The translations under genes and the position numbers were made by a program. Below, piece by piece: positions 1 through 64,000 of a DNA stretch of 64,000 nt; the first letter of the stretch is position 1, and each line of letters starts with the position of its first letter. The DNA comes from a virus. Below the pieces are notes generated by a model, which was given only the letters and a program-made list of their open reading frames with translations, was not told the DNA's origin and ran no database searches. The stretch covers positions 41,151-105,150 of the IMG/VR virus record IMGVR_UViG_3300027917_000024. One strand, given 5' to 3'.

Positions 1-12
1 TCAGGAGGCTTT

Positions 13-399
13 ATGAGCAAACGTAAACTTGAAGATATGTTTGCAGAAATTGATGAGCAAGAAGAAATCGAAAACATAGAAGAGCTAGTAAATGAGCTGT
101 GGGATGTATACCACCGGTTCTCGGAATTATCGCACAGAGTCATGAGAGTATTCAAAAGGTATATGCCAGGGAAGAATGAGCGTATCGGTTTGAGTAACTA
201 TATCCTCACACTCTTTGACAAGCATGAAAAACTGACTCGGCAGGATATCATGGAGTATCTCATAATAGGTGATTTTGAATATACAATATCTTCAAAAAGT
301 CTTACGGATAGCCTGTACTTTCTCTTAAAAACTAATAGGCTAATTCGGTACAAAGATCCATCAACTGGAGAGCATTGTTATAAAAGGGGGAATGGATAA
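13..399 (+). CDS. hypothetical protein, possible winged-helix DNA-binding domain
   Basis: AGGAGG RBS at 3-8. The C-terminal half has a wHTH-like pattern (ILTLFDKHEKLTRQDIMEYL...SLYFLLKTNRLIR..G..Y). The stop overlaps the polymerase start (TAATG). Confidence 0.55.
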   Translation: MSKRKLEDMFAEIDEQEEIENIEELVNELWDVYHRFSELSHRVMRVFKRYMPGKNERIGLSNYILTLFDKHEKLTRQDIMEYLIIGDFEYTISSKSLTDSLYFLLKTNRLIRYKDPSTGEHCYKRGNG

Positions 400-3272
400 T
401 GTCTGGTGTTTGTACTCTGTGTGGGCTATATAAAACTACAACGAATGTGAAAATCGATAGTGTTGTAGGTGAGATCAAGGCTACTGAGTGCAAAGAACCT
501 ATTGAGATAGCATTTATTGCGGAGGCCCCTGGAAAAGTCGAGGAGGAAAAAGGTATTCCTTTAGTGGGTCCTGCTGGAATGAACTTAGATACTGCTCTTA
601 AATCGGCAGAAATTGATAGGTCTCGTGTGTTCGTTGGTAATATCTGCCGCTGCAAGCCTCCTAATAATCGAACCCCAAGCAGAACTGAGCAGCAGAAATG
701 CTATCCCTATCTGTTAAAAGAGCTCAAAAAAGTCAAACCTAAAGTAATTGTGTGTTTAGGACTTGCAGCCACGAAGACTATTCTCAAAGACAGTACAATT
801 AGGATGAAAGATGCACATGGTAGAGCATATAGTGGTAAACCTCTTTTAGGCTTTGACTGTATCATTGTCCCTACTTGGCATCCCAGTCCTACAACTTTCA
901 TAAATAACGAAGATCGGCGATTCCAGATGATGGCTGACATTCGTATAGCTAAAAGCCATTTAGAGGGTGAATCATTAAAGGATAAAAAGGACTGGCTTTC
1001 AATCACTGTTGCAAATTATGAGACTTGGCTCTTGGTTCTTCCAATACTCAAGAAGGCAACCCATTTTACCATCGACGTGGAAACAACTGGACTGAATGTT
1101 TTTGCTAAAAATGCGGAAATCACAAATTTTGGAATAACATCCCATGGTAATTATGGTATTTCTGTTATTTGTAGAGAAGGAGATTGGATTAGAACAAACA
1201 AAGATGGAACTATCCACGACTATTTCAATGATTTTCTTACTGATCTCGAAGAGTTAATGGATACAATACCTACTGTTGCTCATAATATGTGCTTTGATGC
1301 CAAATACATGAAGAAAAAGTGGAACATCTGGCCAAAAAAATGGCTCTGGGATACGATGCTGGGCCACTCAATTATTAGCCCAGGAGGTTCTGCCAAACTA
1401 AAGGACATAAGTTGGCAATATACTCCTAAGATGGGAGGGTATGAACATGAATTGTTACAGGCTGGTGGGTTGGAGAAAGCAAATGCGTATGAGAGAGTAG
1501 ATTACAATGTTGGTGATATCGTTTGTACGGATCGGATATATAATAGGCAACTTGAGATCTTAGAAAAAGAGAAGAAGTTATTTCTTATGCAGAAGATTCT
1601 TATGCCAGCCGCTGAAATCTTCGCAGAGATGGAGTATATAGGAGTTGCTATTGATGAATATGTTCTTAGAAACCTAGAGAAAGACTATGGAAAACGACTG
1701 TTAGATGAAAAAACAAAAATATATATGCACGGTACTATAATGCAATATAACAGAACACACGGTGGCTTCAATCCCAGTTCAACAGATCAAGTTGGACAAG
1801 TGTTATTTGATAAGAAGTATTGTGGATTTACAGTCATAGACGTATCTGACAAAACCGGAAAACCATCCTGCTCCAAAAAAGTTCTTGTTGAGTTACAGAG
1901 GAAATATAACAGTAAACTTGTAAGTATGATTCTAGACTACCGTGCGCTGTTAAAGCTTCATAGTACCTATCTCAAGGGAATGAAATCACAGCTAATCAAT
2001 GGTCGGATACACACAAACTATCACCTAAACGTTGCGAGGTCAGGGCGTACAAGCTCGTGTGTTGCGGAGGGAACTTTGGTAGATGTTGTACGAGATTTAT
2101 CTAGGTATCCTAATGGTATTCCAATCGAAGATATACGCCCAGGAGATTATGTATACTGTTATGATAATAAATGTAACCTAACAATCAGGAAAGTAAAATG
2201 GGCAGGAAGGACTGGAAGAGAGAAAGTATTAAAACTAAAATGGATTGGTGCTGGTAGAAAGTTTTCGGGAGAATTGAAAGTAACTCCTGAGCATAAAATC
2301 CGCCATTCTGATGGACATTATATAGAAGCAATAGATTGTAAAGGAATAAATACTCTAGCACTTAGTAGAAGTTTGCGTAAATCTGGTAAAAGTAGGCTAT
2401 TAATTTTAGATGTGTTAGATGAAGGAGAGATGGTCGATGTTTATAATCTTGAAGTAGAAGAGTTTCACAACTTTATTGCTAATGGTATCTGTATAAAAAA
2501 TAGTGGACCCAACCTTCAAAATATACCCGAAGATAGTGATATAAAATCTATGTTTATTCCAGATGTGGGATTTAGATTTATTGATTTGGATTATCGGCAG
2601 ATGGAATTGGTTGTCTCTGCCTATTATACTGGTGATGAGGTTATGAAAAAGGCCATACTTTCTGGTGATGCTCATACATATATTGCAAAATTAATTTTTG
2701 GTATGGCAGAGGTAAGTGAAGATAATAGAAGGTTTGTAAAGACACTTAATTTTGGGGTTCTCTATGGAATGGGAGCTGGGAAGTTAGCAGAATCACTTGG
2801 TATAGAGGAAGACGATGCAAGAAGGCACATAAAAGAATATTTTAATATTTTGAAGGCTACAAAAACTTGGATAGATAGAAGGCGGTGGCATGCTGAACAT
2901 AAGGGATTTGTTACATCTAAATTTGGACGTATCAGGAAGTATAAAGCAAGGGAGGAAATTCTTCCAGGCGAGAAGGTTGAATATAACTCCGCTGTCAACC
3001 ACCCTATACAATCACTAGCATCTGATCTTATGCTCTACGCTATGGTACAATGGAAAAAGTATTTAGTAAAACGTGGTTTGTATCCACATGATGCTTACAT
3101 GGCATTACAGGTACACGACTCTATTGTTAGTTGTGTCAAAGAGCAACTAGTTGAAGAACTCCTTCTGGCTAAAAAGAACGTATTTGAGTCAATCAAGTTC
3201 GAATTTATGACATTACCGTTATCAGTAGAACTAAAAACAGGCCATGATTGGGGTAACTTATCGAAAACATAG
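399..3272 (+). CDS. polA: family A DNA polymerase with N-terminal family-4 uracil-DNA glycosylase domain, 3'-5' exonuclease and a mini-intein
   Basis: UDG4 motifs CTLC, AEAPG, PLVGPAG, CRCKPPNNRTP, WHPS. Exo I-III: DVETTG, HNMCFD, YNVGD. Pol motifs PNLQNIP, DYRQME (A), KTLNFGVLYGMG (B), QVHDS (C). Confidence 0.95.
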   Translation: MSGVCTLCGLYKTTTNVKIDSVVGEIKATECKEPIEIAFIAEAPGKVEEEKGIPLVGPAGMNLDTALKSAEIDRSRVFVGNICRCKPPNNRTPSRTEQQKCYPYLLKELKKVKPKVIVCLGLAATKTILKDSTIRMKDAHGRAYSGKPLLGFDCIIVPTWHPSPTTFINNEDRRFQMMADIRIAKSHLEGESLKDKKDWLSITVANYETWLLVLPILKKATHFTIDVETTGLNVFAKNAEITNFGITSHGNYGISVICREGDWIRTNKDGTIHDYFNDFLTDLEELMDTIPTVAHNMCFDAKYMKKKWNIWPKKWLWDTMLGHSIISPGGSAKLKDISWQYTPKMGGYEHELLQAGGLEKANAYERVDYNVGDIVCTDRIYNRQLEILEKEKKLFLMQKILMPAAEIFAEMEYIGVAIDEYVLRNLEKDYGKRLLDEKTKIYMHGTIMQYNRTHGGFNPSSTDQVGQVLFDKKYCGFTVIDVSDKTGKPSCSKKVLVELQRKYNSKLVSMILDYRALLKLHSTYLKGMKSQLINGRIHTNYHLNVARSGRTSSCVAEGTLVDVVRDLSRYPNGIPIEDIRPGDYVYCYDNKCNLTIRKVKWAGRTGREKVLKLKWIGAGRKFSGELKVTPEHKIRHSDGHYIEAIDCKGINTLALSRSLRKSGKSRLLILDVLDEGEMVDVYNLEVEEFHNFIANGICIKNSGPNLQNIPEDSDIKSMFIPDVGFRFIDLDYRQMELVVSAYYTGDEVMKKAILSGDAHTYIAKLIFGMAEVSEDNRRFVKTLNFGVLYGMGAGKLAESLGIEEDDARRHIKEYFNILKATKTWIDRRRWHAEHKGFVTSKFGRIRKYKAREEILPGEKVEYNSAVNHPIQSLASDLMLYAMVQWKKYLVKRGLYPHDAYMALQVHDSIVSCVKEQLVEELLLAKKNVFESIKFEFMTLPLSVELKTGHDWGNLSKT
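2058..2501 (+). mobile_element. mini-intein (148 aa, no endonuclease) in DNA polymerase
   Basis: Starts CVAEGTLV, has block B TPEH, and ends VYNLEVEEFHNFIANGICIKN followed by +1 Ser. Removal restores GRTSS-SGPNLQNIP. Confidence 0.92.
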
Positions 3273-3345
3273 GATAAAAAATTTCAACTTTTTTTGATAA
3301 AAACACCATTCTCATGCATCTTTAATAATAGAGGAGGAAAAAGAC

Positions 3346-3534
3346 ATGGCACAAAAAGTGGAAGACATTACTGGTACAAGTATTTCATTCAGAATTACTT
3401 ATGAGCAAAAACAAAAATTACTGAAGATTGCAGAGGAAGTGGAAAAGGGATGTGGAACTCCAGCAACTCTTACAGACATTATCAAGACTGCAGTGAAACA
3501 GACCTGGGGAATCGATTTATATAAGGAGAAATAA
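3346..3534 (+). CDS. small ribbon-helix-helix-like DNA-binding protein
   Basis: GAGGAGG RBS. The pattern SISFRITYEQKQKLLKIAE...TLTDIIKTAV is RHH-like. Confidence 0.6.
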   Translation: MAQKVEDITGTSISFRITYEQKQKLLKIAEEVEKGCGTPATLTDIIKTAVKQTWGIDLYKEK

Positions 3535-3535
3535 G

Positions 3536-3928
3536 ATGGGAGATCTAGAACTTGATCTTTCGATTGCGGCGAACAATACCCCACTACTTCTTGAGCAACT
3601 ACAAAAGTCTCCTCATATTTATTGGCAGTTTGCAATGAAATATGAAGAAGCGAAGCGAGCAGTGGCCAATCAAAAGCTGGAGATAAAGGTACGGGAAGCA
3701 ACACTTTCAAGGAATCTAAGAGACGAAAAAGGAAAAGCACTATCTGATGCAAAGATAGAGAGAATGCTTTTTACTTTTGATGAGTATTGTTCGTTACATG
3801 AGGAACTGAACAAGAGAAAGGAGATTGAAGGGAAGTGTAGTGCTATTGTAAGGGCTCTTGAGCAGAGACACCACATTATGACAACCGTGGCCTCACTCAT
3901 TAAACACGAACTCAGACAAAGTATTTAG
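3536..3928 (+). CDS. UvsY-like recombination mediator (helical)
   Basis: 130-aa coiled-coil with K-x-LSDAKIE and ALEQR motifs typical of UvsY-like proteins, upstream of SSB and RecA. Confidence 0.6.
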   Translation: MGDLELDLSIAANNTPLLLEQLQKSPHIYWQFAMKYEEAKRAVANQKLEIKVREATLSRNLRDEKGKALSDAKIERMLFTFDEYCSLHEELNKRKEIEGKCSAIVRALEQRHHIMTTVASLIKHELRQSI

Positions 3929-4021
3929 AAAGGAGGATTCTACGCAAAATTAATTCAAAACCAATAAAAATTCAAAACAAGCAACAAGCAAGTACCGCAA
4001 AAAGCAAAAAGGAGATTAAAA

Positions 4022-5005
4022 ATGGACAAATTCGATGTCAACTTAGATGCTAATGTAAGAAAGAGACTATTCTTCGGCAAGGTATGTGAAGCTCAAAAGG
4101 GTGGAGATTGCCAAGAGTGTGCTAAGGCAAGTGATCTATTTCGTCAATCAAGAGCACAATCAGATCAAGGAAAAAAGAAAGAACTAGAAGATCAAGCCAG
4201 AGGTCTCTATGCCAAGAGCCGCATCTTTATCAATGCCATTAATGTGAGGGACGAGGACAAAACATATCCTGTTCGTATCTATGCAATACCTCCTCTTGTC
4301 TATGATGAGGTAATCAGTGTAATCAGAGGTGCGAGGCAACTTGATCCGCAAAAGAATGTTTTTCATCCATTAACTGGCCATAATATACTCATCACAAAAA
4401 GAGGAAGTGGAATCCTCACACGATATTCCACACAGCTAGACCAAAATCCAAGTAAGATTCCAAACGAGGAATTACTTGCACAACTTCAGGGGGGAGATCG
4501 TAGTGGTCTACACAATCTTAATATGGTTGAGGAGTTTATCAATGACAATTATTTACACATCACCACCCTCAATAATGACCAGAATCTGATAAGGCTTCTT
4601 CCTCCGTTTGAAGATCAGACCATTTACAAAGAGATTAAATTCCATAGATTCACTATAGGTTCTTACAGGAGCATTAGTGATGGAAATAGTGGAAGTAGAG
4701 TTCCTGATCCAAAAGAATCAGGTCATAGTTTAGATGGTCCTAGTTTTGATGACCAAGGTATGCAGGACGAATTTGATCCATCTGCTCTCGAAGATATTCA
4801 AGAATTTACTCCTGATACCAATCCAGCACAAGCAGAACCCGTCCCTGTTAAAACTGAAGCACTACCACAAACCTCTAATGATTCAGTAGTTAATGCTTTA
4901 AAGGAGGAAATTAAGAAAATCGAGGCGGGTGCTGGGAAGGAGGAAACAGAGAGGATTTTGGAACGGCTCAAAGAGATTAAGAGTGAAGCTATAGGAAGTA
5001 CCTAG
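4022..5005 (+). CDS. T4 gp32-like single-stranded DNA-binding protein (apparently circularly permuted)
   Basis: C-x7-C-x2-C, RIFINAI, GHNILITKRGSG..TRY and IRLLPP...FH motifs, an acidic C-terminal region and an AAGGAG RBS. Confidence 0.75.
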   Translation: MDKFDVNLDANVRKRLFFGKVCEAQKGGDCQECAKASDLFRQSRAQSDQGKKKELEDQARGLYAKSRIFINAINVRDEDKTYPVRIYAIPPLVYDEVISVIRGARQLDPQKNVFHPLTGHNILITKRGSGILTRYSTQLDQNPSKIPNEELLAQLQGGDRSGLHNLNMVEEFINDNYLHITTLNNDQNLIRLLPPFEDQTIYKEIKFHRFTIGSYRSISDGNSGSRVPDPKESGHSLDGPSFDDQGMQDEFDPSALEDIQEFTPDTNPAQAEPVPVKTEALPQTSNDSVVNALKEEIKKIEAGAGKEETERILERLKEIKSEAIGST

Positions 5006-5006
5006 T

Positions 5007-5390
5007 ATGGATCTGCTTGGGCGAGATAAATTATATGCTACGGAATGGGTTGAGCGAACATTTGAATATGTTCGCTCAGCCAGGACCGTATTGAGAGAGA
5101 CAGGAGAACTTTCATTCATCTTAACATTTCAGCCGAGAGATTTTGAGCCTAGAAAGGACCTCGATGATATTATTGCTATTTCTGAATCAGTGATGATTTA
5201 TGATATTAACTTGTATATTGACTCATACTATTTCATTTACCAAGTTGGAGAAGAGACAACACATAAAGTTGGTCATATCTACACAGAGGATCTTTTAGCA
5301 TATAATCGGAAGCTAATAACTTTTGAGCAAGTAATGGAGAAATTAGAATACACCAGCCTACTTGAAACCGATGATAAAGATAGATCCTAA
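5007..5390 (+). CDS. hypothetical protein
   Basis: Tightly packed ORF on the coding strand, no recognised motif. Confidence 0.55.
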   Translation: MDLLGRDKLYATEWVERTFEYVRSARTVLRETGELSFILTFQPRDFEPRKDLDDIIAISESVMIYDINLYIDSYYFIYQVGEETTHKVGHIYTEDLLAYNRKLITFEQVMEKLEYTSLLETDDKDRS

Positions 5391-5703
5391 TCTTGAGTCA
5401 GCTTGGGAGTTGATGATAGAAAATCAAGATGTTTTTAGTGAGAAGGATTTAATAGTACTTCTTGAAGGACATCTTAATTATGATGTGGCAATAGGACTAC
5501 GAGGTATAGATGCAATCCCGCCGTGCTATCAGTATGCTCCGTGTATAGATTGTGTATATGTAAATTTTTGTAGGAATCAAGAACGACGGCTTCAAGGAGG
5601 ATTAAGTGATGCAAGTAGACGAATCGATGAAGACAGTTACCGCAAACAACTGCTTAAAGATCTCGGTAGAATTCTCTCTGACAGTGAATCTTGGGAATTT
5701 TAA
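5362..5703 (+). CDS. hypothetical protein with Cys cluster (C-x5-C-x2-C-x5-C)
   Basis: Fills the gap between neighbours and has a possible metal-binding motif. Its 3' end overlaps the next ORF by about 100 nt. Confidence 0.45.
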   Translation: MKPMIKIDPNLESAWELMIENQDVFSEKDLIVLLEGHLNYDVAIGLRGIDAIPPCYQYAPCIDCVYVNFCRNQERRLQGGLSDASRRIDEDSYRKQLLKDLGRILSDSESWEF

Positions 5704-5872
5704 TAGTGCCAAACTGGGATGCTCGATGGAAGATATTATTGAGAATGAGGACGAATTCGAGATCAAGTTCGATCATATATACAAAAAGTTAAGGCGTAAA
5801 GTTGTAAATGAACTTGCTGATATTAATAAAGAATATATTGCTGGGAAAAAGGATCGGGGGATTGCTGGATGA
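5606..5872 (+). CDS. conserved phage hypothetical protein (TVNLGNFNSAK motif)
   Basis: AAGGAGGA RBS. The NLGNF/Y motif is typical of small proteins in phage recombination modules. Confidence 0.6.
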   Translation: MMQVDESMKTVTANNCLKISVEFSLTVNLGNFNSAKLGCSMEDIIENEDEFEIKFDHIYKKLRRKVVNELADINKEYIAGKKDRGIAG

Positions 5873-6369
5873 ATAAGAATCAAAAGCTGAGAAATATTAT
5901 TGAATATGGTGGTGATGATGTAGAAGTTACTAGAATAACAAATACTCTCTACAGGGTTGGATACTGTAGCCGATGTGGGAGCTGTTGTAAGAATATCGAT
6001 ATAAGTAGCCGAGTGAGTGAATATGTTATTGAATGGTTAAAGGGATATGGTGTTGGTGTGCAGGTAAAGGATAATATTTTTGAGAGTCCAGATGAGCGGT
6101 CCAAATATGAGTATTCCGCAACCCTTAGTTTTCCTATTACGTGCAAACACCTAGACGAGGTACGGGCAGAAGTCGACAAAAAAGCGACCTGTCTATGTAC
6201 ATGTAAAAGATATAAGGATCGACCAGCAGTATGTAAATTATATCCAAGAAAAACGTCTAAATGGCCAACGTGTACATATGTATTTCTAGATGATGACAAC
6301 ATGAAATGGTTCGTAAGCGAGTGGGAGAAAAAACATGGCAAAGAGAAAAAAATCAAGTTCGTCTCTTGA
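5869..6369 (+). CDS. YkgJ-like CxxCxxCC cysteine-cluster (Zn/Fe-S) protein
   Basis: CSRCGSCC ... CKHL ... CKRYKDRPAVCKLYP. Confidence 0.8.
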   Translation: MNKNQKLRNIIEYGGDDVEVTRITNTLYRVGYCSRCGSCCKNIDISSRVSEYVIEWLKGYGVGVQVKDNIFESPDERSKYEYSATLSFPITCKHLDEVRAEVDKKATCLCTCKRYKDRPAVCKLYPRKTSKWPTCTYVFLDDDNMKWFVSEWEKKHGKEKKIKFVS

Positions 6370-7477
6370 TTCTAACACACTTGAACAGAACGCCGATAAT
6401 ATCATAAGCCAACTTACAAAAGAATTTGGGGAAGGTACAGCTTTTCGAAGTGAATCTAATTTTGAGTTTTCTAATAAAGGTGTTATCTCAACTGGCATCC
6501 TTAGTCTAGATCGAGCTCTCGGAGTTGGAGGGCTACCAATTGGAAGGATTATAGAAGTATTCGGTACGGAGATGTCAGGCAAGAGCAGCTTAGCATTCAA
6601 GGCAGCTGGTGAGGCGCAGCGTAAGGGTATTGTTGCTGTATATATCGATCTGGAACATTCTCTTGATATGGAACTGGCAAGAAATAGTGGTATGGATATT
6701 GTGGAGAACTGTGTAATTTCCCAACCGGCATTTGGCGAAGAAGCTATGAAAACTATTGAGATGATTATCCGTGGGGGCTATAAGGTTTTCGTAGTGGTTG
6801 ACTCTGTCGCCGCATTATTACCAAAAGTAGAACTTGATACTGGATTTACAGAGCCTACCCAACTTGGACGGCAAGCCGCACTTATGACAGAGGCACTACG
6901 AAAACTTGCTGGTCTTATTTCAAAATCAGATTGTACAGTATTATTTGTAAATCAAACCCGCCAGAAGATTGGTAGTTACTTCCCAGGAGCAAAGAGTACT
7001 CCTGGTGGTAATGCCTTGAAATTCTACTCATCAATCCGTCTCCAGGTTAGTAATGTAGGAAAGCTGACACAAGGAACAGATATTGTAGGTCATACTGCCA
7101 AAATAAAAGTTGAGAAGAACAAACTAGCAGCACCATTCAAGGAAGTTAATGTCGATTTATTTTATGGGAGCGGTTTTTGCGGGATTGCTGATATTCTAAA
7201 AATTGCTGAAGCTCATGATATTGTAACTCGCTCTGGTTCCTGGTATGCATACGGCGAAGAAAAATTGGGGCAAGGACTTTTTAGTAGTTTAAAAACTTTG
7301 ATTACAAATCCAGAATGGTATTTCGAGATACGAGATCAAGTTGCTAATCTGTTAGGGACCACTTTAACCCATAGGGAAATGTATTATGATAAAACCATAA
7401 AAATTGGAGACGAAGTGTGGCAACCAGAAACAATCGATAACAAGGATATTCCCGATTCTACAGTAAAGGCAGAGTAA
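6335..7477 (+). CDS. recA: RecA recombinase
   Basis: ISTGILSLDRALGVGGLPIGRIIEVFG, Walker A GTEMSGKS, VVDSVAAL, TPGGNALKFYSSIRL, KNKLAAPFK, GSWYAY. Confidence 0.97.
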   Translation: MAKRKKSSSSLDSNTLEQNADNIISQLTKEFGEGTAFRSESNFEFSNKGVISTGILSLDRALGVGGLPIGRIIEVFGTEMSGKSSLAFKAAGEAQRKGIVAVYIDLEHSLDMELARNSGMDIVENCVISQPAFGEEAMKTIEMIIRGGYKVFVVVDSVAALLPKVELDTGFTEPTQLGRQAALMTEALRKLAGLISKSDCTVLFVNQTRQKIGSYFPGAKSTPGGNALKFYSSIRLQVSNVGKLTQGTDIVGHTAKIKVEKNKLAAPFKEVNVDLFYGSGFCGIADILKIAEAHDIVTRSGSWYAYGEEKLGQGLFSSLKTLITNPEWYFEIRDQVANLLGTTLTHREMYYDKTIKIGDEVWQPETIDNKDIPDSTVKAE

Positions 7478-7478
7478 T

Positions 7479-8660
7479 ATGCGAACAGAACATATAGATC
7501 TCGGTGACACAAATCAGATCATTCTTTTCTCTGATATACATTTCCACGAGTACAAACCATTCTCTAAACCTACGACAGATGGGATTGGTTCTAGGTTTCA
7601 ATGGATCTTACATGCAATGGATCTTATTTTCGAGTATGCCGTAGCAGAGAAGATAAAACATTTATTCTTTCTCGGCGATCTCTACCATCAGCGTACCCTC
7701 ATATATAGTGTCGTATTTGACAGGGTAGCAGCTTGTATCGAGAGGGCCAAAGAATCTGGATTGGAAATACATGCTATATTAGGGAACCATGACTATGTAT
7801 ATAATAATGACAATTCTCCTTCTATCGTAAAGAGAATTCGAGGGTTGGATGTTATAGATTCTCCTACTTTGTATCTTTTAAGAGATAGGGACGAGAAGAT
7901 AGGATGTATGCCCTTCCGATTCAAACTTCCACAACTAAGAGAGGATCTGAAGGAGCTGCGTGAAGCTATAGAGGATTTGCCACCACACCAAATTGATGCT
8001 GACCATTTACTTTTAGGGCATTTTGAGATAGATGGTGCCGCAGTGAATGATGAATATGTTCTGAGTGAAGTAATTGATAAAAGCGAATTTGAAGGAACTC
8101 ACTTTAAGTTTATATTGTCTGGTCATATACACAAACGTCAGGCTCTCGCTACTAATAATGGTCAAGTGATTGAATATATTGGTACTCCTTTACAGCACAC
8201 TTTTACAAATGAAGGATCCCCATACGGTTTTGTTGTTTATGATTTTGAAGGAGAAGCCAAGTCAAAACACATCGAACTGAGTGATATGGCCGATTTTCCA
8301 GAGTTTGTTACCTTGGAATTTCGTTCACAAGACGATGTAAAGGCAGCTATTCGTGATAAGAAAAATAGGTTTAACATTGACTATTACAGACTAAGAACTT
8401 ATGCAGATGATCTCAAATTAGAGAGTATATTCAAAAGGCTTCCTAACTATACTTTTGAACCAATGGGGGTGGAGACTAGCCAGAACACCGAATCTGAGGA
8501 GGATGAAGGTGCGCTTAAATTCAACTTAAATATTGGTCATTATTTAAGATTATTTGCAGAGCAGGAAGCGGGTACACAAACATTGGATTGGCTTGATATT
8601 AATCTGCTTGTGGAATATCTAATGAAAGTAGCAACAAAAGGAAATATATGTCTAGAGTAA
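7479..8660 (+). CDS. sbcD: SbcD/Mre11-like metallophosphoesterase nuclease
   Basis: SDIH, GDLYH, GNHD, GH and SGHIH motifs, adjacent to an SbcC-like ATPase. Confidence 0.9.
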   Translation: MRTEHIDLGDTNQIILFSDIHFHEYKPFSKPTTDGIGSRFQWILHAMDLIFEYAVAEKIKHLFFLGDLYHQRTLIYSVVFDRVAACIERAKESGLEIHAILGNHDYVYNNDNSPSIVKRIRGLDVIDSPTLYLLRDRDEKIGCMPFRFKLPQLREDLKELREAIEDLPPHQIDADHLLLGHFEIDGAAVNDEYVLSEVIDKSEFEGTHFKFILSGHIHKRQALATNNGQVIEYIGTPLQHTFTNEGSPYGFVVYDFEGEAKSKHIELSDMADFPEFVTLEFRSQDDVKAAIRDKKNRFNIDYYRLRTYADDLKLESIFKRLPNYTFEPMGVETSQNTESEEDEGALKFNLNIGHYLRLFAEQEAGTQTLDWLDINLLVEYLMKVATKGNICLE

Positions 8661-10663
8661 ATTTCAAGTTACTGACAATAAGTGGATTTTCATGTATTGA
8701 AAAAGAAGCTAGTATTCCACTCGACGGGGTTGGTCTCTGCTGCATTGAAGGCCGAGTATTAGATAAGGGATTTATAGATGCCTTCGAAACGGATCAAGTA
8801 TTTAGAAGTAATGGTGCTGGGAAGAGCTCAATTGTGGAGGCATTTTACTTCACACTTACTGGAGAGTTTTTCGATTCTGACACTACACTCGCTTCTGTTA
8901 TTAATCGTTTCTCAAAAGCACCGACCAAACTGTCTATTGAAGGAGATGTGGATGGTAAGAAATTTAAAGTTTTCCGGTCACTGGATAGTAAATCAAGGCG
9001 TCCTGGCAGTAAAGTAGCCCACCGTCTATTCTTTACTTTTGATGGTGAGAATATCCACGAGCAAACAAATTCCCTCCCACAAACACAGGAACGTATCAAT
9101 GAACTTCTCGGCATAACACCACTCTTACTACTCAATAGTAAGATCTTTGGCCAAGGCGATATAAGCAGTTTCACCAATGTCAATGACCGGCAGAAAAAAG
9201 TAATCATAGATAATCTTGTTGGAATAGGTACCTGCGATAAGTTCTGCAAAGCCTCAAAAGCACTACTATCAGAAGCATCCACAGAAATAGCAACACTAAA
9301 GATACAAATCATGAGTAAGAAAGAATCACAGCAACAAGCAGAGGATGAATTGATAGAGATACGCTTGAAAGAAACTACTTGGAAGAGAGAAAAGACAGCC
9401 AAATTAATAGAAATAGCAAGAAATATAGAAGAGCTTGAAAATGAAATACAGTTCCTTGAAGATTCAATTAACGAATGTAAGCTATCCAAATCGAAACTTG
9501 GTATTCCCGCAGATCAGCAAAATGAGATCAGGAAAAAATTAGAAGAAGTCAACCTTTTATTGTCTACTACTGAAGGAAGTTTGAAAGAAGAGCAGATAAA
9601 ATATAACCAGCTAGAGGCAAAATCAAGTTTTCAAATGGGACTCAAAAAGAGTGTGGAAGACAAGATGATAAAGCTCTCGGATCTCTACCAGAAGGAAGGA
9701 TCCAAGTGTCCTACCTGTTATCAAGAATTGACAGTCGATGGTTTGAAGACTGTGTATAATGAACTAGAGCAAGAACGGAATGATATTAAGAGTGCAGTGG
9801 AAGGATTTGCTGTTGAGATCGGGAAATCTACACAGGCCTGTAAGAAATGGGAAGCAACAAAAGAGGAAATAGATCGAGTAAGAAACAGCTTGAAGGGCCA
9901 GATGGGGGCACTAGAACATGTTGTAAAAAAGATAGAGAAAGCTGAATCTGATATAGCCCGTTTCGAAGAACTAATCAAAGCAAGTGGAAAGAGAAAAACA
10001 CTACTTAACAGTAATCTGCGAACTATAGAAAATGAACAATCCCCATATCTTACATTCCACAAGGGCAAGGAGACAAAGCTTGAAGACATGAAAAAGGAGA
10101 TTGAAGAGAAAGAAAAGGAGATAGAAAGACTAGAAAAGGATCAACAATACTTTAACTTCCTTGTCCGAGCTTTCGATAAGGGAGGTATACCACAACTGAT
10201 CTCTAATGATGTACTTAAGATTCTAAATAAGATTTTAGAGAAATATAAAAACAAGATCTTAGGTCGTAACTTCAATGCTGAATACCAAATGCGAGAAAAA
10301 AGAGGTACGGAAGAGATAAGCCTTAACCTTGAAAATCCAACAGGTGGTGAGGGATATTCAAGGCAATCAAAGGGGGAGAAAAGAAAGATCGATCTGTGTC
10401 AAATGTTCACTATATCAGACTTCGCAAAAATGCAGAACAAATGCAACTTAAATGTTATTTGGTTCGATGAGATATTTTCTGAACTTGATCCTCACAGCTG
10501 CGAATCAGTACTAGACATTATCAAAGATTATCCAGCCCAATCTAAATTTATCATCACACATAAGGACCTGTTTAAAGACGAATTTAAAAATCGAATCTAT
10601 GTTGAAAAAAATGGGAACTCATCGACTGTCAGAGTGAATTACGTTACGGGAGAGGCAGGATGA
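8648..10663 (+). CDS. sbcC: SbcC/Rad50-like SMC ATPase
   Basis: Walker A SNGAGKSS, coiled coils around a CPTC zinc hook, signature QSKGEK, Walker B WFDE, and ITH. Confidence 0.92.
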   Translation: MSRVNFKLLTISGFSCIEKEASIPLDGVGLCCIEGRVLDKGFIDAFETDQVFRSNGAGKSSIVEAFYFTLTGEFFDSDTTLASVINRFSKAPTKLSIEGDVDGKKFKVFRSLDSKSRRPGSKVAHRLFFTFDGENIHEQTNSLPQTQERINELLGITPLLLLNSKIFGQGDISSFTNVNDRQKKVIIDNLVGIGTCDKFCKASKALLSEASTEIATLKIQIMSKKESQQQAEDELIEIRLKETTWKREKTAKLIEIARNIEELENEIQFLEDSINECKLSKSKLGIPADQQNEIRKKLEEVNLLLSTTEGSLKEEQIKYNQLEAKSSFQMGLKKSVEDKMIKLSDLYQKEGSKCPTCYQELTVDGLKTVYNELEQERNDIKSAVEGFAVEIGKSTQACKKWEATKEEIDRVRNSLKGQMGALEHVVKKIEKAESDIARFEELIKASGKRKTLLNSNLRTIENEQSPYLTFHKGKETKLEDMKKEIEEKEKEIERLEKDQQYFNFLVRAFDKGGIPQLISNDVLKILNKILEKYKNKILGRNFNAEYQMREKRGTEEISLNLENPTGGEGYSRQSKGEKRKIDLCQMFTISDFAKMQNKCNLNVIWFDEIFSELDPHSCESVLDIIKDYPAQSKFIITHKDLFKDEFKNRIYVEKNGNSSTVRVNYVTGEAG

Positions 10664-11253
10664 TAAAACAGCTATTGCCAGAAATCGCTTTACCGAACTA
10701 TAATCTTAACTTTGAATTTGAAAAACGAGAACAGAACGAAAAGGTAAATTATGTAAATAGTTTTGGCGAGCTCTCTTTAAAAGACTACCGGATTACCATC
10801 ATGAAAATGGGAGGAGAGTTCGATAAGTACTTGTATGCAACTTTTGTTTGTTATTCTATAGCAAATGCCTACGATGTAAATCTCTCCAAGCACAAAGCCT
10901 ACGCATTAGGATTATTCACTTATCACATTCTAACGTATAACAGCTTCGTAAAATTATTCAAACAGTTTACAAAAAGGAGTGTATTTACTCCATTTAAAGT
11001 GGCAGTTCCATCTTTTAATTTAGAAGTTGAGCCTCATACAGAAGATGACGCACCACTAGGAATAATCAACGTCCCAAAGCAGCGTATACAAATTTATTCT
11101 GAGTGTGTACCAAAGCTCAAGAACGTAATACTTATACATGAATTATTTGAATGGGCAAACACGATGTATAACCTAAGTCTGAAACATATTGAAATACAAA
11201 GCTTATCTGAAGGACTGGTCTACGTCTTAAACAATAATAATTTTACAACATGA
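10660..11253 (+). CDS. hypothetical protein, tandem degenerate ImmA/IrrE-like metallopeptidase folds
   Basis: The second half has G-x-I...IQIY...ILIHELFE...EIQSLSEGL. The first half has the same layout without the HE motif. Confidence 0.5.
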   Translation: MIKQLLPEIALPNYNLNFEFEKREQNEKVNYVNSFGELSLKDYRITIMKMGGEFDKYLYATFVCYSIANAYDVNLSKHKAYALGLFTYHILTYNSFVKLFKQFTKRSVFTPFKVAVPSFNLEVEPHTEDDAPLGIINVPKQRIQIYSECVPKLKNVILIHELFEWANTMYNLSLKHIEIQSLSEGLVYVLNNNNFTT

Positions 11254-11254
11254 T

Positions 11255-11827
11255 ATGAAAATTGGATTCGACTTAGATGGATGTGTAATACAACTAATGC
11301 CAACAATGTTGGGCATACTGAAGAAAAAGTACGGCCTGTCTTACACAGAACAAGATGTTACATGTTGGAAGCTTGAGGACTGTTTAGGTATTACAGAACA
11401 GATGACAAGATCCATTGTTAACGAATCACTTGGTGCATGGAAAAGTTGGAAGCCATATGAGGGAGCTATCGAATTTATCAATGAATATCATAGGAGGTCA
11501 GGAGGAATAGTAACATTCATTACTGGGCGACAGCCCGAATTTCGAATAGCCACATATGAATGGTTGGATTGGTGGCTCCCTCATATCCCTTATGAACTAA
11601 TTCTGACAGGTAAAGCTAACAAAGGAGAATTAGCGAGACAACTTCGTATTCATATGTTTATAGAAGATTATTTCGACGGTGTCCTAGATCTTGCCAATAA
11701 TGGAATATTTGTACTTATGCCAGCCAGACCTTGGAACAGAGACGTAAATCTTTTCAATGTAATTACTTTTAATGAGTGGAAAGATATCATGTGTGTTCTA
11801 GATTTCTATGGGGGAAATAATGAGTAG
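11255..11827 (+). CDS. HAD-family 5'(3')-deoxyribonucleotidase
   Basis: KIGFDLDG, FITGR, K, FIEDY and RPWN motifs. Confidence 0.85.
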   Translation: MKIGFDLDGCVIQLMPTMLGILKKKYGLSYTEQDVTCWKLEDCLGITEQMTRSIVNESLGAWKSWKPYEGAIEFINEYHRRSGGIVTFITGRQPEFRIATYEWLDWWLPHIPYELILTGKANKGELARQLRIHMFIEDYFDGVLDLANNGIFVLMPARPWNRDVNLFNVITFNEWKDIMCVLDFYGGNNE

Positions 11828-12311
11828 AAAACCTTTCTCCTCCTACGACCATAAAACAAATGATCCAATAACAAAAAGGATAGCGGTTAGATTCTTAGAG
11901 CAAGGTGGGGAATTTGAACTCCAATGTCCATTAGATGATCAACCAGAACGATTTGGAGACTGGGACTTCTTTATCTTTTCTCAGGCATTAAATAGAAATA
12001 TGTTTGTAGAAGTTCAACGAAAACACGGATGGAAGGATTATGGTAAATGGCAGCACAACTTTCGGACTGTACATGTAGAAGAAAGAAAACATAAGAGTCG
12101 TGCAGAATTATTTATAATGTTTAACTATCACTGTAACACTCTTCTTATAGGAAGTATGAAAAAAATTATAGAAGCTAAAGTCATAAAAAAAGATTGCAGA
12201 CTTTCAGATGGGAGTATACTTGAAGATGATCACTTCTACGAACTGCCTCCAGAAAGTTTTGATTTCTATAAGTTGGATGGTTACGGAGTATGGAGGACTA
12301 CAAAACCGTGA
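11820..12311 (+). CDS. hypothetical protein, possible PD-(D/E)xK nuclease
   Basis: DWDFFI...FVEVQRK pattern. Start placed at the ATG overlapping the upstream gene. Confidence 0.45.
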   Translation: MSRKPFSSYDHKTNDPITKRIAVRFLEQGGEFELQCPLDDQPERFGDWDFFIFSQALNRNMFVEVQRKHGWKDYGKWQHNFRTVHVEERKHKSRAELFIMFNYHCNTLLIGSMKKIIEAKVIKKDCRLSDGSILEDDHFYELPPESFDFYKLDGYGVWRTTKP

Positions 12312-12802
12312 GTGGACTTTATTATATAGGTGTAGATCCAGGTATGAGGGAAGCAGGAGTTGGTGTAATTGACTATGAAGGTAGATTTGTGAAGGGCGAA
12401 AGGCTTTCTAACTGGGCTCCTTATCAATTCAAGGAGCTTATTCTTCGTATAGTAGATGATAATACCAAGCTTATACATCTTGTTGCAATAGAAAAAGTAG
12501 GTGCAATGCCAAAACAAGGAATAGCTAGCACGTCTAAATTCATGAAAGCTACAGGTATTATGATCGGGGTACTGGTAGGATTAGAAATTCCATTTGTCGA
12601 GGTAGCTCCGCAAACATGGAGGAAGATATCACCAGTACTAGCATCGAAAAAGGGAGAAACACCAACTGAGAAGAAAAGAAAATCACTTGAGTATATACAA
12701 AATAGATACCCTGAAGCCAGACTAATCAAGCAGGTAGAACATAATGTAGCCGATGCATTATGTATAGCTGAGTGGCTTTACATCAATAGAGGCAAAGTAT
12801 GA
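12290..12802 (+). CDS. ruvC: RuvC-like Holliday junction resolvase
   Basis: IGVDPG, VAIEKV, VAPQTWRK, ADALCIA. True start is probably GTG 12308 after GGAGGA. Confidence 0.88.
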   Translation: MEDYKTVSGLYYIGVDPGMREAGVGVIDYEGRFVKGERLSNWAPYQFKELILRIVDDNTKLIHLVAIEKVGAMPKQGIASTSKFMKATGIMIGVLVGLEIPFVEVAPQTWRKISPVLASKKGETPTEKKRKSLEYIQNRYPEARLIKQVEHNVADALCIAEWLYINRGKV

Positions 12803-12981
12803 CACCTGATAAAGTAGAAAATGCTTTAGACCCAATCAAGAAAGAATGGGAAAAATTTGTACTTTCAGGCCAGAGTATAACCATTGGGTCTGGACAGAAC
12901 TGTATATGTATTCCTGCATGGGCTATTCAATTTCTAGCACAGGTGATGGAGTGGAAACCCTTCGATGACAGAGATTCCTAA
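12799..12981 (+). CDS. hypothetical protein
   Basis: ATGA overlap with the upstream gene and fills the gap. Confidence 0.45.
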   Translation: MTPDKVENALDPIKKEWEKFVLSGQSITIGSGQNCICIPAWAIQFLAQVMEWKPFDDRDS

Positions 12982-13669
12982 GTCCGAGCTCCCTTCTCAC
13001 ATTACCGACCAGCACTTCTCCGACAAACAGGCCGCTACAGATGAGGAGTTCTGGGATAATCAAGCTACACTTCCTGGGTATCAGCCGGTAGTGGTAGATG
13101 ATGATAACCATACCAGTACAAGAATGCTTTATAACTATCTTTCAACCCAGATAAACTTTAGGGACAAGATCATTTTAGATGTGGGCTGTGGTGTAGGAAG
13201 AATACTGCCTATCTATATTGAGTTTGGTGCAAGAGAAATTCATGGTATTGACATCTCACATAGCATGTTAAAGATTGCCAGATTCAAGCATCCGCATCCT
13301 CATGTAATGTTATATAAGATGAACAGTAACAATATGTATGGATTCTCAGATAACTTCTTTGATCTTACTATGTGTATAACCACTTTAGCACATATAGGAA
13401 ACGATGATGACTTAAGCCAGACAGTGCATGAAATAGTACGGGTGACCAAACCAGATGGATATATAGTAGTAATCGAGCCCATGTCCTTCAATTTAGTTAT
13501 GAACTACCCGCACTCTAGGATGACTATGCGCCCAAGTCAGGGTTATCTACACTTATTCAAAGACGGAACAACAAATGTACATAGCAGCCGTGAATGTTTT
13601 GGTAGCCCTGATCACCAAGATGCGTGGCGAAATGTGATGATATTCAGAAAGAACACAGATGCTGCATGA
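12965..13669 (+). CDS. class I SAM-dependent methyltransferase
   Basis: ILDVGCGVG, GIDIS, DNFFDL, LAHI and RVTKPDG motifs. Confidence 0.9.
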   Translation: MTEIPKSELPSHITDQHFSDKQAATDEEFWDNQATLPGYQPVVVDDDNHTSTRMLYNYLSTQINFRDKIILDVGCGVGRILPIYIEFGAREIHGIDISHSMLKIARFKHPHPHVMLYKMNSNNMYGFSDNFFDLTMCITTLAHIGNDDDLSQTVHEIVRVTKPDGYIVVIEPMSFNLVMNYPHSRMTMRPSQGYLHLFKDGTTNVHSSRECFGSPDHQDAWRNVMIFRKNTDAA

Positions 13670-14240
13670 ACCTAGGGGGCAACTAGGAAAGAAAGCGTTA
13701 CAAAAAAAAAGAGATAAGATACTAGTACGACAGAGAAAGTACAGAGAAGAAAATAAAGATAAGATACTAGTACGACAGAGAAAGTACTATGAAGAAAATA
13801 AAGATGAGATACTAGTACGACAGAGGAAGCGCTATGAAAGGAAGTATAAAACTAGCCCAGCATATAGACTCAATTGTAGTATGCGAAGTAATATGTACCA
13901 GTCTCTAAAAAAGGGAGGAGGTAAAAGAAACAACCACTGGGAAGATCTCGTGCCTTATACGCTTGAAGAATTACAACGACACCTAGAATCTAAATTTGAT
14001 TCCTATATGACTTGGGAAAATTATGGGAGTTACTGGCATGTGGATCATATAATTCCATTAGCTAGTTTTACTTTCGAATCTGCTGATGATCCTCAATTTC
14101 AATTAGCTTGGGCACTTTCTAATCTACAACCCCTAGAAAGTTCTGAAAATATAGGTAAGGGTGATAGATTTGATCATCCATCTAATAAAAAATTTAAACC
14201 TATTCCGAAGGTACTAATTAACAATGATCTACGAACCTAG
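13659..14240 (+). CDS. free-standing HNH endonuclease with three 15-aa basic repeats
   Basis: MTWENYG, WHVDHIIP, NLQPL...N..K. N-terminal KDKILVRQRKYxEEN repeats. Confidence 0.85.
   Translation: MLHEPRGQLGKKALQKKRDKILVRQRKYREENKDKILVRQRKYYEENKDEILVRQRKRYERKYKTSPAYRLNCSMRSNMYQSLKKGGGKRNNHWEDLVPYTLEELQRHLESKFDSYMTWENYGSYWHVDHIIPLASFTFESADDPQFQLAWALSNLQPLESSENIGKGDRFDHPSNKKFKPIPKVLINNDLRT
13712..13846 (+). repeat. 45-bp tandem repeat x3 (15-aa unit) in HNH gene
   Basis: agataagatactagtacgacagagaaagtac... recurs at 45-nt spacing. Confidence 0.9.
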
Positions 14241-16460
14241 GGGGCTGCATGGCAAAGACAAGAAGGTTATTATCCTCATGCTCGAAGGTGGTATTGGAGA
14301 TCATCTTCTAGCTACACCTCTTCTTCGTGGCCTCAGAAAAAAGTATCCCACCGATCAATGGTATCTCATAATGATTGCGATGTACCATGAAGTCTTTGGT
14401 TACGAGGATCCCAAAACTAAAGACGGCAATACTTTGATATGCATGAATCCGTATATCGATAAGCTCTATTCCATGCGACTACCCTCTCGCTTCTATATGG
14501 AATGGGCTCGAAATGCAGATGTAATATATCGGTTAAATCCATATATACTATCTCCGCAAAGACTAGGCTCTAACCACTTTGCTGAAACATGGTGTACTAT
14601 TCATGAAGTTAAAATGGACGCTCTTGTATTGGACTATTATATTACTGAGCATGAAGACTTAATGGCAAGAAGACTCTATGAAATGCTCGTAAATCCAGTT
14701 ATTGTAATCCAACCTTTCGGTGCATATGACCCTATCGACCACATCAAAGCCACCGAGAATAAAGACTGGTGCGATGACAGGTGGGAGTTTATTATTCAAC
14801 TTCTCTTGAACAGGGGCTACGATATTATTCAGGTGGGAAAGATAGGAGAGCGAGTATTTAATGGTGTTCTTTCTTTTGTAGGCCATGCAAACATAAGGGA
14901 GACGGCAGCTATTATGAAGTATGCCGAGTACTTCATCAGCATTGATTCTTTTGTAATGCATATGGCCAAAGCACTAAATAAAATTGGTATTGTATTGTGG
15001 GGAAGAACTAATCCCTTCAGAGTTGGTTATATGGAGAACTATAATATTTTCAAGCTGCATTCGTGTCCTGAGATCTTCTGTGGCCGACCAGAAGGAGCGC
15101 TCTTCGATATGGCCTTCGATCAGCCCTACTTTACCCCGTGGCAGTGTCCTCATAGAGACTGCATGAAGGCAATTACAGTAGCAGATGTAGCTAAAGGGAT
15201 AGGCTTTATGGAACAAAGACTACAGCTGGATCCTGTTACATATGAGAGGAAGATGTAATGGCAGTTCCTAAGAAATACAAAGGGAGGGAAAAAGAATACT
15301 ATAGAAAGTATTATAAGGAGAACAGGAATAGAATATTAGAACTACAGAGAAAGAATAGAGAAAAAAATAGGGATAAGATTAGAGATAGACAAAGGAAATA
15401 CTACAAAAAAAATAAAGATAAGGTGCTCGAAACAAATAAAAGATCTAGGGAGAAAAGTATAGATAAAAGACTTGAATATGAAAAGAAGTATAGGGAGGAA
15501 AACAAAGATAGAATACAAGAATATAAAAAGGAATATGCCAAGAAAAATAAAGACAGACTGCAAGAATATAAAAAGGAATACTATAAGAAGAACAAAGATA
15601 CGATAGCAGCCAAGAAGAAAAAGCACAGAGAAAAAAATAAGGATAAGATAGCAGAAAGTAGTAAGAGATACAGGGAAGAAAATAGGGACGAGATATTAAA
15701 GAGGCAAAAACAGTGTAGAGAGAAAAATAGGGATAAAATACTAAAGAGACAAAAGGAATATACCGAGAAAAATAAGGACAAAATAAAGGAGTCTCAAAAG
15801 AAGTATAGACACCAAAATAAAGCAAAAATAGTAGCTCGACAAAAACAATATAGAGAAGAGAACCGGGAGAAAATAAAAGCCGGACGAAAGAGATACTACG
15901 AAAAAGAAGAGAACCAGGAGAAAATAAAAGCCGGACGAAAGAGATATTACGAAGAGAATAAAGAAAAAATGGCGACTCAACATAAACAGTACTATGAAGA
16001 GAACAAAGGCACAATAGCAAAAAAGGCAAAGAAATTTAGAGAAGAAAACAAGGAGAAAATATCAGAAGGGCAAAGGAAATATTATAAAAAGAATCAGAAT
16101 GACCCAATGTTTAAGTTGAATGGGGCAATGCGACAAGGAATATATCAGGCACTAAAAAGAAATGGAGGAAGTAAAAACGGACGACATTGGGAAGATCTTG
16201 TGCCTTATACTCTTGAAGAATTACAACAGCACCTAGAATCTAAATTTGATGAAAATATGACTTGGGAAAATTATGGGAGTTATTGGCATCTAGATCATAT
16301 AATTCCACTAGCCAGTTTTACTTTTCAATCTGCAGACGACCCACAATTTAAATTAGCTTGGACACTTTCTAATCTACAACCTCTAGAAAGTTCTGAAAAT
16401 ATAGGTAAGGGAAATAGATTTGATCACCCATCCAATAAAAAATTTAAACCTATTCCAAAA
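13935..16460 (+). repeat. 276-bp dispersed direct repeat (13935-14210 and 16185-16460), HNH catalytic domains flanking the GT9 gene
   Basis: Hand alignment gives about 30 mismatches in 276 nt, mostly synonymous. Confidence 0.9.
14224..15258 (+). CDS. glycosyltransferase family 9 (heptosyltransferase-like, GT-B)
   Basis: GGIGDHLLATPLLRGLRKKYP, NKDW, FISIDSFVMHMAKAL, VLWGRT and C-terminal C..C..C...CMKAI. Confidence 0.9.
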   Translation: MIYEPRGLHGKDKKVIILMLEGGIGDHLLATPLLRGLRKKYPTDQWYLIMIAMYHEVFGYEDPKTKDGNTLICMNPYIDKLYSMRLPSRFYMEWARNADVIYRLNPYILSPQRLGSNHFAETWCTIHEVKMDALVLDYYITEHEDLMARRLYEMLVNPVIVIQPFGAYDPIDHIKATENKDWCDDRWEFIIQLLLNRGYDIIQVGKIGERVFNGVLSFVGHANIRETAAIMKYAEYFISIDSFVMHMAKALNKIGIVLWGRTNPFRVGYMENYNIFKLHSCPEIFCGRPEGALFDMAFDQPYFTPWQCPHRDCMKAITVADVAKGIGFMEQRLQLDPVTYERKM

Positions 16461-16499
16461 GCTGAAGTGAGCCCCAAAAATTTAGATTGCCTCATCTGA
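15258..16499 (+). CDS. free-standing HNH endonuclease with about 17 tandem 15-aa basic repeats
   Basis: (K/R)DKIxxxxK(K/R)YxE(E/K)N repeats, then an HNH domain nearly identical to that of 13659-14240. Confidence 0.85.
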   Translation: MAVPKKYKGREKEYYRKYYKENRNRILELQRKNREKNRDKIRDRQRKYYKKNKDKVLETNKRSREKSIDKRLEYEKKYREENKDRIQEYKKEYAKKNKDRLQEYKKEYYKKNKDTIAAKKKKHREKNKDKIAESSKRYREENRDEILKRQKQCREKNRDKILKRQKEYTEKNKDKIKESQKKYRHQNKAKIVARQKQYREENREKIKAGRKRYYEKEENQEKIKAGRKRYYEENKEKMATQHKQYYEENKGTIAKKAKKFREENKEKISEGQRKYYKKNQNDPMFKLNGAMRQGIYQALKRNGGSKNGRHWEDLVPYTLEELQQHLESKFDENMTWENYGSYWHLDHIIPLASFTFQSADDPQFKLAWTLSNLQPLESSENIGKGNRFDHPSNKKFKPIPKAEVSPKNLDCLI

Positions 16500-16998
16500 T
16501 AGTCTACGCCAAGAAGTGCCATAATCTGAGGTACAAGTTAAGAAGTAGATTTAGTGGTAGGTTTAGGCCTGTACACTCCGGTTATGTATGGCTTTAGTCG
16601 CTTTAGTGGCAGTACTTCTGTTCCAAATCCCATACCATGAATAACCCGCCCATCTCCTATGTACATCCCAAAATGATAGGCTGTTTTCAAAGTAAAGTTA
16701 GATATCATTACTATATCTCCATACTGAATATTTTCTATCTTAACTTGATTAGCTAATTCGGATTTGTCATATTCAAGAATTGCATCGGCTATTTCCTTCT
16801 CGCTCTTTAAATCATACTCTGGATCAGGAAAATCATAGTCATGTACTCTTTTTATTAGATCTATCATCAGTCCCCAACAATCAAACCCTTCTTCTCTTGA
16901 TCTTCCTCTTTTTGTATAAGGCAATCCAATATAAGTTTCTATATCATCAACTTTTCTTGCCATTAAATTGCCTCATCTGATAGTCTACGCCAAGAAGT
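16486..16998. repeat. 32-bp exact direct repeat (16486-16517 and 16967-16998) flanking the NlpC/P60 gene
   Basis: attgcctcatctgatagtctacgccaagaagt occurs at both positions. Confidence 0.95.
16538..16963 (-). CDS. NlpC/P60 family peptidase (gpK-like), second copy
   Basis: YIGLPY..GRS..GFDCWGL, GDIV, HFGMYIGDGRVIH. Confidence 0.9.
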   Translation of the reverse strand: MARKVDDIETYIGLPYTKRGRSREEGFDCWGLMIDLIKRVHDYDFPDPEYDLKSEKEIADAILEYDKSELANQVKIENIQYGDIVMISNFTLKTAYHFGMYIGDGRVIHGMGFGTEVLPLKRLKPYITGVYRPKPTTKSTS

Positions 16999-17445
16999 AC
17001 CATTATAAAAGTAAAAGGCATTTCCTACAGAATCATAGTAGAGTTTCCCTTCTTCAGCTGCAGGAGTGCCTAATGGTTCAAATGTAGCAGACCGGATTAC
17101 ACTTCCAGCTGGGGTTTGATTTAAGTGGCTGTCTATTCTGTTTAATGCCTCAGCCAGTATTGTTGGCCATCCCACATCTCCTTTATCAACTGTAGGCCAT
17201 TGATAGTGAAAAGTATAGTCTTTTACAATAGCGTAGTTGACATTGATCCTGTTGGCATCCCCAGCATAAACAGGACTGATCGTAAGTTCTGTGTCGCTGT
17301 TAACGCTCTGGATCTCATAAAAATCAGTGTCGCCTACAACAATAAAAATATTACTTATACTGGCATTGACTAGCCATCTCGTTCCAGTCCCAGTAACGGT
17401 GGCACTTCCTATGTCTATGGATATTGTTCCTGTTCTGTACTGCAT
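16963..17445 (-). CDS. short tail fibre/adaptor protein (shared N-terminal anchor domain)
   Basis: MQYRTGTISID..SATVTGTGTRW...TELT. Start revised to ATG 17445 after AAGGAGG. Confidence 0.7.
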   Translation of the reverse strand: MQYRTGTISIDIGSATVTGTGTRWLVNASISNIFIVVGDTDFYEIQSVNSDTELTISPVYAGDANRINVNYAIVKDYTFHYQWPTVDKGDVGWPTILAEALNRIDSHLNQTPAGSVIRSATFEPLGTPAAEEGKLYYDSVGNAFYFYNGTSWRRLSDEAI

Positions 17446-17455
17446 TCTAACCTCC

Positions 17456-18043
17456 TTAAGAATGTAATAGCTTTCTCCATTGTGGGTACCAAACAGCAGC
17501 ACTTACTCCTGTACCTTCATGTACTGTTACACCACTTGCCATGGTTCCATTGTAATAGAGAAATGTTTTGTAACCTATATCATAGAATAGTTTTCCTACT
17601 CTTGGTTTTATAAGAGGGTTTACCTGATAGTGAGAAGCCCCAGAAGTTGTAACCATAGTTCCAGATGGTATGGTTTCGAAGGTCATAGAACCGATATATC
17701 GCTCTAGAAATCGGCGGTCAATCTCTTGTAACGCTCTTCTTAATATTCTTGGCCAATCAACGTCGCCTACTGTAATATACGGCCAACCATAATTCGTGGT
17801 ATAGTCTTGTACGATTGTATACTCTTCACCCCAAATGTCTTCTGCGTCCTCATTTAAATAGGCATAAGTAAGTGTAAGCTCTGTTGTACTCGAAACACTA
17901 CTGATCCAATAGATATTCTGCTCACCTCTTACCTTGAATATGCACCCATTCCAACTCCCGTCTGTAACCCATGTCGTATTTTTACCAATTACAGTTGTAG
18001 AGTTGTGATCAATACTTACAGTTCCTGTTCTATATTGTCCCAT
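17456..18043 (-). CDS. short tail fibre/adaptor protein (paralog of 16963-17445)
   Basis: MGQYRTGTVSID..STTVIG..TTW...TELTL...DYT..Y.WP....GDVDWP.IL..AL..ID. Confidence 0.7.
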   Translation of the reverse strand: MGQYRTGTVSIDHNSTTVIGKNTTWVTDGSWNGCIFKVRGEQNIYWISSVSSTTELTLTYAYLNEDAEDIWGEEYTIVQDYTTNYGWPYITVGDVDWPRILRRALQEIDRRFLERYIGSMTFETIPSGTMVTTSGASHYQVNPLIKPRVGKLFYDIGYKTFLYYNGTMASGVTVHEGTGVSAAVWYPQWRKLLHS

Positions 18044-18052
18044 CTCAGCTCC

Positions 18053-19255
18053 TTACCAGAAAGAAACTATTTTTACTAGATCTGCATATACAGTTTTACA
18101 GACGTTGCTTTTACCTACATATGCTAATGTATCTGGATCAAACTCATAGAATATAGGAAAGACGTCCCCAGCAACACAATCTACACCTGCTCCAAAAAGT
18201 CTATTTGAGTCTCCCCCTAAGCACCAAATCCTATAAAACCCAGAAGGAGCTTGGTCAGAATAGGGATTCCATACCCATTGAGCAGTATCATAGTAAGTCT
18301 GTGTAAGATTTAGTGAGGTGGCCACTGCAAATTTCTGAGAAACGGATGCATATCGTTTTTCTAAAAAGCACTCTTCTACATTATTATCATATCTAAGAGA
18401 GTATAGATATCCATTTACACCGTCTCCTCCAATTTTATATATTGTACTATCAAAGACCTCATCAGCCATTTGTATCACATCTGTTGCATCCCAGGCCGCA
18501 ACATCAAAAACTACCATCTTGAAATACTGTGGTGGATACGCCCAAGCTTCCATAGTATACAATATATAGAGTGTAGTGGCATTACCTGCTAGTGATACCG
18601 GCCTTCCTCCAGTAAGTCCATATTCTGTTGTAAAATCATACGCAAAAATATTCTTCTCGTTAATAATCTCATAGGTCTCTGGGTTGATTTGAAAAAGATG
18701 TTCCCCAAAGGGTTCTTTCATAAGCACAAATGTCCCACCAGTATCAACCACAATATCAGTTAAGGTCCAAGGTTTAGACAGCCTATCAATCCAGTGCGAA
18801 GGTTTTATAGGGGTTGCACTACCATACGCTTCTATGGTATTTTCTGATTCTCCACTAGGCCATTCTCTTACTTCAAATCGATATTCGGTGGTTGGACACC
18901 TAGCTGTATGGTAAGGTAGATTCTCAGAGGTAGGTGAACCTGGTCCTATCACACCCTCGTAATTCATCGGTGAATGACAATAAAGCCCACAACCGTTATC
19001 GCACTCGGGACACCACTCATTCCAATTTAACCAAGTATCAGTAGGGCATCTACAGTGCTCTGCATAGTCGTGTCTCAATACGATACTAATGTTATCCCCT
19101 TTAGCTCCAATTCCTACAGGCATACATCCACTATTAGCTTCTATAATAAGGTTTTCTCCCAGTTCTGCCGGTGGAGACCATATTGCCGGTCTATATGTTG
19201 GTGGTAAATATGGATATGCAGGTGCTTGTGGCTTCCAGTACCAATCCCAACTCAC
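18053..19255 (-). CDS. putative virion protein, Cys-rich N-terminus and beta-propeller-like C-terminus
   Basis: 400-aa beta-rich ORF in the tail fibre cluster with GAGGAGG upstream. Confidence 0.55.
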   Translation of the reverse strand: MSWDWYWKPQAPAYPYLPPTYRPAIWSPPAELGENLIIEANSGCMPVGIGAKGDNISIVLRHDYAEHCRCPTDTWLNWNEWCPECDNGCGLYCHSPMNYEGVIGPGSPTSENLPYHTARCPTTEYRFEVREWPSGESENTIEAYGSATPIKPSHWIDRLSKPWTLTDIVVDTGGTFVLMKEPFGEHLFQINPETYEIINEKNIFAYDFTTEYGLTGGRPVSLAGNATTLYILYTMEAWAYPPQYFKMVVFDVAAWDATDVIQMADEVFDSTIYKIGGDGVNGYLYSLRYDNNVEECFLEKRYASVSQKFAVATSLNLTQTYYDTAQWVWNPYSDQAPSGFYRIWCLGGDSNRLFGAGVDCVAGDVFPIFYEFDPDTLAYVGKSNVCKTVYADLVKIVSFW

Positions 19256-19269
19256 TGTATCTTCCTCCT

Positions 19270-20934
19270 CTAAGGTACGTCTAAGGCGTCTTGTATCTCA
19301 GAACCATCAAATTCTGTATTAGTAGTTTGTAGTAGACTAGCTCTTGTCGGTTTCAATGTGGTTCCATCAATTTCAATTAATGCTAGATACGTATCATCTC
19401 CATTTAGCCATATTAATGTTCCTATGGTAAAGAGGGCATTTGGGTAATTTCCACAGACAAGATATGGGCCACCGCCTTCGAACCAATTGTCTCCATAATA
19501 GATATCCCTTTGCCAATCACATAATTCACCTAAATGATATTCCGCACGTAGGGCAGATACAGCCACCTCATCTAGGTTTTTATCATAACTAGCCAAATCA
19601 GTATACATCTCATGTGGCTGGTCATCCCAATACCAACCATTCTTTTCTCTTGAAACTGCCATCCCATCTGTACCTGCTGTTACTGCATAGGCCTCGCATA
19701 CATTCAGATTCTTCGACCGTAAGAGAGTCTCGAACTGTTTTGTACTACTATTATAACTGTCTCTCTCGTATACATAGGTTTTTGCATAGACGTTGAAACC
19801 TGATTTAACAGTAAAATTATCGGCTCTCCATGTTACATTCTGAGATGCGTTTGAATTATCTACACGAAGTGAAATGTTGATTATTCTGTATGCATAGGAG
19901 TTCCTAAACTCATCGTGCTCTGCGATCAATGTCCAATCACTTCCATTCCAATAATACCCCCTTAATTCGGTATATCCTGTAATCATACCCTCTGACCGCC
20001 GCATTCTGGCTACTATCCTTAATTTACCACTTGTATCTGGAGAACTACCTATCATAGAATCAATTGTATGCCACGAACTATCGTAGTAGCCAAGTTGATA
20101 TCCATATTGTCCTCCCCAATAACCAAATCGTACATAAGCAACATCGGTTTTTGTTTTATAATAGTTAAGTACTAGATCAATTCCCCAACTCTCCACCGCA
20201 CCATAATTTATTAACTCAAAATCCACAGCGATATCAACTTGTGGCAGATCATAATCCCCCCCAATCATATAGGTAGTTGTTACATGATCCGCTGTTCCTA
20301 ATCCAATCTGAGTGAGTTCTAGTTTGTTATTTTGAATATCTGGAGACCCTGAAGTAATATTCCACTTTTTAGAATTTGGTGCGCTGCCATCCAATCCTGT
20401 AAAATCATCACCAAGGTAACTACTCTCAACCATCTCGCTTCCTGCTGTTATGTAGACCTCATCATCAACGACATCAATGAACTTTATATTCGTTTCAGAA
20501 GTATAATCAAAATAATCTATTAACCGCAGAAATTTCCATCCAGATGCTTCAGGAATGGAGCTCGAACTAGACTCTTCGGTTTCTATATGACTAGAACCAA
20601 TTTCTGCAATATAGCGAACATGAGGATCGGATGTGTCTCTAAAAGTAGCAAAAACGGAGCCATAATCGCTACTACCTATTAACAATAACTGGTTATAGGC
20701 TCCCGCACCATAATCTACTGTTATTGATGGGTTTGCCGCCTCAATAATATCAATTAAATTTTGAACCGTTGTAGAACTTATATAGGTAGGTTTTGAATCT
20801 GCTACTGGCCATTTTAGTTTAGCAACTCTATGGCCTTCTACTGCAGCCGAATCGTTGTATTGCATATAAATAATTCGGCTCCCAGTTTTCCCTCCTACAA
20901 GGGCATGTCTTGCAATATTACTCATACCAATCAT
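19270..20934 (-). CDS. putative tail/receptor-binding protein with one DDFTG lectin-like module
   Basis: The internal module DDFTG..G..P...KW.ITSGSPDIQ...WRADNFTV is shared with the giant poly-Ser protein. Confidence 0.65.
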   Translation of the reverse strand: MIGMSNIARHALVGGKTGSRIIYMQYNDSAAVEGHRVAKLKWPVADSKPTYISSTTVQNLIDIIEAANPSITVDYGAGAYNQLLLIGSSDYGSVFATFRDTSDPHVRYIAEIGSSHIETEESSSSSIPEASGWKFLRLIDYFDYTSETNIKFIDVVDDEVYITAGSEMVESSYLGDDFTGLDGSAPNSKKWNITSGSPDIQNNKLELTQIGLGTADHVTTTYMIGGDYDLPQVDIAVDFELINYGAVESWGIDLVLNYYKTKTDVAYVRFGYWGGQYGYQLGYYDSSWHTIDSMIGSSPDTSGKLRIVARMRRSEGMITGYTELRGYYWNGSDWTLIAEHDEFRNSYAYRIINISLRVDNSNASQNVTWRADNFTVKSGFNVYAKTYVYERDSYNSSTKQFETLLRSKNLNVCEAYAVTAGTDGMAVSREKNGWYWDDQPHEMYTDLASYDKNLDEVAVSALRAEYHLGELCDWQRDIYYGDNWFEGGGPYLVCGNYPNALFTIGTLIWLNGDDTYLALIEIDGTTLKPTRASLLQTTNTEFDGSEIQDALDVP

Positions 20935-20949
20935 TTGCTTCCCCTCCGT

Positions 20950-23928
20950 TTAGTAAGGCCCATCTGATGGTGTTCTATTCCCACAACCGTCTGTTACGTA
21001 GAGATACCATAATTGTGGAGATCCAGTACCTTCTCCTAGACCCATCATATTTGCTCCGAACCTTATTTCTGAATCTGTCCAGTAAGTAATCTCTTGCTGA
21101 TGTAAGATTGTACATAAAGCATAAAGAGCATTATTTCCAATCTCTACTTTGGCACTTCCACAATATACCCCAAACCCACTTCCTTGGACCGTGCCATAAA
21201 TGGTTTCTCCATGCACTCCTATTTCTTTCGTAAAGCTACTTATGGAAGGTGTATCCGCTTTTTCCGAGCAGTAGCTAGCATCACAAGCTGACATGACATA
21301 TGTATCTGATGTTCCGAAGTATACAATTATTCTTAGATCGCCTCCACCAACAGTGGTCGTTCCTCCCTGGTCTATATCAATATTAATATCGTCATACTGT
21401 GCTATATTTTGGTATGTAAGAGTTATCGTATTTGATGAATACTCACCCTCTTTAATTTCTAATTGCTCCCCCCCAAGGCCAAAGATACTGGAAGAATTAC
21501 AATTGATATCAACAAGTAAACTAGCTCCACTAGGAGGTACATCTACAGCCATTCTTGCCTTTGTAATATATCCTGAAAATGGTGCCAGGAAAGAGACTAT
21601 GTTTTGTGTCTGTCCCCATTGTCCTTTTATAAGAATATTGTTGCCCCTATCACCTCCAAGTGTAAATGGCATATTAGCGCCGCTCGCAATAGCAAACGGC
21701 AACCAACCATTTACTGCGTCCGAGTAGTAATAACATCTGGCATCGAGAGCTTGATATACTATTGTACCACCTACTGGTTTGAGTACTTGTCCTAAGGTCA
21801 TGGTAGAGGCGGTAATACCATACTGTGACCTGATAGCTGGGCCGTCTGATCTTTCTCCAATTACAGCATAATCGGTAGAAGTCCGAACATGCATTCCTTT
21901 CTTCATACCGTACATTTGTATTCCTGTTGTATTAGCACTGCTCATATATACCATTGTACCACTAGGGGCCGTACTCTCAAGTCTCAGTGCGTTTCCTGTG
22001 TAACCTGACGTTCCAATTTTTATTCCTGCTCCTGTACCGCATGCTAAACTAATAGCGTACCCATCACCAGTTGCTACTCCTCCGCTGGATTGAAAATCTA
22101 TCAATTTTCCTGTCGCTGACCTTGCCTTTATAAGATTTAGATTGGCACTTTCCAGGCTAAGTGTTGCATAGGCTACATCAGGTCCGGTAGTCGTTGTAAC
22201 TTCTAGCCCACCACCTGCTCCGCATTGTAAGCTCGCAGCATATGAAGTTCCTGTGCCATTTGCAGTACCCTTGATTAATTGCCCAAGTTGTGTACTAACT
22301 TTTAAACCAATACCTTTCACAGCATTGGCCTGTATTGCTCCATACTGCGTAGTTGTTACGTCGCTTGATGCAGATATTGCCCACGCCCTCTTCGAATAAA
22401 AATATGAGGCGTCTCGTGGCAGAGATGTATTCAAATTTTTTACTTGAAATGCGAGGTTGTTATAGCTCAGGATATCAACAGGGTAAAGTCCTTCTGTTGC
22501 TATAGCTATATAACTTCCTTCGTCATAAGCGTCCTGCAGTGACACACCACCAGCAGCACCGCCTGTTATGGATTGCCACGCCCCATCATAATAACGCAGT
22601 CCACTTGCAGCATTCGAATAGACAACAGTTCCTATTTGTGGGCTTGTAATTGCGGCATGATTATCAGAATAAATTGTAATTCCATTTTTAGAGTCAATAG
22701 CTGGATAAGTAGTTGAAGATGCTCTCAATGCCCATGATGATGTCCCAGTAACTTCCAGGCCTACCCTATTTGATCTTATTACAGCAGCAGGATACCCGAC
22801 AGCTCCCCCAGAGACTTCCAGCGCTGTCTGTGATGCTTCTAGAATGGCTTTTCCTATAGACCTGAGAGTTATACCACTTGTCGAGACTTTAATACCGGGA
22901 TACTCCGTTGTAGTTGCGCTATTGGAAGTTACATTCAATCCTCCTTTCCGTGCATCAAGTTGGATAGCAAATTGATTACTGGCAGTTGCATATGCTGCAC
23001 TTGATACATGCAGAGGACGATAGGAATCTATTGTAATACCAATATTACCTGGAGCCTTGACATACATTCCAGGCGCACCGGAAGGCTGTGAAATGTAAGC
23101 GGCATAGTTATTATTAGATGAAGCGACTAGTCCATACCCTTTTTGAGAATACGCCCAGATACCTACATCTGTTGAACTGCTAGCGCCGTAAGTACTATGG
23201 TAGTCAATTGACATACCAGCAATACCCACGTTCCTTAGCCATGGATAACTACTTTGAAACTGGGTTGGGTCATCTGCATTTGCAACACCAAATATTGCAG
23301 CATTGGCATAGGAACTTGGGGAACCGGCATCGCCCCTATCTGCATAGTTTGTTACAGCTACAAGAGGCGTTCTGTGCCTGGAATATACATACTCTAGAGC
23401 ACCTTCAAATGGAGATAACGAACTTGAAACTCCTATAGTATTTTGATCTGAGATATGTAATGCTGGGGCTCGATCTGCTCCACCATATGTACCTGAACGA
23501 TATATAATTACCGGAGCATTATCTGCAAAAATAGTATTATCTATATCATAAGCACCATCTAGACCTGTACCTGATCCAGAGGGTGATATGCTTCCACCTC
23601 CTAAAGCCGTCTGAATTCGTAGCATTGCCTCATTGAAAATAGACGGCCAGTTAGCATCGCCTCTATGCATGAGTGGAATATGCTGAGGATCCAAATAATC
23701 TCTAATAATGACATAGGTTTCATCAGAGGCAGTAGAACCTGTGTATGGAGCAGTCAGTGTGAGTGATGTATTACTTTGAACGTTTGCAACATAATACCAA
23801 CCATCTGTTCCTTGCAAGTTAAAAAGGTATCCAGAAGTGATTCCAGTGGATTGCCATAATGTACTTGCTCCTGATACATATATGGATCCATTGTCTATAC
23901 TAACTGTACCTACCCGATATTGCGCCAT
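20950..23928 (-). CDS. long tail fibre/tailspike (beta-helix-like)
   Basis: Same N-terminal anchor (MAQYRVGTVSID), a long G/A/S/T-rich repetitive beta region and a C-terminal Ig/IPT-like domain (TVQGSGFG...WTDSEI). Confidence 0.75.
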   Translation of the reverse strand: MAQYRVGTVSIDNGSIYVSGASTLWQSTGITSGYLFNLQGTDGWYYVANVQSNTSLTLTAPYTGSTASDETYVIIRDYLDPQHIPLMHRGDANWPSIFNEAMLRIQTALGGGSISPSGSGTGLDGAYDIDNTIFADNAPVIIYRSGTYGGADRAPALHISDQNTIGVSSSLSPFEGALEYVYSRHRTPLVAVTNYADRGDAGSPSSYANAAIFGVANADDPTQFQSSYPWLRNVGIAGMSIDYHSTYGASSSTDVGIWAYSQKGYGLVASSNNNYAAYISQPSGAPGMYVKAPGNIGITIDSYRPLHVSSAAYATASNQFAIQLDARKGGLNVTSNSATTTEYPGIKVSTSGITLRSIGKAILEASQTALEVSGGAVGYPAAVIRSNRVGLEVTGTSSWALRASSTTYPAIDSKNGITIYSDNHAAITSPQIGTVVYSNAASGLRYYDGAWQSITGGAAGGVSLQDAYDEGSYIAIATEGLYPVDILSYNNLAFQVKNLNTSLPRDASYFYSKRAWAISASSDVTTTQYGAIQANAVKGIGLKVSTQLGQLIKGTANGTGTSYAASLQCGAGGGLEVTTTTGPDVAYATLSLESANLNLIKARSATGKLIDFQSSGGVATGDGYAISLACGTGAGIKIGTSGYTGNALRLESTAPSGTMVYMSSANTTGIQMYGMKKGMHVRTSTDYAVIGERSDGPAIRSQYGITASTMTLGQVLKPVGGTIVYQALDARCYYYSDAVNGWLPFAIASGANMPFTLGGDRGNNILIKGQWGQTQNIVSFLAPFSGYITKARMAVDVPPSGASLLVDINCNSSSIFGLGGEQLEIKEGEYSSNTITLTYQNIAQYDDINIDIDQGGTTTVGGGDLRIIVYFGTSDTYVMSACDASYCSEKADTPSISSFTKEIGVHGETIYGTVQGSGFGVYCGSAKVEIGNNALYALCTILHQQEITYWTDSEIRFGANMMGLGEGTGSPQLWYLYVTDGCGNRTPSDGPY

Positions 23929-24147
23929 TTACTTATCTTCCGATTTTTGCCTTTCCTCGGCAAGAATAATGGAGAACTCTAGAGATTGAATGACTCCTTT
24001 TTCGAAAGCCAACTTATCCTTCGTGTCGGCCTGATATGTTTGGAGCCCTCTGATTGTCTGCTCAACTTCATAGAGTTCGGACTGAAACTCAAGTAACTTA
24101 GTTTGATGTTTTTGTAACTCCTTCTTCATAGCTTCGATTGCATCCAT
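23929..24147 (-). CDS. small coiled-coil protein (possible fibre chaperone)
   Basis: AAGGAGAG RBS. Paralogous to 24621-24890 (KEL...GVIQSLEFSI vs KEL...GIIQTLQFMI). Confidence 0.6.
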   Translation of the reverse strand: MDAIEAMKKELQKHQTKLLEFQSELYEVEQTIRGLQTYQADTKDKLAFEKGVIQSLEFSIILAEERQKSEDK

Positions 24148-24158
24148 AATCTCTCTCC

Positions 24159-24608
24159 TTAACTGGTACTTGAATAAGATACTCCACTTGATAAACTGAA
24201 ACTACTACTACTACTACTACTACTACTAGATGAGCTAAGACTGAAACTACTACTACTAGATGAGCTAAGACTGAAACTACTACTGGAACTAGACCCTAAT
24301 ACTAAAAACCAATCAATTGAATCTCTTTCCTCCCGTAATCTTTTAATTACGTTATCTTTATAGGATAAGTTAGGATCCATGTGATGACTAGAGTCTAAAT
24401 CTCTAGCAATTTCAGCAATTACCTTAAAGATGACATCTTCAATATTTGCATTTTCTAGCATGGTCATCGTCTGATCCACTTTATTTCTTCTATTGTTAAG
24501 CCAATCTATATTATAGACCTGTGATCTATTCCATACTTGTATGTCATCTCCCTTCTGGATAATCTTGTATCTGTCTTTCACTTGAGGCACTATAATTCTT
24601 CGTGGCAT
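24159..24608 (-). CDS. hypothetical tail-region protein with C-terminal poly-Ser tail
   Basis: AGGAG RBS. The last ~44 residues are about 80% Ser. Confidence 0.65.
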   Translation of the reverse strand: MPRRIIVPQVKDRYKIIQKGDDIQVWNRSQVYNIDWLNNRRNKVDQTMTMLENANIEDVIFKVIAEIARDLDSSHHMDPNLSYKDNVIKRLREERDSIDWFLVLGSSSSSSFSLSSSSSSSFSLSSSSSSSSSSSSFSLSSGVSYSSTS

Positions 24609-24620
24609 GGCAATCTCCTA

Positions 24621-24890
24621 CTAGTCATCCCCTTGTTTAATATGATCTGATAGCTTGAACGGCTTCCCTTGCGGTGGGCTAGCAAGTTCTACATTTGAAA
24701 AACCGTCAGTTTGAATCATAAACTGTAGTGTCTGTATTATACCATTCAACTCTTTTATTTGTGGTTCGAGCTCTGCAAGTTGCTTTTTACCCTGTTCCAC
24801 CATTTTCAGTGCTTGGTCTTTTTTGGTATAGAGGTCGAGAACTTTTAAAGTCTGCCCATTCAACTCTTTTACAATCGCATCTTTGTCCAT
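24621..24890 (-). CDS. small coiled-coil protein (possible fibre chaperone)
   Basis: AAGGAG RBS, heptad pattern, paralog of 23929-24147. Confidence 0.6.
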   Translation of the reverse strand: MDKDAIVKELNGQTLKVLDLYTKKDQALKMVEQGKKQLAELEPQIKELNGIIQTLQFMIQTDGFSNVELASPPQGKPFKLSDHIKQGDD

Positions 24891-24904
24891 TACTTGTCTC
24901 CTTT

Positions 24905-27900
24905 CTAGTCACCGAAAGCGATACATCTCCATCGTCCATTTGGATATGTACCAGTATCAGTTTGGTGCTGTTTATAAAATAGTCGATACTTACTTGCCAG
25001 AAGATCTCCTCTTTTTCCCATAGAATCCGGCGGTCGTGAACCTGAGTAACTATAATCAGGTAGATTATTATAGGAACCAGAATGATCTCCAAAGTGTATA
25101 TGAGCACATTGTTCCTGTGGCATAACATGAGTGTCTAACCATATATCAACACCTATTGTCGTACTAGTACTATCTGTTGCCGTTACACCTAGCCCTTGAT
25201 ACCTAGAAGCAGTAAAGACGCCTCCTTTAAGGGTATTATCGGCATCATCTGAACCCGCTGACCCCATTACTCCTGTAGCAGTAGGAATTGTACCAGCACC
25301 ATTAGTATAAACCGACGCAAAGAAGTTTCCCCCAACGGAAATACCGTGATCACCGGCAGCAGCCCACCCTTCTACTCCAACAAGAATATTATTACTACCA
25401 AGATTTGTTACACCTGCTTGCATTCCGTGCATGAACTTAGATACACTTTCCTGCTCTACTTGTATTACTAGTCCTCGGTAAAAGTTGCCTTTTATTACCA
25501 TTCCATAGGAAGGTGTATCAGGCCAAACAGCGGTTACATCACAAGGAGATCTAATAAGAATTCCTGCACTATGGTCCTTAGCGGTATCTTTCATTGGGAC
25601 TACAAGTAACGATGCATATCCCCAATCTGTCCACGAATCAACAGGAACTTGACCATCATGATCAATAGTTACAGTGAAGTTTCTATCTGCAGAATCAGTA
25701 TTGAAATAATGTGCAGAATTAGACGTCTCGATAACTGTTATTGGAGTTTCGCCTCCAATCTGTGCTAATAGTTCCGGCGAATCTTCTGTTACTTGGTACA
25801 GCCCTTCTGTATCATACACATGAATTCCTGGCGAGTCTTCCCTAACCCAAGCATATGGAGGATCCTCTTCTTGTGTATAGGCCTGACCAACAAGAACTTC
25901 TCTAAAGTTCTGTATGTCCTTAACACGCAACTTACCACCAACCTCTAAGTGGCCAATCCACTCATCTAATGTTTTATCATACGCCCTGAAGAACCACAGA
26001 TACCCCTGATCTGCTAGTTCTTCACCCTCTAGTCTGGCACTTTTGATAAGCGGGTCTGTAGGAATATCTGGTAGCTGTGATTCAAGGCCTTCAATCCACG
26101 GCCTTCCTATCAAGAATTTTGTATCTGCTCCATATAAGCTCGGCCAGGTAGTTGTATACTCCCACCACTCTCTACCAAAATTGTCTCCGTGGGCTTCCAT
26201 CATACTTCTTTCATACACACTGCTTGGGCCGTCAATTACAATACGTGAGTGGCCTTTGTAATTATCACTTGCATTGTAACCAGTGTAGAGCCGCATATCA
26301 AAGTATGATGTCCAATACGGATTATGAATGACACCAGTAGTAATGTCATTATTTTTGATATAGGTTCCAGGTGAGGCAGCGACCATTCTGATTTCTACCT
26401 TGAACTGCCCAACATCACTCTGAATAATATCTAAAGGATCAACAAGGTTCCTACCATCGATAGCCTGTTCGCCTCCTCCTGTATGCATATTTCTTACGAT
26501 AGTTACTGAAAATAGAGGTATATTTCCTCTTCGTCTCAAATCTGAGAATGTGCCGTCATAATTGAAGTCTGCTACTGTTTCTGTTAAATCATACTGCTCA
26601 AACAATACCGATTCATGACTTCCAGCATTGATATACTCTACGTAGCCGACATGTATACTCCTCTTGACTGTCGTACCATCTGGAACTTCATTTGCAGCTT
26701 CGGTGAATAAATACTCACCAGCTGTAATATAAAACCCACTATCATTTGCAAATTCTATTCGACCATTAATCATTGGGTCGACACCATCATGAACGCCTTG
26801 GTACTCTCCAGATTTATGCCACTTGATTCTTACATATTCATCCGGTTCTATACTATCATCAAATAGGCGAGTTACCTGGAGATCTACAGTGTATGGAAGA
26901 GCTCCGATCTGAATTGATCTGGCTCGAATGGAGTTAGTTAGAATCATTCCTCCATTGATATACGTATATTCTTTGTTATGGGAAGGATCTTGGCCGTAGA
27001 TAGCAAAAATACGTGAGATAGCAAATTCTGATATAGTATATGCACATCCACCAGGAGCTGTAGCTACTCCTATAGGGCAATTGCCTGTTTTGTAATATCC
27101 TATTGGAGGCTCCTCGTCTTCCGTCCAACCGTGATATTTACAGTAGCTCCCACAATCCCACACACAATGATCTTTGAACGGTTGCCACGGATACGCACCA
27201 GCATAATCTCCAATCCATACTTTCTCAGCTGAAAGATGCTTGACCTTTGCATTATTGATCATAGCATCGCCAATTTTAGCTGTAGTAATAGCTGCGTCTG
27301 CGATGTGCATACGATCAATCAATTCAAAGTCAGCAGCTTTCCATATAAGATTCCCAAGTTCATCTACATACCAGAGCCTTCTTCCCTGTGTCGTTCGAAC
27401 AGCCAGAGTAACAAAATACCGATTATAATTTATTCCCTCTTTAGTCCTGTCACTATCTGCTGCAGCATCTGGTGTATAGTATGAATTCACATAACAGCAG
27501 CTCAAGGTTGGATCGGCTGGACCATACGGGCAATTCCCTGTATTTATATCATTGTTTGGAGAGGCGTGGCATCCCATAGCACAACTGTCATAGGTCGTAC
27601 CGGACGGATGCGTAACAACGGAGAAGTGTGTGCAGATACCTCCTTCATTGGATACACCCGCATTTGTCCAATGGAATATGGGTCCCTCTGTTGAGCCTAG
27701 GAAAAAGTATGAATCACCAAGATCATCTACGTTTACAAGTCTCAAGTGCCCATCAACTGTACGTTCGAATTCGCCGTAGCTTTTGACATTGCTATCCCCA
27801 GAAGTTTTCAGAGCCATAAATTCAGTTACTGGATTGGCTTCCCATGTACTGGTAGTGAAATTCCATTGTCGTAAGCAAGCATATACTTCATAGGATTTTA

Positions 27901-30900
27901 TTCGCTCATCTTGCCAGTACTCATCCCAGTTATCGATTACAACTTGTATTTGACTTCCATTGGCAAGAGATGCGACGCTCCAGTTTACTTCGATCTGATC
28001 TGCTAAATATTCGGCTGTCTCTTTGATAACTTGAACATCATTGCAGTAAAGCCCCGTACCAACATCTCCTACGTCTGACCATAGTTTTAGAGATACGTCT
28101 ATTTCCTTTTCTGGAACAATACCCATAATATCTGTAGTATAATACCCACCCAGTACTTTTGTATCATCTACGGGTTCGTTATATTCTCTTGTAAGAAGCC
28201 CATCCGCTCTAAAGATTTTAAATTCATAATGGGAGAGGCGATTTACCTGAGCAGAGGCAGGATCGGGATGTTGCCATTTTGCATGGGCTACAGTAGAGAG
28301 CCCACTGTCCCATATTCCACCTATATTTGTATAAGCTAACTCTGCCCAAATATTTATGGTACACATCTGACCGACCTGAGGAACACCGTCTGCTGCCTCA
28401 TACCCATAATTTGCAAGTTCTGCTGGGCTTGGAATGCCTACTCGAATACACCATCTTGACAACGCAGTACTGTAATAAATAGCTGTTACGTCATTGTTGG
28501 AGTTAAGGCTGCTTCCTGTCACATAGCAGTATCCATCTAGATCTTCATCTGTATTATAATAGAAAAGGTCATTGTGATAGTTCATTGCAAGATAGGCGGC
28601 TTCAGGATCTCCAGGGTCTTCTACTTTCTCGAACCCAAAATCATTCTCCAAATCAGCTGTCACCCGTACTTCATAATATCCAGCTTGTACATCGACTGAA
28701 TCAATGGTCATACTGCCAGTCATACCTTGCGGGACTGGTGGTGGATAGGGTACTTGTGTGACGCCTTGTACTGTGACCGAGATTGTTGTACTCTTGTATG
28801 AGCTCCGAGGCGTTCCTACTCCAAAACAATCATAAGGAATAATATAAACAATATAAGTACCTGCCGTCAGACCTGTAATTTTATACTTTGCTTCTGTTTC
28901 TCCTTCAGTAAATGGAACATCAATACTTGTCATGTCCCCTATACTTTCTCCATACCATATCTCAAAACCTAGAATATCGGTGGAAAATAATACGGGGTCA
29001 TTTACATATTGCGACCAATCTACAAGTATACTTCCTGATGTGGGACTTGTGATGGTAGGTATATATCCACTCATAGAAGGAGCGAGATTTTCTAATGGAA
29101 GCTCCGATGGTTCACATGAGATATTTCCGTCAGCGTCTACTTGATAAACCCTGAACAACAGATCTCTTTGGCCCTTCCCTACTCTAGCAAAGACATTATA
29201 CTGATCTTCCTTATTCATATCATGGGTGTATTCAAATTCTGTATCTTTTGTACCAACCTCCCTTATAAATTGTGGCATGTCTCCTGCGTTATCAAAGATC
29301 CAAACCTGATAGCCTGTGATATTGTAGCTCTCACTTACTCCCGCTCGTTCTACTCCAGCTTCAACTTCAATTCCTTGCCCTGCTCCTTCGAATGTTGCTG
29401 ATTGTGTCCAAGATACGCATACATCACATCCAACAAAATTGAGGACCCCATCTCCTTGCCCACAGATAGAAAGGTGACTAGGAGAAGGAATACACTCTTC
29501 AATACCCATTTTGAATTCAATGGTAGGTGGATTGAGTCCTTTAGTACCTGTAGTTGCAACACTCTCTGCCCTAATGTAATAAGTTTGCATAGGGCTCAAT
29601 GACCTAATTATAAATCCCTTCCCTTTAGAATAATCGTTTCCTTGATGTGTGAAATTCCTTTGATCCGTACTAAGATAAACTTCGACATGGTTGATTTGCA
29701 GATATGTACCTGATCTTTTTTGTATAATGAAATCGTCAGTAGCGGGAGCACCAATAAATGTTTCCCTTTCTACGTAAGTAAATGTGTTCTCTGCTTTATT
29801 CAAAACATTTATTATCAACTGCCCTTTATAATTCCCTGTCGTACCATCATAGACAAATATATTTCTAGTACTTACCAATTGAGAATCACTAGCTTCTACG
29901 TAAACAATAGTGTCCCCCCCTGAGACCGACAGAATTTTAGACGAAAACAGAGGAGTTTCACTAGTAGGTACGGTATATGTTATGGTTGCGTCATATGTCC
30001 CGAAGATTTGAGTCGCCGCCAGGTCTGTAACATCAGCTGGAGCGTGAATTGTATCAACAGGTTTTATTGGAGGAAGTTGCGGTGTAATTCTGACACTATA
30101 GTCTGCATAAATATCTTCGTCGTAAGGCTCACATTGCACGACGATGTCTTCTTTATTAACATCTCTAGCTATTCTTATAATTCTGCGCTTCTTGATATAT
30201 GTCTCAGCAGCTACTCCTGTAACTGTAAGCATCCAAGTATCATGAACTGCATAATTAGGAGAAATTGTTTCTGCAATCGTAATCTCATCAACCTCGTCAG
30301 AAGCACCAGCAGTAAATTGATATTCATCAGGATCACTAGGAAGTCCTGCATCTGCTCCCGTTCTCCTTGCAATTTTGAATATGTACGTTTGACCAGATGT
30401 AAGAGGAACTGTTGTATCAAGATAAAAGGTTGTACTTCCTCCACCCGTAGATGATTCTAACCTGAAAAACCCGCCATAAACGTATGTAACTGTAGAATGT
30501 TGGATACCTACAACATCACCAGGAACAGATGCTAAAGCTGCCATTGTAGATTTAAATTCAATTACTTTATTGGAAACTGATGCATAATTTAACAGATAAC
30601 TTGCTGCTCGTAGTGCTTGACTTTGTTTTGATACACCAACTAGACTAACAGACTGCTTCTTGATCTGTCCTAGATGATGTTCTGCATCTTTTAAGCTAAC
30701 CTGTAAATTTTTCTGTTTTCCTCTTTCGCCGTAGCCTTGATCATAATAACTAACTTCTAGGGTATTTGGAATTTTGGAATCAGGAAGATAAGTTTCTTTG
30801 TATGTATTAGGTATTATATCTGCATCAGTAAAAATCTGCGTCATGTTTTCAGGTTTCATTACCTTAAGGCGTAATTTACTTCCAATCCAATACAACCTAC

Positions 30901-33241
30901 CACGCATCAACGCAACTAACTGATTAAGTATCTGAGAAGCATCAGTAGTAGTATCTATAACAATATCTGCTTGGAATCTTCGTTCCTGTGAAATACTGTG
31001 AACGTCCGTACCTATTAACTCCCAGCATATTTCCGCAGCTTCAATAAAGTCAGACCAAACCAAATCGGATTCTTCTATATTGGGGTAAAGGTCTTGAGTA
31101 GTAAGAAGATCATAAATAATAAAAGGAATACAATTTGTATACTCAAGGAGCGTATTAGTTGTATCAATGGTTAGTGCTGCGTCTCCTACTTGATATTTCC
31201 AATCGTATGATTCCGTACCTCCATTCCATTCGGTGTATGAAGATTGGAACGGGACAATATTACCGGAAGTGTCACGTAAGATAGGTACCTTTACATATCT
31301 TCCTTTAACTGGAATGTTAAAATTAGGTATGCTACCAGATAACTTCTCCGAAGGAAGGATACGTAATGCTATTGTTGATGTGTTAGGATGGAGAGTTCTA
31401 GAGAAAGAAAATTCTTGGATGCGTATGACTTTAGATTCTGACCACCCATCCCTAATACTAGTTATTACTTTATTCTTTCTAATTACTTGTATTCGATACT
31501 TTGCAGGAACTAGTGTTTCCCCCCCAAAACCGGCAGAAACAGTAATTTTAAATTCGCCAACTGTAGATTGTCTGACTCTCAAAAATGGGTCATCTCTATT
31601 CTTCTCTTTATCTGTCTCACCATGTATATACTCCCACCTACTCGTGTCAGGAGTATCCCCATCAAAGGGACAATAACGAATCCAGAAATCAGCATTTCTA
31701 CCTCCCTGATTTCCCTCGTCTACCTGATATAGTCCTCCAGGGAATTGAAGAATAATATTAAACCCTTCAACAGATGGACTTACAGTGTCAAACTCAAATT
31801 CGTTTTCTAATGGCTCTATACTAGATTTAGTTTCAGTCCGATCCAGCATAAAATCAAACTCACTTATATGTATGAGCTTGGTACCAAATAAATCAATGAC
31901 ACCAGATCCACCAGGAGTTTCAAGGAGGGGTACATTATAACCATGCGTAGCTTGAACATGGACAGTTTTAGCTAATCCCCGGTCGAACTCTACTTGCCCA
32001 TCGTACACTGTTGTATCAAACGCATCTAATCTAAGGTCATCAATGTAAACACTCTCAAGCTCAATGTCATTTATAATCCCGTCAGATAGTCCTAGTACAA
32101 CTTGTAATGCTTCTTCTTCCTGATACATCTCACTTTCATTGATAATTGCAGTTATTGGACCTTTTCCAAGAAATTGTAGATCAACGAGGTTAGGCCTACA
32201 CCATTTCTCGGCATGAAAACCGCCGTACTCTCCTTCGGAGTAATAGACACGCATCCCGCAGTAGAATTCATAATAAATCTTGCCAGCGTCGTTAGTCAAA
32301 TCACATGCTACTTCACAATAACTGTACTTACTATAGACCATATCAAAGTCATCTCCCTCTGGACCTCTACCAAAATAAGTAGTGTCTTGATGTGCCCATT
32401 CAGGTAGTGGGTCTACAGGGTTACCGGCAGTATTTACAGTTCTTGCGTAAACGTAACTACTTATCTGCCACGATCTACCAGGCCAGCTATCTAGATTAGC
32501 TTTGCGGTCAAAATAGAATCTAATCCTCTCATATCTATACTCAGGACGTAAACTAAATGTGATTCCAGGTGGGTTACCGACACTAGGCGCAGAATTCTCA
32601 CAAGTATCCCAATCATATCCAGTAGGAATACCAAAATCCGAGAGGTGTGGGAAAGACCACCAATCTTCCTCACCATAGGCAATCCCAAGTCCAACAATTT
32701 GAGCGCTTAAAATGTCTCCAGCCGTCCATGCCTTGCCATATATAAGAGGAATCGGTCTGCCAATAGCGTATGTAGTCTGCGGCCCGTCCCAAGTATACGT
32801 TTCAGATTTTTCTATGTCTCCACCAGACACAAAAGGATCTGTAGTAGGCATTAGCATATAGGATAAATAACCTATACCTGCCATGATAATAATATTGGCA
32901 GCAGCTGCTAACGTAAAACCAACAATTTTACCAAGGAGCATTGACCCTAAAATTCCTGCTGGAAAAGCGATGGCGGGGATTTTTGGAAAGAATACTAAAT
33001 TAATCTCATCTCCATTATCGACTATAGTATCACGGAAGTTTTCATTTGGAATTAGGTGGAGATTCAGCATTACCCTAAGATTACTATGGCGAGCTAGTAC
33101 ACCAATATCTACTTGCCTAAGTCGGAGATATTCCAACATATCATTAATGTATTGATCAAGAGTTTTATCTCTCACATATCCTGATTGTAGACAGGCAAAA
33201 TTTTCTTCGAAGGCATTTATTTTGGCAGTAATTTTAATCAT
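24905..33241 (-). CDS. tail tip/central fibre protein (lambda gpI+gpJ-like fusion, host specificity)
   Basis: N-terminal ubiquitin-like segment plus hydrophobic helix, GRPIPLIYG, LGLSDG.I, FPGGLY, VKGRYVKVP, FN3-like domains, IADAAITTAKIGDA repeat. Confidence 0.88.
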   Translation of the reverse strand: MIKITAKINAFEENFACLQSGYVRDKTLDQYINDMLEYLRLRQVDIGVLARHSNLRVMLNLHLIPNENFRDTIVDNGDEINLVFFPKIPAIAFPAGILGSMLLGKIVGFTLAAAANIIIMAGIGYLSYMLMPTTDPFVSGGDIEKSETYTWDGPQTTYAIGRPIPLIYGKAWTAGDILSAQIVGLGIAYGEEDWWSFPHLSDFGIPTGYDWDTCENSAPSVGNPPGITFSLRPEYRYERIRFYFDRKANLDSWPGRSWQISSYVYARTVNTAGNPVDPLPEWAHQDTTYFGRGPEGDDFDMVYSKYSYCEVACDLTNDAGKIYYEFYCGMRVYYSEGEYGGFHAEKWCRPNLVDLQFLGKGPITAIINESEMYQEEEALQVVLGLSDGIINDIELESVYIDDLRLDAFDTTVYDGQVEFDRGLAKTVHVQATHGYNVPLLETPGGSGVIDLFGTKLIHISEFDFMLDRTETKSSIEPLENEFEFDTVSPSVEGFNIILQFPGGLYQVDEGNQGGRNADFWIRYCPFDGDTPDTSRWEYIHGETDKEKNRDDPFLRVRQSTVGEFKITVSAGFGGETLVPAKYRIQVIRKNKVITSIRDGWSESKVIRIQEFSFSRTLHPNTSTIALRILPSEKLSGSIPNFNIPVKGRYVKVPILRDTSGNIVPFQSSYTEWNGGTESYDWKYQVGDAALTIDTTNTLLEYTNCIPFIIYDLLTTQDLYPNIEESDLVWSDFIEAAEICWELIGTDVHSISQERRFQADIVIDTTTDASQILNQLVALMRGRLYWIGSKLRLKVMKPENMTQIFTDADIIPNTYKETYLPDSKIPNTLEVSYYDQGYGERGKQKNLQVSLKDAEHHLGQIKKQSVSLVGVSKQSQALRAASYLLNYASVSNKVIEFKSTMAALASVPGDVVGIQHSTVTYVYGGFFRLESSTGGGSTTFYLDTTVPLTSGQTYIFKIARRTGADAGLPSDPDEYQFTAGASDEVDEITIAETISPNYAVHDTWMLTVTGVAAETYIKKRRIIRIARDVNKEDIVVQCEPYDEDIYADYSVRITPQLPPIKPVDTIHAPADVTDLAATQIFGTYDATITYTVPTSETPLFSSKILSVSGGDTIVYVEASDSQLVSTRNIFVYDGTTGNYKGQLIINVLNKAENTFTYVERETFIGAPATDDFIIQKRSGTYLQINHVEVYLSTDQRNFTHQGNDYSKGKGFIIRSLSPMQTYYIRAESVATTGTKGLNPPTIEFKMGIEECIPSPSHLSICGQGDGVLNFVGCDVCVSWTQSATFEGAGQGIEVEAGVERAGVSESYNITGYQVWIFDNAGDMPQFIREVGTKDTEFEYTHDMNKEDQYNVFARVGKGQRDLLFRVYQVDADGNISCEPSELPLENLAPSMSGYIPTITSPTSGSILVDWSQYVNDPVLFSTDILGFEIWYGESIGDMTSIDVPFTEGETEAKYKITGLTAGTYIVYIIPYDCFGVGTPRSSYKSTTISVTVQGVTQVPYPPPVPQGMTGSMTIDSVDVQAGYYEVRVTADLENDFGFEKVEDPGDPEAAYLAMNYHNDLFYYNTDEDLDGYCYVTGSSLNSNNDVTAIYYSTALSRWCIRVGIPSPAELANYGYEAADGVPQVGQMCTINIWAELAYTNIGGIWDSGLSTVAHAKWQHPDPASAQVNRLSHYEFKIFRADGLLTREYNEPVDDTKVLGGYYTTDIMGIVPEKEIDVSLKLWSDVGDVGTGLYCNDVQVIKETAEYLADQIEVNWSVASLANGSQIQVVIDNWDEYWQDERIKSYEVYACLRQWNFTTSTWEANPVTEFMALKTSGDSNVKSYGEFERTVDGHLRLVNVDDLGDSYFFLGSTEGPIFHWTNAGVSNEGGICTHFSVVTHPSGTTYDSCAMGCHASPNNDINTGNCPYGPADPTLSCCYVNSYYTPDAAADSDRTKEGINYNRYFVTLAVRTTQGRRLWYVDELGNLIWKAADFELIDRMHIADAAITTAKIGDAMINNAKVKHLSAEKVWIGDYAGAYPWQPFKDHCVWDCGSYCKYHGWTEDEEPPIGYYKTGNCPIGVATAPGGCAYTISEFAISRIFAIYGQDPSHNKEYTYINGGMILTNSIRARSIQIGALPYTVDLQVTRLFDDSIEPDEYVRIKWHKSGEYQGVHDGVDPMINGRIEFANDSGFYITAGEYLFTEAANEVPDGTTVKRSIHVGYVEYINAGSHESVLFEQYDLTETVADFNYDGTFSDLRRRGNIPLFSVTIVRNMHTGGGEQAIDGRNLVDPLDIIQSDVGQFKVEIRMVAASPGTYIKNNDITTGVIHNPYWTSYFDMRLYTGYNASDNYKGHSRIVIDGPSSVYERSMMEAHGDNFGREWWEYTTTWPSLYGADTKFLIGRPWIEGLESQLPDIPTDPLIKSARLEGEELADQGYLWFFRAYDKTLDEWIGHLEVGGKLRVKDIQNFREVLVGQAYTQEEDPPYAWVREDSPGIHVYDTEGLYQVTEDSPELLAQIGGETPITVIETSNSAHYFNTDSADRNFTVTIDHDGQVPVDSWTDWGYASLLVVPMKDTAKDHSAGILIRSPCDVTAVWPDTPSYGMVIKGNFYRGLVIQVEQESVSKFMHGMQAGVTNLGSNNILVGVEGWAAAGDHGISVGGNFFASVYTNGAGTIPTATGVMGSAGSDDADNTLKGGVFTASRYQGLGVTATDSTSTTIGVDIWLDTHVMPQEQCAHIHFGDHSGSYNNLPDYSYSGSRPPDSMGKRGDLLASKYRLFYKQHQTDTGTYPNGRWRCIAFGD

Positions 33242-33656
33242 TTTTAGGCCTATATACCCCAGTAATGTAGGATTTTAGAATCTCTAACCTCTGTATAACT
33301 GTTCCACATGCCATAGTATGTATAATTTGTCTTTTCCCTACATACATTCCGATATGATAAGGCATTTTTGCCAGTGCAAAACTCCGCATTGTAACTAAGT
33401 CTCCATATTGAATATCCTCTAGTGCCACTTTATTTACCCATTTATACATATCATATGCAGCAAAGAGTGCCCTAGCATCATCTTCCGTCTTTAACTCATA
33501 CTCAGGGTCAGGGAGTTGGTAGTCATGAACTTCTTTTGTTAGATCTAAAATCAATCCCCAACAGTCGTATCCTTCGTCTTTTGATCTTCCTCCATCTTTA
33601 TATGGCGTAAGTAAATAGCTTTCTAAATCTTTAATTTTTTTCATTATACAAACCAA
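33234..33656 (-). CDS. NlpC/P60 tail assembly peptidase (gpK-like)
   Basis: PYKDGGRS..GYDCWGL and HIGMYVG...IIH, in the canonical position between gpL and gpJ. Confidence 0.9.
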   Translation of the reverse strand: MVCIMKKIKDLESYLLTPYKDGGRSKDEGYDCWGLILDLTKEVHDYQLPDPEYELKTEDDARALFAAYDMYKWVNKVALEDIQYGDLVTMRSFALAKMPYHIGMYVGKRQIIHTMACGTVIQRLEILKSYITGVYRPKND

Positions 33657-35425
33657 AGTCTTGTTGTTGGAATTCCTGTGAACACCCCAGCATGTTCATA
33701 AGGAATGTATTTAAATAACCCAATTCGGTATATTTTACATGCATATCGTACATTATCGAGCAAAGACGACTCTATTTGTAAATATACATCTGAGGCCACA
33801 TAAGGAGAAGAACCTCCAGACCAATTTGTGTATACCATAGCAGAGTATTCATCTGGTTTGATATGACTTTCAAAATCATCGCTAAAATCCGTTTTGTAGT
33901 CTGAAGTTCTCAATAATATATCGTTGGCTTGGGAAGCTTTAACAGTAGACCAAGTTTGGTTATCAAAATTGTACCATCTATATGAACCGCCATAATTAAA
34001 CCCAACATGTATAGTTATAAGGCCAGTAGATGGACTGCCAGATATAGTGTATCCGTAATATTGCATATAAAACTGATACGTTTGGCTTCTTTCAGGGGAG
34101 TCATGTGAATAAGTATAATTACCTGCTTGTACTAAGCTTCCTGATTGTAAAGCGGTAGTTTTTTCAAATCTCACCCCTCTTTCAGTCATATCTATAGTCA
34201 TACCACCGCCAGTAGTTTTACTCCATGCTGCTGTATATCCTCTACTAAATCCCCCATCAACAATAAGATTTCCCTTTTCTACCTCAACTCGTGGTGTCGA
34301 ATCCTCCTCGCTTACTAACCACTGTGGGGCTTGCCTTCGTCCTGTATCTGTATGCCCTAAACAGCTTTCCTTATCAATAATAGACAACACAACATAACCA
34401 CCAGAGGCATATTGAGATAAAGTCCTTAACATCGAACCACTAGAGGTTGTAAATTGTGTATCTGTATTTGTTGTAATCTCCCATATATAGTCGTTGCTCA
34501 GTGTATCAAATGTGCCTATGTCTTCGACTATAACTTTACACCCAACTAGTGCATCGGATCCAGGTAAGGTAACATCTGATGGTACCTCGAACACCTCTCC
34601 CCCCAAATGAGAACACTTTTGCCTAGCTATAATTGTTGAACTATATAACTTATTACACGCAGTAATCGGACCAGCATATTTACATTTCGGTCCTTTATAT
34701 ACATAATCACAGGTAGTCTTTGAATAGTGCCGTGCAGGAATTTTCTTATCAGAAAGATTCCCTGTACTTTGCATTTCAAGGACTACCTGTGACTCTGTAA
34801 TTGTTGAACTATTAATAATAAATTTATCTACAATTGTAGCATCTGTGTCTGCGTATATTGTTCCAGAAGTGTCAACAAACACTGTAGTGATATAAACAAC
34901 AGACCCTCTCATCCCGTTATACTTTTCGAATGTTCTATAAAGATCTATTATTTGAGTACCTGGGTTATAAAGATTTAAGGAAACCTGTGGAAAACTTCCT
35001 AGCTCATGATCTTCAAAGGCTCCATGATTTATTGGATAAGGCAAATACTCTTTTGAGTTATACGTAATTCGTGTATAACTTCCAACATATTCTGCTGGCA
35101 TTGATGCTAAATACAACCATTTTGATAGAACGAAATCCCCGTCTTCTGGAGTACCAGACAAATTAGTTAAAGTATCTCCTGCTGCGTGTGCCCCTATGGT
35201 GAATGTATTTCCTAGCTCATCTGTTAATACAGCATCATTTACTCCCACTGCTGTTTGCCATTCATTAGTATCATATGCTTTTTCCGTACAAGTAAATTGA
35301 TTAGCTGCTGGAGAAGTTCCGGCACCTTTATCCATAATTTGGATATCATAAAGTAATACAGGCCAAGATTGGACTGCCAGTAGCTCTTCTAATAGCGTTT
35401 GATTTGTTGTCCGTCTTGTAGGCAT
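33644..35425 (-). CDS. minor tail protein gpL-like (hub) with inserted domains
   Basis: YLPYPI, P.VSLNL, KIPARHYSKTTCDYVYKGPKCKY...C, later CLGH, and C-terminal GVFTGIP. Confidence 0.75.
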   Translation of the reverse strand: MPTRRTTNQTLLEELLAVQSWPVLLYDIQIMDKGAGTSPAANQFTCTEKAYDTNEWQTAVGVNDAVLTDELGNTFTIGAHAAGDTLTNLSGTPEDGDFVLSKWLYLASMPAEYVGSYTRITYNSKEYLPYPINHGAFEDHELGSFPQVSLNLYNPGTQIIDLYRTFEKYNGMRGSVVYITTVFVDTSGTIYADTDATIVDKFIINSSTITESQVVLEMQSTGNLSDKKIPARHYSKTTCDYVYKGPKCKYAGPITACNKLYSSTIIARQKCSHLGGEVFEVPSDVTLPGSDALVGCKVIVEDIGTFDTLSNDYIWEITTNTDTQFTTSSGSMLRTLSQYASGGYVVLSIIDKESCLGHTDTGRRQAPQWLVSEEDSTPRVEVEKGNLIVDGGFSRGYTAAWSKTTGGGMTIDMTERGVRFEKTTALQSGSLVQAGNYTYSHDSPERSQTYQFYMQYYGYTISGSPSTGLITIHVGFNYGGSYRWYNFDNQTWSTVKASQANDILLRTSDYKTDFSDDFESHIKPDEYSAMVYTNWSGGSSPYVASDVYLQIESSLLDNVRYACKIYRIGLFKYIPYEHAGVFTGIPTTRLWFV

Positions 35426-35428
35426 CCT

Positions 35429-36121
35429 TTACTCCTGGTTCACTCCTAATTGTAAAAATGGTATGTCAATACTATAAGTTGCTCCTATTATATATTGATT
35501 GCCGTAACCTGGAAAATAAGGACGAGTTTTTTCTATACAGGAATCTCCCATATTTGGAGAAAGGGAATCAGTCTCGAAAATAACAGGTACTAATACATAG
35601 ATATAACTAGCTGGGATATCTAAATGAGTTCGTCCACTTTGATTTTTGGTTGCTGAAATAGTTGTACTGGCAATGCTATCGATGGTTACTATGTTTTTGT
35701 CTGCTGTTCCTTTTTGGACATCAAATCTAGGATTATAAAGAAGTAGTGTATTACCTACATACCCAGCACTATCTGTCAGGCCTGTTACTGTATTTAGAGT
35801 ATAATCGCAAGTGGTTGCTAGTACATTTGCTACGCTTATAATATTGTACTGTTTTGACCAATCTACTATATAAAAATCCTCATACTGCCCCTTTTTCCGA
35901 TTGAAGAAAGCTAGTATTAAATCATATTCCCAGGTCATTATTCCCTTATATTGGTATTGAAATCTTGCATGAGCTTTTCCAAATCTGCGCCTGTAAACAA
36001 TTCGAGCCTCTGATTCACCTACAATACCTGGATATGTAGGATACTTTACGCATTTATCAGGCTCTAGAATCCTAAATGTTTCACTGGGGCACGGGAATAT
36101 ATCATTGATTGTAAGCGCCAT
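35429..36121 (-). CDS. distal tail protein (Dit/gpM-like)
   Basis: Follows the tape measure. ILAFFNRKKGQYEDFYIVDW and VPVIFETDSL motifs. Confidence 0.7.
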   Translation of the reverse strand: MALTINDIFPCPSETFRILEPDKCVKYPTYPGIVGESEARIVYRRRFGKAHARFQYQYKGIMTWEYDLILAFFNRKKGQYEDFYIVDWSKQYNIISVANVLATTCDYTLNTVTGLTDSAGYVGNTLLLYNPRFDVQKGTADKNIVTIDSIASTTISATKNQSGRTHLDIPASYIYVLVPVIFETDSLSPNMGDSCIEKTRPYFPGYGNQYIIGATYSIDIPFLQLGVNQE

Positions 36122-36124
36122 TTT

Positions 36125-39100
36125 TTACCTCTTTATAGACCTGATAATCTGGTAAATCGGTCCACGAGATGCGATATCCTCATTGATTACATTTATTATG
36201 GCCTCTGGATGTTGTAGCATAATAGAAGGTATCATCTTTGGATCCATTAGATTAATAACCTTTATGTCCTGTGTTCGTCCTCCTTCTCCAGTAAATGTAA
36301 CGGGTATGCTTCTGTTATCAGGAAGTGGAACAACAGCTTCAGACTGTCCACCTTCTCCAATGACACCAAGAGTAGGTCCACCAGCAATTCCCCCTGACTG
36401 GAAGAATGTGGCTTTTAATGTTTGCAAGAGTGTTGTCTGCTCCTTCGTAAAAGGTCTAATACCACCTTCAATAATTCCACCTTTGGCAACCCGAACTGGC
36501 TCAAGTTGTAGCCATCGAGTTCCTATTGGACCGCCCTTAGCAGGTTGTTTACCAAATAGTCCTCCTAGACTACTTAGGATATTTACTATGATTAGCCGTG
36601 CAATAATATCTGCAAGAGCATCCAATAGAGTCTGAGCAAATTTCTTAAACGCTTCTCCTACCCGCCTTGATGTACTCTCTAGTTTGTCTAATTCGCCCCG
36701 TGCTTTTGCTATCTCCTTTTGAACCTCTTTCCACTGCTGTGTAAGTTCTAAGTGCTCTGCGGCCTCTTCTGGCAGTACAAGTCCAACTTCAATTAGATCC
36801 ATCTCCCTTTTAATCCTAGCTGCTTCTTCTTCTAGCTCTCTCAACTCTCCTGACATATTTTCAATTTCTTGCTTCGGTGGTCTAAAGATTGCATTCCAGG
36901 TATCTACAATTGCTGTGTTGAGTCCTTCCAGTACTGTATTAGCCAGTCCTTTCCATACCTCGAAGAAATCTGTTGCTTGTCGCTGAAAATCCCACAGAGC
37001 ATCGACCATTCCTAGTAGTGCTCTGTCCCACGCACTCCCCGTATATTTTGCTAGTTCGGCTAAAGACTGCCCTGATCTAAGAGCCATATCAATAGCTTGT
37101 GCCCAATTTTGATAGTTAATTCTTTGATTTAGAGCAGCCTCATCCGCAGCCTGTATCAGTATACCCTGGTCTTTTAGTGCATTCAGTACATCTTTTCGTG
37201 CTTTTCCCTCACCTATGATTTGATTAATTATTTTATCTTGCTTTATTAGCTGTTCGTCAAGAGCTTCTGCCTCGCCTTCTTTGTATGTTACTGATTTATC
37301 TTCAAGTTTAGCTTTTCGTTCGACTAATAATTCGTATTCTCTTGCCGCCGCAACTAATTCATCGTACTTATCTTTTTCTTTTATGCGATCAATTATTCCT
37401 TTCTTCCCATCCTCAACAGCCTTTTTTGTCTTTTCTACCTTCTCTCTAAGAGGTACCATTTCCGCTTCTGCTTCTAGTCGTACCTGCCTTTGAAGTTCTA
37501 TCATATCTTTCAATCTTTCCTTCTGGTCTTCGGCTTTTCCTACGAGCTGATCTTGCCACTGGAATATATTACTTACTTCAACTCCTGCTGCTTTAAGAGC
37601 TGGAATATCAATATCCATTCGAAGTACCGGTGCAGTCGCTTCAATTTCTTGCAGAGAAGTTTCTAACATTTCTCGTATTGCGTCCCTGGCTTGAGTCTTT
37701 GTGCGCTCAATAGTTTCAAGATAGCTTTTCCGCATAAGATCTTCAAATATTATTCGGTAGGTTGCGTATTTTGCCCTAACGTCTCCGGTTCCTTCCCTCA
37801 ATGCCTTATCTAGTTTTTCTACAAATTCTTCTTTGACATTATAGCTAAACTCGTTAATTGATTCGAGTATGTCACTTTCCCATTCTTTAATAGAACCAAG
37901 ATCAACATCACCTACTAAAAACTGAGCTTCGACTTTAACTTTGGCACGTTCTAGTTGCTCCTGTGCTATTTGCTGTACCCTTTGGATACTCTTGATGGCA
38001 AAATCTGCAAGTTCCCGTGGTTCTATTAACAAGAGTTCAGCATGTTTTCCTGCGAGATCCCTTATTGTTGCTTCATATTGAACTTTTAGTTGTTCAGTAT
38101 AATTCTGAAACTGCCGAAGGGAAGCTGTATTTCTAAGCTTGGCCCCCTTGTCTATCTCTGCTAGAGCCTGTTGAAGTTCCGTTTCTTCCTCCTTTAGTAC
38201 ATCTACATTTCCCTGTATAGCCGCTTTCTGAAGTTCATACCTCTTCTCAAAATACTTTTGAGCCCAAGGAACTCCCTTCGCTCCTGCTATTTTCTCATCA
38301 ATCTCCTTCATTTTATTTGCGTAGTTTTCCTTCTCGGCTAGAATTTGTGTCTGTCTCGCTTTCATATTAGCAATTGCCTCTTCTTCAGCTTTTGTATAAG
38401 GAGGTTCGTATGATTCAATTCTTTTAATTGCCTCGTTTGTTTCGGTAATCTGTTTAACTAGGCCACTTTTTAAACGCTTGTAATTTTCTATCGTTTCCTG
38501 TATACGGTTTCTTTGATCTACATTGAATTTTTCTTGTATTTTAAGGCGCTCCTGCATCAGATTTAGGTATTGTTGTGGAGACATTACTGAGTCAAATGTA
38601 GCCACAAATTTATCTAATTCTTCTAATTCTCTTTTTCTTAGAGCTGCCATATCATTATAGAATTGTTCACTAGCTTCTAATCTTGCATGATTATTCTCAG
38701 TTTCTTTCTGGAATAGGATTTGATCTTCTTGAAGTTTTGCAGTTTGATATTGAACATTACTATCTAAATCCTCGCCTCTAATTTTGTCCATAATAATTCC
38801 AAGTTGCTGATTGTCATGATATCGATTGAGCTGTAAGTCGTATAGCTTATCCTGTGTTGATTTCATTGTAGTGAATGTTTTCTGTTCTATGGTTGCTATA
38901 GTCTTATCAAAATTAAAGCCTAATTTTTCATAATCTTTAAATAAAGTTTGAAACCAAAGTAGTGCGACCTCATGTGTCCATCCATAGTGTCTTCGAAGTT
39001 CTTCAATAATTTCATTTAAAAACTTTGCCTGATCACTGTCTATATTCTTTATGAGTTTTTTAAAGGCTTCTACCAGAAGTCTTTCATCCTCCGCTAGAAA

Positions 39101-42100
39101 TTCTTGAATATCCCCTATGTTTTGTTTGAATATGGCTTCTAATGTTTCTGGCTGCTTTCCTATAAGTAAGGTTGAAAAGTCCTCACGCACTTCTTGCAGT
39201 ACTTCAAGCTTCCGTCCCATTTCTTCAATTACCTGATTTGCCTCATCTACTTTCTCATTGAAAAATTCTATCCGTTTTGTCAGTTTATCGAATTCCTGCT
39301 GGCTTTCTTCTTGGACGGAAAGTTCTCTTGCAGCTTTGATTTTTGTTTCGGCAGTAATTAATTGTTCGGCATATTTTAATTCAATATCCCGTTGTTTAGT
39401 AAGTAGATCTAGATTTCTTTGTATATGAATTGATCTTTCAGAGCCCATCTCAGATATAGTTTTGGACAGATATTTACGGCTCTCATCCATTAATTTCTTC
39501 TCTGTCTCATAAAAGTCTTTTGATATTAATTTTATCTTGTTGTAATACTCCTGAAATTTCTGAGCTCTAATTTGTTCTCTTACTCCAGGTGTGGCAATTA
39601 TACCTAACTCTGCTATTGCTAGATTAATCTCATTTACCGTATTTTTTGCTTCTCTAACCATTTCGAGCCGTTCTACCACTGTAGCTTGTGCCATCATTTT
39701 TCTTGCGTGGGCAGGTAAAGCGGCCATAACTTGCCGGATAACATTTTGGTTACGTTCTAGATGTTCTCTTACAACATTTGTTCCGTGCGCAGAAATCCGT
39801 GAAATTGTTCCGAACATTCGTTCATAGGCAGCTTCTAAATCATTAACATTATCTACCATATCTACTATTTGTTTTGCCATGGCTAATCCAGCATCGCCAA
39901 GAACTTTTTTCTGCTTCTCCCCAATTTTTTCGAAGTCTTTTATTAGATTTTTTGCTTCCTTACTCGATACATCCATTCCACCTCTAAGCAATTGTTCAAA
40001 TTTTTCTATGTTTATTCCTGCTCTTTTTAAATGCTCTCTCGACAAACTTCCCATTCTACCATAATAAATTCGTAGACGGGCTTCGATAGAGCGTTGTTCT
40101 TGTTCACTTGCACCTTGAAGGGATCTCATGAGCTCTATCATTCGTTGCAATGTATTGTAATAGTACGCTGCTGAAACGTCACTGAATTTTTTTTGATGCT
40201 CATCAAATGCGGCTGTATAAGATGAAAGCTCCGCTCTTAGTTTGTCTATGTCACTGGCACCTTCTGACAGTAGTTTTTTTCTAGCTACTAGATTGCGCTG
40301 TTGTATTTCACGGAGATCTGCATCCATTTCTACTAGAGTTGCTTTTAGTGTTGCTGGTGTTTCCTTTTCAAATTTATCTACAAATGTTGAAGCTTCTGCT
40401 ATAGCGTCAGTAAGAGCCTTTTTAGTAGCATCCGGCGCAAGAGCCGCAAAAGGAGAAAGCAAAGGTCGTTGGAGCCTTGTGCGAAGAGCGGCATATTCAG
40501 TTTCTATATCAGCAAATGCCGTTTCTTTCTCTATTTCTTTTTCTATATCTTTTACCATTTTCCTAACATCTTCTCGCCCTATTTCAACACCAATTTTTAT
40601 ATTATAATCTTTGAATATATCCTGAATCTCTGGAGGAAGATCACGAATAACCCTAAGTAGCTCACTGTTGGCAACTTGACCTGCGTCACCTACTCCTAAT
40701 AGTAATTCTTTCAATCTTTGTAGCGTAAATACTGGCTCTTCAAGTCTTTTGAATTGTAACCAAATAAGGTTAACATCTTTAGGGAGTTCTTTGCCCTGTA
40801 TTATCAGTTCAGTAAATCCTTTAGCAAGATCCACTACATTTTTTCGAAATTTCTCAAGCCCAGTTGTGGATTCAAGCTCCCTGCCAAGAGCATTAGCTCC
40901 ATCATATAAACCATACATTTTTCTCGTAACAGAGGAAAGTCGTATTTCCAGCTCTCTTAATTGCTTAGCTTCTTTTTCTTCTAACTTTTCCAATCGTTCT
41001 AATAGTTCTATTCTTTTCTGGGTAAGTTCTGTCCATTTTGCAATAGATTTTTCTATTTCTCCTGTTGTTGCAAGCTCTGCATCTAAATAAGCTAATATAC
41101 CAGGATACTGTAGTTTTAACCTTTCTCGTACCCTTAACCATTTTTCGGTATAAGGAATTGTAGTACGATATTCTTCTGCTAATTCACGTAACGCTTGTTG
41201 TTCTGCTTCAATAGCGTCAAGTGTTTCTAAGTATGCTTCTCTTGCCTTTTCCAGTTCTGTGTTTGCAGTTCTCAGTGCTTCCTCTTGTTTTTTATACGCC
41301 TTATATAGCAGATACCCTGCAAATACTACAGCAGCAATCGCCAATCCTATCTTATTTAGACCCATCCAGAAGCCAGTAAGGGCGGCTTTAAGTGCAGTAA
41401 GTGACGTGACAGTAGCCCATATACTTTTTGTAGTTTTGGCCATTGCTGCTGGAACGAGTATGGTAAAAGTTTGCTTAAAATCAAAAGCTACACCCTGAAC
41501 CGCCTTTTCAGTAAGATCCATTTGTCCAGTAAGAGATCTGAAATATAATATAAGAGCAGTGACAGGTTTTGACAGTGCTTCAAGAGCCTTACTACTAGTA
41601 GCAATTCTTTTCATTAAAAGTAGTTTACCCATTCCTCTTAATATTCCATACACGACTGCTATTTGTACTGCCAATCGTTTTAAAGTATCAGGAAGCCAAG
41701 ATAATGTGTCTCCTGCCGCATTCAAAACCCATACAAGACCTTTAAGCAAGCTAACTACTGGTTCGATAGCATCTTTACCTAACAATTTGAATCTAGCTAC
41801 AAGTATTTTGACTTGTTGAGCAAAAGTTTCAATCTTGAGTTTTGCCATGGATTCTGCCAGATTGTCAAATTTACCAGTTTGCAGGGCGGCAACTGTTTTA
41901 TTTAGTTCATCTAAATTTGTAATAAGTCCTACCGCAGCTCTTTTCCCAACCTGTCCGAATATATCTTGAAGTTTATCGAATTGTATGGTCGTAAGCTGTC
42001 CTTGATACATACCTCTTTCTAGTGCTGCATTTAATTTGGTAAGAACATCAACTAGATCTAAGGGTTTTGTAAAATCAATATCAATGCTGAACGCTTTTGC

Positions 42101-45100
42101 CAGTTCCTTGGCATTAGATGTAAGTTGTGTTAGAACTCTTGATGCTGACCTACCAGCTTTGGATCCTAAAAGTAATCTGTTGTTTAGCACAGACAAAACA
42201 CCTAAAACCTGTTCAAATGATAATCCAGCCGCATCTGCCTCGTTGATCATATAACCTAGACCAGCAATTAACCCGTTCATATCAACCTGGGATTGATTAA
42301 GTGTTGCAGCTAAACGGTCATTGATATATCTGAATTTATCTGATGCATCCCCTGCTTTTGCTACTTGATCTCCAAAAACTCTAAACAATCCAGCTGTAAT
42401 TCTAGTTGCTTCGCCAATCTCCAATTCTGCTGCTAGTGCTAGATTGGTGACATGACTAACACCTGCCATTGCTTCTTTCATTGAAAGGCCAGCAGAGATC
42501 AATTCCCACATGATAGTGGCTAGATCTTCTACAGCTGATCCAGTCCGTATCATCTCACTTCTTAATCTACTCATAATTTCAACGGATTTGGCTGATACAT
42601 TATACTCTGCAGCGATTGCGGTTGTAACACGAGCTACCTGTGTTTCTAGTTCTGCATAAAATTTTACAAGATCTCTTACACCACGAGTAAACCTAAAAAT
42701 GATATTCTGGGTTGCGTACCATCTGATCTGAACAAGTATTAGACTTTTTATGTCGGAGATAAGAGTGTTGACCATCTGGGTAACACCTTTATATCGTCCC
42801 TGTAATTTATTTACTTGGGTCGATAAATTTTGTGCTTCTTTTGCTAATTCTTCGTAGGCTTTTGCTTGTTCTCTTGTACCGTCCTTACTCTTATCCATTA
42901 TAGTATTGTATAACTGTTGAAGCTTAACATTCCTACCCGTTTCTGAAGCTAGTTTGAAAAGTAACCCTGGATGTCCCCTTCTTAATTGTAATTCCTCTTG
43001 CAATTTTTGTATGTATTGTCCCTCTACAACTATTTGATCTTGTAGAAATCGTGCTGCTTCTTCTCGTGGTGCTTTCTCTAGTTTCATGGCTTTAATTACG
43101 GCCTCAATTCTTTTCTGTCGGGCCTCAGCAATATTTTCACCCTTTTTTTCTTGTTCGCCGTATAGTTCAAGCTGTTCTCTTGCTTCTCTTAATTCTTGTG
43201 ATTTTTTTGCATCCAGTCCTTCTATTTTCATTTTTGGTTCAAACTCTTCGAATTTCTCTCCCGTTTCTGTCATAAGCCTTTCTACTTCCCTAACGGCATT
43301 TTCTCTTAAGCTTACAATTACCTTTTCTACTTCTTCTAGTTTTTTTGTTTTTAGTTCTAGAGGTACTCCGCTTAATTTTTCCATCTCTTGCCTCAACAAA
43401 CGAACAAGATCCCTCGCTTCAACAAATTGTTTCTTGTCTTTGAGTTCTTTGACACGTTCAAGCATAGTTCTGGCTTTATCAAGAGCCTGAATCTCTGTTA
43501 TATATTTATTCATGCCATCTATATTGGTTGATAAGATTTGTGCGAATTGTCGTTCGGCATTTCCAAGATTCTGTGTACGTCCGGTTACTGCTCCAACAGT
43601 ATCACCAAGATCGGATATCACCTTCTTAAATCCACTTACTCGATTTGTAACTGCTTCGTACCCTCTACCTATAGCAACTAATCCGGCTTGTCCTTTGGTT
43701 ATTCCTTTCTGTATTTGTACAATATCAATGAATTGCTGTTTTAGTACCTCTATAGTTTGACCAAGAGAAATCATCCGTGCTCTTTCTTCTTCAAGTATTA
43801 CTCCTTGTTTCATAAGATCTTGGTATATTTTATATTGTGCTGATAAATTCTGTAGAGATGCTCCACCACGATCCTGAGCTCCAATGAGTATTTCTAATCT
43901 CTCTCTCATCACTTCGATATCTCTTCCCGTTTTTTCAACTTCCACTCCGATTGCCAATTTTTTCTGCCCTTCTGCAGATAATTGCTGTAACTTCTCCCGA
44001 ACAATATCAATTCTAGAACCTACTTTTCCCAATGCGTCTTCAAGTATCTTTATTACAGTTTTGAGATCTAAGCCTTCAAGCTTACTTGTATCAATCTCTA
44101 TATCAGTGAACAGTTTTATGGCTGCAGCTAATCCCTCAATCTGTGCTTTTGTTTGAGTCAGTTCTTTATCGCCCAGTCCAATTTTCTTGTCTTGAACTGA
44201 CCGTAACTGATGGAGTACACTGCCTAGAGATTCATACAAGAATTTTAATTGCTCTACCCTTCGAATCCTCAAATTAATGTTTTCTACCATTATCTTTTCT
44301 TTTGCTTCTTCTTCGGTGGCCTGTTGTGCTGTCGCACCGGTCATGATAGCTAATGATTGGATAAGGCCATCCATATGTTGTTTGAATACTTTCAACTTCG
44401 CATTAATAATTTCATATTTCTCTCCTACAGTTCCTAATTTTGCTGCTGATTGGGCAATATCTAACTCAGCCACGTTCTTGGACTGCTGAGATAAAGTTTT
44501 CATTGCGGCCTGGACATCTTTCAAATGCTTAACCTGAGCCGCTGATGCTACTCCTTGGACTTGTAATTGTTGAAGAAGACTCATCTCCTTCTTCAATGAA
44601 CTTGCCGTCACTCCTGTAACCATCATTTCTCTTTGTAGTTTTTCTAACTCTTTTTGTAGCTTAGGAATGCTATCAGCAGCCTTTTCGATTCCATCATCTA
44701 AATTTATTTCTTTCTCCATTTCCGTAAATAGTTTATGAACTGCTTCAAGTGCCGGATCAACCCCTTCCTTAACTAATCTACCTAATTCTTCAACCAATGC
44801 TTTGAGGACTTTGGGTTCCCGTAACTGTTCAACATAAGTAAAACTTTTAATCATATCCCGAGTGTTTGAATTTAGGGCTGAAAGGGCTTTATCTAGTGCT
44901 TTAAAGCTATCTTCACTTATTCCCACCTTACTTTTCATTTGTCCAAGAACGATATTAGCACTATTAATTGCTGCTCTCATCCTATGTATATCAGGAGGTA
45001 TACCAGCCACAATCTCATCCATCTTCGAGAATGTATCAACCATTTTCTGGCCGGTTGCATCTACTCCTATACCGAGATTTCCAATAATTCCTGCGACACT

Positions 45101-47935
45101 TTTAGTTTTTTCTTCCAACAATCTCATCCTTGCTGTTGCTTCACTGAATTGCTCGCCAAACACCTTCTTTTTACCGGAAATTTCGGCTAATTTATTCATA
45201 ATTGTTTCAAGTGCATCAAGTCGGACAGATGTTTTTCCAGCGGCTAATCCTAACCGTATAATTTCTTCCACCTGTTGCCCAAATATAGGAACAGATCTCT
45301 CTACTATTTCTCCTAGTACCGTCAATTGATTTGTATAAGCCTTCTTTGTTTGAATACCTAATGTTTCTTGGGCGTTCAGTTCTTCTAGTTTTATCTTGAG
45401 GTTCCCTACTGCCATCGCATTTTTATCTAATGCATCTGCCTGGAATTCTGTTACTTCAAGTCCTGTTTGTACTGGTGCAAATTTCATTTCCTTTGTCATT
45501 TGCCTACCAGCTCTAATTGCTAATTCTCCGTATATATCTTCAATTTGCTGTACATGCTCCTTGAACATATTGAGCTCTTCGTTGAGTGTATTTTTAAGTA
45601 ATGTCATCCATTCTCGGAGCTCATTGATTCGTGCGTAGTATGCTTTCTCCGCTCCTTCTTGTGTGCTAACCCGTTTTATTTCTTGTCCAAGTGCCGTATA
45701 CTTTTCCTTGTTATCTATAGCCAGCCCCCTCATTACTATCAGATCTTTTATATGCTGTTTTGCCCACGCTGTAGGACTTCTTTGACTAATACCAATAAGT
45801 TCCTCGTTCAAATCATGCCAAGCTTGTGCATTTGTTTCTACCGATGCCGATAATTTATTCAGATCGTTATCAAGTTTGACAAACTCTTCAAATCCTGGGA
45901 GTCCTATGCCTGAGATTTCTCCTGTTACTTTCCTAAATATATCCACTTTTTCGATTACTTTCTCTGTTGCCGCTCTGACTACCTCTTTCATTGATGTCCA
46001 ACTATTTTCAATCCCAACACTGGCACTCCTAAAAGTAGTTAATAATTCCCTGAGACTACTAATACTTCCTTGAAAGTTGACATCTAGTTTCATTGTTTTC
46101 AATGACATCAACCTCTGCATTTCCATAGTTTGTTTTGCCAGCAGCCCCATATTATCTGTGAATAGTTGGATTTGGCTTATTACAGCAGTCCCCAATCCTT
46201 TGGTTCCAAAATCAATTGCGGTATCCCTTGCGGCCTGGAATGTCCTTCTTGTATTTCCCATTTTATTTGCAAGCATATCTAGAAAGCCGATATAGGAATC
46301 AATCATTTTCATATCCTCTTGCTTTATAACACCCCTCAATTCTTCTCGCATGGAAGCAAATCGTGTTCTTAGCCGCATGAGTGTATCTTCTACAGTTCGC
46401 AAAGGGATTTCCAAAGCTTGTCCAAGAATTTTGGGATCTGGTACAAAATCCTTAATATCTAGTCTAGCACCCTTAAATCCTGTTATAGACTCTCTGAATA
46501 CCTGTTGTATACTATTCCTTGCTTCTTTACCACCCTTTTTAGCGGTGTCGTCAATGCTATCCCAAGTAGCTCTCCACTTTTGTACTATCTGTTCTTCTCC
46601 TTCAGTAAGTTCTGCTCTTCCTTCTGGATCCAAACCTAATAACTTCAGGATACTTTCTGTTGGTTGACCGCTAGTAAGTACTGCAAGTATGGCTTCAAAT
46701 GCTCCAGACAGCTTTAATGCTTTCGTAACACTCCTTTCTAATGAAAGACGTATAGTGTCTACACTATCCCGTACCTTATCAGATGTTACTGCAGCACGTT
46801 TTAGATCAACATCAACGGAAAGTTGGTCTAGTTTGGCTGTTTCAGTGAAAAGTTTTGACGTTTGTTCTGATAGTGACCTTAAAGATGCAATCTGTTTCTC
46901 TACCTCCTCCCTTTGTTCACCTGTAATACCTTTTGTTCTTCTTAATCTTTCAAGTCGTGCAATTACCTGATCTATTTGGTTATCTAATGCTTGGAATATC
47001 TTTCTTGCAGGAGGTCCAAATTTAGTATCTATAGCTTCTCCAGCATCTTTTAGCCCACCTTTGACATTTTTTGCTTTTGCGACAAACTCGTCTACAAGAT
47101 TATTTGCATCTTTAATAGTTTTTATGTCTAGGGGTTGCCATTCTCCTGTCCTCGTTACCCGCAATACTGAGCTCATATCTAAAAGATGTTCTTTTGTTGA
47201 TATAAATAGTTTTTCTTGGTCTCTTGTTCTAGCATTCATTATCTGTAGGTCGATTATCATATCGTGTAATTTATCAGAACCTGGATCTATTTTTTGCCAA
47301 GATAAAAGTTGATTTTTTATATGACCTACTTGTGGGGCTATGGAGCTACCTAATAACTTTGCAAATTTCTCAAGAGATGGCATTAAAACTCCAGCCTCTG
47401 GTAACTTTAATGCCTCTGCTATTCCTGCAGTTCTGATCATTTGGTCAAAACGTTTCAGAGTTTGTAATAGATCTATTGCCTCAGTTTTTATTCTACCAAT
47501 AGCTTGCTGCTTTTGTGCCGATGCCCTTGCAAATTTTGGGTCTGCCTGTACTTGATTTATAGTGTTAATTAATGTTTCTACTGCCCGTAATGTATTACTG
47601 GATCTCGATCCAAAATCTTCTATAGTTTTTGTAGATTTTATTGTACTTTCTGCTACTGCAGTGAGGCTTTCTTTAAGAGATCTTCCAGAATGTTGCAACT
47701 GGTCGAAAAAATTTTCAGTTACCTTCGTCAAGTCTTGTATCATCTTTATTATATTCTGTGTCTCTGTCCCTAGTTCCTCAAAGCCCTCCGTATCTGGAGT
47801 CATTTTTACTGTTTCAAGGGCTTTATTTATCTTGCCAGCCAAATTCACTATGGCACTTACTGCTTGCTGAAGAGTGGTAATATCAGCACCAATATCTACA
47901 TAAATGCCGCCTATTTTTTGTCCACCGTTAGCCAT
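36125..47935 (-). CDS. tail tape measure protein (3936 aa)
   Basis: N-terminal IGGIYVDIGAD, long helical body, TP901-like core (ELISAGLS...GLSFEQ...GSKAG) near aa 1760-2050, C-terminal GGIAGGPTLGVIGEGGQSEAVVPLP. Confidence 0.95.
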   Translation of the reverse strand: MANGGQKIGGIYVDIGADITTLQQAVSAIVNLAGKINKALETVKMTPDTEGFEELGTETQNIIKMIQDLTKVTENFFDQLQHSGRSLKESLTAVAESTIKSTKTIEDFGSRSSNTLRAVETLINTINQVQADPKFARASAQKQQAIGRIKTEAIDLLQTLKRFDQMIRTAGIAEALKLPEAGVLMPSLEKFAKLLGSSIAPQVGHIKNQLLSWQKIDPGSDKLHDMIIDLQIMNARTRDQEKLFISTKEHLLDMSSVLRVTRTGEWQPLDIKTIKDANNLVDEFVAKAKNVKGGLKDAGEAIDTKFGPPARKIFQALDNQIDQVIARLERLRRTKGITGEQREEVEKQIASLRSLSEQTSKLFTETAKLDQLSVDVDLKRAAVTSDKVRDSVDTIRLSLERSVTKALKLSGAFEAILAVLTSGQPTESILKLLGLDPEGRAELTEGEEQIVQKWRATWDSIDDTAKKGGKEARNSIQQVFRESITGFKGARLDIKDFVPDPKILGQALEIPLRTVEDTLMRLRTRFASMREELRGVIKQEDMKMIDSYIGFLDMLANKMGNTRRTFQAARDTAIDFGTKGLGTAVISQIQLFTDNMGLLAKQTMEMQRLMSLKTMKLDVNFQGSISSLRELLTTFRSASVGIENSWTSMKEVVRAATEKVIEKVDIFRKVTGEISGIGLPGFEEFVKLDNDLNKLSASVETNAQAWHDLNEELIGISQRSPTAWAKQHIKDLIVMRGLAIDNKEKYTALGQEIKRVSTQEGAEKAYYARINELREWMTLLKNTLNEELNMFKEHVQQIEDIYGELAIRAGRQMTKEMKFAPVQTGLEVTEFQADALDKNAMAVGNLKIKLEELNAQETLGIQTKKAYTNQLTVLGEIVERSVPIFGQQVEEIIRLGLAAGKTSVRLDALETIMNKLAEISGKKKVFGEQFSEATARMRLLEEKTKSVAGIIGNLGIGVDATGQKMVDTFSKMDEIVAGIPPDIHRMRAAINSANIVLGQMKSKVGISEDSFKALDKALSALNSNTRDMIKSFTYVEQLREPKVLKALVEELGRLVKEGVDPALEAVHKLFTEMEKEINLDDGIEKAADSIPKLQKELEKLQREMMVTGVTASSLKKEMSLLQQLQVQGVASAAQVKHLKDVQAAMKTLSQQSKNVAELDIAQSAAKLGTVGEKYEIINAKLKVFKQHMDGLIQSLAIMTGATAQQATEEEAKEKIMVENINLRIRRVEQLKFLYESLGSVLHQLRSVQDKKIGLGDKELTQTKAQIEGLAAAIKLFTDIEIDTSKLEGLDLKTVIKILEDALGKVGSRIDIVREKLQQLSAEGQKKLAIGVEVEKTGRDIEVMRERLEILIGAQDRGGASLQNLSAQYKIYQDLMKQGVILEEERARMISLGQTIEVLKQQFIDIVQIQKGITKGQAGLVAIGRGYEAVTNRVSGFKKVISDLGDTVGAVTGRTQNLGNAERQFAQILSTNIDGMNKYITEIQALDKARTMLERVKELKDKKQFVEARDLVRLLRQEMEKLSGVPLELKTKKLEEVEKVIVSLRENAVREVERLMTETGEKFEEFEPKMKIEGLDAKKSQELREAREQLELYGEQEKKGENIAEARQKRIEAVIKAMKLEKAPREEAARFLQDQIVVEGQYIQKLQEELQLRRGHPGLLFKLASETGRNVKLQQLYNTIMDKSKDGTREQAKAYEELAKEAQNLSTQVNKLQGRYKGVTQMVNTLISDIKSLILVQIRWYATQNIIFRFTRGVRDLVKFYAELETQVARVTTAIAAEYNVSAKSVEIMSRLRSEMIRTGSAVEDLATIMWELISAGLSMKEAMAGVSHVTNLALAAELEIGEATRITAGLFRVFGDQVAKAGDASDKFRYINDRLAATLNQSQVDMNGLIAGLGYMINEADAAGLSFEQVLGVLSVLNNRLLLGSKAGRSASRVLTQLTSNAKELAKAFSIDIDFTKPLDLVDVLTKLNAALERGMYQGQLTTIQFDKLQDIFGQVGKRAAVGLITNLDELNKTVAALQTGKFDNLAESMAKLKIETFAQQVKILVARFKLLGKDAIEPVVSLLKGLVWVLNAAGDTLSWLPDTLKRLAVQIAVVYGILRGMGKLLLMKRIATSSKALEALSKPVTALILYFRSLTGQMDLTEKAVQGVAFDFKQTFTILVPAAMAKTTKSIWATVTSLTALKAALTGFWMGLNKIGLAIAAVVFAGYLLYKAYKKQEEALRTANTELEKAREAYLETLDAIEAEQQALRELAEEYRTTIPYTEKWLRVRERLKLQYPGILAYLDAELATTGEIEKSIAKWTELTQKRIELLERLEKLEEKEAKQLRELEIRLSSVTRKMYGLYDGANALGRELESTTGLEKFRKNVVDLAKGFTELIIQGKELPKDVNLIWLQFKRLEEPVFTLQRLKELLLGVGDAGQVANSELLRVIRDLPPEIQDIFKDYNIKIGVEIGREDVRKMVKDIEKEIEKETAFADIETEYAALRTRLQRPLLSPFAALAPDATKKALTDAIAEASTFVDKFEKETPATLKATLVEMDADLREIQQRNLVARKKLLSEGASDIDKLRAELSSYTAAFDEHQKKFSDVSAAYYYNTLQRMIELMRSLQGASEQEQRSIEARLRIYYGRMGSLSREHLKRAGINIEKFEQLLRGGMDVSSKEAKNLIKDFEKIGEKQKKVLGDAGLAMAKQIVDMVDNVNDLEAAYERMFGTISRISAHGTNVVREHLERNQNVIRQVMAALPAHARKMMAQATVVERLEMVREAKNTVNEINLAIAELGIIATPGVREQIRAQKFQEYYNKIKLISKDFYETEKKLMDESRKYLSKTISEMGSERSIHIQRNLDLLTKQRDIELKYAEQLITAETKIKAARELSVQEESQQEFDKLTKRIEFFNEKVDEANQVIEEMGRKLEVLQEVREDFSTLLIGKQPETLEAIFKQNIGDIQEFLAEDERLLVEAFKKLIKNIDSDQAKFLNEIIEELRRHYGWTHEVALLWFQTLFKDYEKLGFNFDKTIATIEQKTFTTMKSTQDKLYDLQLNRYHDNQQLGIIMDKIRGEDLDSNVQYQTAKLQEDQILFQKETENNHARLEASEQFYNDMAALRKRELEELDKFVATFDSVMSPQQYLNLMQERLKIQEKFNVDQRNRIQETIENYKRLKSGLVKQITETNEAIKRIESYEPPYTKAEEEAIANMKARQTQILAEKENYANKMKEIDEKIAGAKGVPWAQKYFEKRYELQKAAIQGNVDVLKEEETELQQALAEIDKGAKLRNTASLRQFQNYTEQLKVQYEATIRDLAGKHAELLLIEPRELADFAIKSIQRVQQIAQEQLERAKVKVEAQFLVGDVDLGSIKEWESDILESINEFSYNVKEEFVEKLDKALREGTGDVRAKYATYRIIFEDLMRKSYLETIERTKTQARDAIREMLETSLQEIEATAPVLRMDIDIPALKAAGVEVSNIFQWQDQLVGKAEDQKERLKDMIELQRQVRLEAEAEMVPLREKVEKTKKAVEDGKKGIIDRIKEKDKYDELVAAAREYELLVERKAKLEDKSVTYKEGEAEALDEQLIKQDKIINQIIGEGKARKDVLNALKDQGILIQAADEAALNQRINYQNWAQAIDMALRSGQSLAELAKYTGSAWDRALLGMVDALWDFQRQATDFFEVWKGLANTVLEGLNTAIVDTWNAIFRPPKQEIENMSGELRELEEEAARIKREMDLIEVGLVLPEEAAEHLELTQQWKEVQKEIAKARGELDKLESTSRRVGEAFKKFAQTLLDALADIIARLIIVNILSSLGGLFGKQPAKGGPIGTRWLQLEPVRVAKGGIIEGGIRPFTKEQTTLLQTLKATFFQSGGIAGGPTLGVIGEGGQSEAVVPLPDNRSIPVTFTGEGGRTQDIKVINLMDPKMIPSIMLQHPEAIINVINEDIASRGPIYQIIRSIKR

Positions 47936-48292
47936 TTATTTTTTATCCTTCTTTGGCTTTTTAGCAGGTTGCATTGGTATACCTAGTTTCTGGAAGGCGA
48001 GGTCGGGACGGGCTTCTCTAATTTGCTGTTTCCGTTCCGCTTTGTAGAGCGATTTTCGGAATTTTTTAGGTAGGAGTGAATTTACAAATTTCTGAAAGGC
48101 GTTTGCTGCATCCTTTCCACCAAATACAAGAGGCATACAGCTTGCTACTAACATCGCATTTTCATGTTGCTCTTTTCTTCTTATTATAACAGATTTCCTA
48201 TAATAAAACCAGAGTTGGTCTAATGTATAATTCTCGTAAATATCATTAACAGCATGATTGTGTTCTATTAGATATTCAATGACCTCCCCCAA
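47936..48292 (-). CDS. tail assembly chaperone, gpT-like part (reached by -1 frameshift)
   Basis: No ATG or RBS of its own. The frame is open back to the slippery site in the upstream gene. Confidence 0.8.
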   Translation of the reverse strand: MGEVIEYLIEHNHAVNDIYENYTLDQLWFYYRKSVIIRRKEQHENAMLVASCMPLVFGGKDAANAFQKFVNSLLPKKFRKSLYKAERKQQIREARPDLAFQKLGIPMQPAKKPKKDKK

Positions 48293-48303
48293 CGAGATAA
48301 TGT

Positions 48304-48780
48304 CTATCCGCTCGTCATCTGAAGGAGGCTTGATACGTTTTTTATTGAATCCTCATTTTGCTTATAGACAAGGAATATTAGGCGGATAGCTTGCGGGATC
48401 GGAATATCTTCTAATTTTTCTTCTTCTACATCAAGGGAGATTGAAAGAATAGTAATAATTTCATCTATTGCAGCAATGTAAAGATCCCAAAGATTGTTTT
48501 CAATGTTATCCAGTGTTAGTTTTATGCCTTTATTCTCAAGTTTCCCTAGTATACGTTCGAGACATGGATTTACTCTCTTGAGCTTTCCAAGTGTCCATGG
48601 ACGTATCTTAAACCCATCTATTTCAATCTCTGGAAAAAGAATTTCTTCTTCAGATTTTCCTTTGAACTCATCTTCCTCTTCATCTTGTTCTTCTACTTTT
48701 TTTTCTATTACCTCCCCCTTCGCCTGGGCTTCCGCCTCTTCTGCCTCCTTTTTTATTTTTCTTAGTTCGTCAGGTGTCAT
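48304..48780 (-). CDS. tail assembly chaperone gpG-like
   Basis: Lies between tail tube and tape measure, has an AAGGAG RBS and ends ...IKN with a slippery heptamer. Confidence 0.82.
   Translation of the reverse strand: MTPDELRKIKKEAEEAEAQAKGEVIEKKVEEQDEEEDEFKGKSEEEILFPEIEIDGFKIRPWTLGKLKRVNPCLERILGKLENKGIKLTLDNIENNLWDLYIAAIDEIITILSISLDVEEEKLEDIPIPQAIRLIFLVYKQNEDSIKNVSSLLQMTSG
48337..48343 (-). promoter_or_regulatory. -1 programmed ribosomal frameshift site A AAA AAC
   Basis: Minus strand ATA AAA AAC GTA. The -1 frame reads KKRIKPPSDDERIDIISLGEVIEY into the gpT-like ORF. Confidence 0.85.
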
Positions 48781-48799
48781 AGCAGTACATCTCCTTCAC

Positions 48800-48839
48800 A
48801 AGAAAAGGTTGGGTGGAGGGAGCCGAAACCCCCTCCACC
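48800..48839 (-). terminator. intrinsic terminator/attenuator after tail tube gene
   Basis: GGTGGAGGGGGT-TTCG-GCTCCCTCCACC hairpin followed by CAACCTTTTCTT. Confidence 0.7.
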
Positions 48840-48861
48840 GTTCCAAATAGAGAGTGGAATA

Positions 48862-49437
48862 TTAGCTGTAGTTCTCGTAGATGTTGGCGTCGTCAAATAC
48901 AATCTTGCCAAATGGCTTGTTAATATCACCAGCATCGTCGACCAAACATTCAATAATTCCCTTAGCGTTCATCCAGTCTTCGGCGTTGTAGTCCATCGTC
49001 CCATCTGGCTTTAGTGAGGCACAAGGAATGTACCATGTGTAGTCCCTACCAAACTCTGAGTTAAACTCAAGTTTGGCGCAGCCTTTAATCTCACCCCTAG
49101 CCATCGGGTATATTTCGAAATTCAGCCCAGAAATTGCAGCAGGATCACTACTACTCTGAGCACTTGCAAGTAGCCATTCCTTCATCGCCCCACCCGTCAT
49201 CTCATCAAATGTAAAGTTGATAGCAAGGGCTTTGTTAGTAATCAAGGAACGGTCTTTCTTACGTGTACCATTGACAGTAGTGTAGTGATCGAGAAATGTA
49301 ACTTCAGGGGCCATAGATGCAACTACGATGTTGCCGATTGTCCATGTTGCGTTGCTGGACCAGTCAACGTTGGGACTGGTATCTTCGTAAAATGTCAGCT
49401 CTGCCATCCCTAAGGTGTAATTGAGTGGTTGAGCCAT
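48862..49437 (-). CDS. major tail tube protein
   Basis: NYTLGMAELTF, IGN, INFTFDE, IPCASLKPDG..DY..EDW. GGAGG RBS, position before the chaperones. Confidence 0.85.
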   Translation of the reverse strand: MAQPLNYTLGMAELTFYEDTSPNVDWSSNATWTIGNIVVASMAPEVTFLDHYTTVNGTRKKDRSLITNKALAINFTFDEMTGGAMKEWLLASAQSSSDPAAISGLNFEIYPMARGEIKGCAKLEFNSEFGRDYTWYIPCASLKPDGTMDYNAEDWMNAKGIIECLVDDAGDINKPFGKIVFDDANIYENYS

Positions 49438-49478
49438 CCTGTTATACCTCCTATCCAGCTGGTCAAAATATTAGTTCA

Positions 49479-49895
49479 TTACGTACTTGAGCTGCTCGAA
49501 CTGCTGGACGTATTTGGGTTATGCGAAAGATACCATACAAAATTCTGTGTAAAAATAAATTCACCATTCTTTCCTTTTCCCATGAACATTGGTGAGCTCT
49601 GCATCGCAAAACATCGCCCACGGAATGTACTTAGGAAATCCCTTTGGCGGTGCAACACGCCATAGATTGCCTCGGCCTTGTTATACCCGCCAGGATATGT
49701 TCCATTTCTAACTCGGACCTGCATGGTTGGGAACTCTTTCCCACCTACTGCTTGTGGAGGCTCTCCTCCGGTAGGATATAGTGTTACAGTATTTGCAGGT
49801 GTATCAGGTTCGAAACCAATAAACAGGTCTGTTCCGAAAGTGCCCAGTCCTTGTGAAACTAAATACGATACGACCTCATCCAGTAGGGTTGCCAT
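49479..49895 (-). CDS. tail terminator/completion protein with C-terminal poly-Ser tag
   Basis: LG.FG.DLFIG.EPD.P...V.LY.TGG, P.MQVRVR, FTQNF, ending NTSSSSSSSST. Confidence 0.8.
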   Translation of the reverse strand: MATLLDEVVSYLVSQGLGTFGTDLFIGFEPDTPANTVTLYPTGGEPPQAVGGKEFPTMQVRVRNGTYPGGYNKAEAIYGVLHRQRDFLSTFRGRCFAMQSSPMFMGKGKNGEFIFTQNFVWYLSHNPNTSSSSSSSST

Positions 49896-49921
49896 AGTGT
49901 AACACCTATAAACCTAACATG

Positions 49922-49950
49922 ATTATAGTTGATAGAAAATAAAAAGTCAA
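49922..49950 (-). promoter_or_regulatory. sigma70-type promoter TTGACT-N17-TATAAT
   Basis: Minus strand: -35 at 49950-49945, 17-nt spacer, -10 at 49927-49922. Intergenic, upstream of the terminator and tail tube genes. Confidence 0.8.
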
Positions 49951-49955
49951 ACTTA

Positions 49956-50573
49956 TTATTTCATAGTTTTAAGAGTTGCTCGTATCTCTTTGGTTATCGG
50001 AGCCAAGAGTCGTCTTTTTGCTTCCTGTAGAGGACGTTCGATAAACTTCCCTCCCCTAGGTGGACTTCCTTTCCTAGCTTGACTCGGTCCAGTTCCTCTT
50101 GGTTGTAACTCTTCGTGTAACCTAAGAGCTAAATCATTACCATTATCATCTGTTCGCCAAAATGAGATACCTACATTTAGAGTTCCTCCAGCCAATGCGT
50201 TCACATCTTCTTTAGTAGGAAGTAGTGATCTGTCTGGAGATTTTACAATGCTAACTCCTGTACTATCACCATCCGATTCACCTTTTGCGTATATCACATT
50301 ATTTACTGTAAGCCTACCACTACGAGCTAATTTGCCAGTATCAAGAGGAACTAAATCCATTGCCTTTTCAAATGCCTCAAGACCAGCTTCTAGGAGTCCA
50401 CGTTTTGCTGCTTTTATCAGAAGTACAGGCTGATTTCTTATATGTTTCTGTAACACAAGAACTCCTCTGGCTCCCATCGCTTTTCTGCCAGCGGAGATTG
50501 TGTACACTTCTGTTTTCTTGTTGTATTTTTTCAGATTAGCAATTCCAGATTTTATTTTGGATTCTAGAGACAA
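49956..50573 (-). CDS. HK97 gp10-like neck/tail completion protein
   Basis: AMDLVPLDTGKLARSG, ALRLHE and GGKFIERPL motifs. Confidence 0.8.
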   Translation of the reverse strand: MSLESKIKSGIANLKKYNKKTEVYTISAGRKAMGARGVLVLQKHIRNQPVLLIKAAKRGLLEAGLEAFEKAMDLVPLDTGKLARSGRLTVNNVIYAKGESDGDSTGVSIVKSPDRSLLPTKEDVNALAGGTLNVGISFWRTDDNGNDLALRLHEELQPRGTGPSQARKGSPPRGGKFIERPLQEAKRRLLAPITKEIRATLKTMK

Positions 50574-50576
50574 TTT

Positions 50577-51272
<696 letters not shown>

Positions 51273-51279
51273 TCACTCC

Positions 51280-51603
51280 TTAACTTAGAAATGCTTTTAC
51301 AAATTCCCGAACGCCTCTAATGTTATACTTATTACTGTAAGTTATAACAGTATATTCTGTACCTCCAAATAAGAATATATAGTCAGTATTAATTATCGTT
51401 GCTGACCCCTCTATTTCTGTAGGTAACCAGCATTCAATTTGAGCCATTACTTCATTGCCCTCTTTATTTAGCACCATCTGAAATTCTTCGTTCCACCGAC
51501 AAGGAACATTACTGTATACGGTTGTTTTTGTAACTGTTCCGTAGCCATCCCTAGATACAGAATAGATGGTTGTAATTGTTTGTCTAAGAAGATCAGATAT
51601 CAT
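51280..51603 (-). CDS. head closure/stopper protein
   Basis: LRQTIT......DGYG.......VPCRW......V....G.EV pattern, in the neck module. Confidence 0.75.
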   Translation of the reverse strand: MISDLLRQTITTIYSVSRDGYGTVTKTTVYSNVPCRWNEEFQMVLNKEGNEVMAQIECWLPTEIEGSATIINTDYIFLFGGTEYTVITYSNKYNIRGVREFVKAFLS

Positions 51604-52390
51604 GTTTGCCTCTTATGTAATCTGAATATTTAAATGTATCTTGGATGGCTGATAATGTTTCATTTCGATAAAGTTCCTTAGGTCTCTTGGTACTTCTCAA
51701 TCCCGCCTTGACCCACAGACCTTTGTCGAGATGGACAACGTATGTATTTTTTAGCAGTAGTGTTCTTCCACCGCTATTATTATTTCGCTGTTCCCACTCT
51801 TCTTCATTATAATCCCATTCTACTTCTGGGTCAAAGTAATTTTTTGAATCGAACATATTTTCTTTGAGGGCTCGGCGTGATGCCCCCCAACAAAAACCTT
51901 GGGCACTGGTTATATGCCATACTAAATCTTGCGACTCATATTCTTCTTCTGGTACGTGCTGCAGTTCCTGATATGCCGAACTGCTGGCTACCGGTGCTAT
52001 AAAATCTCTGTTCTGTCTTTTTACCGCTTGAATGAAATATTCCCAGGATCTTGTAACTAATATATCCTGATTGAGCATTACTACTGCCTCACAATCGAAA
52101 TCATCAAGTGCAATTCGTATAATTTCATTCCAAGCGTGTGTAAGATCATTAATATCTGATTGAATAAAAAGCGAATTTACATGCTTGAATCGTTTCCGAA
52201 GTGCGATGTTCAATGCACGAAATCGATAATCCAGTGAGTCATTATCTCTTATGATGAGGACGTATTCTTCCTTCGTAAACATATCAATTCCAGAAATCAG
52301 ATCCATCAACAGGGCAAAAGGATCGGTATGTTCTGTTATCTCTTGCTTATCAATTACATCATTATGTGTAACAATGCCAATACCAATCAC
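51593..52390 (-). CDS. glycosyltransferase family 2-like (GT-A)
   Basis: IGIVTHN, IIRDNDS, THAWN and VVMLNQDILV motifs, plus YVVH. Confidence 0.8.
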   Translation of the reverse strand: MIGIGIVTHNDVIDKQEITEHTDPFALLMDLISGIDMFTKEEYVLIIRDNDSLDYRFRALNIALRKRFKHVNSLFIQSDINDLTHAWNEIIRIALDDFDCEAVVMLNQDILVTRSWEYFIQAVKRQNRDFIAPVASSSAYQELQHVPEEEYESQDLVWHITSAQGFCWGASRRALKENMFDSKNYFDPEVEWDYNEEEWEQRNNNSGGRTLLLKNTYVVHLDKGLWVKAGLRSTKRPKELYRNETLSAIQDTFKYSDYIRGKHDI

Positions 52391-52392
52391 GG

Positions 52393-53265
52393 TTATTTCC
52401 TATGTATAAGATCTACAGCCTTTTTCACATCTGTAAAAACGTCTTCATCTGTCGTTTCGATGTACCAATCTGTGTTCCTTGTTGGATCAATGGTTTTTCC
52501 CTTCAAGAAGTGCATATCAAACGGATAAATAATAAAAGCAGGAACGTGGGCTGTATATGCTAAAAATCCCAATCCGTATGGTCCAGAGAGTAAAAGATCT
52601 GAGTTTAGAAGTACCGCCATCTGTTCGGTCAGTGTCTTACCGGCATAGTTATGTAATGTGAAGTTGAATGGTTCCAATGCCTCAGTTATGGATCTTTCTA
52701 TCATTCCTGCTTTTGTCGAATGTACTACTGCTACCATATAAATATGAATTGGTTTGTTTACCTGTGCTTCTATTTTATCCAGGCAGTAAATCAGATCATA
52801 TTGCAAGGAAAATTCTGCATCATAATTCGTATCAAAAGCGTTAATGGCAATATTGATGGCATTTTTATCAATGAGTTTCTGTACGTCCTCAAACATTTCC
52901 TTGTTCACATTGATTTTATGCATATAATTTGTCGGTTGCCTGGGAAAAATCTTCTCTAAATGATGGTTCTTAAGATGCTCTATAATATCAATGTTAATAG
53001 TATTATTTACATATCGGTTCAAATCAATGTCATGTGGAAAATTAGCTACTGAGACGTATTCCTCATAAATAGGAGTAGGACCCAGATAAGCAATTCCATT
53101 GAATGAACTTATAATATCTTGTGAAAGAACGAATTTTTTTGCTTTTTTATCGTAAGCTGTATTTATTCCGATCAAGTCGAAATTACTCATGACTAATTTC
53201 CGATACAGCAAAATAAAGTTAGTAAAATCATCTCGTACCAGGCAGGTAAGCAGCCTCTTTTCCAT
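52393..53265 (-). CDS. GT9-like glycosyltransferase (GT-B, divergent)
   Basis: C-terminal GKTLTEQMAVLLNSDLLLSGPYGLGFLAYTAHVPAFIIY resembles the GT9 nucleotide-binding motif, with DSG/H replaced. Confidence 0.65.
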   Translation of the reverse strand: MEKRLLTCLVRDDFTNFILLYRKLVMSNFDLIGINTAYDKKAKKFVLSQDIISSFNGIAYLGPTPIYEEYVSVANFPHDIDLNRYVNNTINIDIIEHLKNHHLEKIFPRQPTNYMHKINVNKEMFEDVQKLIDKNAINIAINAFDTNYDAEFSLQYDLIYCLDKIEAQVNKPIHIYMVAVVHSTKAGMIERSITEALEPFNFTLHNYAGKTLTEQMAVLLNSDLLLSGPYGLGFLAYTAHVPAFIIYPFDMHFLKGKTIDPTRNTDWYIETTDEDVFTDVKKAVDLIHRK

Positions 53266-53274
53266 GGTTCCTCC

Positions 53275-54645
53275 TTACTCTACAAAATATACCTTCTTGT
53301 ATAGTTCTGTCATACTGTCACTCTCAATATTATAATTTTTAAGAACGAACTTTTTTCCCTCTTCTGCATATTCTGTTACTTTATCTATATTATTTATACA
53401 GAAATCTATCGCATCCATCCAATCATCAAGTTTTCCAGCCTGTTCCGTCTGTGTAGGAACTAGCATGCACGAGTTTTCCATTTCTTTTTTGATATTTGAG
53501 TACGGGTCGATATCGGAGCAGACAGGAAAAGCTGTTGTATAAAGATATTCCAAAAGTTTGATGGGGCTTTTTGATCGATTGAAGTCACATTCCACAAGAG
53601 GAGCAAGTCCAATATGCATCTGAAAGCTACTCAAAATCTGATGGTAATAGATGGGTTCAACAAATGGAAGGGAAATGATTCTATTAAAATAAGGAGATAG
53701 GTCCTTTGGTGGAGACTCGCCCATAAAAAGCATGCCTATATTTTCATACTTATCAAACAATTTTGGAATAAGCCCTCCAAAAACCTCTGTATCCTTCTGA
53801 TGAAATGATGATCCAATCCAAGCAATAATAATATCAGAGTCGTATTGTAATTTTTTTGGAAGATCAATATATTTATGATCAAATACACAGTTAGGGACGA
53901 CCATTACATCATCATTATGCTTTCTCAACACATCAGCAAGAGGTTCGGTTGTTGTTACTGCCCTATCACATTTCTTCAATATATTTGTTGTCACTCCAGT
54001 CCTCATTGGTGTCCAAAAGGGATATGCATGGTTCCAGTCCGGTAGATTCCATATATCATCATCAAGCTCAAACACCACTTTCTTACCACTAGCTTGTGCC
54101 TCTTCTACAACACCCTCAAGACTAGGATCTGCTGGACGTTGAATGACCAGAGTATCAGCTAGATTATATAAATGGATTCGATCTGTAGTGATGAGATGTG
54201 CGGGAATTCCCTTCCTGCATAAAGCAACACTCGGTAAAAACATTCTGTAATAACCGCATCCCCATTTTCGATGGTACGTCTAACCGTTGGATTTCTCCGC
54301 TCTCTAGACTCTCATAGTTTCCTATGAGCTCGGACCATATCATCATCCTAAAACATATAATAGGATGTCTCGCTTTTCGAACTCACTTGAGTTCTACACT
54401 TTACGTTGGTCTCTGAACCTGCCCCATATATAATCTGTACATGAAGGGGATTGGCTGCTGATCGTCCAATCTTTTGGTTTTTTAGCTGTCACGTTTAACA
54501 TTTCTGTTTCCGTTGTAGCACCAAAAGCTCTATAGGAGTTTCCAGCAATTAACGAGATTTGCATCTAGGTATTACTACCTAGAGGGACAAATGGTTTATC
54601 CGCCGCCATAAACGATACGGTTTTTACTTCTGGTTCTTGCTGCAT
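53275..54645 (-). CDS. GT4-like glycosyltransferase (GT-B), split by a group I intron (exon 1 54645-54598, exon 2 from about 54267)
   Basis: The spliced N-terminus MQQEPEVKTVSFMAAD-KWGCGYYRMFLP fits the DxxGCGxYR motif. Also ELDDD, TTTEPLA, WIGSS.H..D, IGLAPL...FNRSKS.IKLLEY. AGGAGAGG RBS before exon 1. Confidence 0.85.
54268..54597 (-). mobile_element. ORF-less group I intron (subgroup IA-like), about 330 nt
   Basis: P1 GGAU/GUCC with U.G at the 5' splice site. P2 with GUAA loop. P AAUUGCUGGAAA (54550-54539), Q GAUCAGCAGCC (54463-54453), R GUUCAGAGACCA (54418-54407), S GAUGAUAUGGUCC (54344-54332). P3 UCUCGUU/AGCGAGA, P8 AUCCUA/UAGGAU, P9 CUCAUAG-GAAA-CUAUGAG. Confidence 0.92.
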
Positions 54646-54845
54646 ACTTCCTCTCCTTTTTCTTTTTTGTTTGTCTTTTGCTTCTTTTGGCCATCCAATT
54701 TTCTCCGATTACCTCCTTTTTCGCCGCCTCGTTCTCTTCCTCCTTTTTTTAGTAGCTTTATTGGCTGGAATTGCTTGCTGGTACGTGTTGAACGGCCCTG
54801 CAATCCGTCTTCGCCTTCCAAATACAGATGGTTGGCTATAGACAT
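54624..54845 (-). CDS. small basic low-complexity protein
   Basis: K/R/G-rich 73-aa ORF filling the gap on the coding strand, weak RBS. Confidence 0.35.
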   Translation of the reverse strand: MSIANHLYLEGEDGLQGRSTRTSKQFQPIKLLKKGGRERGGEKGGNRRKLDGQKKQKTNKKEKGEEVCSKNQK

Positions 54846-54862
54846 AATAGCCCTTACGGGTC

Positions 54863-55048
54863 TTAACTATCATTGCTATCGTCTGCGAAATACAACTCGG
54901 GAGGTTTTACAAGGTTTCTTAAAGCTCGTATGTCCTCAAGAGTAGGTTCCTTAACATCCCACAATTTGATGATCTTGATAACACCAGGAATTCCATGCTT
55001 CATTAAAAGTTCTACAATTACTATGATAAACATCATCGTTGGATCCAT
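54863..55048 (-). CDS. small membrane protein (possible lysis accessory)
   Basis: Hydrophobic N-terminus MMFIIVIVELLM and AAGGAG RBS. Confidence 0.55.
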   Translation of the reverse strand: MDPTMMFIIVIVELLMKHGIPGVIKIIKLWDVKEPTLEDIRALRNLVKPPELYFADDSNDS

Positions 55049-55060
55049 TACTTCTTCTCC

Positions 55061-55438
55061 TTATTTATGCTTGTTGATAATATCTGATAAATGCCCACCA
55101 ATTTCTGCTAATTTTTCCATCAACTCCAAAACTCTCATTTTTTGTCCTTCCTTATCTCCAGCCGACATTCCTTGATAGACCTCCAAAGCTGCCACTGCCG
55201 ACATATATACAGCATAGTAGTCTTGAGCAATTCTTACGGCTTCCTGTTTTGCTTCCTCACTCATCCGACCATCTTTGTATAATTCGGCAATGGTCTTCAT
55301 ACTTGTATCGTATAAAATCCCAGCGGTCCCCAAAGAGCTATACGTAGTCTTCACGAAACTAGAGCATTGAACAGTTACAAGCATCAATAAAATCATCAGA
55401 AGTGTTAACATCTTTGAATTATTAAGTCTTTTCCTCAT
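55061..55438 (-). CDS. predicted lipoprotein
   Basis: Basic N-terminus, hydrophobic core LTLLMILLMLV, lipobox-like TVQC and GAGGAG RBS. Confidence 0.65.
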   Translation of the reverse strand: MRKRLNNSKMLTLLMILLMLVTVQCSSFVKTTYSSLGTAGILYDTSMKTIAELYKDGRMSEEAKQEAVRIAQDYYAVYMSAVAALEVYQGMSAGDKEGQKMRVLELMEKLAEIGGHLSDIINKHK

Positions 55439-55460
55439 AATTACACTCCTCTTGTTTAAG

Positions 55461-56243
55461 TTATCCTCTACCTGTATTCATAGAACGATTGATGAATCTC
55501 TCGATGTATTTAAAGGAGTTCGATCCCATGAAGCTCCCAACACGATCCAAAGAACCAGTACCGTCCTTGAAGCGAATACTTACATCACCAATAGTTCTTG
55601 CGACAATCCCAGCCATTTTCCACTGCTGAAGTTCTGCAAGTTCTAGATTGTTAGAGAGATAAAGTGCTTGTTCGATGGTTGCGAATTTGACATATTTATC
55701 AAGGGGGGAGATGATGAGATATTGACTCGAACTATCTATTGGACTGGTAAATGCAGTACTAACAGTAAATGTACCGGTCGATGCTGCATAATCTGAAATT
55801 TCCCTTGATTGACCCTTATTCGTACCGCTTATGATGTAGATTGCCCCATAGTTAAAATAGTCGTTTTCTCTTGCAAAATTAGAAGAAGAAAAGGTTGCAT
55901 CTACAAGAGTAGTTGTCGTACCACTGTCTGCATAGCCACTATAATATTCTTGCCAGTCTCTTGGAAATTGCAGTCTTTGATAGCCGGAAGTAAGAACATC
56001 ATAGATTGAAGATTGTAGAACGTGCTCCAGACCACCACCTTCACCCCCTTTGAAGAGCTTCGATCCCTTGAATTTGAATATATCCAAGTCTATTGTTGCC
56101 TGTCGTAGCAACCTCTCTCTTTCTAGATAATCACTATCATTCCAATTTTTTGAATCGGGACGACTCGCAATATATGCATTTGCTTCAACAAGAGTGACGT
56201 AAGTATCACTCGTAGATCCCCCAACAAGTGCTGTTAATGCCAT
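55461..56243 (-). CDS. head-tail adaptor/connector protein with inserted beta domain
   Basis: DTYVTLVEANAY, LLRQAT..LD, Q.LQFPR, VKFATIEQALYL and RTIGDVSIRF motifs, with a ~75-aa insertion. Confidence 0.75.
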   Translation of the reverse strand: MALTALVGGSTSDTYVTLVEANAYIASRPDSKNWNDSDYLERERLLRQATIDLDIFKFKGSKLFKGGEGGGLEHVLQSSIYDVLTSGYQRLQFPRDWQEYYSGYADSGTTTTLVDATFSSSNFARENDYFNYGAIYIISGTNKGQSREISDYAASTGTFTVSTAFTSPIDSSSQYLIISPLDKYVKFATIEQALYLSNNLELAELQQWKMAGIVARTIGDVSIRFKDGTGSLDRVGSFMGSNSFKYIERFINRSMNTGRG

Positions 56244-56244
56244 T

Positions 56245-59200
56245 TTATGTCACCTTTGCTAAATTTTTGATCTTGTACTGAGCCGTCATCCGAGCTGTTC
56301 TACCACTGTAAATATAAGTCACTTGTAATACAGCAATTTCATATCTATTATTCTGATTATAAATCAAGTTTGCATCAGATGTCAACTCTAAATATACTGC
56401 CGTTTGTATAGGTGTAATATTACCTTCCTGCCTGATATTTCCAGTAAATTTATCATAAAGTATGTAACTAGCCGAATCTGGTTTTATTGTGTTTCCATCC
56501 ATATCCTTGAATACTATCCGTACTTTAACTGTACCTCTTTCCGGTACAATTGCTCTGATGCCAGTTAGTTGTTCAGCTACTTCAAGAGAAATACTACTTG
56601 AGGAACAACTAGAACTAGAACTACAAGATTCCAACCAGTAAATTGTCAAGTCACCGATCAATACAATTCCAGCCAAACTAGCAGAAGATGAACTGGAAGA
56701 TGAACTGGATCTCGAACTGGAACTACGACTGGAACTCGAACTACTAGAACTGGAACGTGAGCTGGAACTGGAACTGGAACTAGAGAATGACGAAGAGGAA
56801 CTCGAACTCGAACTACTACTCGATCTAGAACTTGAGCTGCTACTACGACTGGAACTGGAACTACTACAGAGCCATTCCTCATCGCTTATAGATTTAATGA
56901 ATTTATCATCACCAATTACCGTATCAACTTGGTTATTATATTCAGTTTGGATCCACTCTATTGATCTGACTGTATTTGAAATCCGTACTTCATCTAGAAT
57001 TCCATTAAAATAACCAAATCCATTCCCCGATCTTCCGAAGCGCCACCTATCTGTAACTATTGATATTTCTTGTACAACTTCTATATCTTCCCTCACACCA
57101 TTTACGTGGATCGAAATTTGGCTATTATCTTCATGACACGCTGCAACATAGTACCAAGTATCTGGATCGGGACCGGTTTGGATAGTAGTTGTTCCAGTAG
57201 CTACTTCATCTGCCGGTTCTGTCGTTCTTATGTAATGTTCAAATTTACTATTTGCAGTAATTCTCAGCTGTGTTGAAAATACCGATCCTAGGTTATTTGT
57301 TCTAAGTAAGATACTAGTAGAAGTAATATCATTTGCTCTTACCCAAGCAGTAATTGTATATTCTGTTAGATCATCTGTATCTAGAACTTGGATCCAATCA
57401 TCAATACCATCGAATAGTTGCGCATAAGAGATTTTCCCATCAGTTCTAGACGGTGTTCTGCTAGCTACACCCCCACCACCAGTACCTGAAACCGCATTTC
57501 CAGACGAATCGGCATATTCCCCTGCTGTTCCGTTAGCTTGTTCATCTAAATGCCATACTCTAGTGAAATTGTTATCCCATGTGTCAGAAGTACCCGTTGG
57601 TATAGCTTGTGTTGGGTTTCCATAGAGAATCCAAATGATCGTCGCACTGTCAGCATGAACCTCCGGTACTTTCACCCATGCAACTAACTCAGCTTCTCCA
57701 GATCCTCCGTCCTTCTCAAATTTTTGTATCTCGTGATCAAGCTGTACACCTGTTCTGCTTGCAAATATGATATCATAACCATCATCTCTAGCATGATCAT
57801 ACAGGTTCGTATCGTTTTGTAGATGAATCAATACTGGGAAGTTAGTCAGATCCGCTTCAACGAGATCTTGATTGATATCGATTCGGCGGCGATAACACCA
57901 ACCTTCAAATTCCCAGCCTCCAGTTGAGTAGGAGCTCGAACTAGATGAACAAGAACTTGACTTGGAACTAGAACTGGAACTGGAACTTGATCGAGAGCTG
58001 GAACTGGAGCTGGAACTAGAACTAGAGCGTGAACTGGAACTAGAACTGGAACTCGAACTTGATTGAGAGCTAGAACTTGAACTTGATGATGACGAGCTCC
58101 TACTCGAACTGGAACGGGAAGAACTGGAACTTGACCGAGAAGAACTAGAACTGGATCGTGAAGAACTTGAAGAACTAGAACTACTACTTGATCGTGAACT
58201 AGAACTGGAACTTGATGATGACGAACTTCTACTTGAACTCGAACTCGAAGATGACGAGCTAGACCAAGAACTAGAACTAGAACTGGAAGAGGAACTTGAA
58301 CTTGATGATGAAGAACTAGATCGAGAACTGGAACTAGAACTGGAAGACGAACTTGAACTTGATGATGAAGAACTAGATCGAGAACTGGAACTGGAACTGG
58401 AAGACGAACTTGAACTTGATGATGAAGAACTAGATCGAGAACTGGAACTAGAACTAGAAGAGGAACTTGACCTCGAACTAGAGCTGGAACAGGAACTGCG
58501 TGAACTCCTACTCGAACTGGAACTGGATCGAGAAGAACTTGAACTTGAAGAAGATGAGCTAGATCGAGAACTACTGGAACTGGAAGTAGAGCTAGAACTA
58601 GAGCTAGAAGAAGATGAGCATGAACTAGAACTAAGACTGCTGCTCGATCTGGAACTGGAACTTGAAGATAATGATGAGGAACTAAAACTGCTACTTGATT
58701 CAGAACTAAAACTGGAACTAGAACTGCTACTCCATTGTATGTTTTCACAACCCTCATTCACTATAAAATTGTCAGCTCGCCATGTAAGAGCTGGATATGA
58801 AGCTCCAGCATTAGAGGCATCTAGCTGAATTTGCATCCTATTACTAGTTACAGTCCTTGTACTAATCGAATTCCATTGACTATTTCTCCAGTAGTAGGCA
58901 GTTACCGAACTTCCAGACCTTACGAAACGTAGCTTACCTGGATCGTCTATAGAACTATAACTGTCATTTAAACTACTCCACCCTGCTCCGCAACTCGTTT
59001 TATACCAAAAGAAATATCTCCAAAAACTGTTCAAGCGCCCATAATTTATATAGGCTATATTACAACCTAGATCAGTATCATATAAACCGAAACGGACATA
59101 GGACTGGTTGGCAGTAGACCAAGAAATCATGTCGAAATCGAGTTGTATATCAAAATTACCAACAAACATAAATTTCGATAGTACTCGATCTGTGCCAGTA

Positions 59201-62200
59201 CCTTCTCCTGATAGTTTAGTAAATTCAAGAGCATTACTTTGGATCTCAGGAGTACCCGCTGTTATCCACCACTTCGTAGAATCTGGAGGATCGCCATCAT
59301 CTCCTGTGAAATAATCATTAACAGGTGTACAGAAAGATCGAGAAGATGAACTTGAGCTAGAACTACTACGACTCGAACTGGAACTAGAACTACTACTCGA
59401 TCTCGAACTGGAACTGGAACTAAATGATGATGAGCTTCTACTTGAACTCGATCTGGAGCTCGAAGAAGAAGATCTAGAAGATGAGCTCGAACTGGAATAG
59501 GAGCTCGAACTCGAACTTGAGGAAGAAGATCTAGAAGATGAACTAGAGCTCGAACTAGAGCTGGATCGAGAACTGGAACTGGAGCTGGAACTGGAACTAG
59601 ATCGTGAACTGGAACTACTACTTGAACTGGAGCTGGATCGAGAACTGGAACTACTACTTGAACTTGAACTGGAACTCGATATGGAACTAGAAGAACTTGA
59701 ACTCCATTCTAGATTGTCGCAACCCTCATTAACCGTAAAATTATCTGCTCGCCATGTAGCACCAGGATAATTGGTTTCTCCATTTACTGTAGTGAGCTCA
59801 ATCTGGAAATCGCTATCTGTTGTATGTCCGTAAGTATCTACAAGTTCATTCCATTGACTATTTCTCCAGTAGTAGGCTTTTATGTAATTACCTGTTCTGG
59901 TAAGTCTTAATTTGCCTGTAGTGTCGCTACTAGGATAAATAGCATATGGTTTAGTTGTAAAACCAGACCCACAATTACTTCTTGAATGTGCTTGGTATCG
60001 GTAACCAGCACTATAATACCCATATTCCAATAGTTTGACGTTACAGCCCAGATCAGTCGCATAGGCTGATATTCGTAAGAACCATTGATGAGATGCGGGG
60101 CCGCTTGTAACTTCAAAATCAACCTGAATATCAAAATCACTTGTAAACACGAATTTTGAACGGACAGCATCAGTGGTTCCCAATGCCCCTGATGCTTGAG
60201 TCAATTCTAGAGCGTTGCTTTGTATGTCAGGACTGCCGGAAGTTATAAACCACTTACTAGAATCTGGGGGATCTCCGTTAGATCCTGTGAAGTCATCATC
60301 CACATCAGTACAAGCAGATTTGGATGAAGAACTAGAAGAGGAAGTTGATGAGTAACTTGAACTAGAAGAACTAGAAGTGAACACAGAAGCTGAACTGGAA
60401 CTAGAACTACTACTCGATCTTGAACTCGAACTTGATGATGACAATGATGAACTAGAACTTGATGACGATATTGATAAACTAGAACTAGAACTACTACTTA
60501 AACTTGAACTGCAGCTGGAACTAGAACTACTACTCGATCTGGAACTGGAACTTGAACTTGATGAAGAAGAACTACTACTTGATCTTGAACTGGAACTGGA
60601 ACTTGACGAAGAAGAACTGCTACTTGATCTGGAACTACTTGAAGAACTAGAACTGGATGAACTACTACTCGATCTTGAACTCGAACTAGAACTTATGCTA
60701 GAGCTTGATGAACTAGATGTAAATGCTGAACTGGAACTTAAACTGGAACTAGAACTTGATTGCGAACTAGAGCTAGAACTGGAACTAGATGAAGAGAAAC
60801 TACTACTTGATCTTGAGCTGGAACTGGAGCTAGATGAAGAAGAACTACTACTCGACCTAGAGCTGGAACTGGAACTAGATGATGAGGAACTACTACTCGA
60901 TCTTGAACTCGAACTAGAACTAGACGAGCTAGAACTACTACTCGATTTAGAACTTGAACTGGAACTAGAACTGGAAGAACTACTACTCGATTTAGAACTT
61001 GAACTGGAACTAGAACTGGAAGAACTACTACTCGATCTGGAGCTGGAACTGGAACTAGATGATGAAGAACTGCTACTTGATCTAGAACTGGAACTGGAAC
61101 TTGATGAGGAGGAACTACTGCTTGATCTAGAGGATGAAGAGCTAGAACTAGATTTGGAGCTAGAACTTGAGCTAGAGCTTGAGCTTGAACTAGACCGTGA
61201 ACTCGAACTCGAAGTGAGTGCAGAACTGGAACTGGAACTAGAACTGGAACTAGATCTTGAGCTAGAACTGGAACTGGAACTAGATGAAGAAGAACTACTA
61301 CTTGATCTCGAACTGGAACTAGAACTTGATGAACTAGAACTACTACTTGATGAACTAGAACTAGAACTAGATCTCGAACTGGAACTACTACTTGATCTGG
61401 AACTACTTGAAGAACTAGAACTGGATGAACTACTACTCGATCTGGAACTGGAACTGGAACTTGACGAAGAAGAACTACTACTTGATCTGGAACTACTTGA
61501 AGAACTAGAACTGGATGAACTACTACTTGACCTAAAGCTGGAACTGGAACTGCTACTTGAACACGAAGAGCTAGTAGCAACACTTGAACTGGAACTTGAT
61601 GAACTTGAACTAGAACTAGACTTTGAACTGGAACTGGAACTAGATGAAGAAGAACTACTACTTGATCTCGAACTGGAACTCGAACTTGATTGAGAGCTAG
61701 AACTTGAACTTGATGACGATGAACTATAAGAAGGACAACCAGCATAGAATCTAAAATTATCAAAATCAACAGTTACGGCTGGATCCGCATTCCAACCATC
61801 TACATAAAGACGTACTGTTCCATCTCCACTACCAATAGAGGCCCCACCTACCTCAAGCTCTACCCAATCACCTGTTCTATCTTCATCATAATAACCCCTA
61901 ACAGTACTTGAAGAACGTGTTAATCTAAGGGCACCAACTGTACCTGACCTAGAATCATTATCCTCTATCTCAGAACCACCATTAACATACCCACTTCGCC
62001 AATCAGGATTAGCGAGACTTTGCCACATACGCATCCGAAACAAATGCGTATCGTCTATAGTAAATTGAATTCCAGCCTGCCATCCAGAATTATCTGGTGT
62101 AACTACACCATCTATATCTACCCTTACATCAAAATCACCTGAAACTATTGCCAATAAATCGGCTCTTGGATTATTTTCTCCGCTTGGTTTTACAAATCTA

Positions 62201-63999
62201 GCTTTATTATTTTGTATCTCAATATAACCACTACCAAGACTTTCATCACTCCACTTAGTTTCATCTAAAGGATCTCCATTATCTCCTGTAAAATCATCAT
62301 CACACCAACAAGTACTAAATGAACTAGAAGAACGTGAACTGGAACTTGAGCTTCTGGAACTCGAACTACTTGAGGATCTAGAACTAGAACTTGTACTACT
62401 AGAAGAACTTGAAATAGATAACCCTTCACATCCCTCATTGAATGTAAAGTTATCAAAATCAACGGTTGGCTCTGGGTAATTACTCCAGGCATTGACAGAT
62501 AAAGCTATTCTACCATCACCATCGCCTATATCCCGCCCATTAGGTCCATCTAACTGTGTCCAACCACTTTTTGCACCTTCATCATAAAATACCTTTACCG
62601 TACTTCCACTACGAGTAATCCGCAACCAACCATTATCTAGAGTACGGCTGTCATTATCAGGATATTGAACACCGTCACCATTTCTATATCCAGCTTGCCA
62701 TTTTTTATTATTGAATTCCGCCCACAAAGAAATCCAGTACCAATGATTGCTATCAATATCAAAGCGTAGATATGCTTGCCAACCACTTGCATTAGGAGCA
62801 ACTTGAGCATCTACCTGAATCTCTACATCAAAATCACCTGTAATCCACGGTAGTAGTATAGCTCCTGCTGAATTTCCTGCTCCTCCACTTCCATAAATAC
62901 CACGTAACTTATTCGATTGAATTTCAGCACTACCATTACCCGCACTAATATTTATCCATTTAGTTGGGTCTGGAGGATCTCCATTATCTCCTGTAAAATC
63001 GTCATTGTAACCGCAAGAAAAACTTGAAGATGAGGAACTACTACTCGATCTTGAACTGGAACTTGAACTTAAACTGGAACTTGAACTGGAACTTGAATTT
63101 GAAGAAGAAGAGCTGCTACTTGACCGAGAACTACTAGAACTGGAACTTGAAGATCGAGAGCTAGAACTGGATGAGCTAGATGAAGATGGTCCCTCAGCCG
63201 TACCACCACCAGTAGCTACAGCAAACCAGTCGTAGTATGTATAACAGCTATGATCGTATGCAGAGACCCCTACCCAGCCACTTGAATGTGTTGAGTCTGT
63301 TTCCTCTATTTGCCATCCTGGTTCGTCACCTAAACTTCCTGTCCAACATTTTGCTTTAATATTATCATCAACAACTCGAAATCTTCCCCAATACCAAGTA
63401 TCCTTATCAATTGTTAGGGAATAGCTACCAACTGTAGATGCAGTACCCGAACTCCATTCGTGTACTCGTATTATGTGACTGGTACCATACAGTGTTAGCA
63501 TATAACCTGATATACTATCACCAGAACCAGAACCTCTTATAACAACTCTTGTATTATAATTTGCCTCTGTAGACTGTCGTGCTCTGAATAAAATTTCTGC
63601 GTCTGTTTGATCTCCAACATCATCCCACGACATACCTCTTCTACTGGCAATGGCATCAACATATGCCTCACCAGACATACCGCCATAATCACCATAATCA
63701 TTTGCACCTAACCAATATAGCCCCGGTGCTGTATTCCATCTCGAAGTCCAATCATTTGTTAAAAGATTTTCGTTGTTAGAATATTTACTAAAATCAGTTG
63801 AGTAGTGACCAACAGATGCTGAAGAACTGGAATGTGAGCTAGAACTACTGGAAGATCTAGAGCTGGAGCTGGAACTAGAACTGACAACTAATCCTGAACT
63901 GGAACTAGAACTGGACGAGGAAGAACTGCTACTTGATCTGGAACTGCTACTAGAACTTGAAGAAGAAGAGCTAGAACTAGATCTTGAACTCGAACTAGA
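56245..63999 (-). CDS. giant poly-serine-linked multi-lectin-domain virion protein (5' end outside window, >=2584 aa)
   Basis: The frame is open from 63999 with no stop before the ATG at 63678. Four DDFTG repeats, a DUF2341-like plus LamG/ConA-like region (YRRRIDI..LTNFPVL...WVKVP...YGNP; VWHLDE; FDGIDDWI; FNGILDEVRIS...WIQTEYNNQ) and eight poly-Ser tracts. Confidence 0.85.
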   Translation of the reverse strand, partial: SSSSSRSSSSSSSSSSSSSSRSSSSSSSSSSSSSSGLVVSSSSSSSSRSSSSSSSHSSSSASVGHYSTDFSKYSNNENLLTNDWTSRWNTAPGLYWLGANDYGDYGGMSGEAYVDAIASRRGMSWDDVGDQTDAEILFRARQSTEANYNTRVVIRGSGSGDSISGYMLTLYGTSHIIRVHEWSSGTASTVGSYSLTIDKDTWYWGRFRVVDDNIKAKCWTGSLGDEPGWQIEETDSTHSSGWVGVSAYDHSCYTYYDWFAVATGGGTAEGPSSSSSSSSSSRSSSSSSSSSRSSSSSSSSNSSSSSSSSLSSSSSSRSSSSSSSSSFSCGYNDDFTGDNGDPPDPTKWINISAGNGSAEIQSNKLRGIYGSGGAGNSAGAILLPWITGDFDVEIQVDAQVAPNASGWQAYLRFDIDSNHWYWISLWAEFNNKKWQAGYRNGDGVQYPDNDSRTLDNGWLRITRSGSTVKVFYDEGAKSGWTQLDGPNGRDIGDGDGRIALSVNAWSNYPEPTVDFDNFTFNEGCEGLSISSSSSSTSSSSRSSSSSSSRSSSSSSRSSSSFSTCWCDDDFTGDNGDPLDETKWSDESLGSGYIEIQNNKARFVKPSGENNPRADLLAIVSGDFDVRVDIDGVVTPDNSGWQAGIQFTIDDTHLFRMRMWQSLANPDWRSGYVNGGSEIEDNDSRSGTVGALRLTRSSSTVRGYYDEDRTGDWVELEVGGASIGSGDGTVRLYVDGWNADPAVTVDFDNFRFYAGCPSYSSSSSSSSSSSQSSSSSSSRSSSSSSSSSSSSSSKSSSSSSSSSSSSSVATSSSCSSSSSSSSFRSSSSSSSSSSSSSSRSSSSSSSSSSSSSSRSSSSSSSSSSSSSSRSSSSSSSRSSSSSSSSSSSSSSSSSSSSSRSSSSSSSSSSSSSSSSRSSSSSSSSSSSALTSSSSSRSSSSSSSSSSSSSKSSSSSSSSRSSSSSSSSSSSSSSRSSSSSSSSSSSSSSRSSSSSSSSSSSSSSKSSSSSSSSSSSSSSKSSSSSSSSSSSSSSRSSSSSSSSSSSSSSRSSSSSSSSSSSSSSRSSSSFSSSSSSSSSSSQSSSSSSLSSSSAFTSSSSSSSISSSSSSRSSSSSSSSSSSSSSRSSSSSSSSSSSSSSRSSSSSSSSSSSSSSRSSSSSSSSCSSSLSSSSSSSLSISSSSSSSSLSSSSSSSRSSSSSSSSSASVFTSSSSSSSYSSTSSSSSSSKSACTDVDDDFTGSNGDPPDSSKWFITSGSPDIQSNALELTQASGALGTTDAVRSKFVFTSDFDIQVDFEVTSGPASHQWFLRISAYATDLGCNVKLLEYGYYSAGYRYQAHSRSNCGSGFTTKPYAIYPSSDTTGKLRLTRTGNYIKAYYWRNSQWNELVDTYGHTTDSDFQIELTTVNGETNYPGATWRADNFTVNEGCDNLEWSSSSSSSISSSSSSSSSSSSSRSSSSSSSSSSSRSSSSSSSSSSSRSSSSSSSSSSSRSSSSSSSSSSYSSSSSSSRSSSSSSRSSSSRSSSSFSSSSSSRSSSSSSSSSSRSSSSSSSSSRSFCTPVNDYFTGDDGDPPDSTKWWITAGTPEIQSNALEFTKLSGEGTGTDRVLSKFMFVGNFDIQLDFDMISWSTANQSYVRFGLYDTDLGCNIAYINYGRLNSFWRYFFWYKTSCGAGWSSLNDSYSSIDDPGKLRFVRSGSSVTAYYWRNSQWNSISTRTVTSNRMQIQLDASNAGASYPALTWRADNFIVNEGCENIQWSSSSSSSFSSESSSSFSSSSLSSSSSSRSSSSLSSSSCSSSSSSSSSSTSSSSSSRSSSSSSSSSSSRSSSSSSRSSRSSCSSSSSRSSSSSSSSSSSRSSSSSSSSSSSSSSSSSSRSSSSSSSSSSSSSSSSSSRSSSSSSSSSSSSSSSSSSWSSSSSSSSSSSRSSSSSSSSSSSRSSSSSSSSSSSRSSSSSSRSSSSSSRSSSSRSSSSSSSSSSSQSSSSSSSSSSSRSSSSSSSSSSSRSSSSSSSSSKSSSCSSSSSSYSTGGWEFEGWCYRRRIDINQDLVEADLTNFPVLIHLQNDTNLYDHARDDGYDIIFASRTGVQLDHEIQKFEKDGGSGEAELVAWVKVPEVHADSATIIWILYGNPTQAIPTGTSDTWDNNFTRVWHLDEQANGTAGEYADSSGNAVSGTGGGGVASRTPSRTDGKISYAQLFDGIDDWIQVLDTDDLTEYTITAWVRANDITSTSILLRTNNLGSVFSTQLRITANSKFEHYIRTTEPADEVATGTTTIQTGPDPDTWYYVAACHEDNSQISIHVNGVREDIEVVQEISIVTDRWRFGRSGNGFGYFNGILDEVRISNTVRSIEWIQTEYNNQVDTVIGDDKFIKSISDEEWLCSSSSSSRSSSSSSRSSSSSSSSSSSSFSSSSSSSSSRSSSSSSSSSRSSSSRSSSSSSSSSASLAGIVLIGDLTIYWLESCSSSSSCSSSSISLEVAEQLTGIRAIVPERGTVKVRIVFKDMDGNTIKPDSASYILYDKFTGNIRQEGNITPIQTAVYLELTSDANLIYNQNNRYEIAVLQVTYIYSGRTARMTAQYKIKNLAKVT

Positions 64000-64000
64000 A
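56585..64000 (-). repeat. poly-serine-coding low-complexity tracts (AGT-TCN hexamer arrays)
   Basis: Tracts at about 63820-64000, 63015-63190, 62310-62420, 60315-61725, 59335-59705, 57930-58730, 56680-56870 and 56585-56630. The + strand reads (GAACTN)n. Confidence 0.95.

Follow-up and report, generated by a model that had tools for sequence, protein, structure and literature searches.

The stretch of DNA analysed here, hereafter the window, comprises 64 kb of a 105-kb linear IMG/VR virus record and belongs to an uncultured phage of marine sediment. Its sequence is also present in marine-sediment metagenome runs, and a megablast search against GenBank phages gave no match. Two pieces of the window, 54520-54718 and 54629-54803, were matched by short contigs from other studies, namely a further one of marine sediment (0 differences) and a soil metagenome of 2025 (1 difference), so that this phage or a near-identical one may also occur elsewhere; the matching shares are too small for naming a habitat. 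On the minus strand of the window lies a glycosyltransferase (GT) gene that is split by a group I intron (Table 1). Its first exon is preceded by a GGAG ribosome-binding site, is read in frame up to U54598 and, in the protein alignment, is identical over the residues VKTVSFMAAD to P0002, the closest uninterrupted homologue. Just upstream, a very basic 73-aa ORF (54624-54845, minus strand) overlaps exon 1 in another frame; the relative P0039, of 402 aa, has the homologue of this ORF joined in frame to its glycosyltransferase. The interrupted gene is grouped with two more genes of putative sugar-handling function, and a largely poly-Ser protein of 2477 aa is encoded next to them (neighbourhood at 51593-53265 and 56245-63678, minus strand).

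The Pfam test of the GT protein as a GT-B / GT4-like glycosyltransferase gave a Glyco_transf_4 match below the cut-off (14.2 bits against 28.5); more distant homologues, called glycosyltransferases in some sources, carry PF00534, PF13692 and PF13524. A protein search recovered 16 close homologues at 55-88 % identity, 11 of which are uninterrupted and 345-364 aa long. P0002, at 88 % identity, has 346 aa and no intron, and across the position of the junction it aligns as VKTVSFMAAD-KW-GCGYYRM. The pattern of an Asp, two residues and GCG(Y/F/H)YR is present in 15/15 full-length homologues, three distant ones included (the Asp is found in all 15 that reach its position, four calls with truncated N-termini falling short of it). 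Where the DNA of intron-less alleles could be read, it has GAT^AAA, GAT^AAG or GAT^CAT (^ marks the splice position), that is, at most three A's at the junction. Across 302 ungapped columns, no otherwise invariant position of exon 2 carries a private change, and the distance of exon 2 to every outgroup is that of the intron-less sister P0002. Judged by such comparisons, the gene does not look to be decaying: relaxed constraint is not seen, and both exons as well as the ribozyme look fully maintained. A cluster drawn at 90 % identity unites the gene with two uninterrupted members and with P0037 and P0038 (322 aa, about 90 % identical, from other assemblies), both of which were called from the same internal Met as the window gene. 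These calls could reflect a shared frame break; by themselves they prove nothing, because the callers also picked internal starts for genes with standard sister introns (P0014-P0017).

Table 1. Features of the intron-split glycosyltransferase gene, in window positions
Feature	Position	Strand	Description
Exon 1 of GT	54598..54645	-	Encodes MQQEPEVKTVSFMAAD (translation); ends at U54598
P1 and internal guide	54585..54601	-	Exon GGAU/GUCC; intron AAA/UUU; loop CCA
Group I intron	54269..54597	-	329 nt up to G54269; IA-like; from RF00028 and sister alignment
P7 5' strand	54407..54413	-	G[A]GACCA; pairs with 54337-54332; read from the sequence
P7 3' strand	54332..54337	-	UGGUCC; within motif GGATGATGATATRGTCCGA
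J7/9 (GAG)	54329..54331	-	Provides P9.0 pairs G54331-C54270 and A54330-U54271
P9 hairpin	54311..54328	-	7 bp, GAAA loop; from RF00028 match and folding
P9.1 hairpin	54278..54309	-	Outer GUCUA/UAGAC, inner GGA-GAAA-UCC
3' tail	54269..54277	-	GUACCAUCG; last nucleotide G54269
Extra A	54268	-	Fourth in the A run 54268-54265, which is three long in relatives and intron-less alleles
P10, exon-2 side	54262..54267	-	AAAUGG; perfect pairing with guide CCAUUU (54589-54594)
Exon 2 of GT	53275..54267	-	KWGCGYYRMFLPS...; 330 codons and stop
Out-of-frame reading after G54269 ligation	54164..54268	-	KMGMRLL...NPFI, then stop

A check with the Rfam covariance model RF00028, suggested by an earlier sequence-only reading of the locus, returned a match at 54607-54311 (minus strand) over the full model (1-253), with 101.6 bits, E 3.5e-25 and a gathering score of 50, and by inspection the intron is IA-like. 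There is no ORF inside it. Scanning JGI metagenome contigs with the GT protein family yielded two distinct orthologous genes, at about 56 % protein identity, that are interrupted at the same codon by a group I intron: L059 (Ga0307379_10009766) and L058 (Ga0307377_10014067; L058 = L057). These sister introns score 95 and 85.7 bits with RF00028, both passing and both below the window intron, and the mean column identity among the three, flanking exon included, is 79 %. All share the site GAU^AAA, P1, P2, a P7.2-like hairpin, P7, P9 and P9.1. In the window intron, the 5' splice site reads GAU^AAACC; G54601, G54600, A54599 and U54598 pair with G54588, U54587, C54586 and C54585, such that U54598.G54588 lies within the GGAU/GUCC helix with A-U pairs on both flanks, and this P1 is identical in L058 and L059. 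P2 and P3 to P8 were also recognised by inspection, as was a hairpin GAACUC-AAGU-GAGUUC (about 54394-54379) between P7 and P3' that is conserved in both sisters. P7 is absent from the structure line of RF00028, and the guanosine-binding pair, G54411-C54333 with A54412 bulged, was therefore taken from the sequence. Folding of the 3' part predicts P9 and P9.1 in all three introns; relative to both sisters P9 shows a compensatory change from C-G to U-A, and the inner stem of P9.1 has changed from A-U to U-A in L059. A 53-nt extension in the P5 region (54478-54530, minus strand), itself without an ORF, is missing from L058 and L059 (alignment columns 131-183).

The 3' junction presents a conflict of one base. 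The intron end and the start of exon 2 read C54270 and G54269, then A54268-A54265, then U54264, G54263 and G54262 (CAUCG-AAAA-UGG). P9.0 consists of U54271-A54330 and C54270-G54331, with G54269 following directly, whereas a P9.0 register one base later leaves G54269 without a partner. P10, on the other hand, has 6 bp and -3.7 kcal/mol in the in-frame register and 3 bp and +2.5 kcal/mol in the omega-G register, so that P9.0 marks G54269 and the 6-bp P10 marks the bond after A54268, two sites that are one base apart. Exons joined after G54269 would read GAUAAAAUGG and enter the 54164-54346 frame, with a stop at 54164 and a product of 50 aa; joined after A54268, they would read GAUAAAUGG and encode AAD-KWGCGYYR within a 346-aa protein, the length of P0002. 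Since uninterrupted homologues read AAD-KW-GCGYYR, the corresponding mRNA junction must be GAU^AAAUGG, 1 base past G54269. Much of this anatomy had been described by the sequence-only reading, and its 5' splice site after GAU with a U.G pair in P1, its P9.0 and G-C guanosine pair in P7, the frameshift to 54164 upon splicing at G54269, and the in-frame junction after A54268 with a perfect P10 are all confirmed. A search of proteins found no shorter contig-end ORFs reading through the junction, and the 60-aa out-of-frame ORF is absent from the protein collection searched. As a separate matter, CCAU of the tail and AUGG of exon 2 can form a 4-bp hairpin (54264-54273, minus strand) whose loop contains G54269 and A54268-54266, and the tail repeats, as ACCAU, the ACCAU of the guide. 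A different local hairpin is possible across the 3' splice site of L059; none is possible in L058.

In both sister introns a terminal G precedes only three A's, and the frame is kept: L059 ends GACGUAACACAUUG^AAAUGG and L058 ends ...CAUUG^AAAUUC. Unlike the window intron, they have a tail of 11 nt rather than 9 nt, have a P10 of about 4 bp and are without the P5 extension. Aligned most economically, the tails (GUA-C-CAUCG in the window, GUAACACAUUG in the sisters) place G54269 opposite the omega-G of the sisters and leave one surplus A; an alternative produced by MAFFT, in which A54268 falls under the sisters' G, costs many more substitutions. Because the sisters, at the same codon, end in G and three A's, G54269 is taken as the homologue of their omega-G. 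Their J7/9 is GAA, and UU stands before omega-G, the UU pairing against GA in P9.0. A terminal A is therefore not common to the related introns compared, both distinct sisters ending in G.

A motif search with the J8/7-P7 core GGATGATGATATRGTCCGA extended the comparison to at least 114 IMG/VR contigs (loci L063-L176). The 3' regions of this wider family show the same layout of P9, P9.1 and a short tail ending ...TAACAnnTG. About 100 phage introns with this core have tails with ...UG at the end. When J7/9 was tallied against the dinucleotide before the presumed omega, GAA went with UU, GAU with AU or UU, and GAG with CU; the tally, heuristic in that a motif served to place omega, fits P9.0 pairing. 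Several contigs (L089, L105, L131 and L170) hold two introns with this core within about 0.4-5 kb of each other. Patterns specific to the sub-lineage of the window intron found nothing in the viral contigs or genome contigs searched, and distant blastn gave only core-motif matches to unrelated phage introns; in cultured phages, such matches fall under annotations of tape measure, DNA polymerase and RNA polymerase. Phage group IA introns with a P7.1/P7.2 region (T4 td / nrdB type) have the same core motifs, of which GGAUGAUGAUAURGUCCGA is common to at least 114 IMG/VR contigs, and the same G-C pocket with a bulged A; like the window intron they have P9, then P9.1, then a short tail with G at its end. 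The difference is that, in the window intron, the G of the family pattern is one base out of frame.

Whether the fourth A is real was approached through the Logan contigs of two runs, made with a different assembler. They matched 53900-54900 with 0 differences and 0 gaps, four A's included, at word depths of 7.4 and 5.6; the two runs represent one sample, perhaps the source of the record, and so test the assembly and not an independent phage, and contigs drop rare variants. The pieces 54520-54718 and 54629-54803 from other studies end short of the 3' junction. ORFs of 150 aa or more cover 89 % of the window, among them unbroken ones of 2477, 2778 and 3936 aa, and contain 829 homopolymer runs of at least 4 with no other break. 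Because so many runs sit in intact ORFs, indel error must be rare in this assembly. An error at the fourth A is unlikely, and a minor three-A variant is conceivable.

The interpretation favoured here, with about an even chance of being right, is a standard omega-G intron next to a real and recent +1 A, such that the main spliced mRNA is out of frame and the allele is null or leaky; from the observed sequence, homology and pairings we infer which bond the ribozyme joins. The last intron nucleotide would be G54269 of an ordinary phage group IA intron, and the +1 change, probably real, would lie in the AAA Lys codon at the start of exon 2, although which A was added is not tellable. Following GTP attack after U54598, G54269 would enter the G-C guanosine pocket of P7, held by its two P9.0 pairs, and the exons would be joined as GAU-AAAAUGG, giving an out-of-frame mRNA that ends after 50 codons and a GT allele that is off, or leaky at best. 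Any inactivation must be recent, because the exons and the ribozyme show no decay, and a single mutation separates the present sequence from a fully standard ancestor, CAUCG^AAAUGG, in which omega-G, P9.0, a 6-bp P10 and the reading frame agree. An inactivating mutation was among the options listed by the sequence-only reading and now looks the most likely of them. The omega-A intron that it also proposed is not supported by comparison of the homologous 3' ends, with sisters that end in G and not A and then have AAA in frame, a standard P9.0 at G54269 that has no counterpart in the register one base on, and an unchanged G-C pair in P7. The favoured interpretation draws further support from the three A's of the intron-less alleles with GAT^AAA, the roughly 100 same-core phage introns with tails ...UG, and the four A's reproduced in the contigs of both runs. 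Against an omega-G intron with an extra A stands the coincidence that it needs: within 64 kb there is a single apparent frameshift, and it lies precisely at a splice junction, in a gene that has 57 homopolymer runs of at least 3. Such a coincidence is unlikely in one window; when many windows are scanned, a few chance cases are expected. The GT gene, moreover, looks maintained, with an exon 1 like that of P0002, the intron outscores its sisters with RF00028, P10 is better in the other register (6 against 3 bp, the sisters having about 4 bp), and spliced group I introns that end in A exist in nature (PMC8146996; by its title, also Raghavan et al. 2007).

That the exons are instead joined after A54268, with the P10 of AAAUGG and CCAUUU setting the site, A54268 at omega and a functional GT as the outcome, is considered unlikely; such ligation might serve as the chief route or as a minor one supplying enough in-frame mRNA. 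It is similarly doubtful that the 6-bp P10 overrides the adjacent P9.0-supported G, be it through omega-A use or through two competing 3' sites that set the amount of GT, and omega-A use, if real, would be a single one-base step from a standard G-ending ancestor. Ligation after A54268 is the only junction that gives AAD-KW-GCGYYR, with the spacing of 15/15 full-length homologues and a 346-aa product as in P0002; its P10 is perfect and stronger than in the sister introns, neither gene nor ribozyme shows decay, and a chance frameshift exactly on the junction is unlikely. It would have to succeed, however, against a G with proper P9.0 geometry directly upstream, which should be a strong competitor for the G-C pocket, and that pocket is unchanged and not A-U. 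In that register G54269 has no P9.0 partner, and as the sisters end in G, an A end was not inherited in the lineage. In other group I introns an A at omega is strongly disfavoured, and in work on the Tetrahymena and Anabaena introns, replacing omega-G by A makes the ligation of exons orders of magnitude slower. There are nonetheless recorded A-ending introns. The hexacoral mitochondrial intron ND5-717 (PMC8146996, PMC6545197) ends in A, and RNA reads back the exact ligation of its exons (PMC8146996); the 23S rRNA intron Cbu.L1917 of Coxiella burnetii, according to the title of the report describing it, 'lacks the canonical omegaG' (Raghavan et al. 2007, J Bacteriol 189:6572). As far as that title goes in the case of Cbu.L1917, both resemble the window locus in having a function- or frame-restoring junction after A. 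In ND5-717, however, the terminal A is described as a standing feature of the intron, whereas the closest relatives of the window intron end in G; the window intron further differs from A-ending introns in having a P9.0-supported G directly before the A, and it is known here from DNA.

Other ways of restoring the frame carry less weight. It is improbable that the fourth A is an artefact of reads or consensus, or a low-depth variant, with a true junction CAUCG^AAAUGG. With one A fewer, the reading frame would be restored together with omega-G, P9.0 and an in-register P10 of 6 bp, and the word depths are low, the evidence consisting of contigs from one sample that is maybe the record's own source; yet two runs and another assembly program gave the same four A's without a gap, and no other break occurs among the 829 runs, both of which also weaken the homopolymer error contemplated by the sequence-only reading. 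Its further idea of a splice-site switch turning the GT on or off finds no support, a run of 3-4 A's being too short for frequent slippage, and transcriptional slippage or phase variation was rejected likewise on the shortness of the run. Splicing at G54269 followed by a +1 slip of the ribosome on A-AAA-A, which would restore the frame in a fraction of translations, is very improbable. The spliced GAU AAA AUG G would permit perfect AAA-to-AAA re-pairing by the Lys tRNA before UGG, and the resulting protein would be exactly AAD-KW-GCG; but a stimulator is not visible, the next 0-frame codon is AUG, neither a stop nor rare, and no homologue uses such a site. Unstimulated +1 ribosomal slippage usually remains well below 1 %.

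Slightly less credible again is a 5' splice site shifted upstream by one base (GCGGA^U) and combined with G54269, which would give GCG GAA AAA UGG and hence AAE-KWGCG in frame, with a standard 3' end. There is experimental precedent in the group B IStron ribozyme BcISt1, a bacterial IA2-like intron that splices one base before U (PMC4227781), and an equivalent parse of this one-base boundary offset at the window locus would restore the frame. The offset of BcISt1 lies at its 5' end, where the U.G pair is beside the loop, whereas the U.G of the window intron is flanked by A-U pairs within a continuous P1 helix; the sisters, with the same P1, must cut after U to keep the frame, and the product would replace the Asp that is present in 15/15 homologues reaching this position. 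The least probable alternative is another in-frame G, namely G54262 (AAD-GCGYYR), which the sequence-only reading had offered as a weaker choice, G54277 (AAD-YHRKWGCG) or G54280 (AAD-TYHRKWGCG). The GT frame follows each of them without a stop, and to that extent G54262, like the other two, holds up as in frame. As splice sites, all three have a P9.0 or P10 poorer than in the two main registers, G54277 and G54280 lie in or beside the P9.1 stem, and the three were rejected for losing two residues, or gaining three or four, relative to the fixed D-xx-GCG spacing of 15/15 homologues. Of the other frames of exon 1, which were also discarded, one stops at a UAA across the splice site and the other has a stop and no later start.

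If the extra A is a fresh frameshift, the locus holds an ordinary phage intron in a GT gene that carries a dead or leaky allele, a glycosyltransferase being an unusual yet unsurprising host for a group I intron. If the exons are joined after A, it would be a natural one-step mutant in which an otherwise standard ribozyme chooses between the pocket with P9.0 and P10, and it would show a route from G-ending to A-ending introns. A ready set of constructs for testing junction choice is at hand in the window intron, the sisters that end in G and the alleles without an intron.
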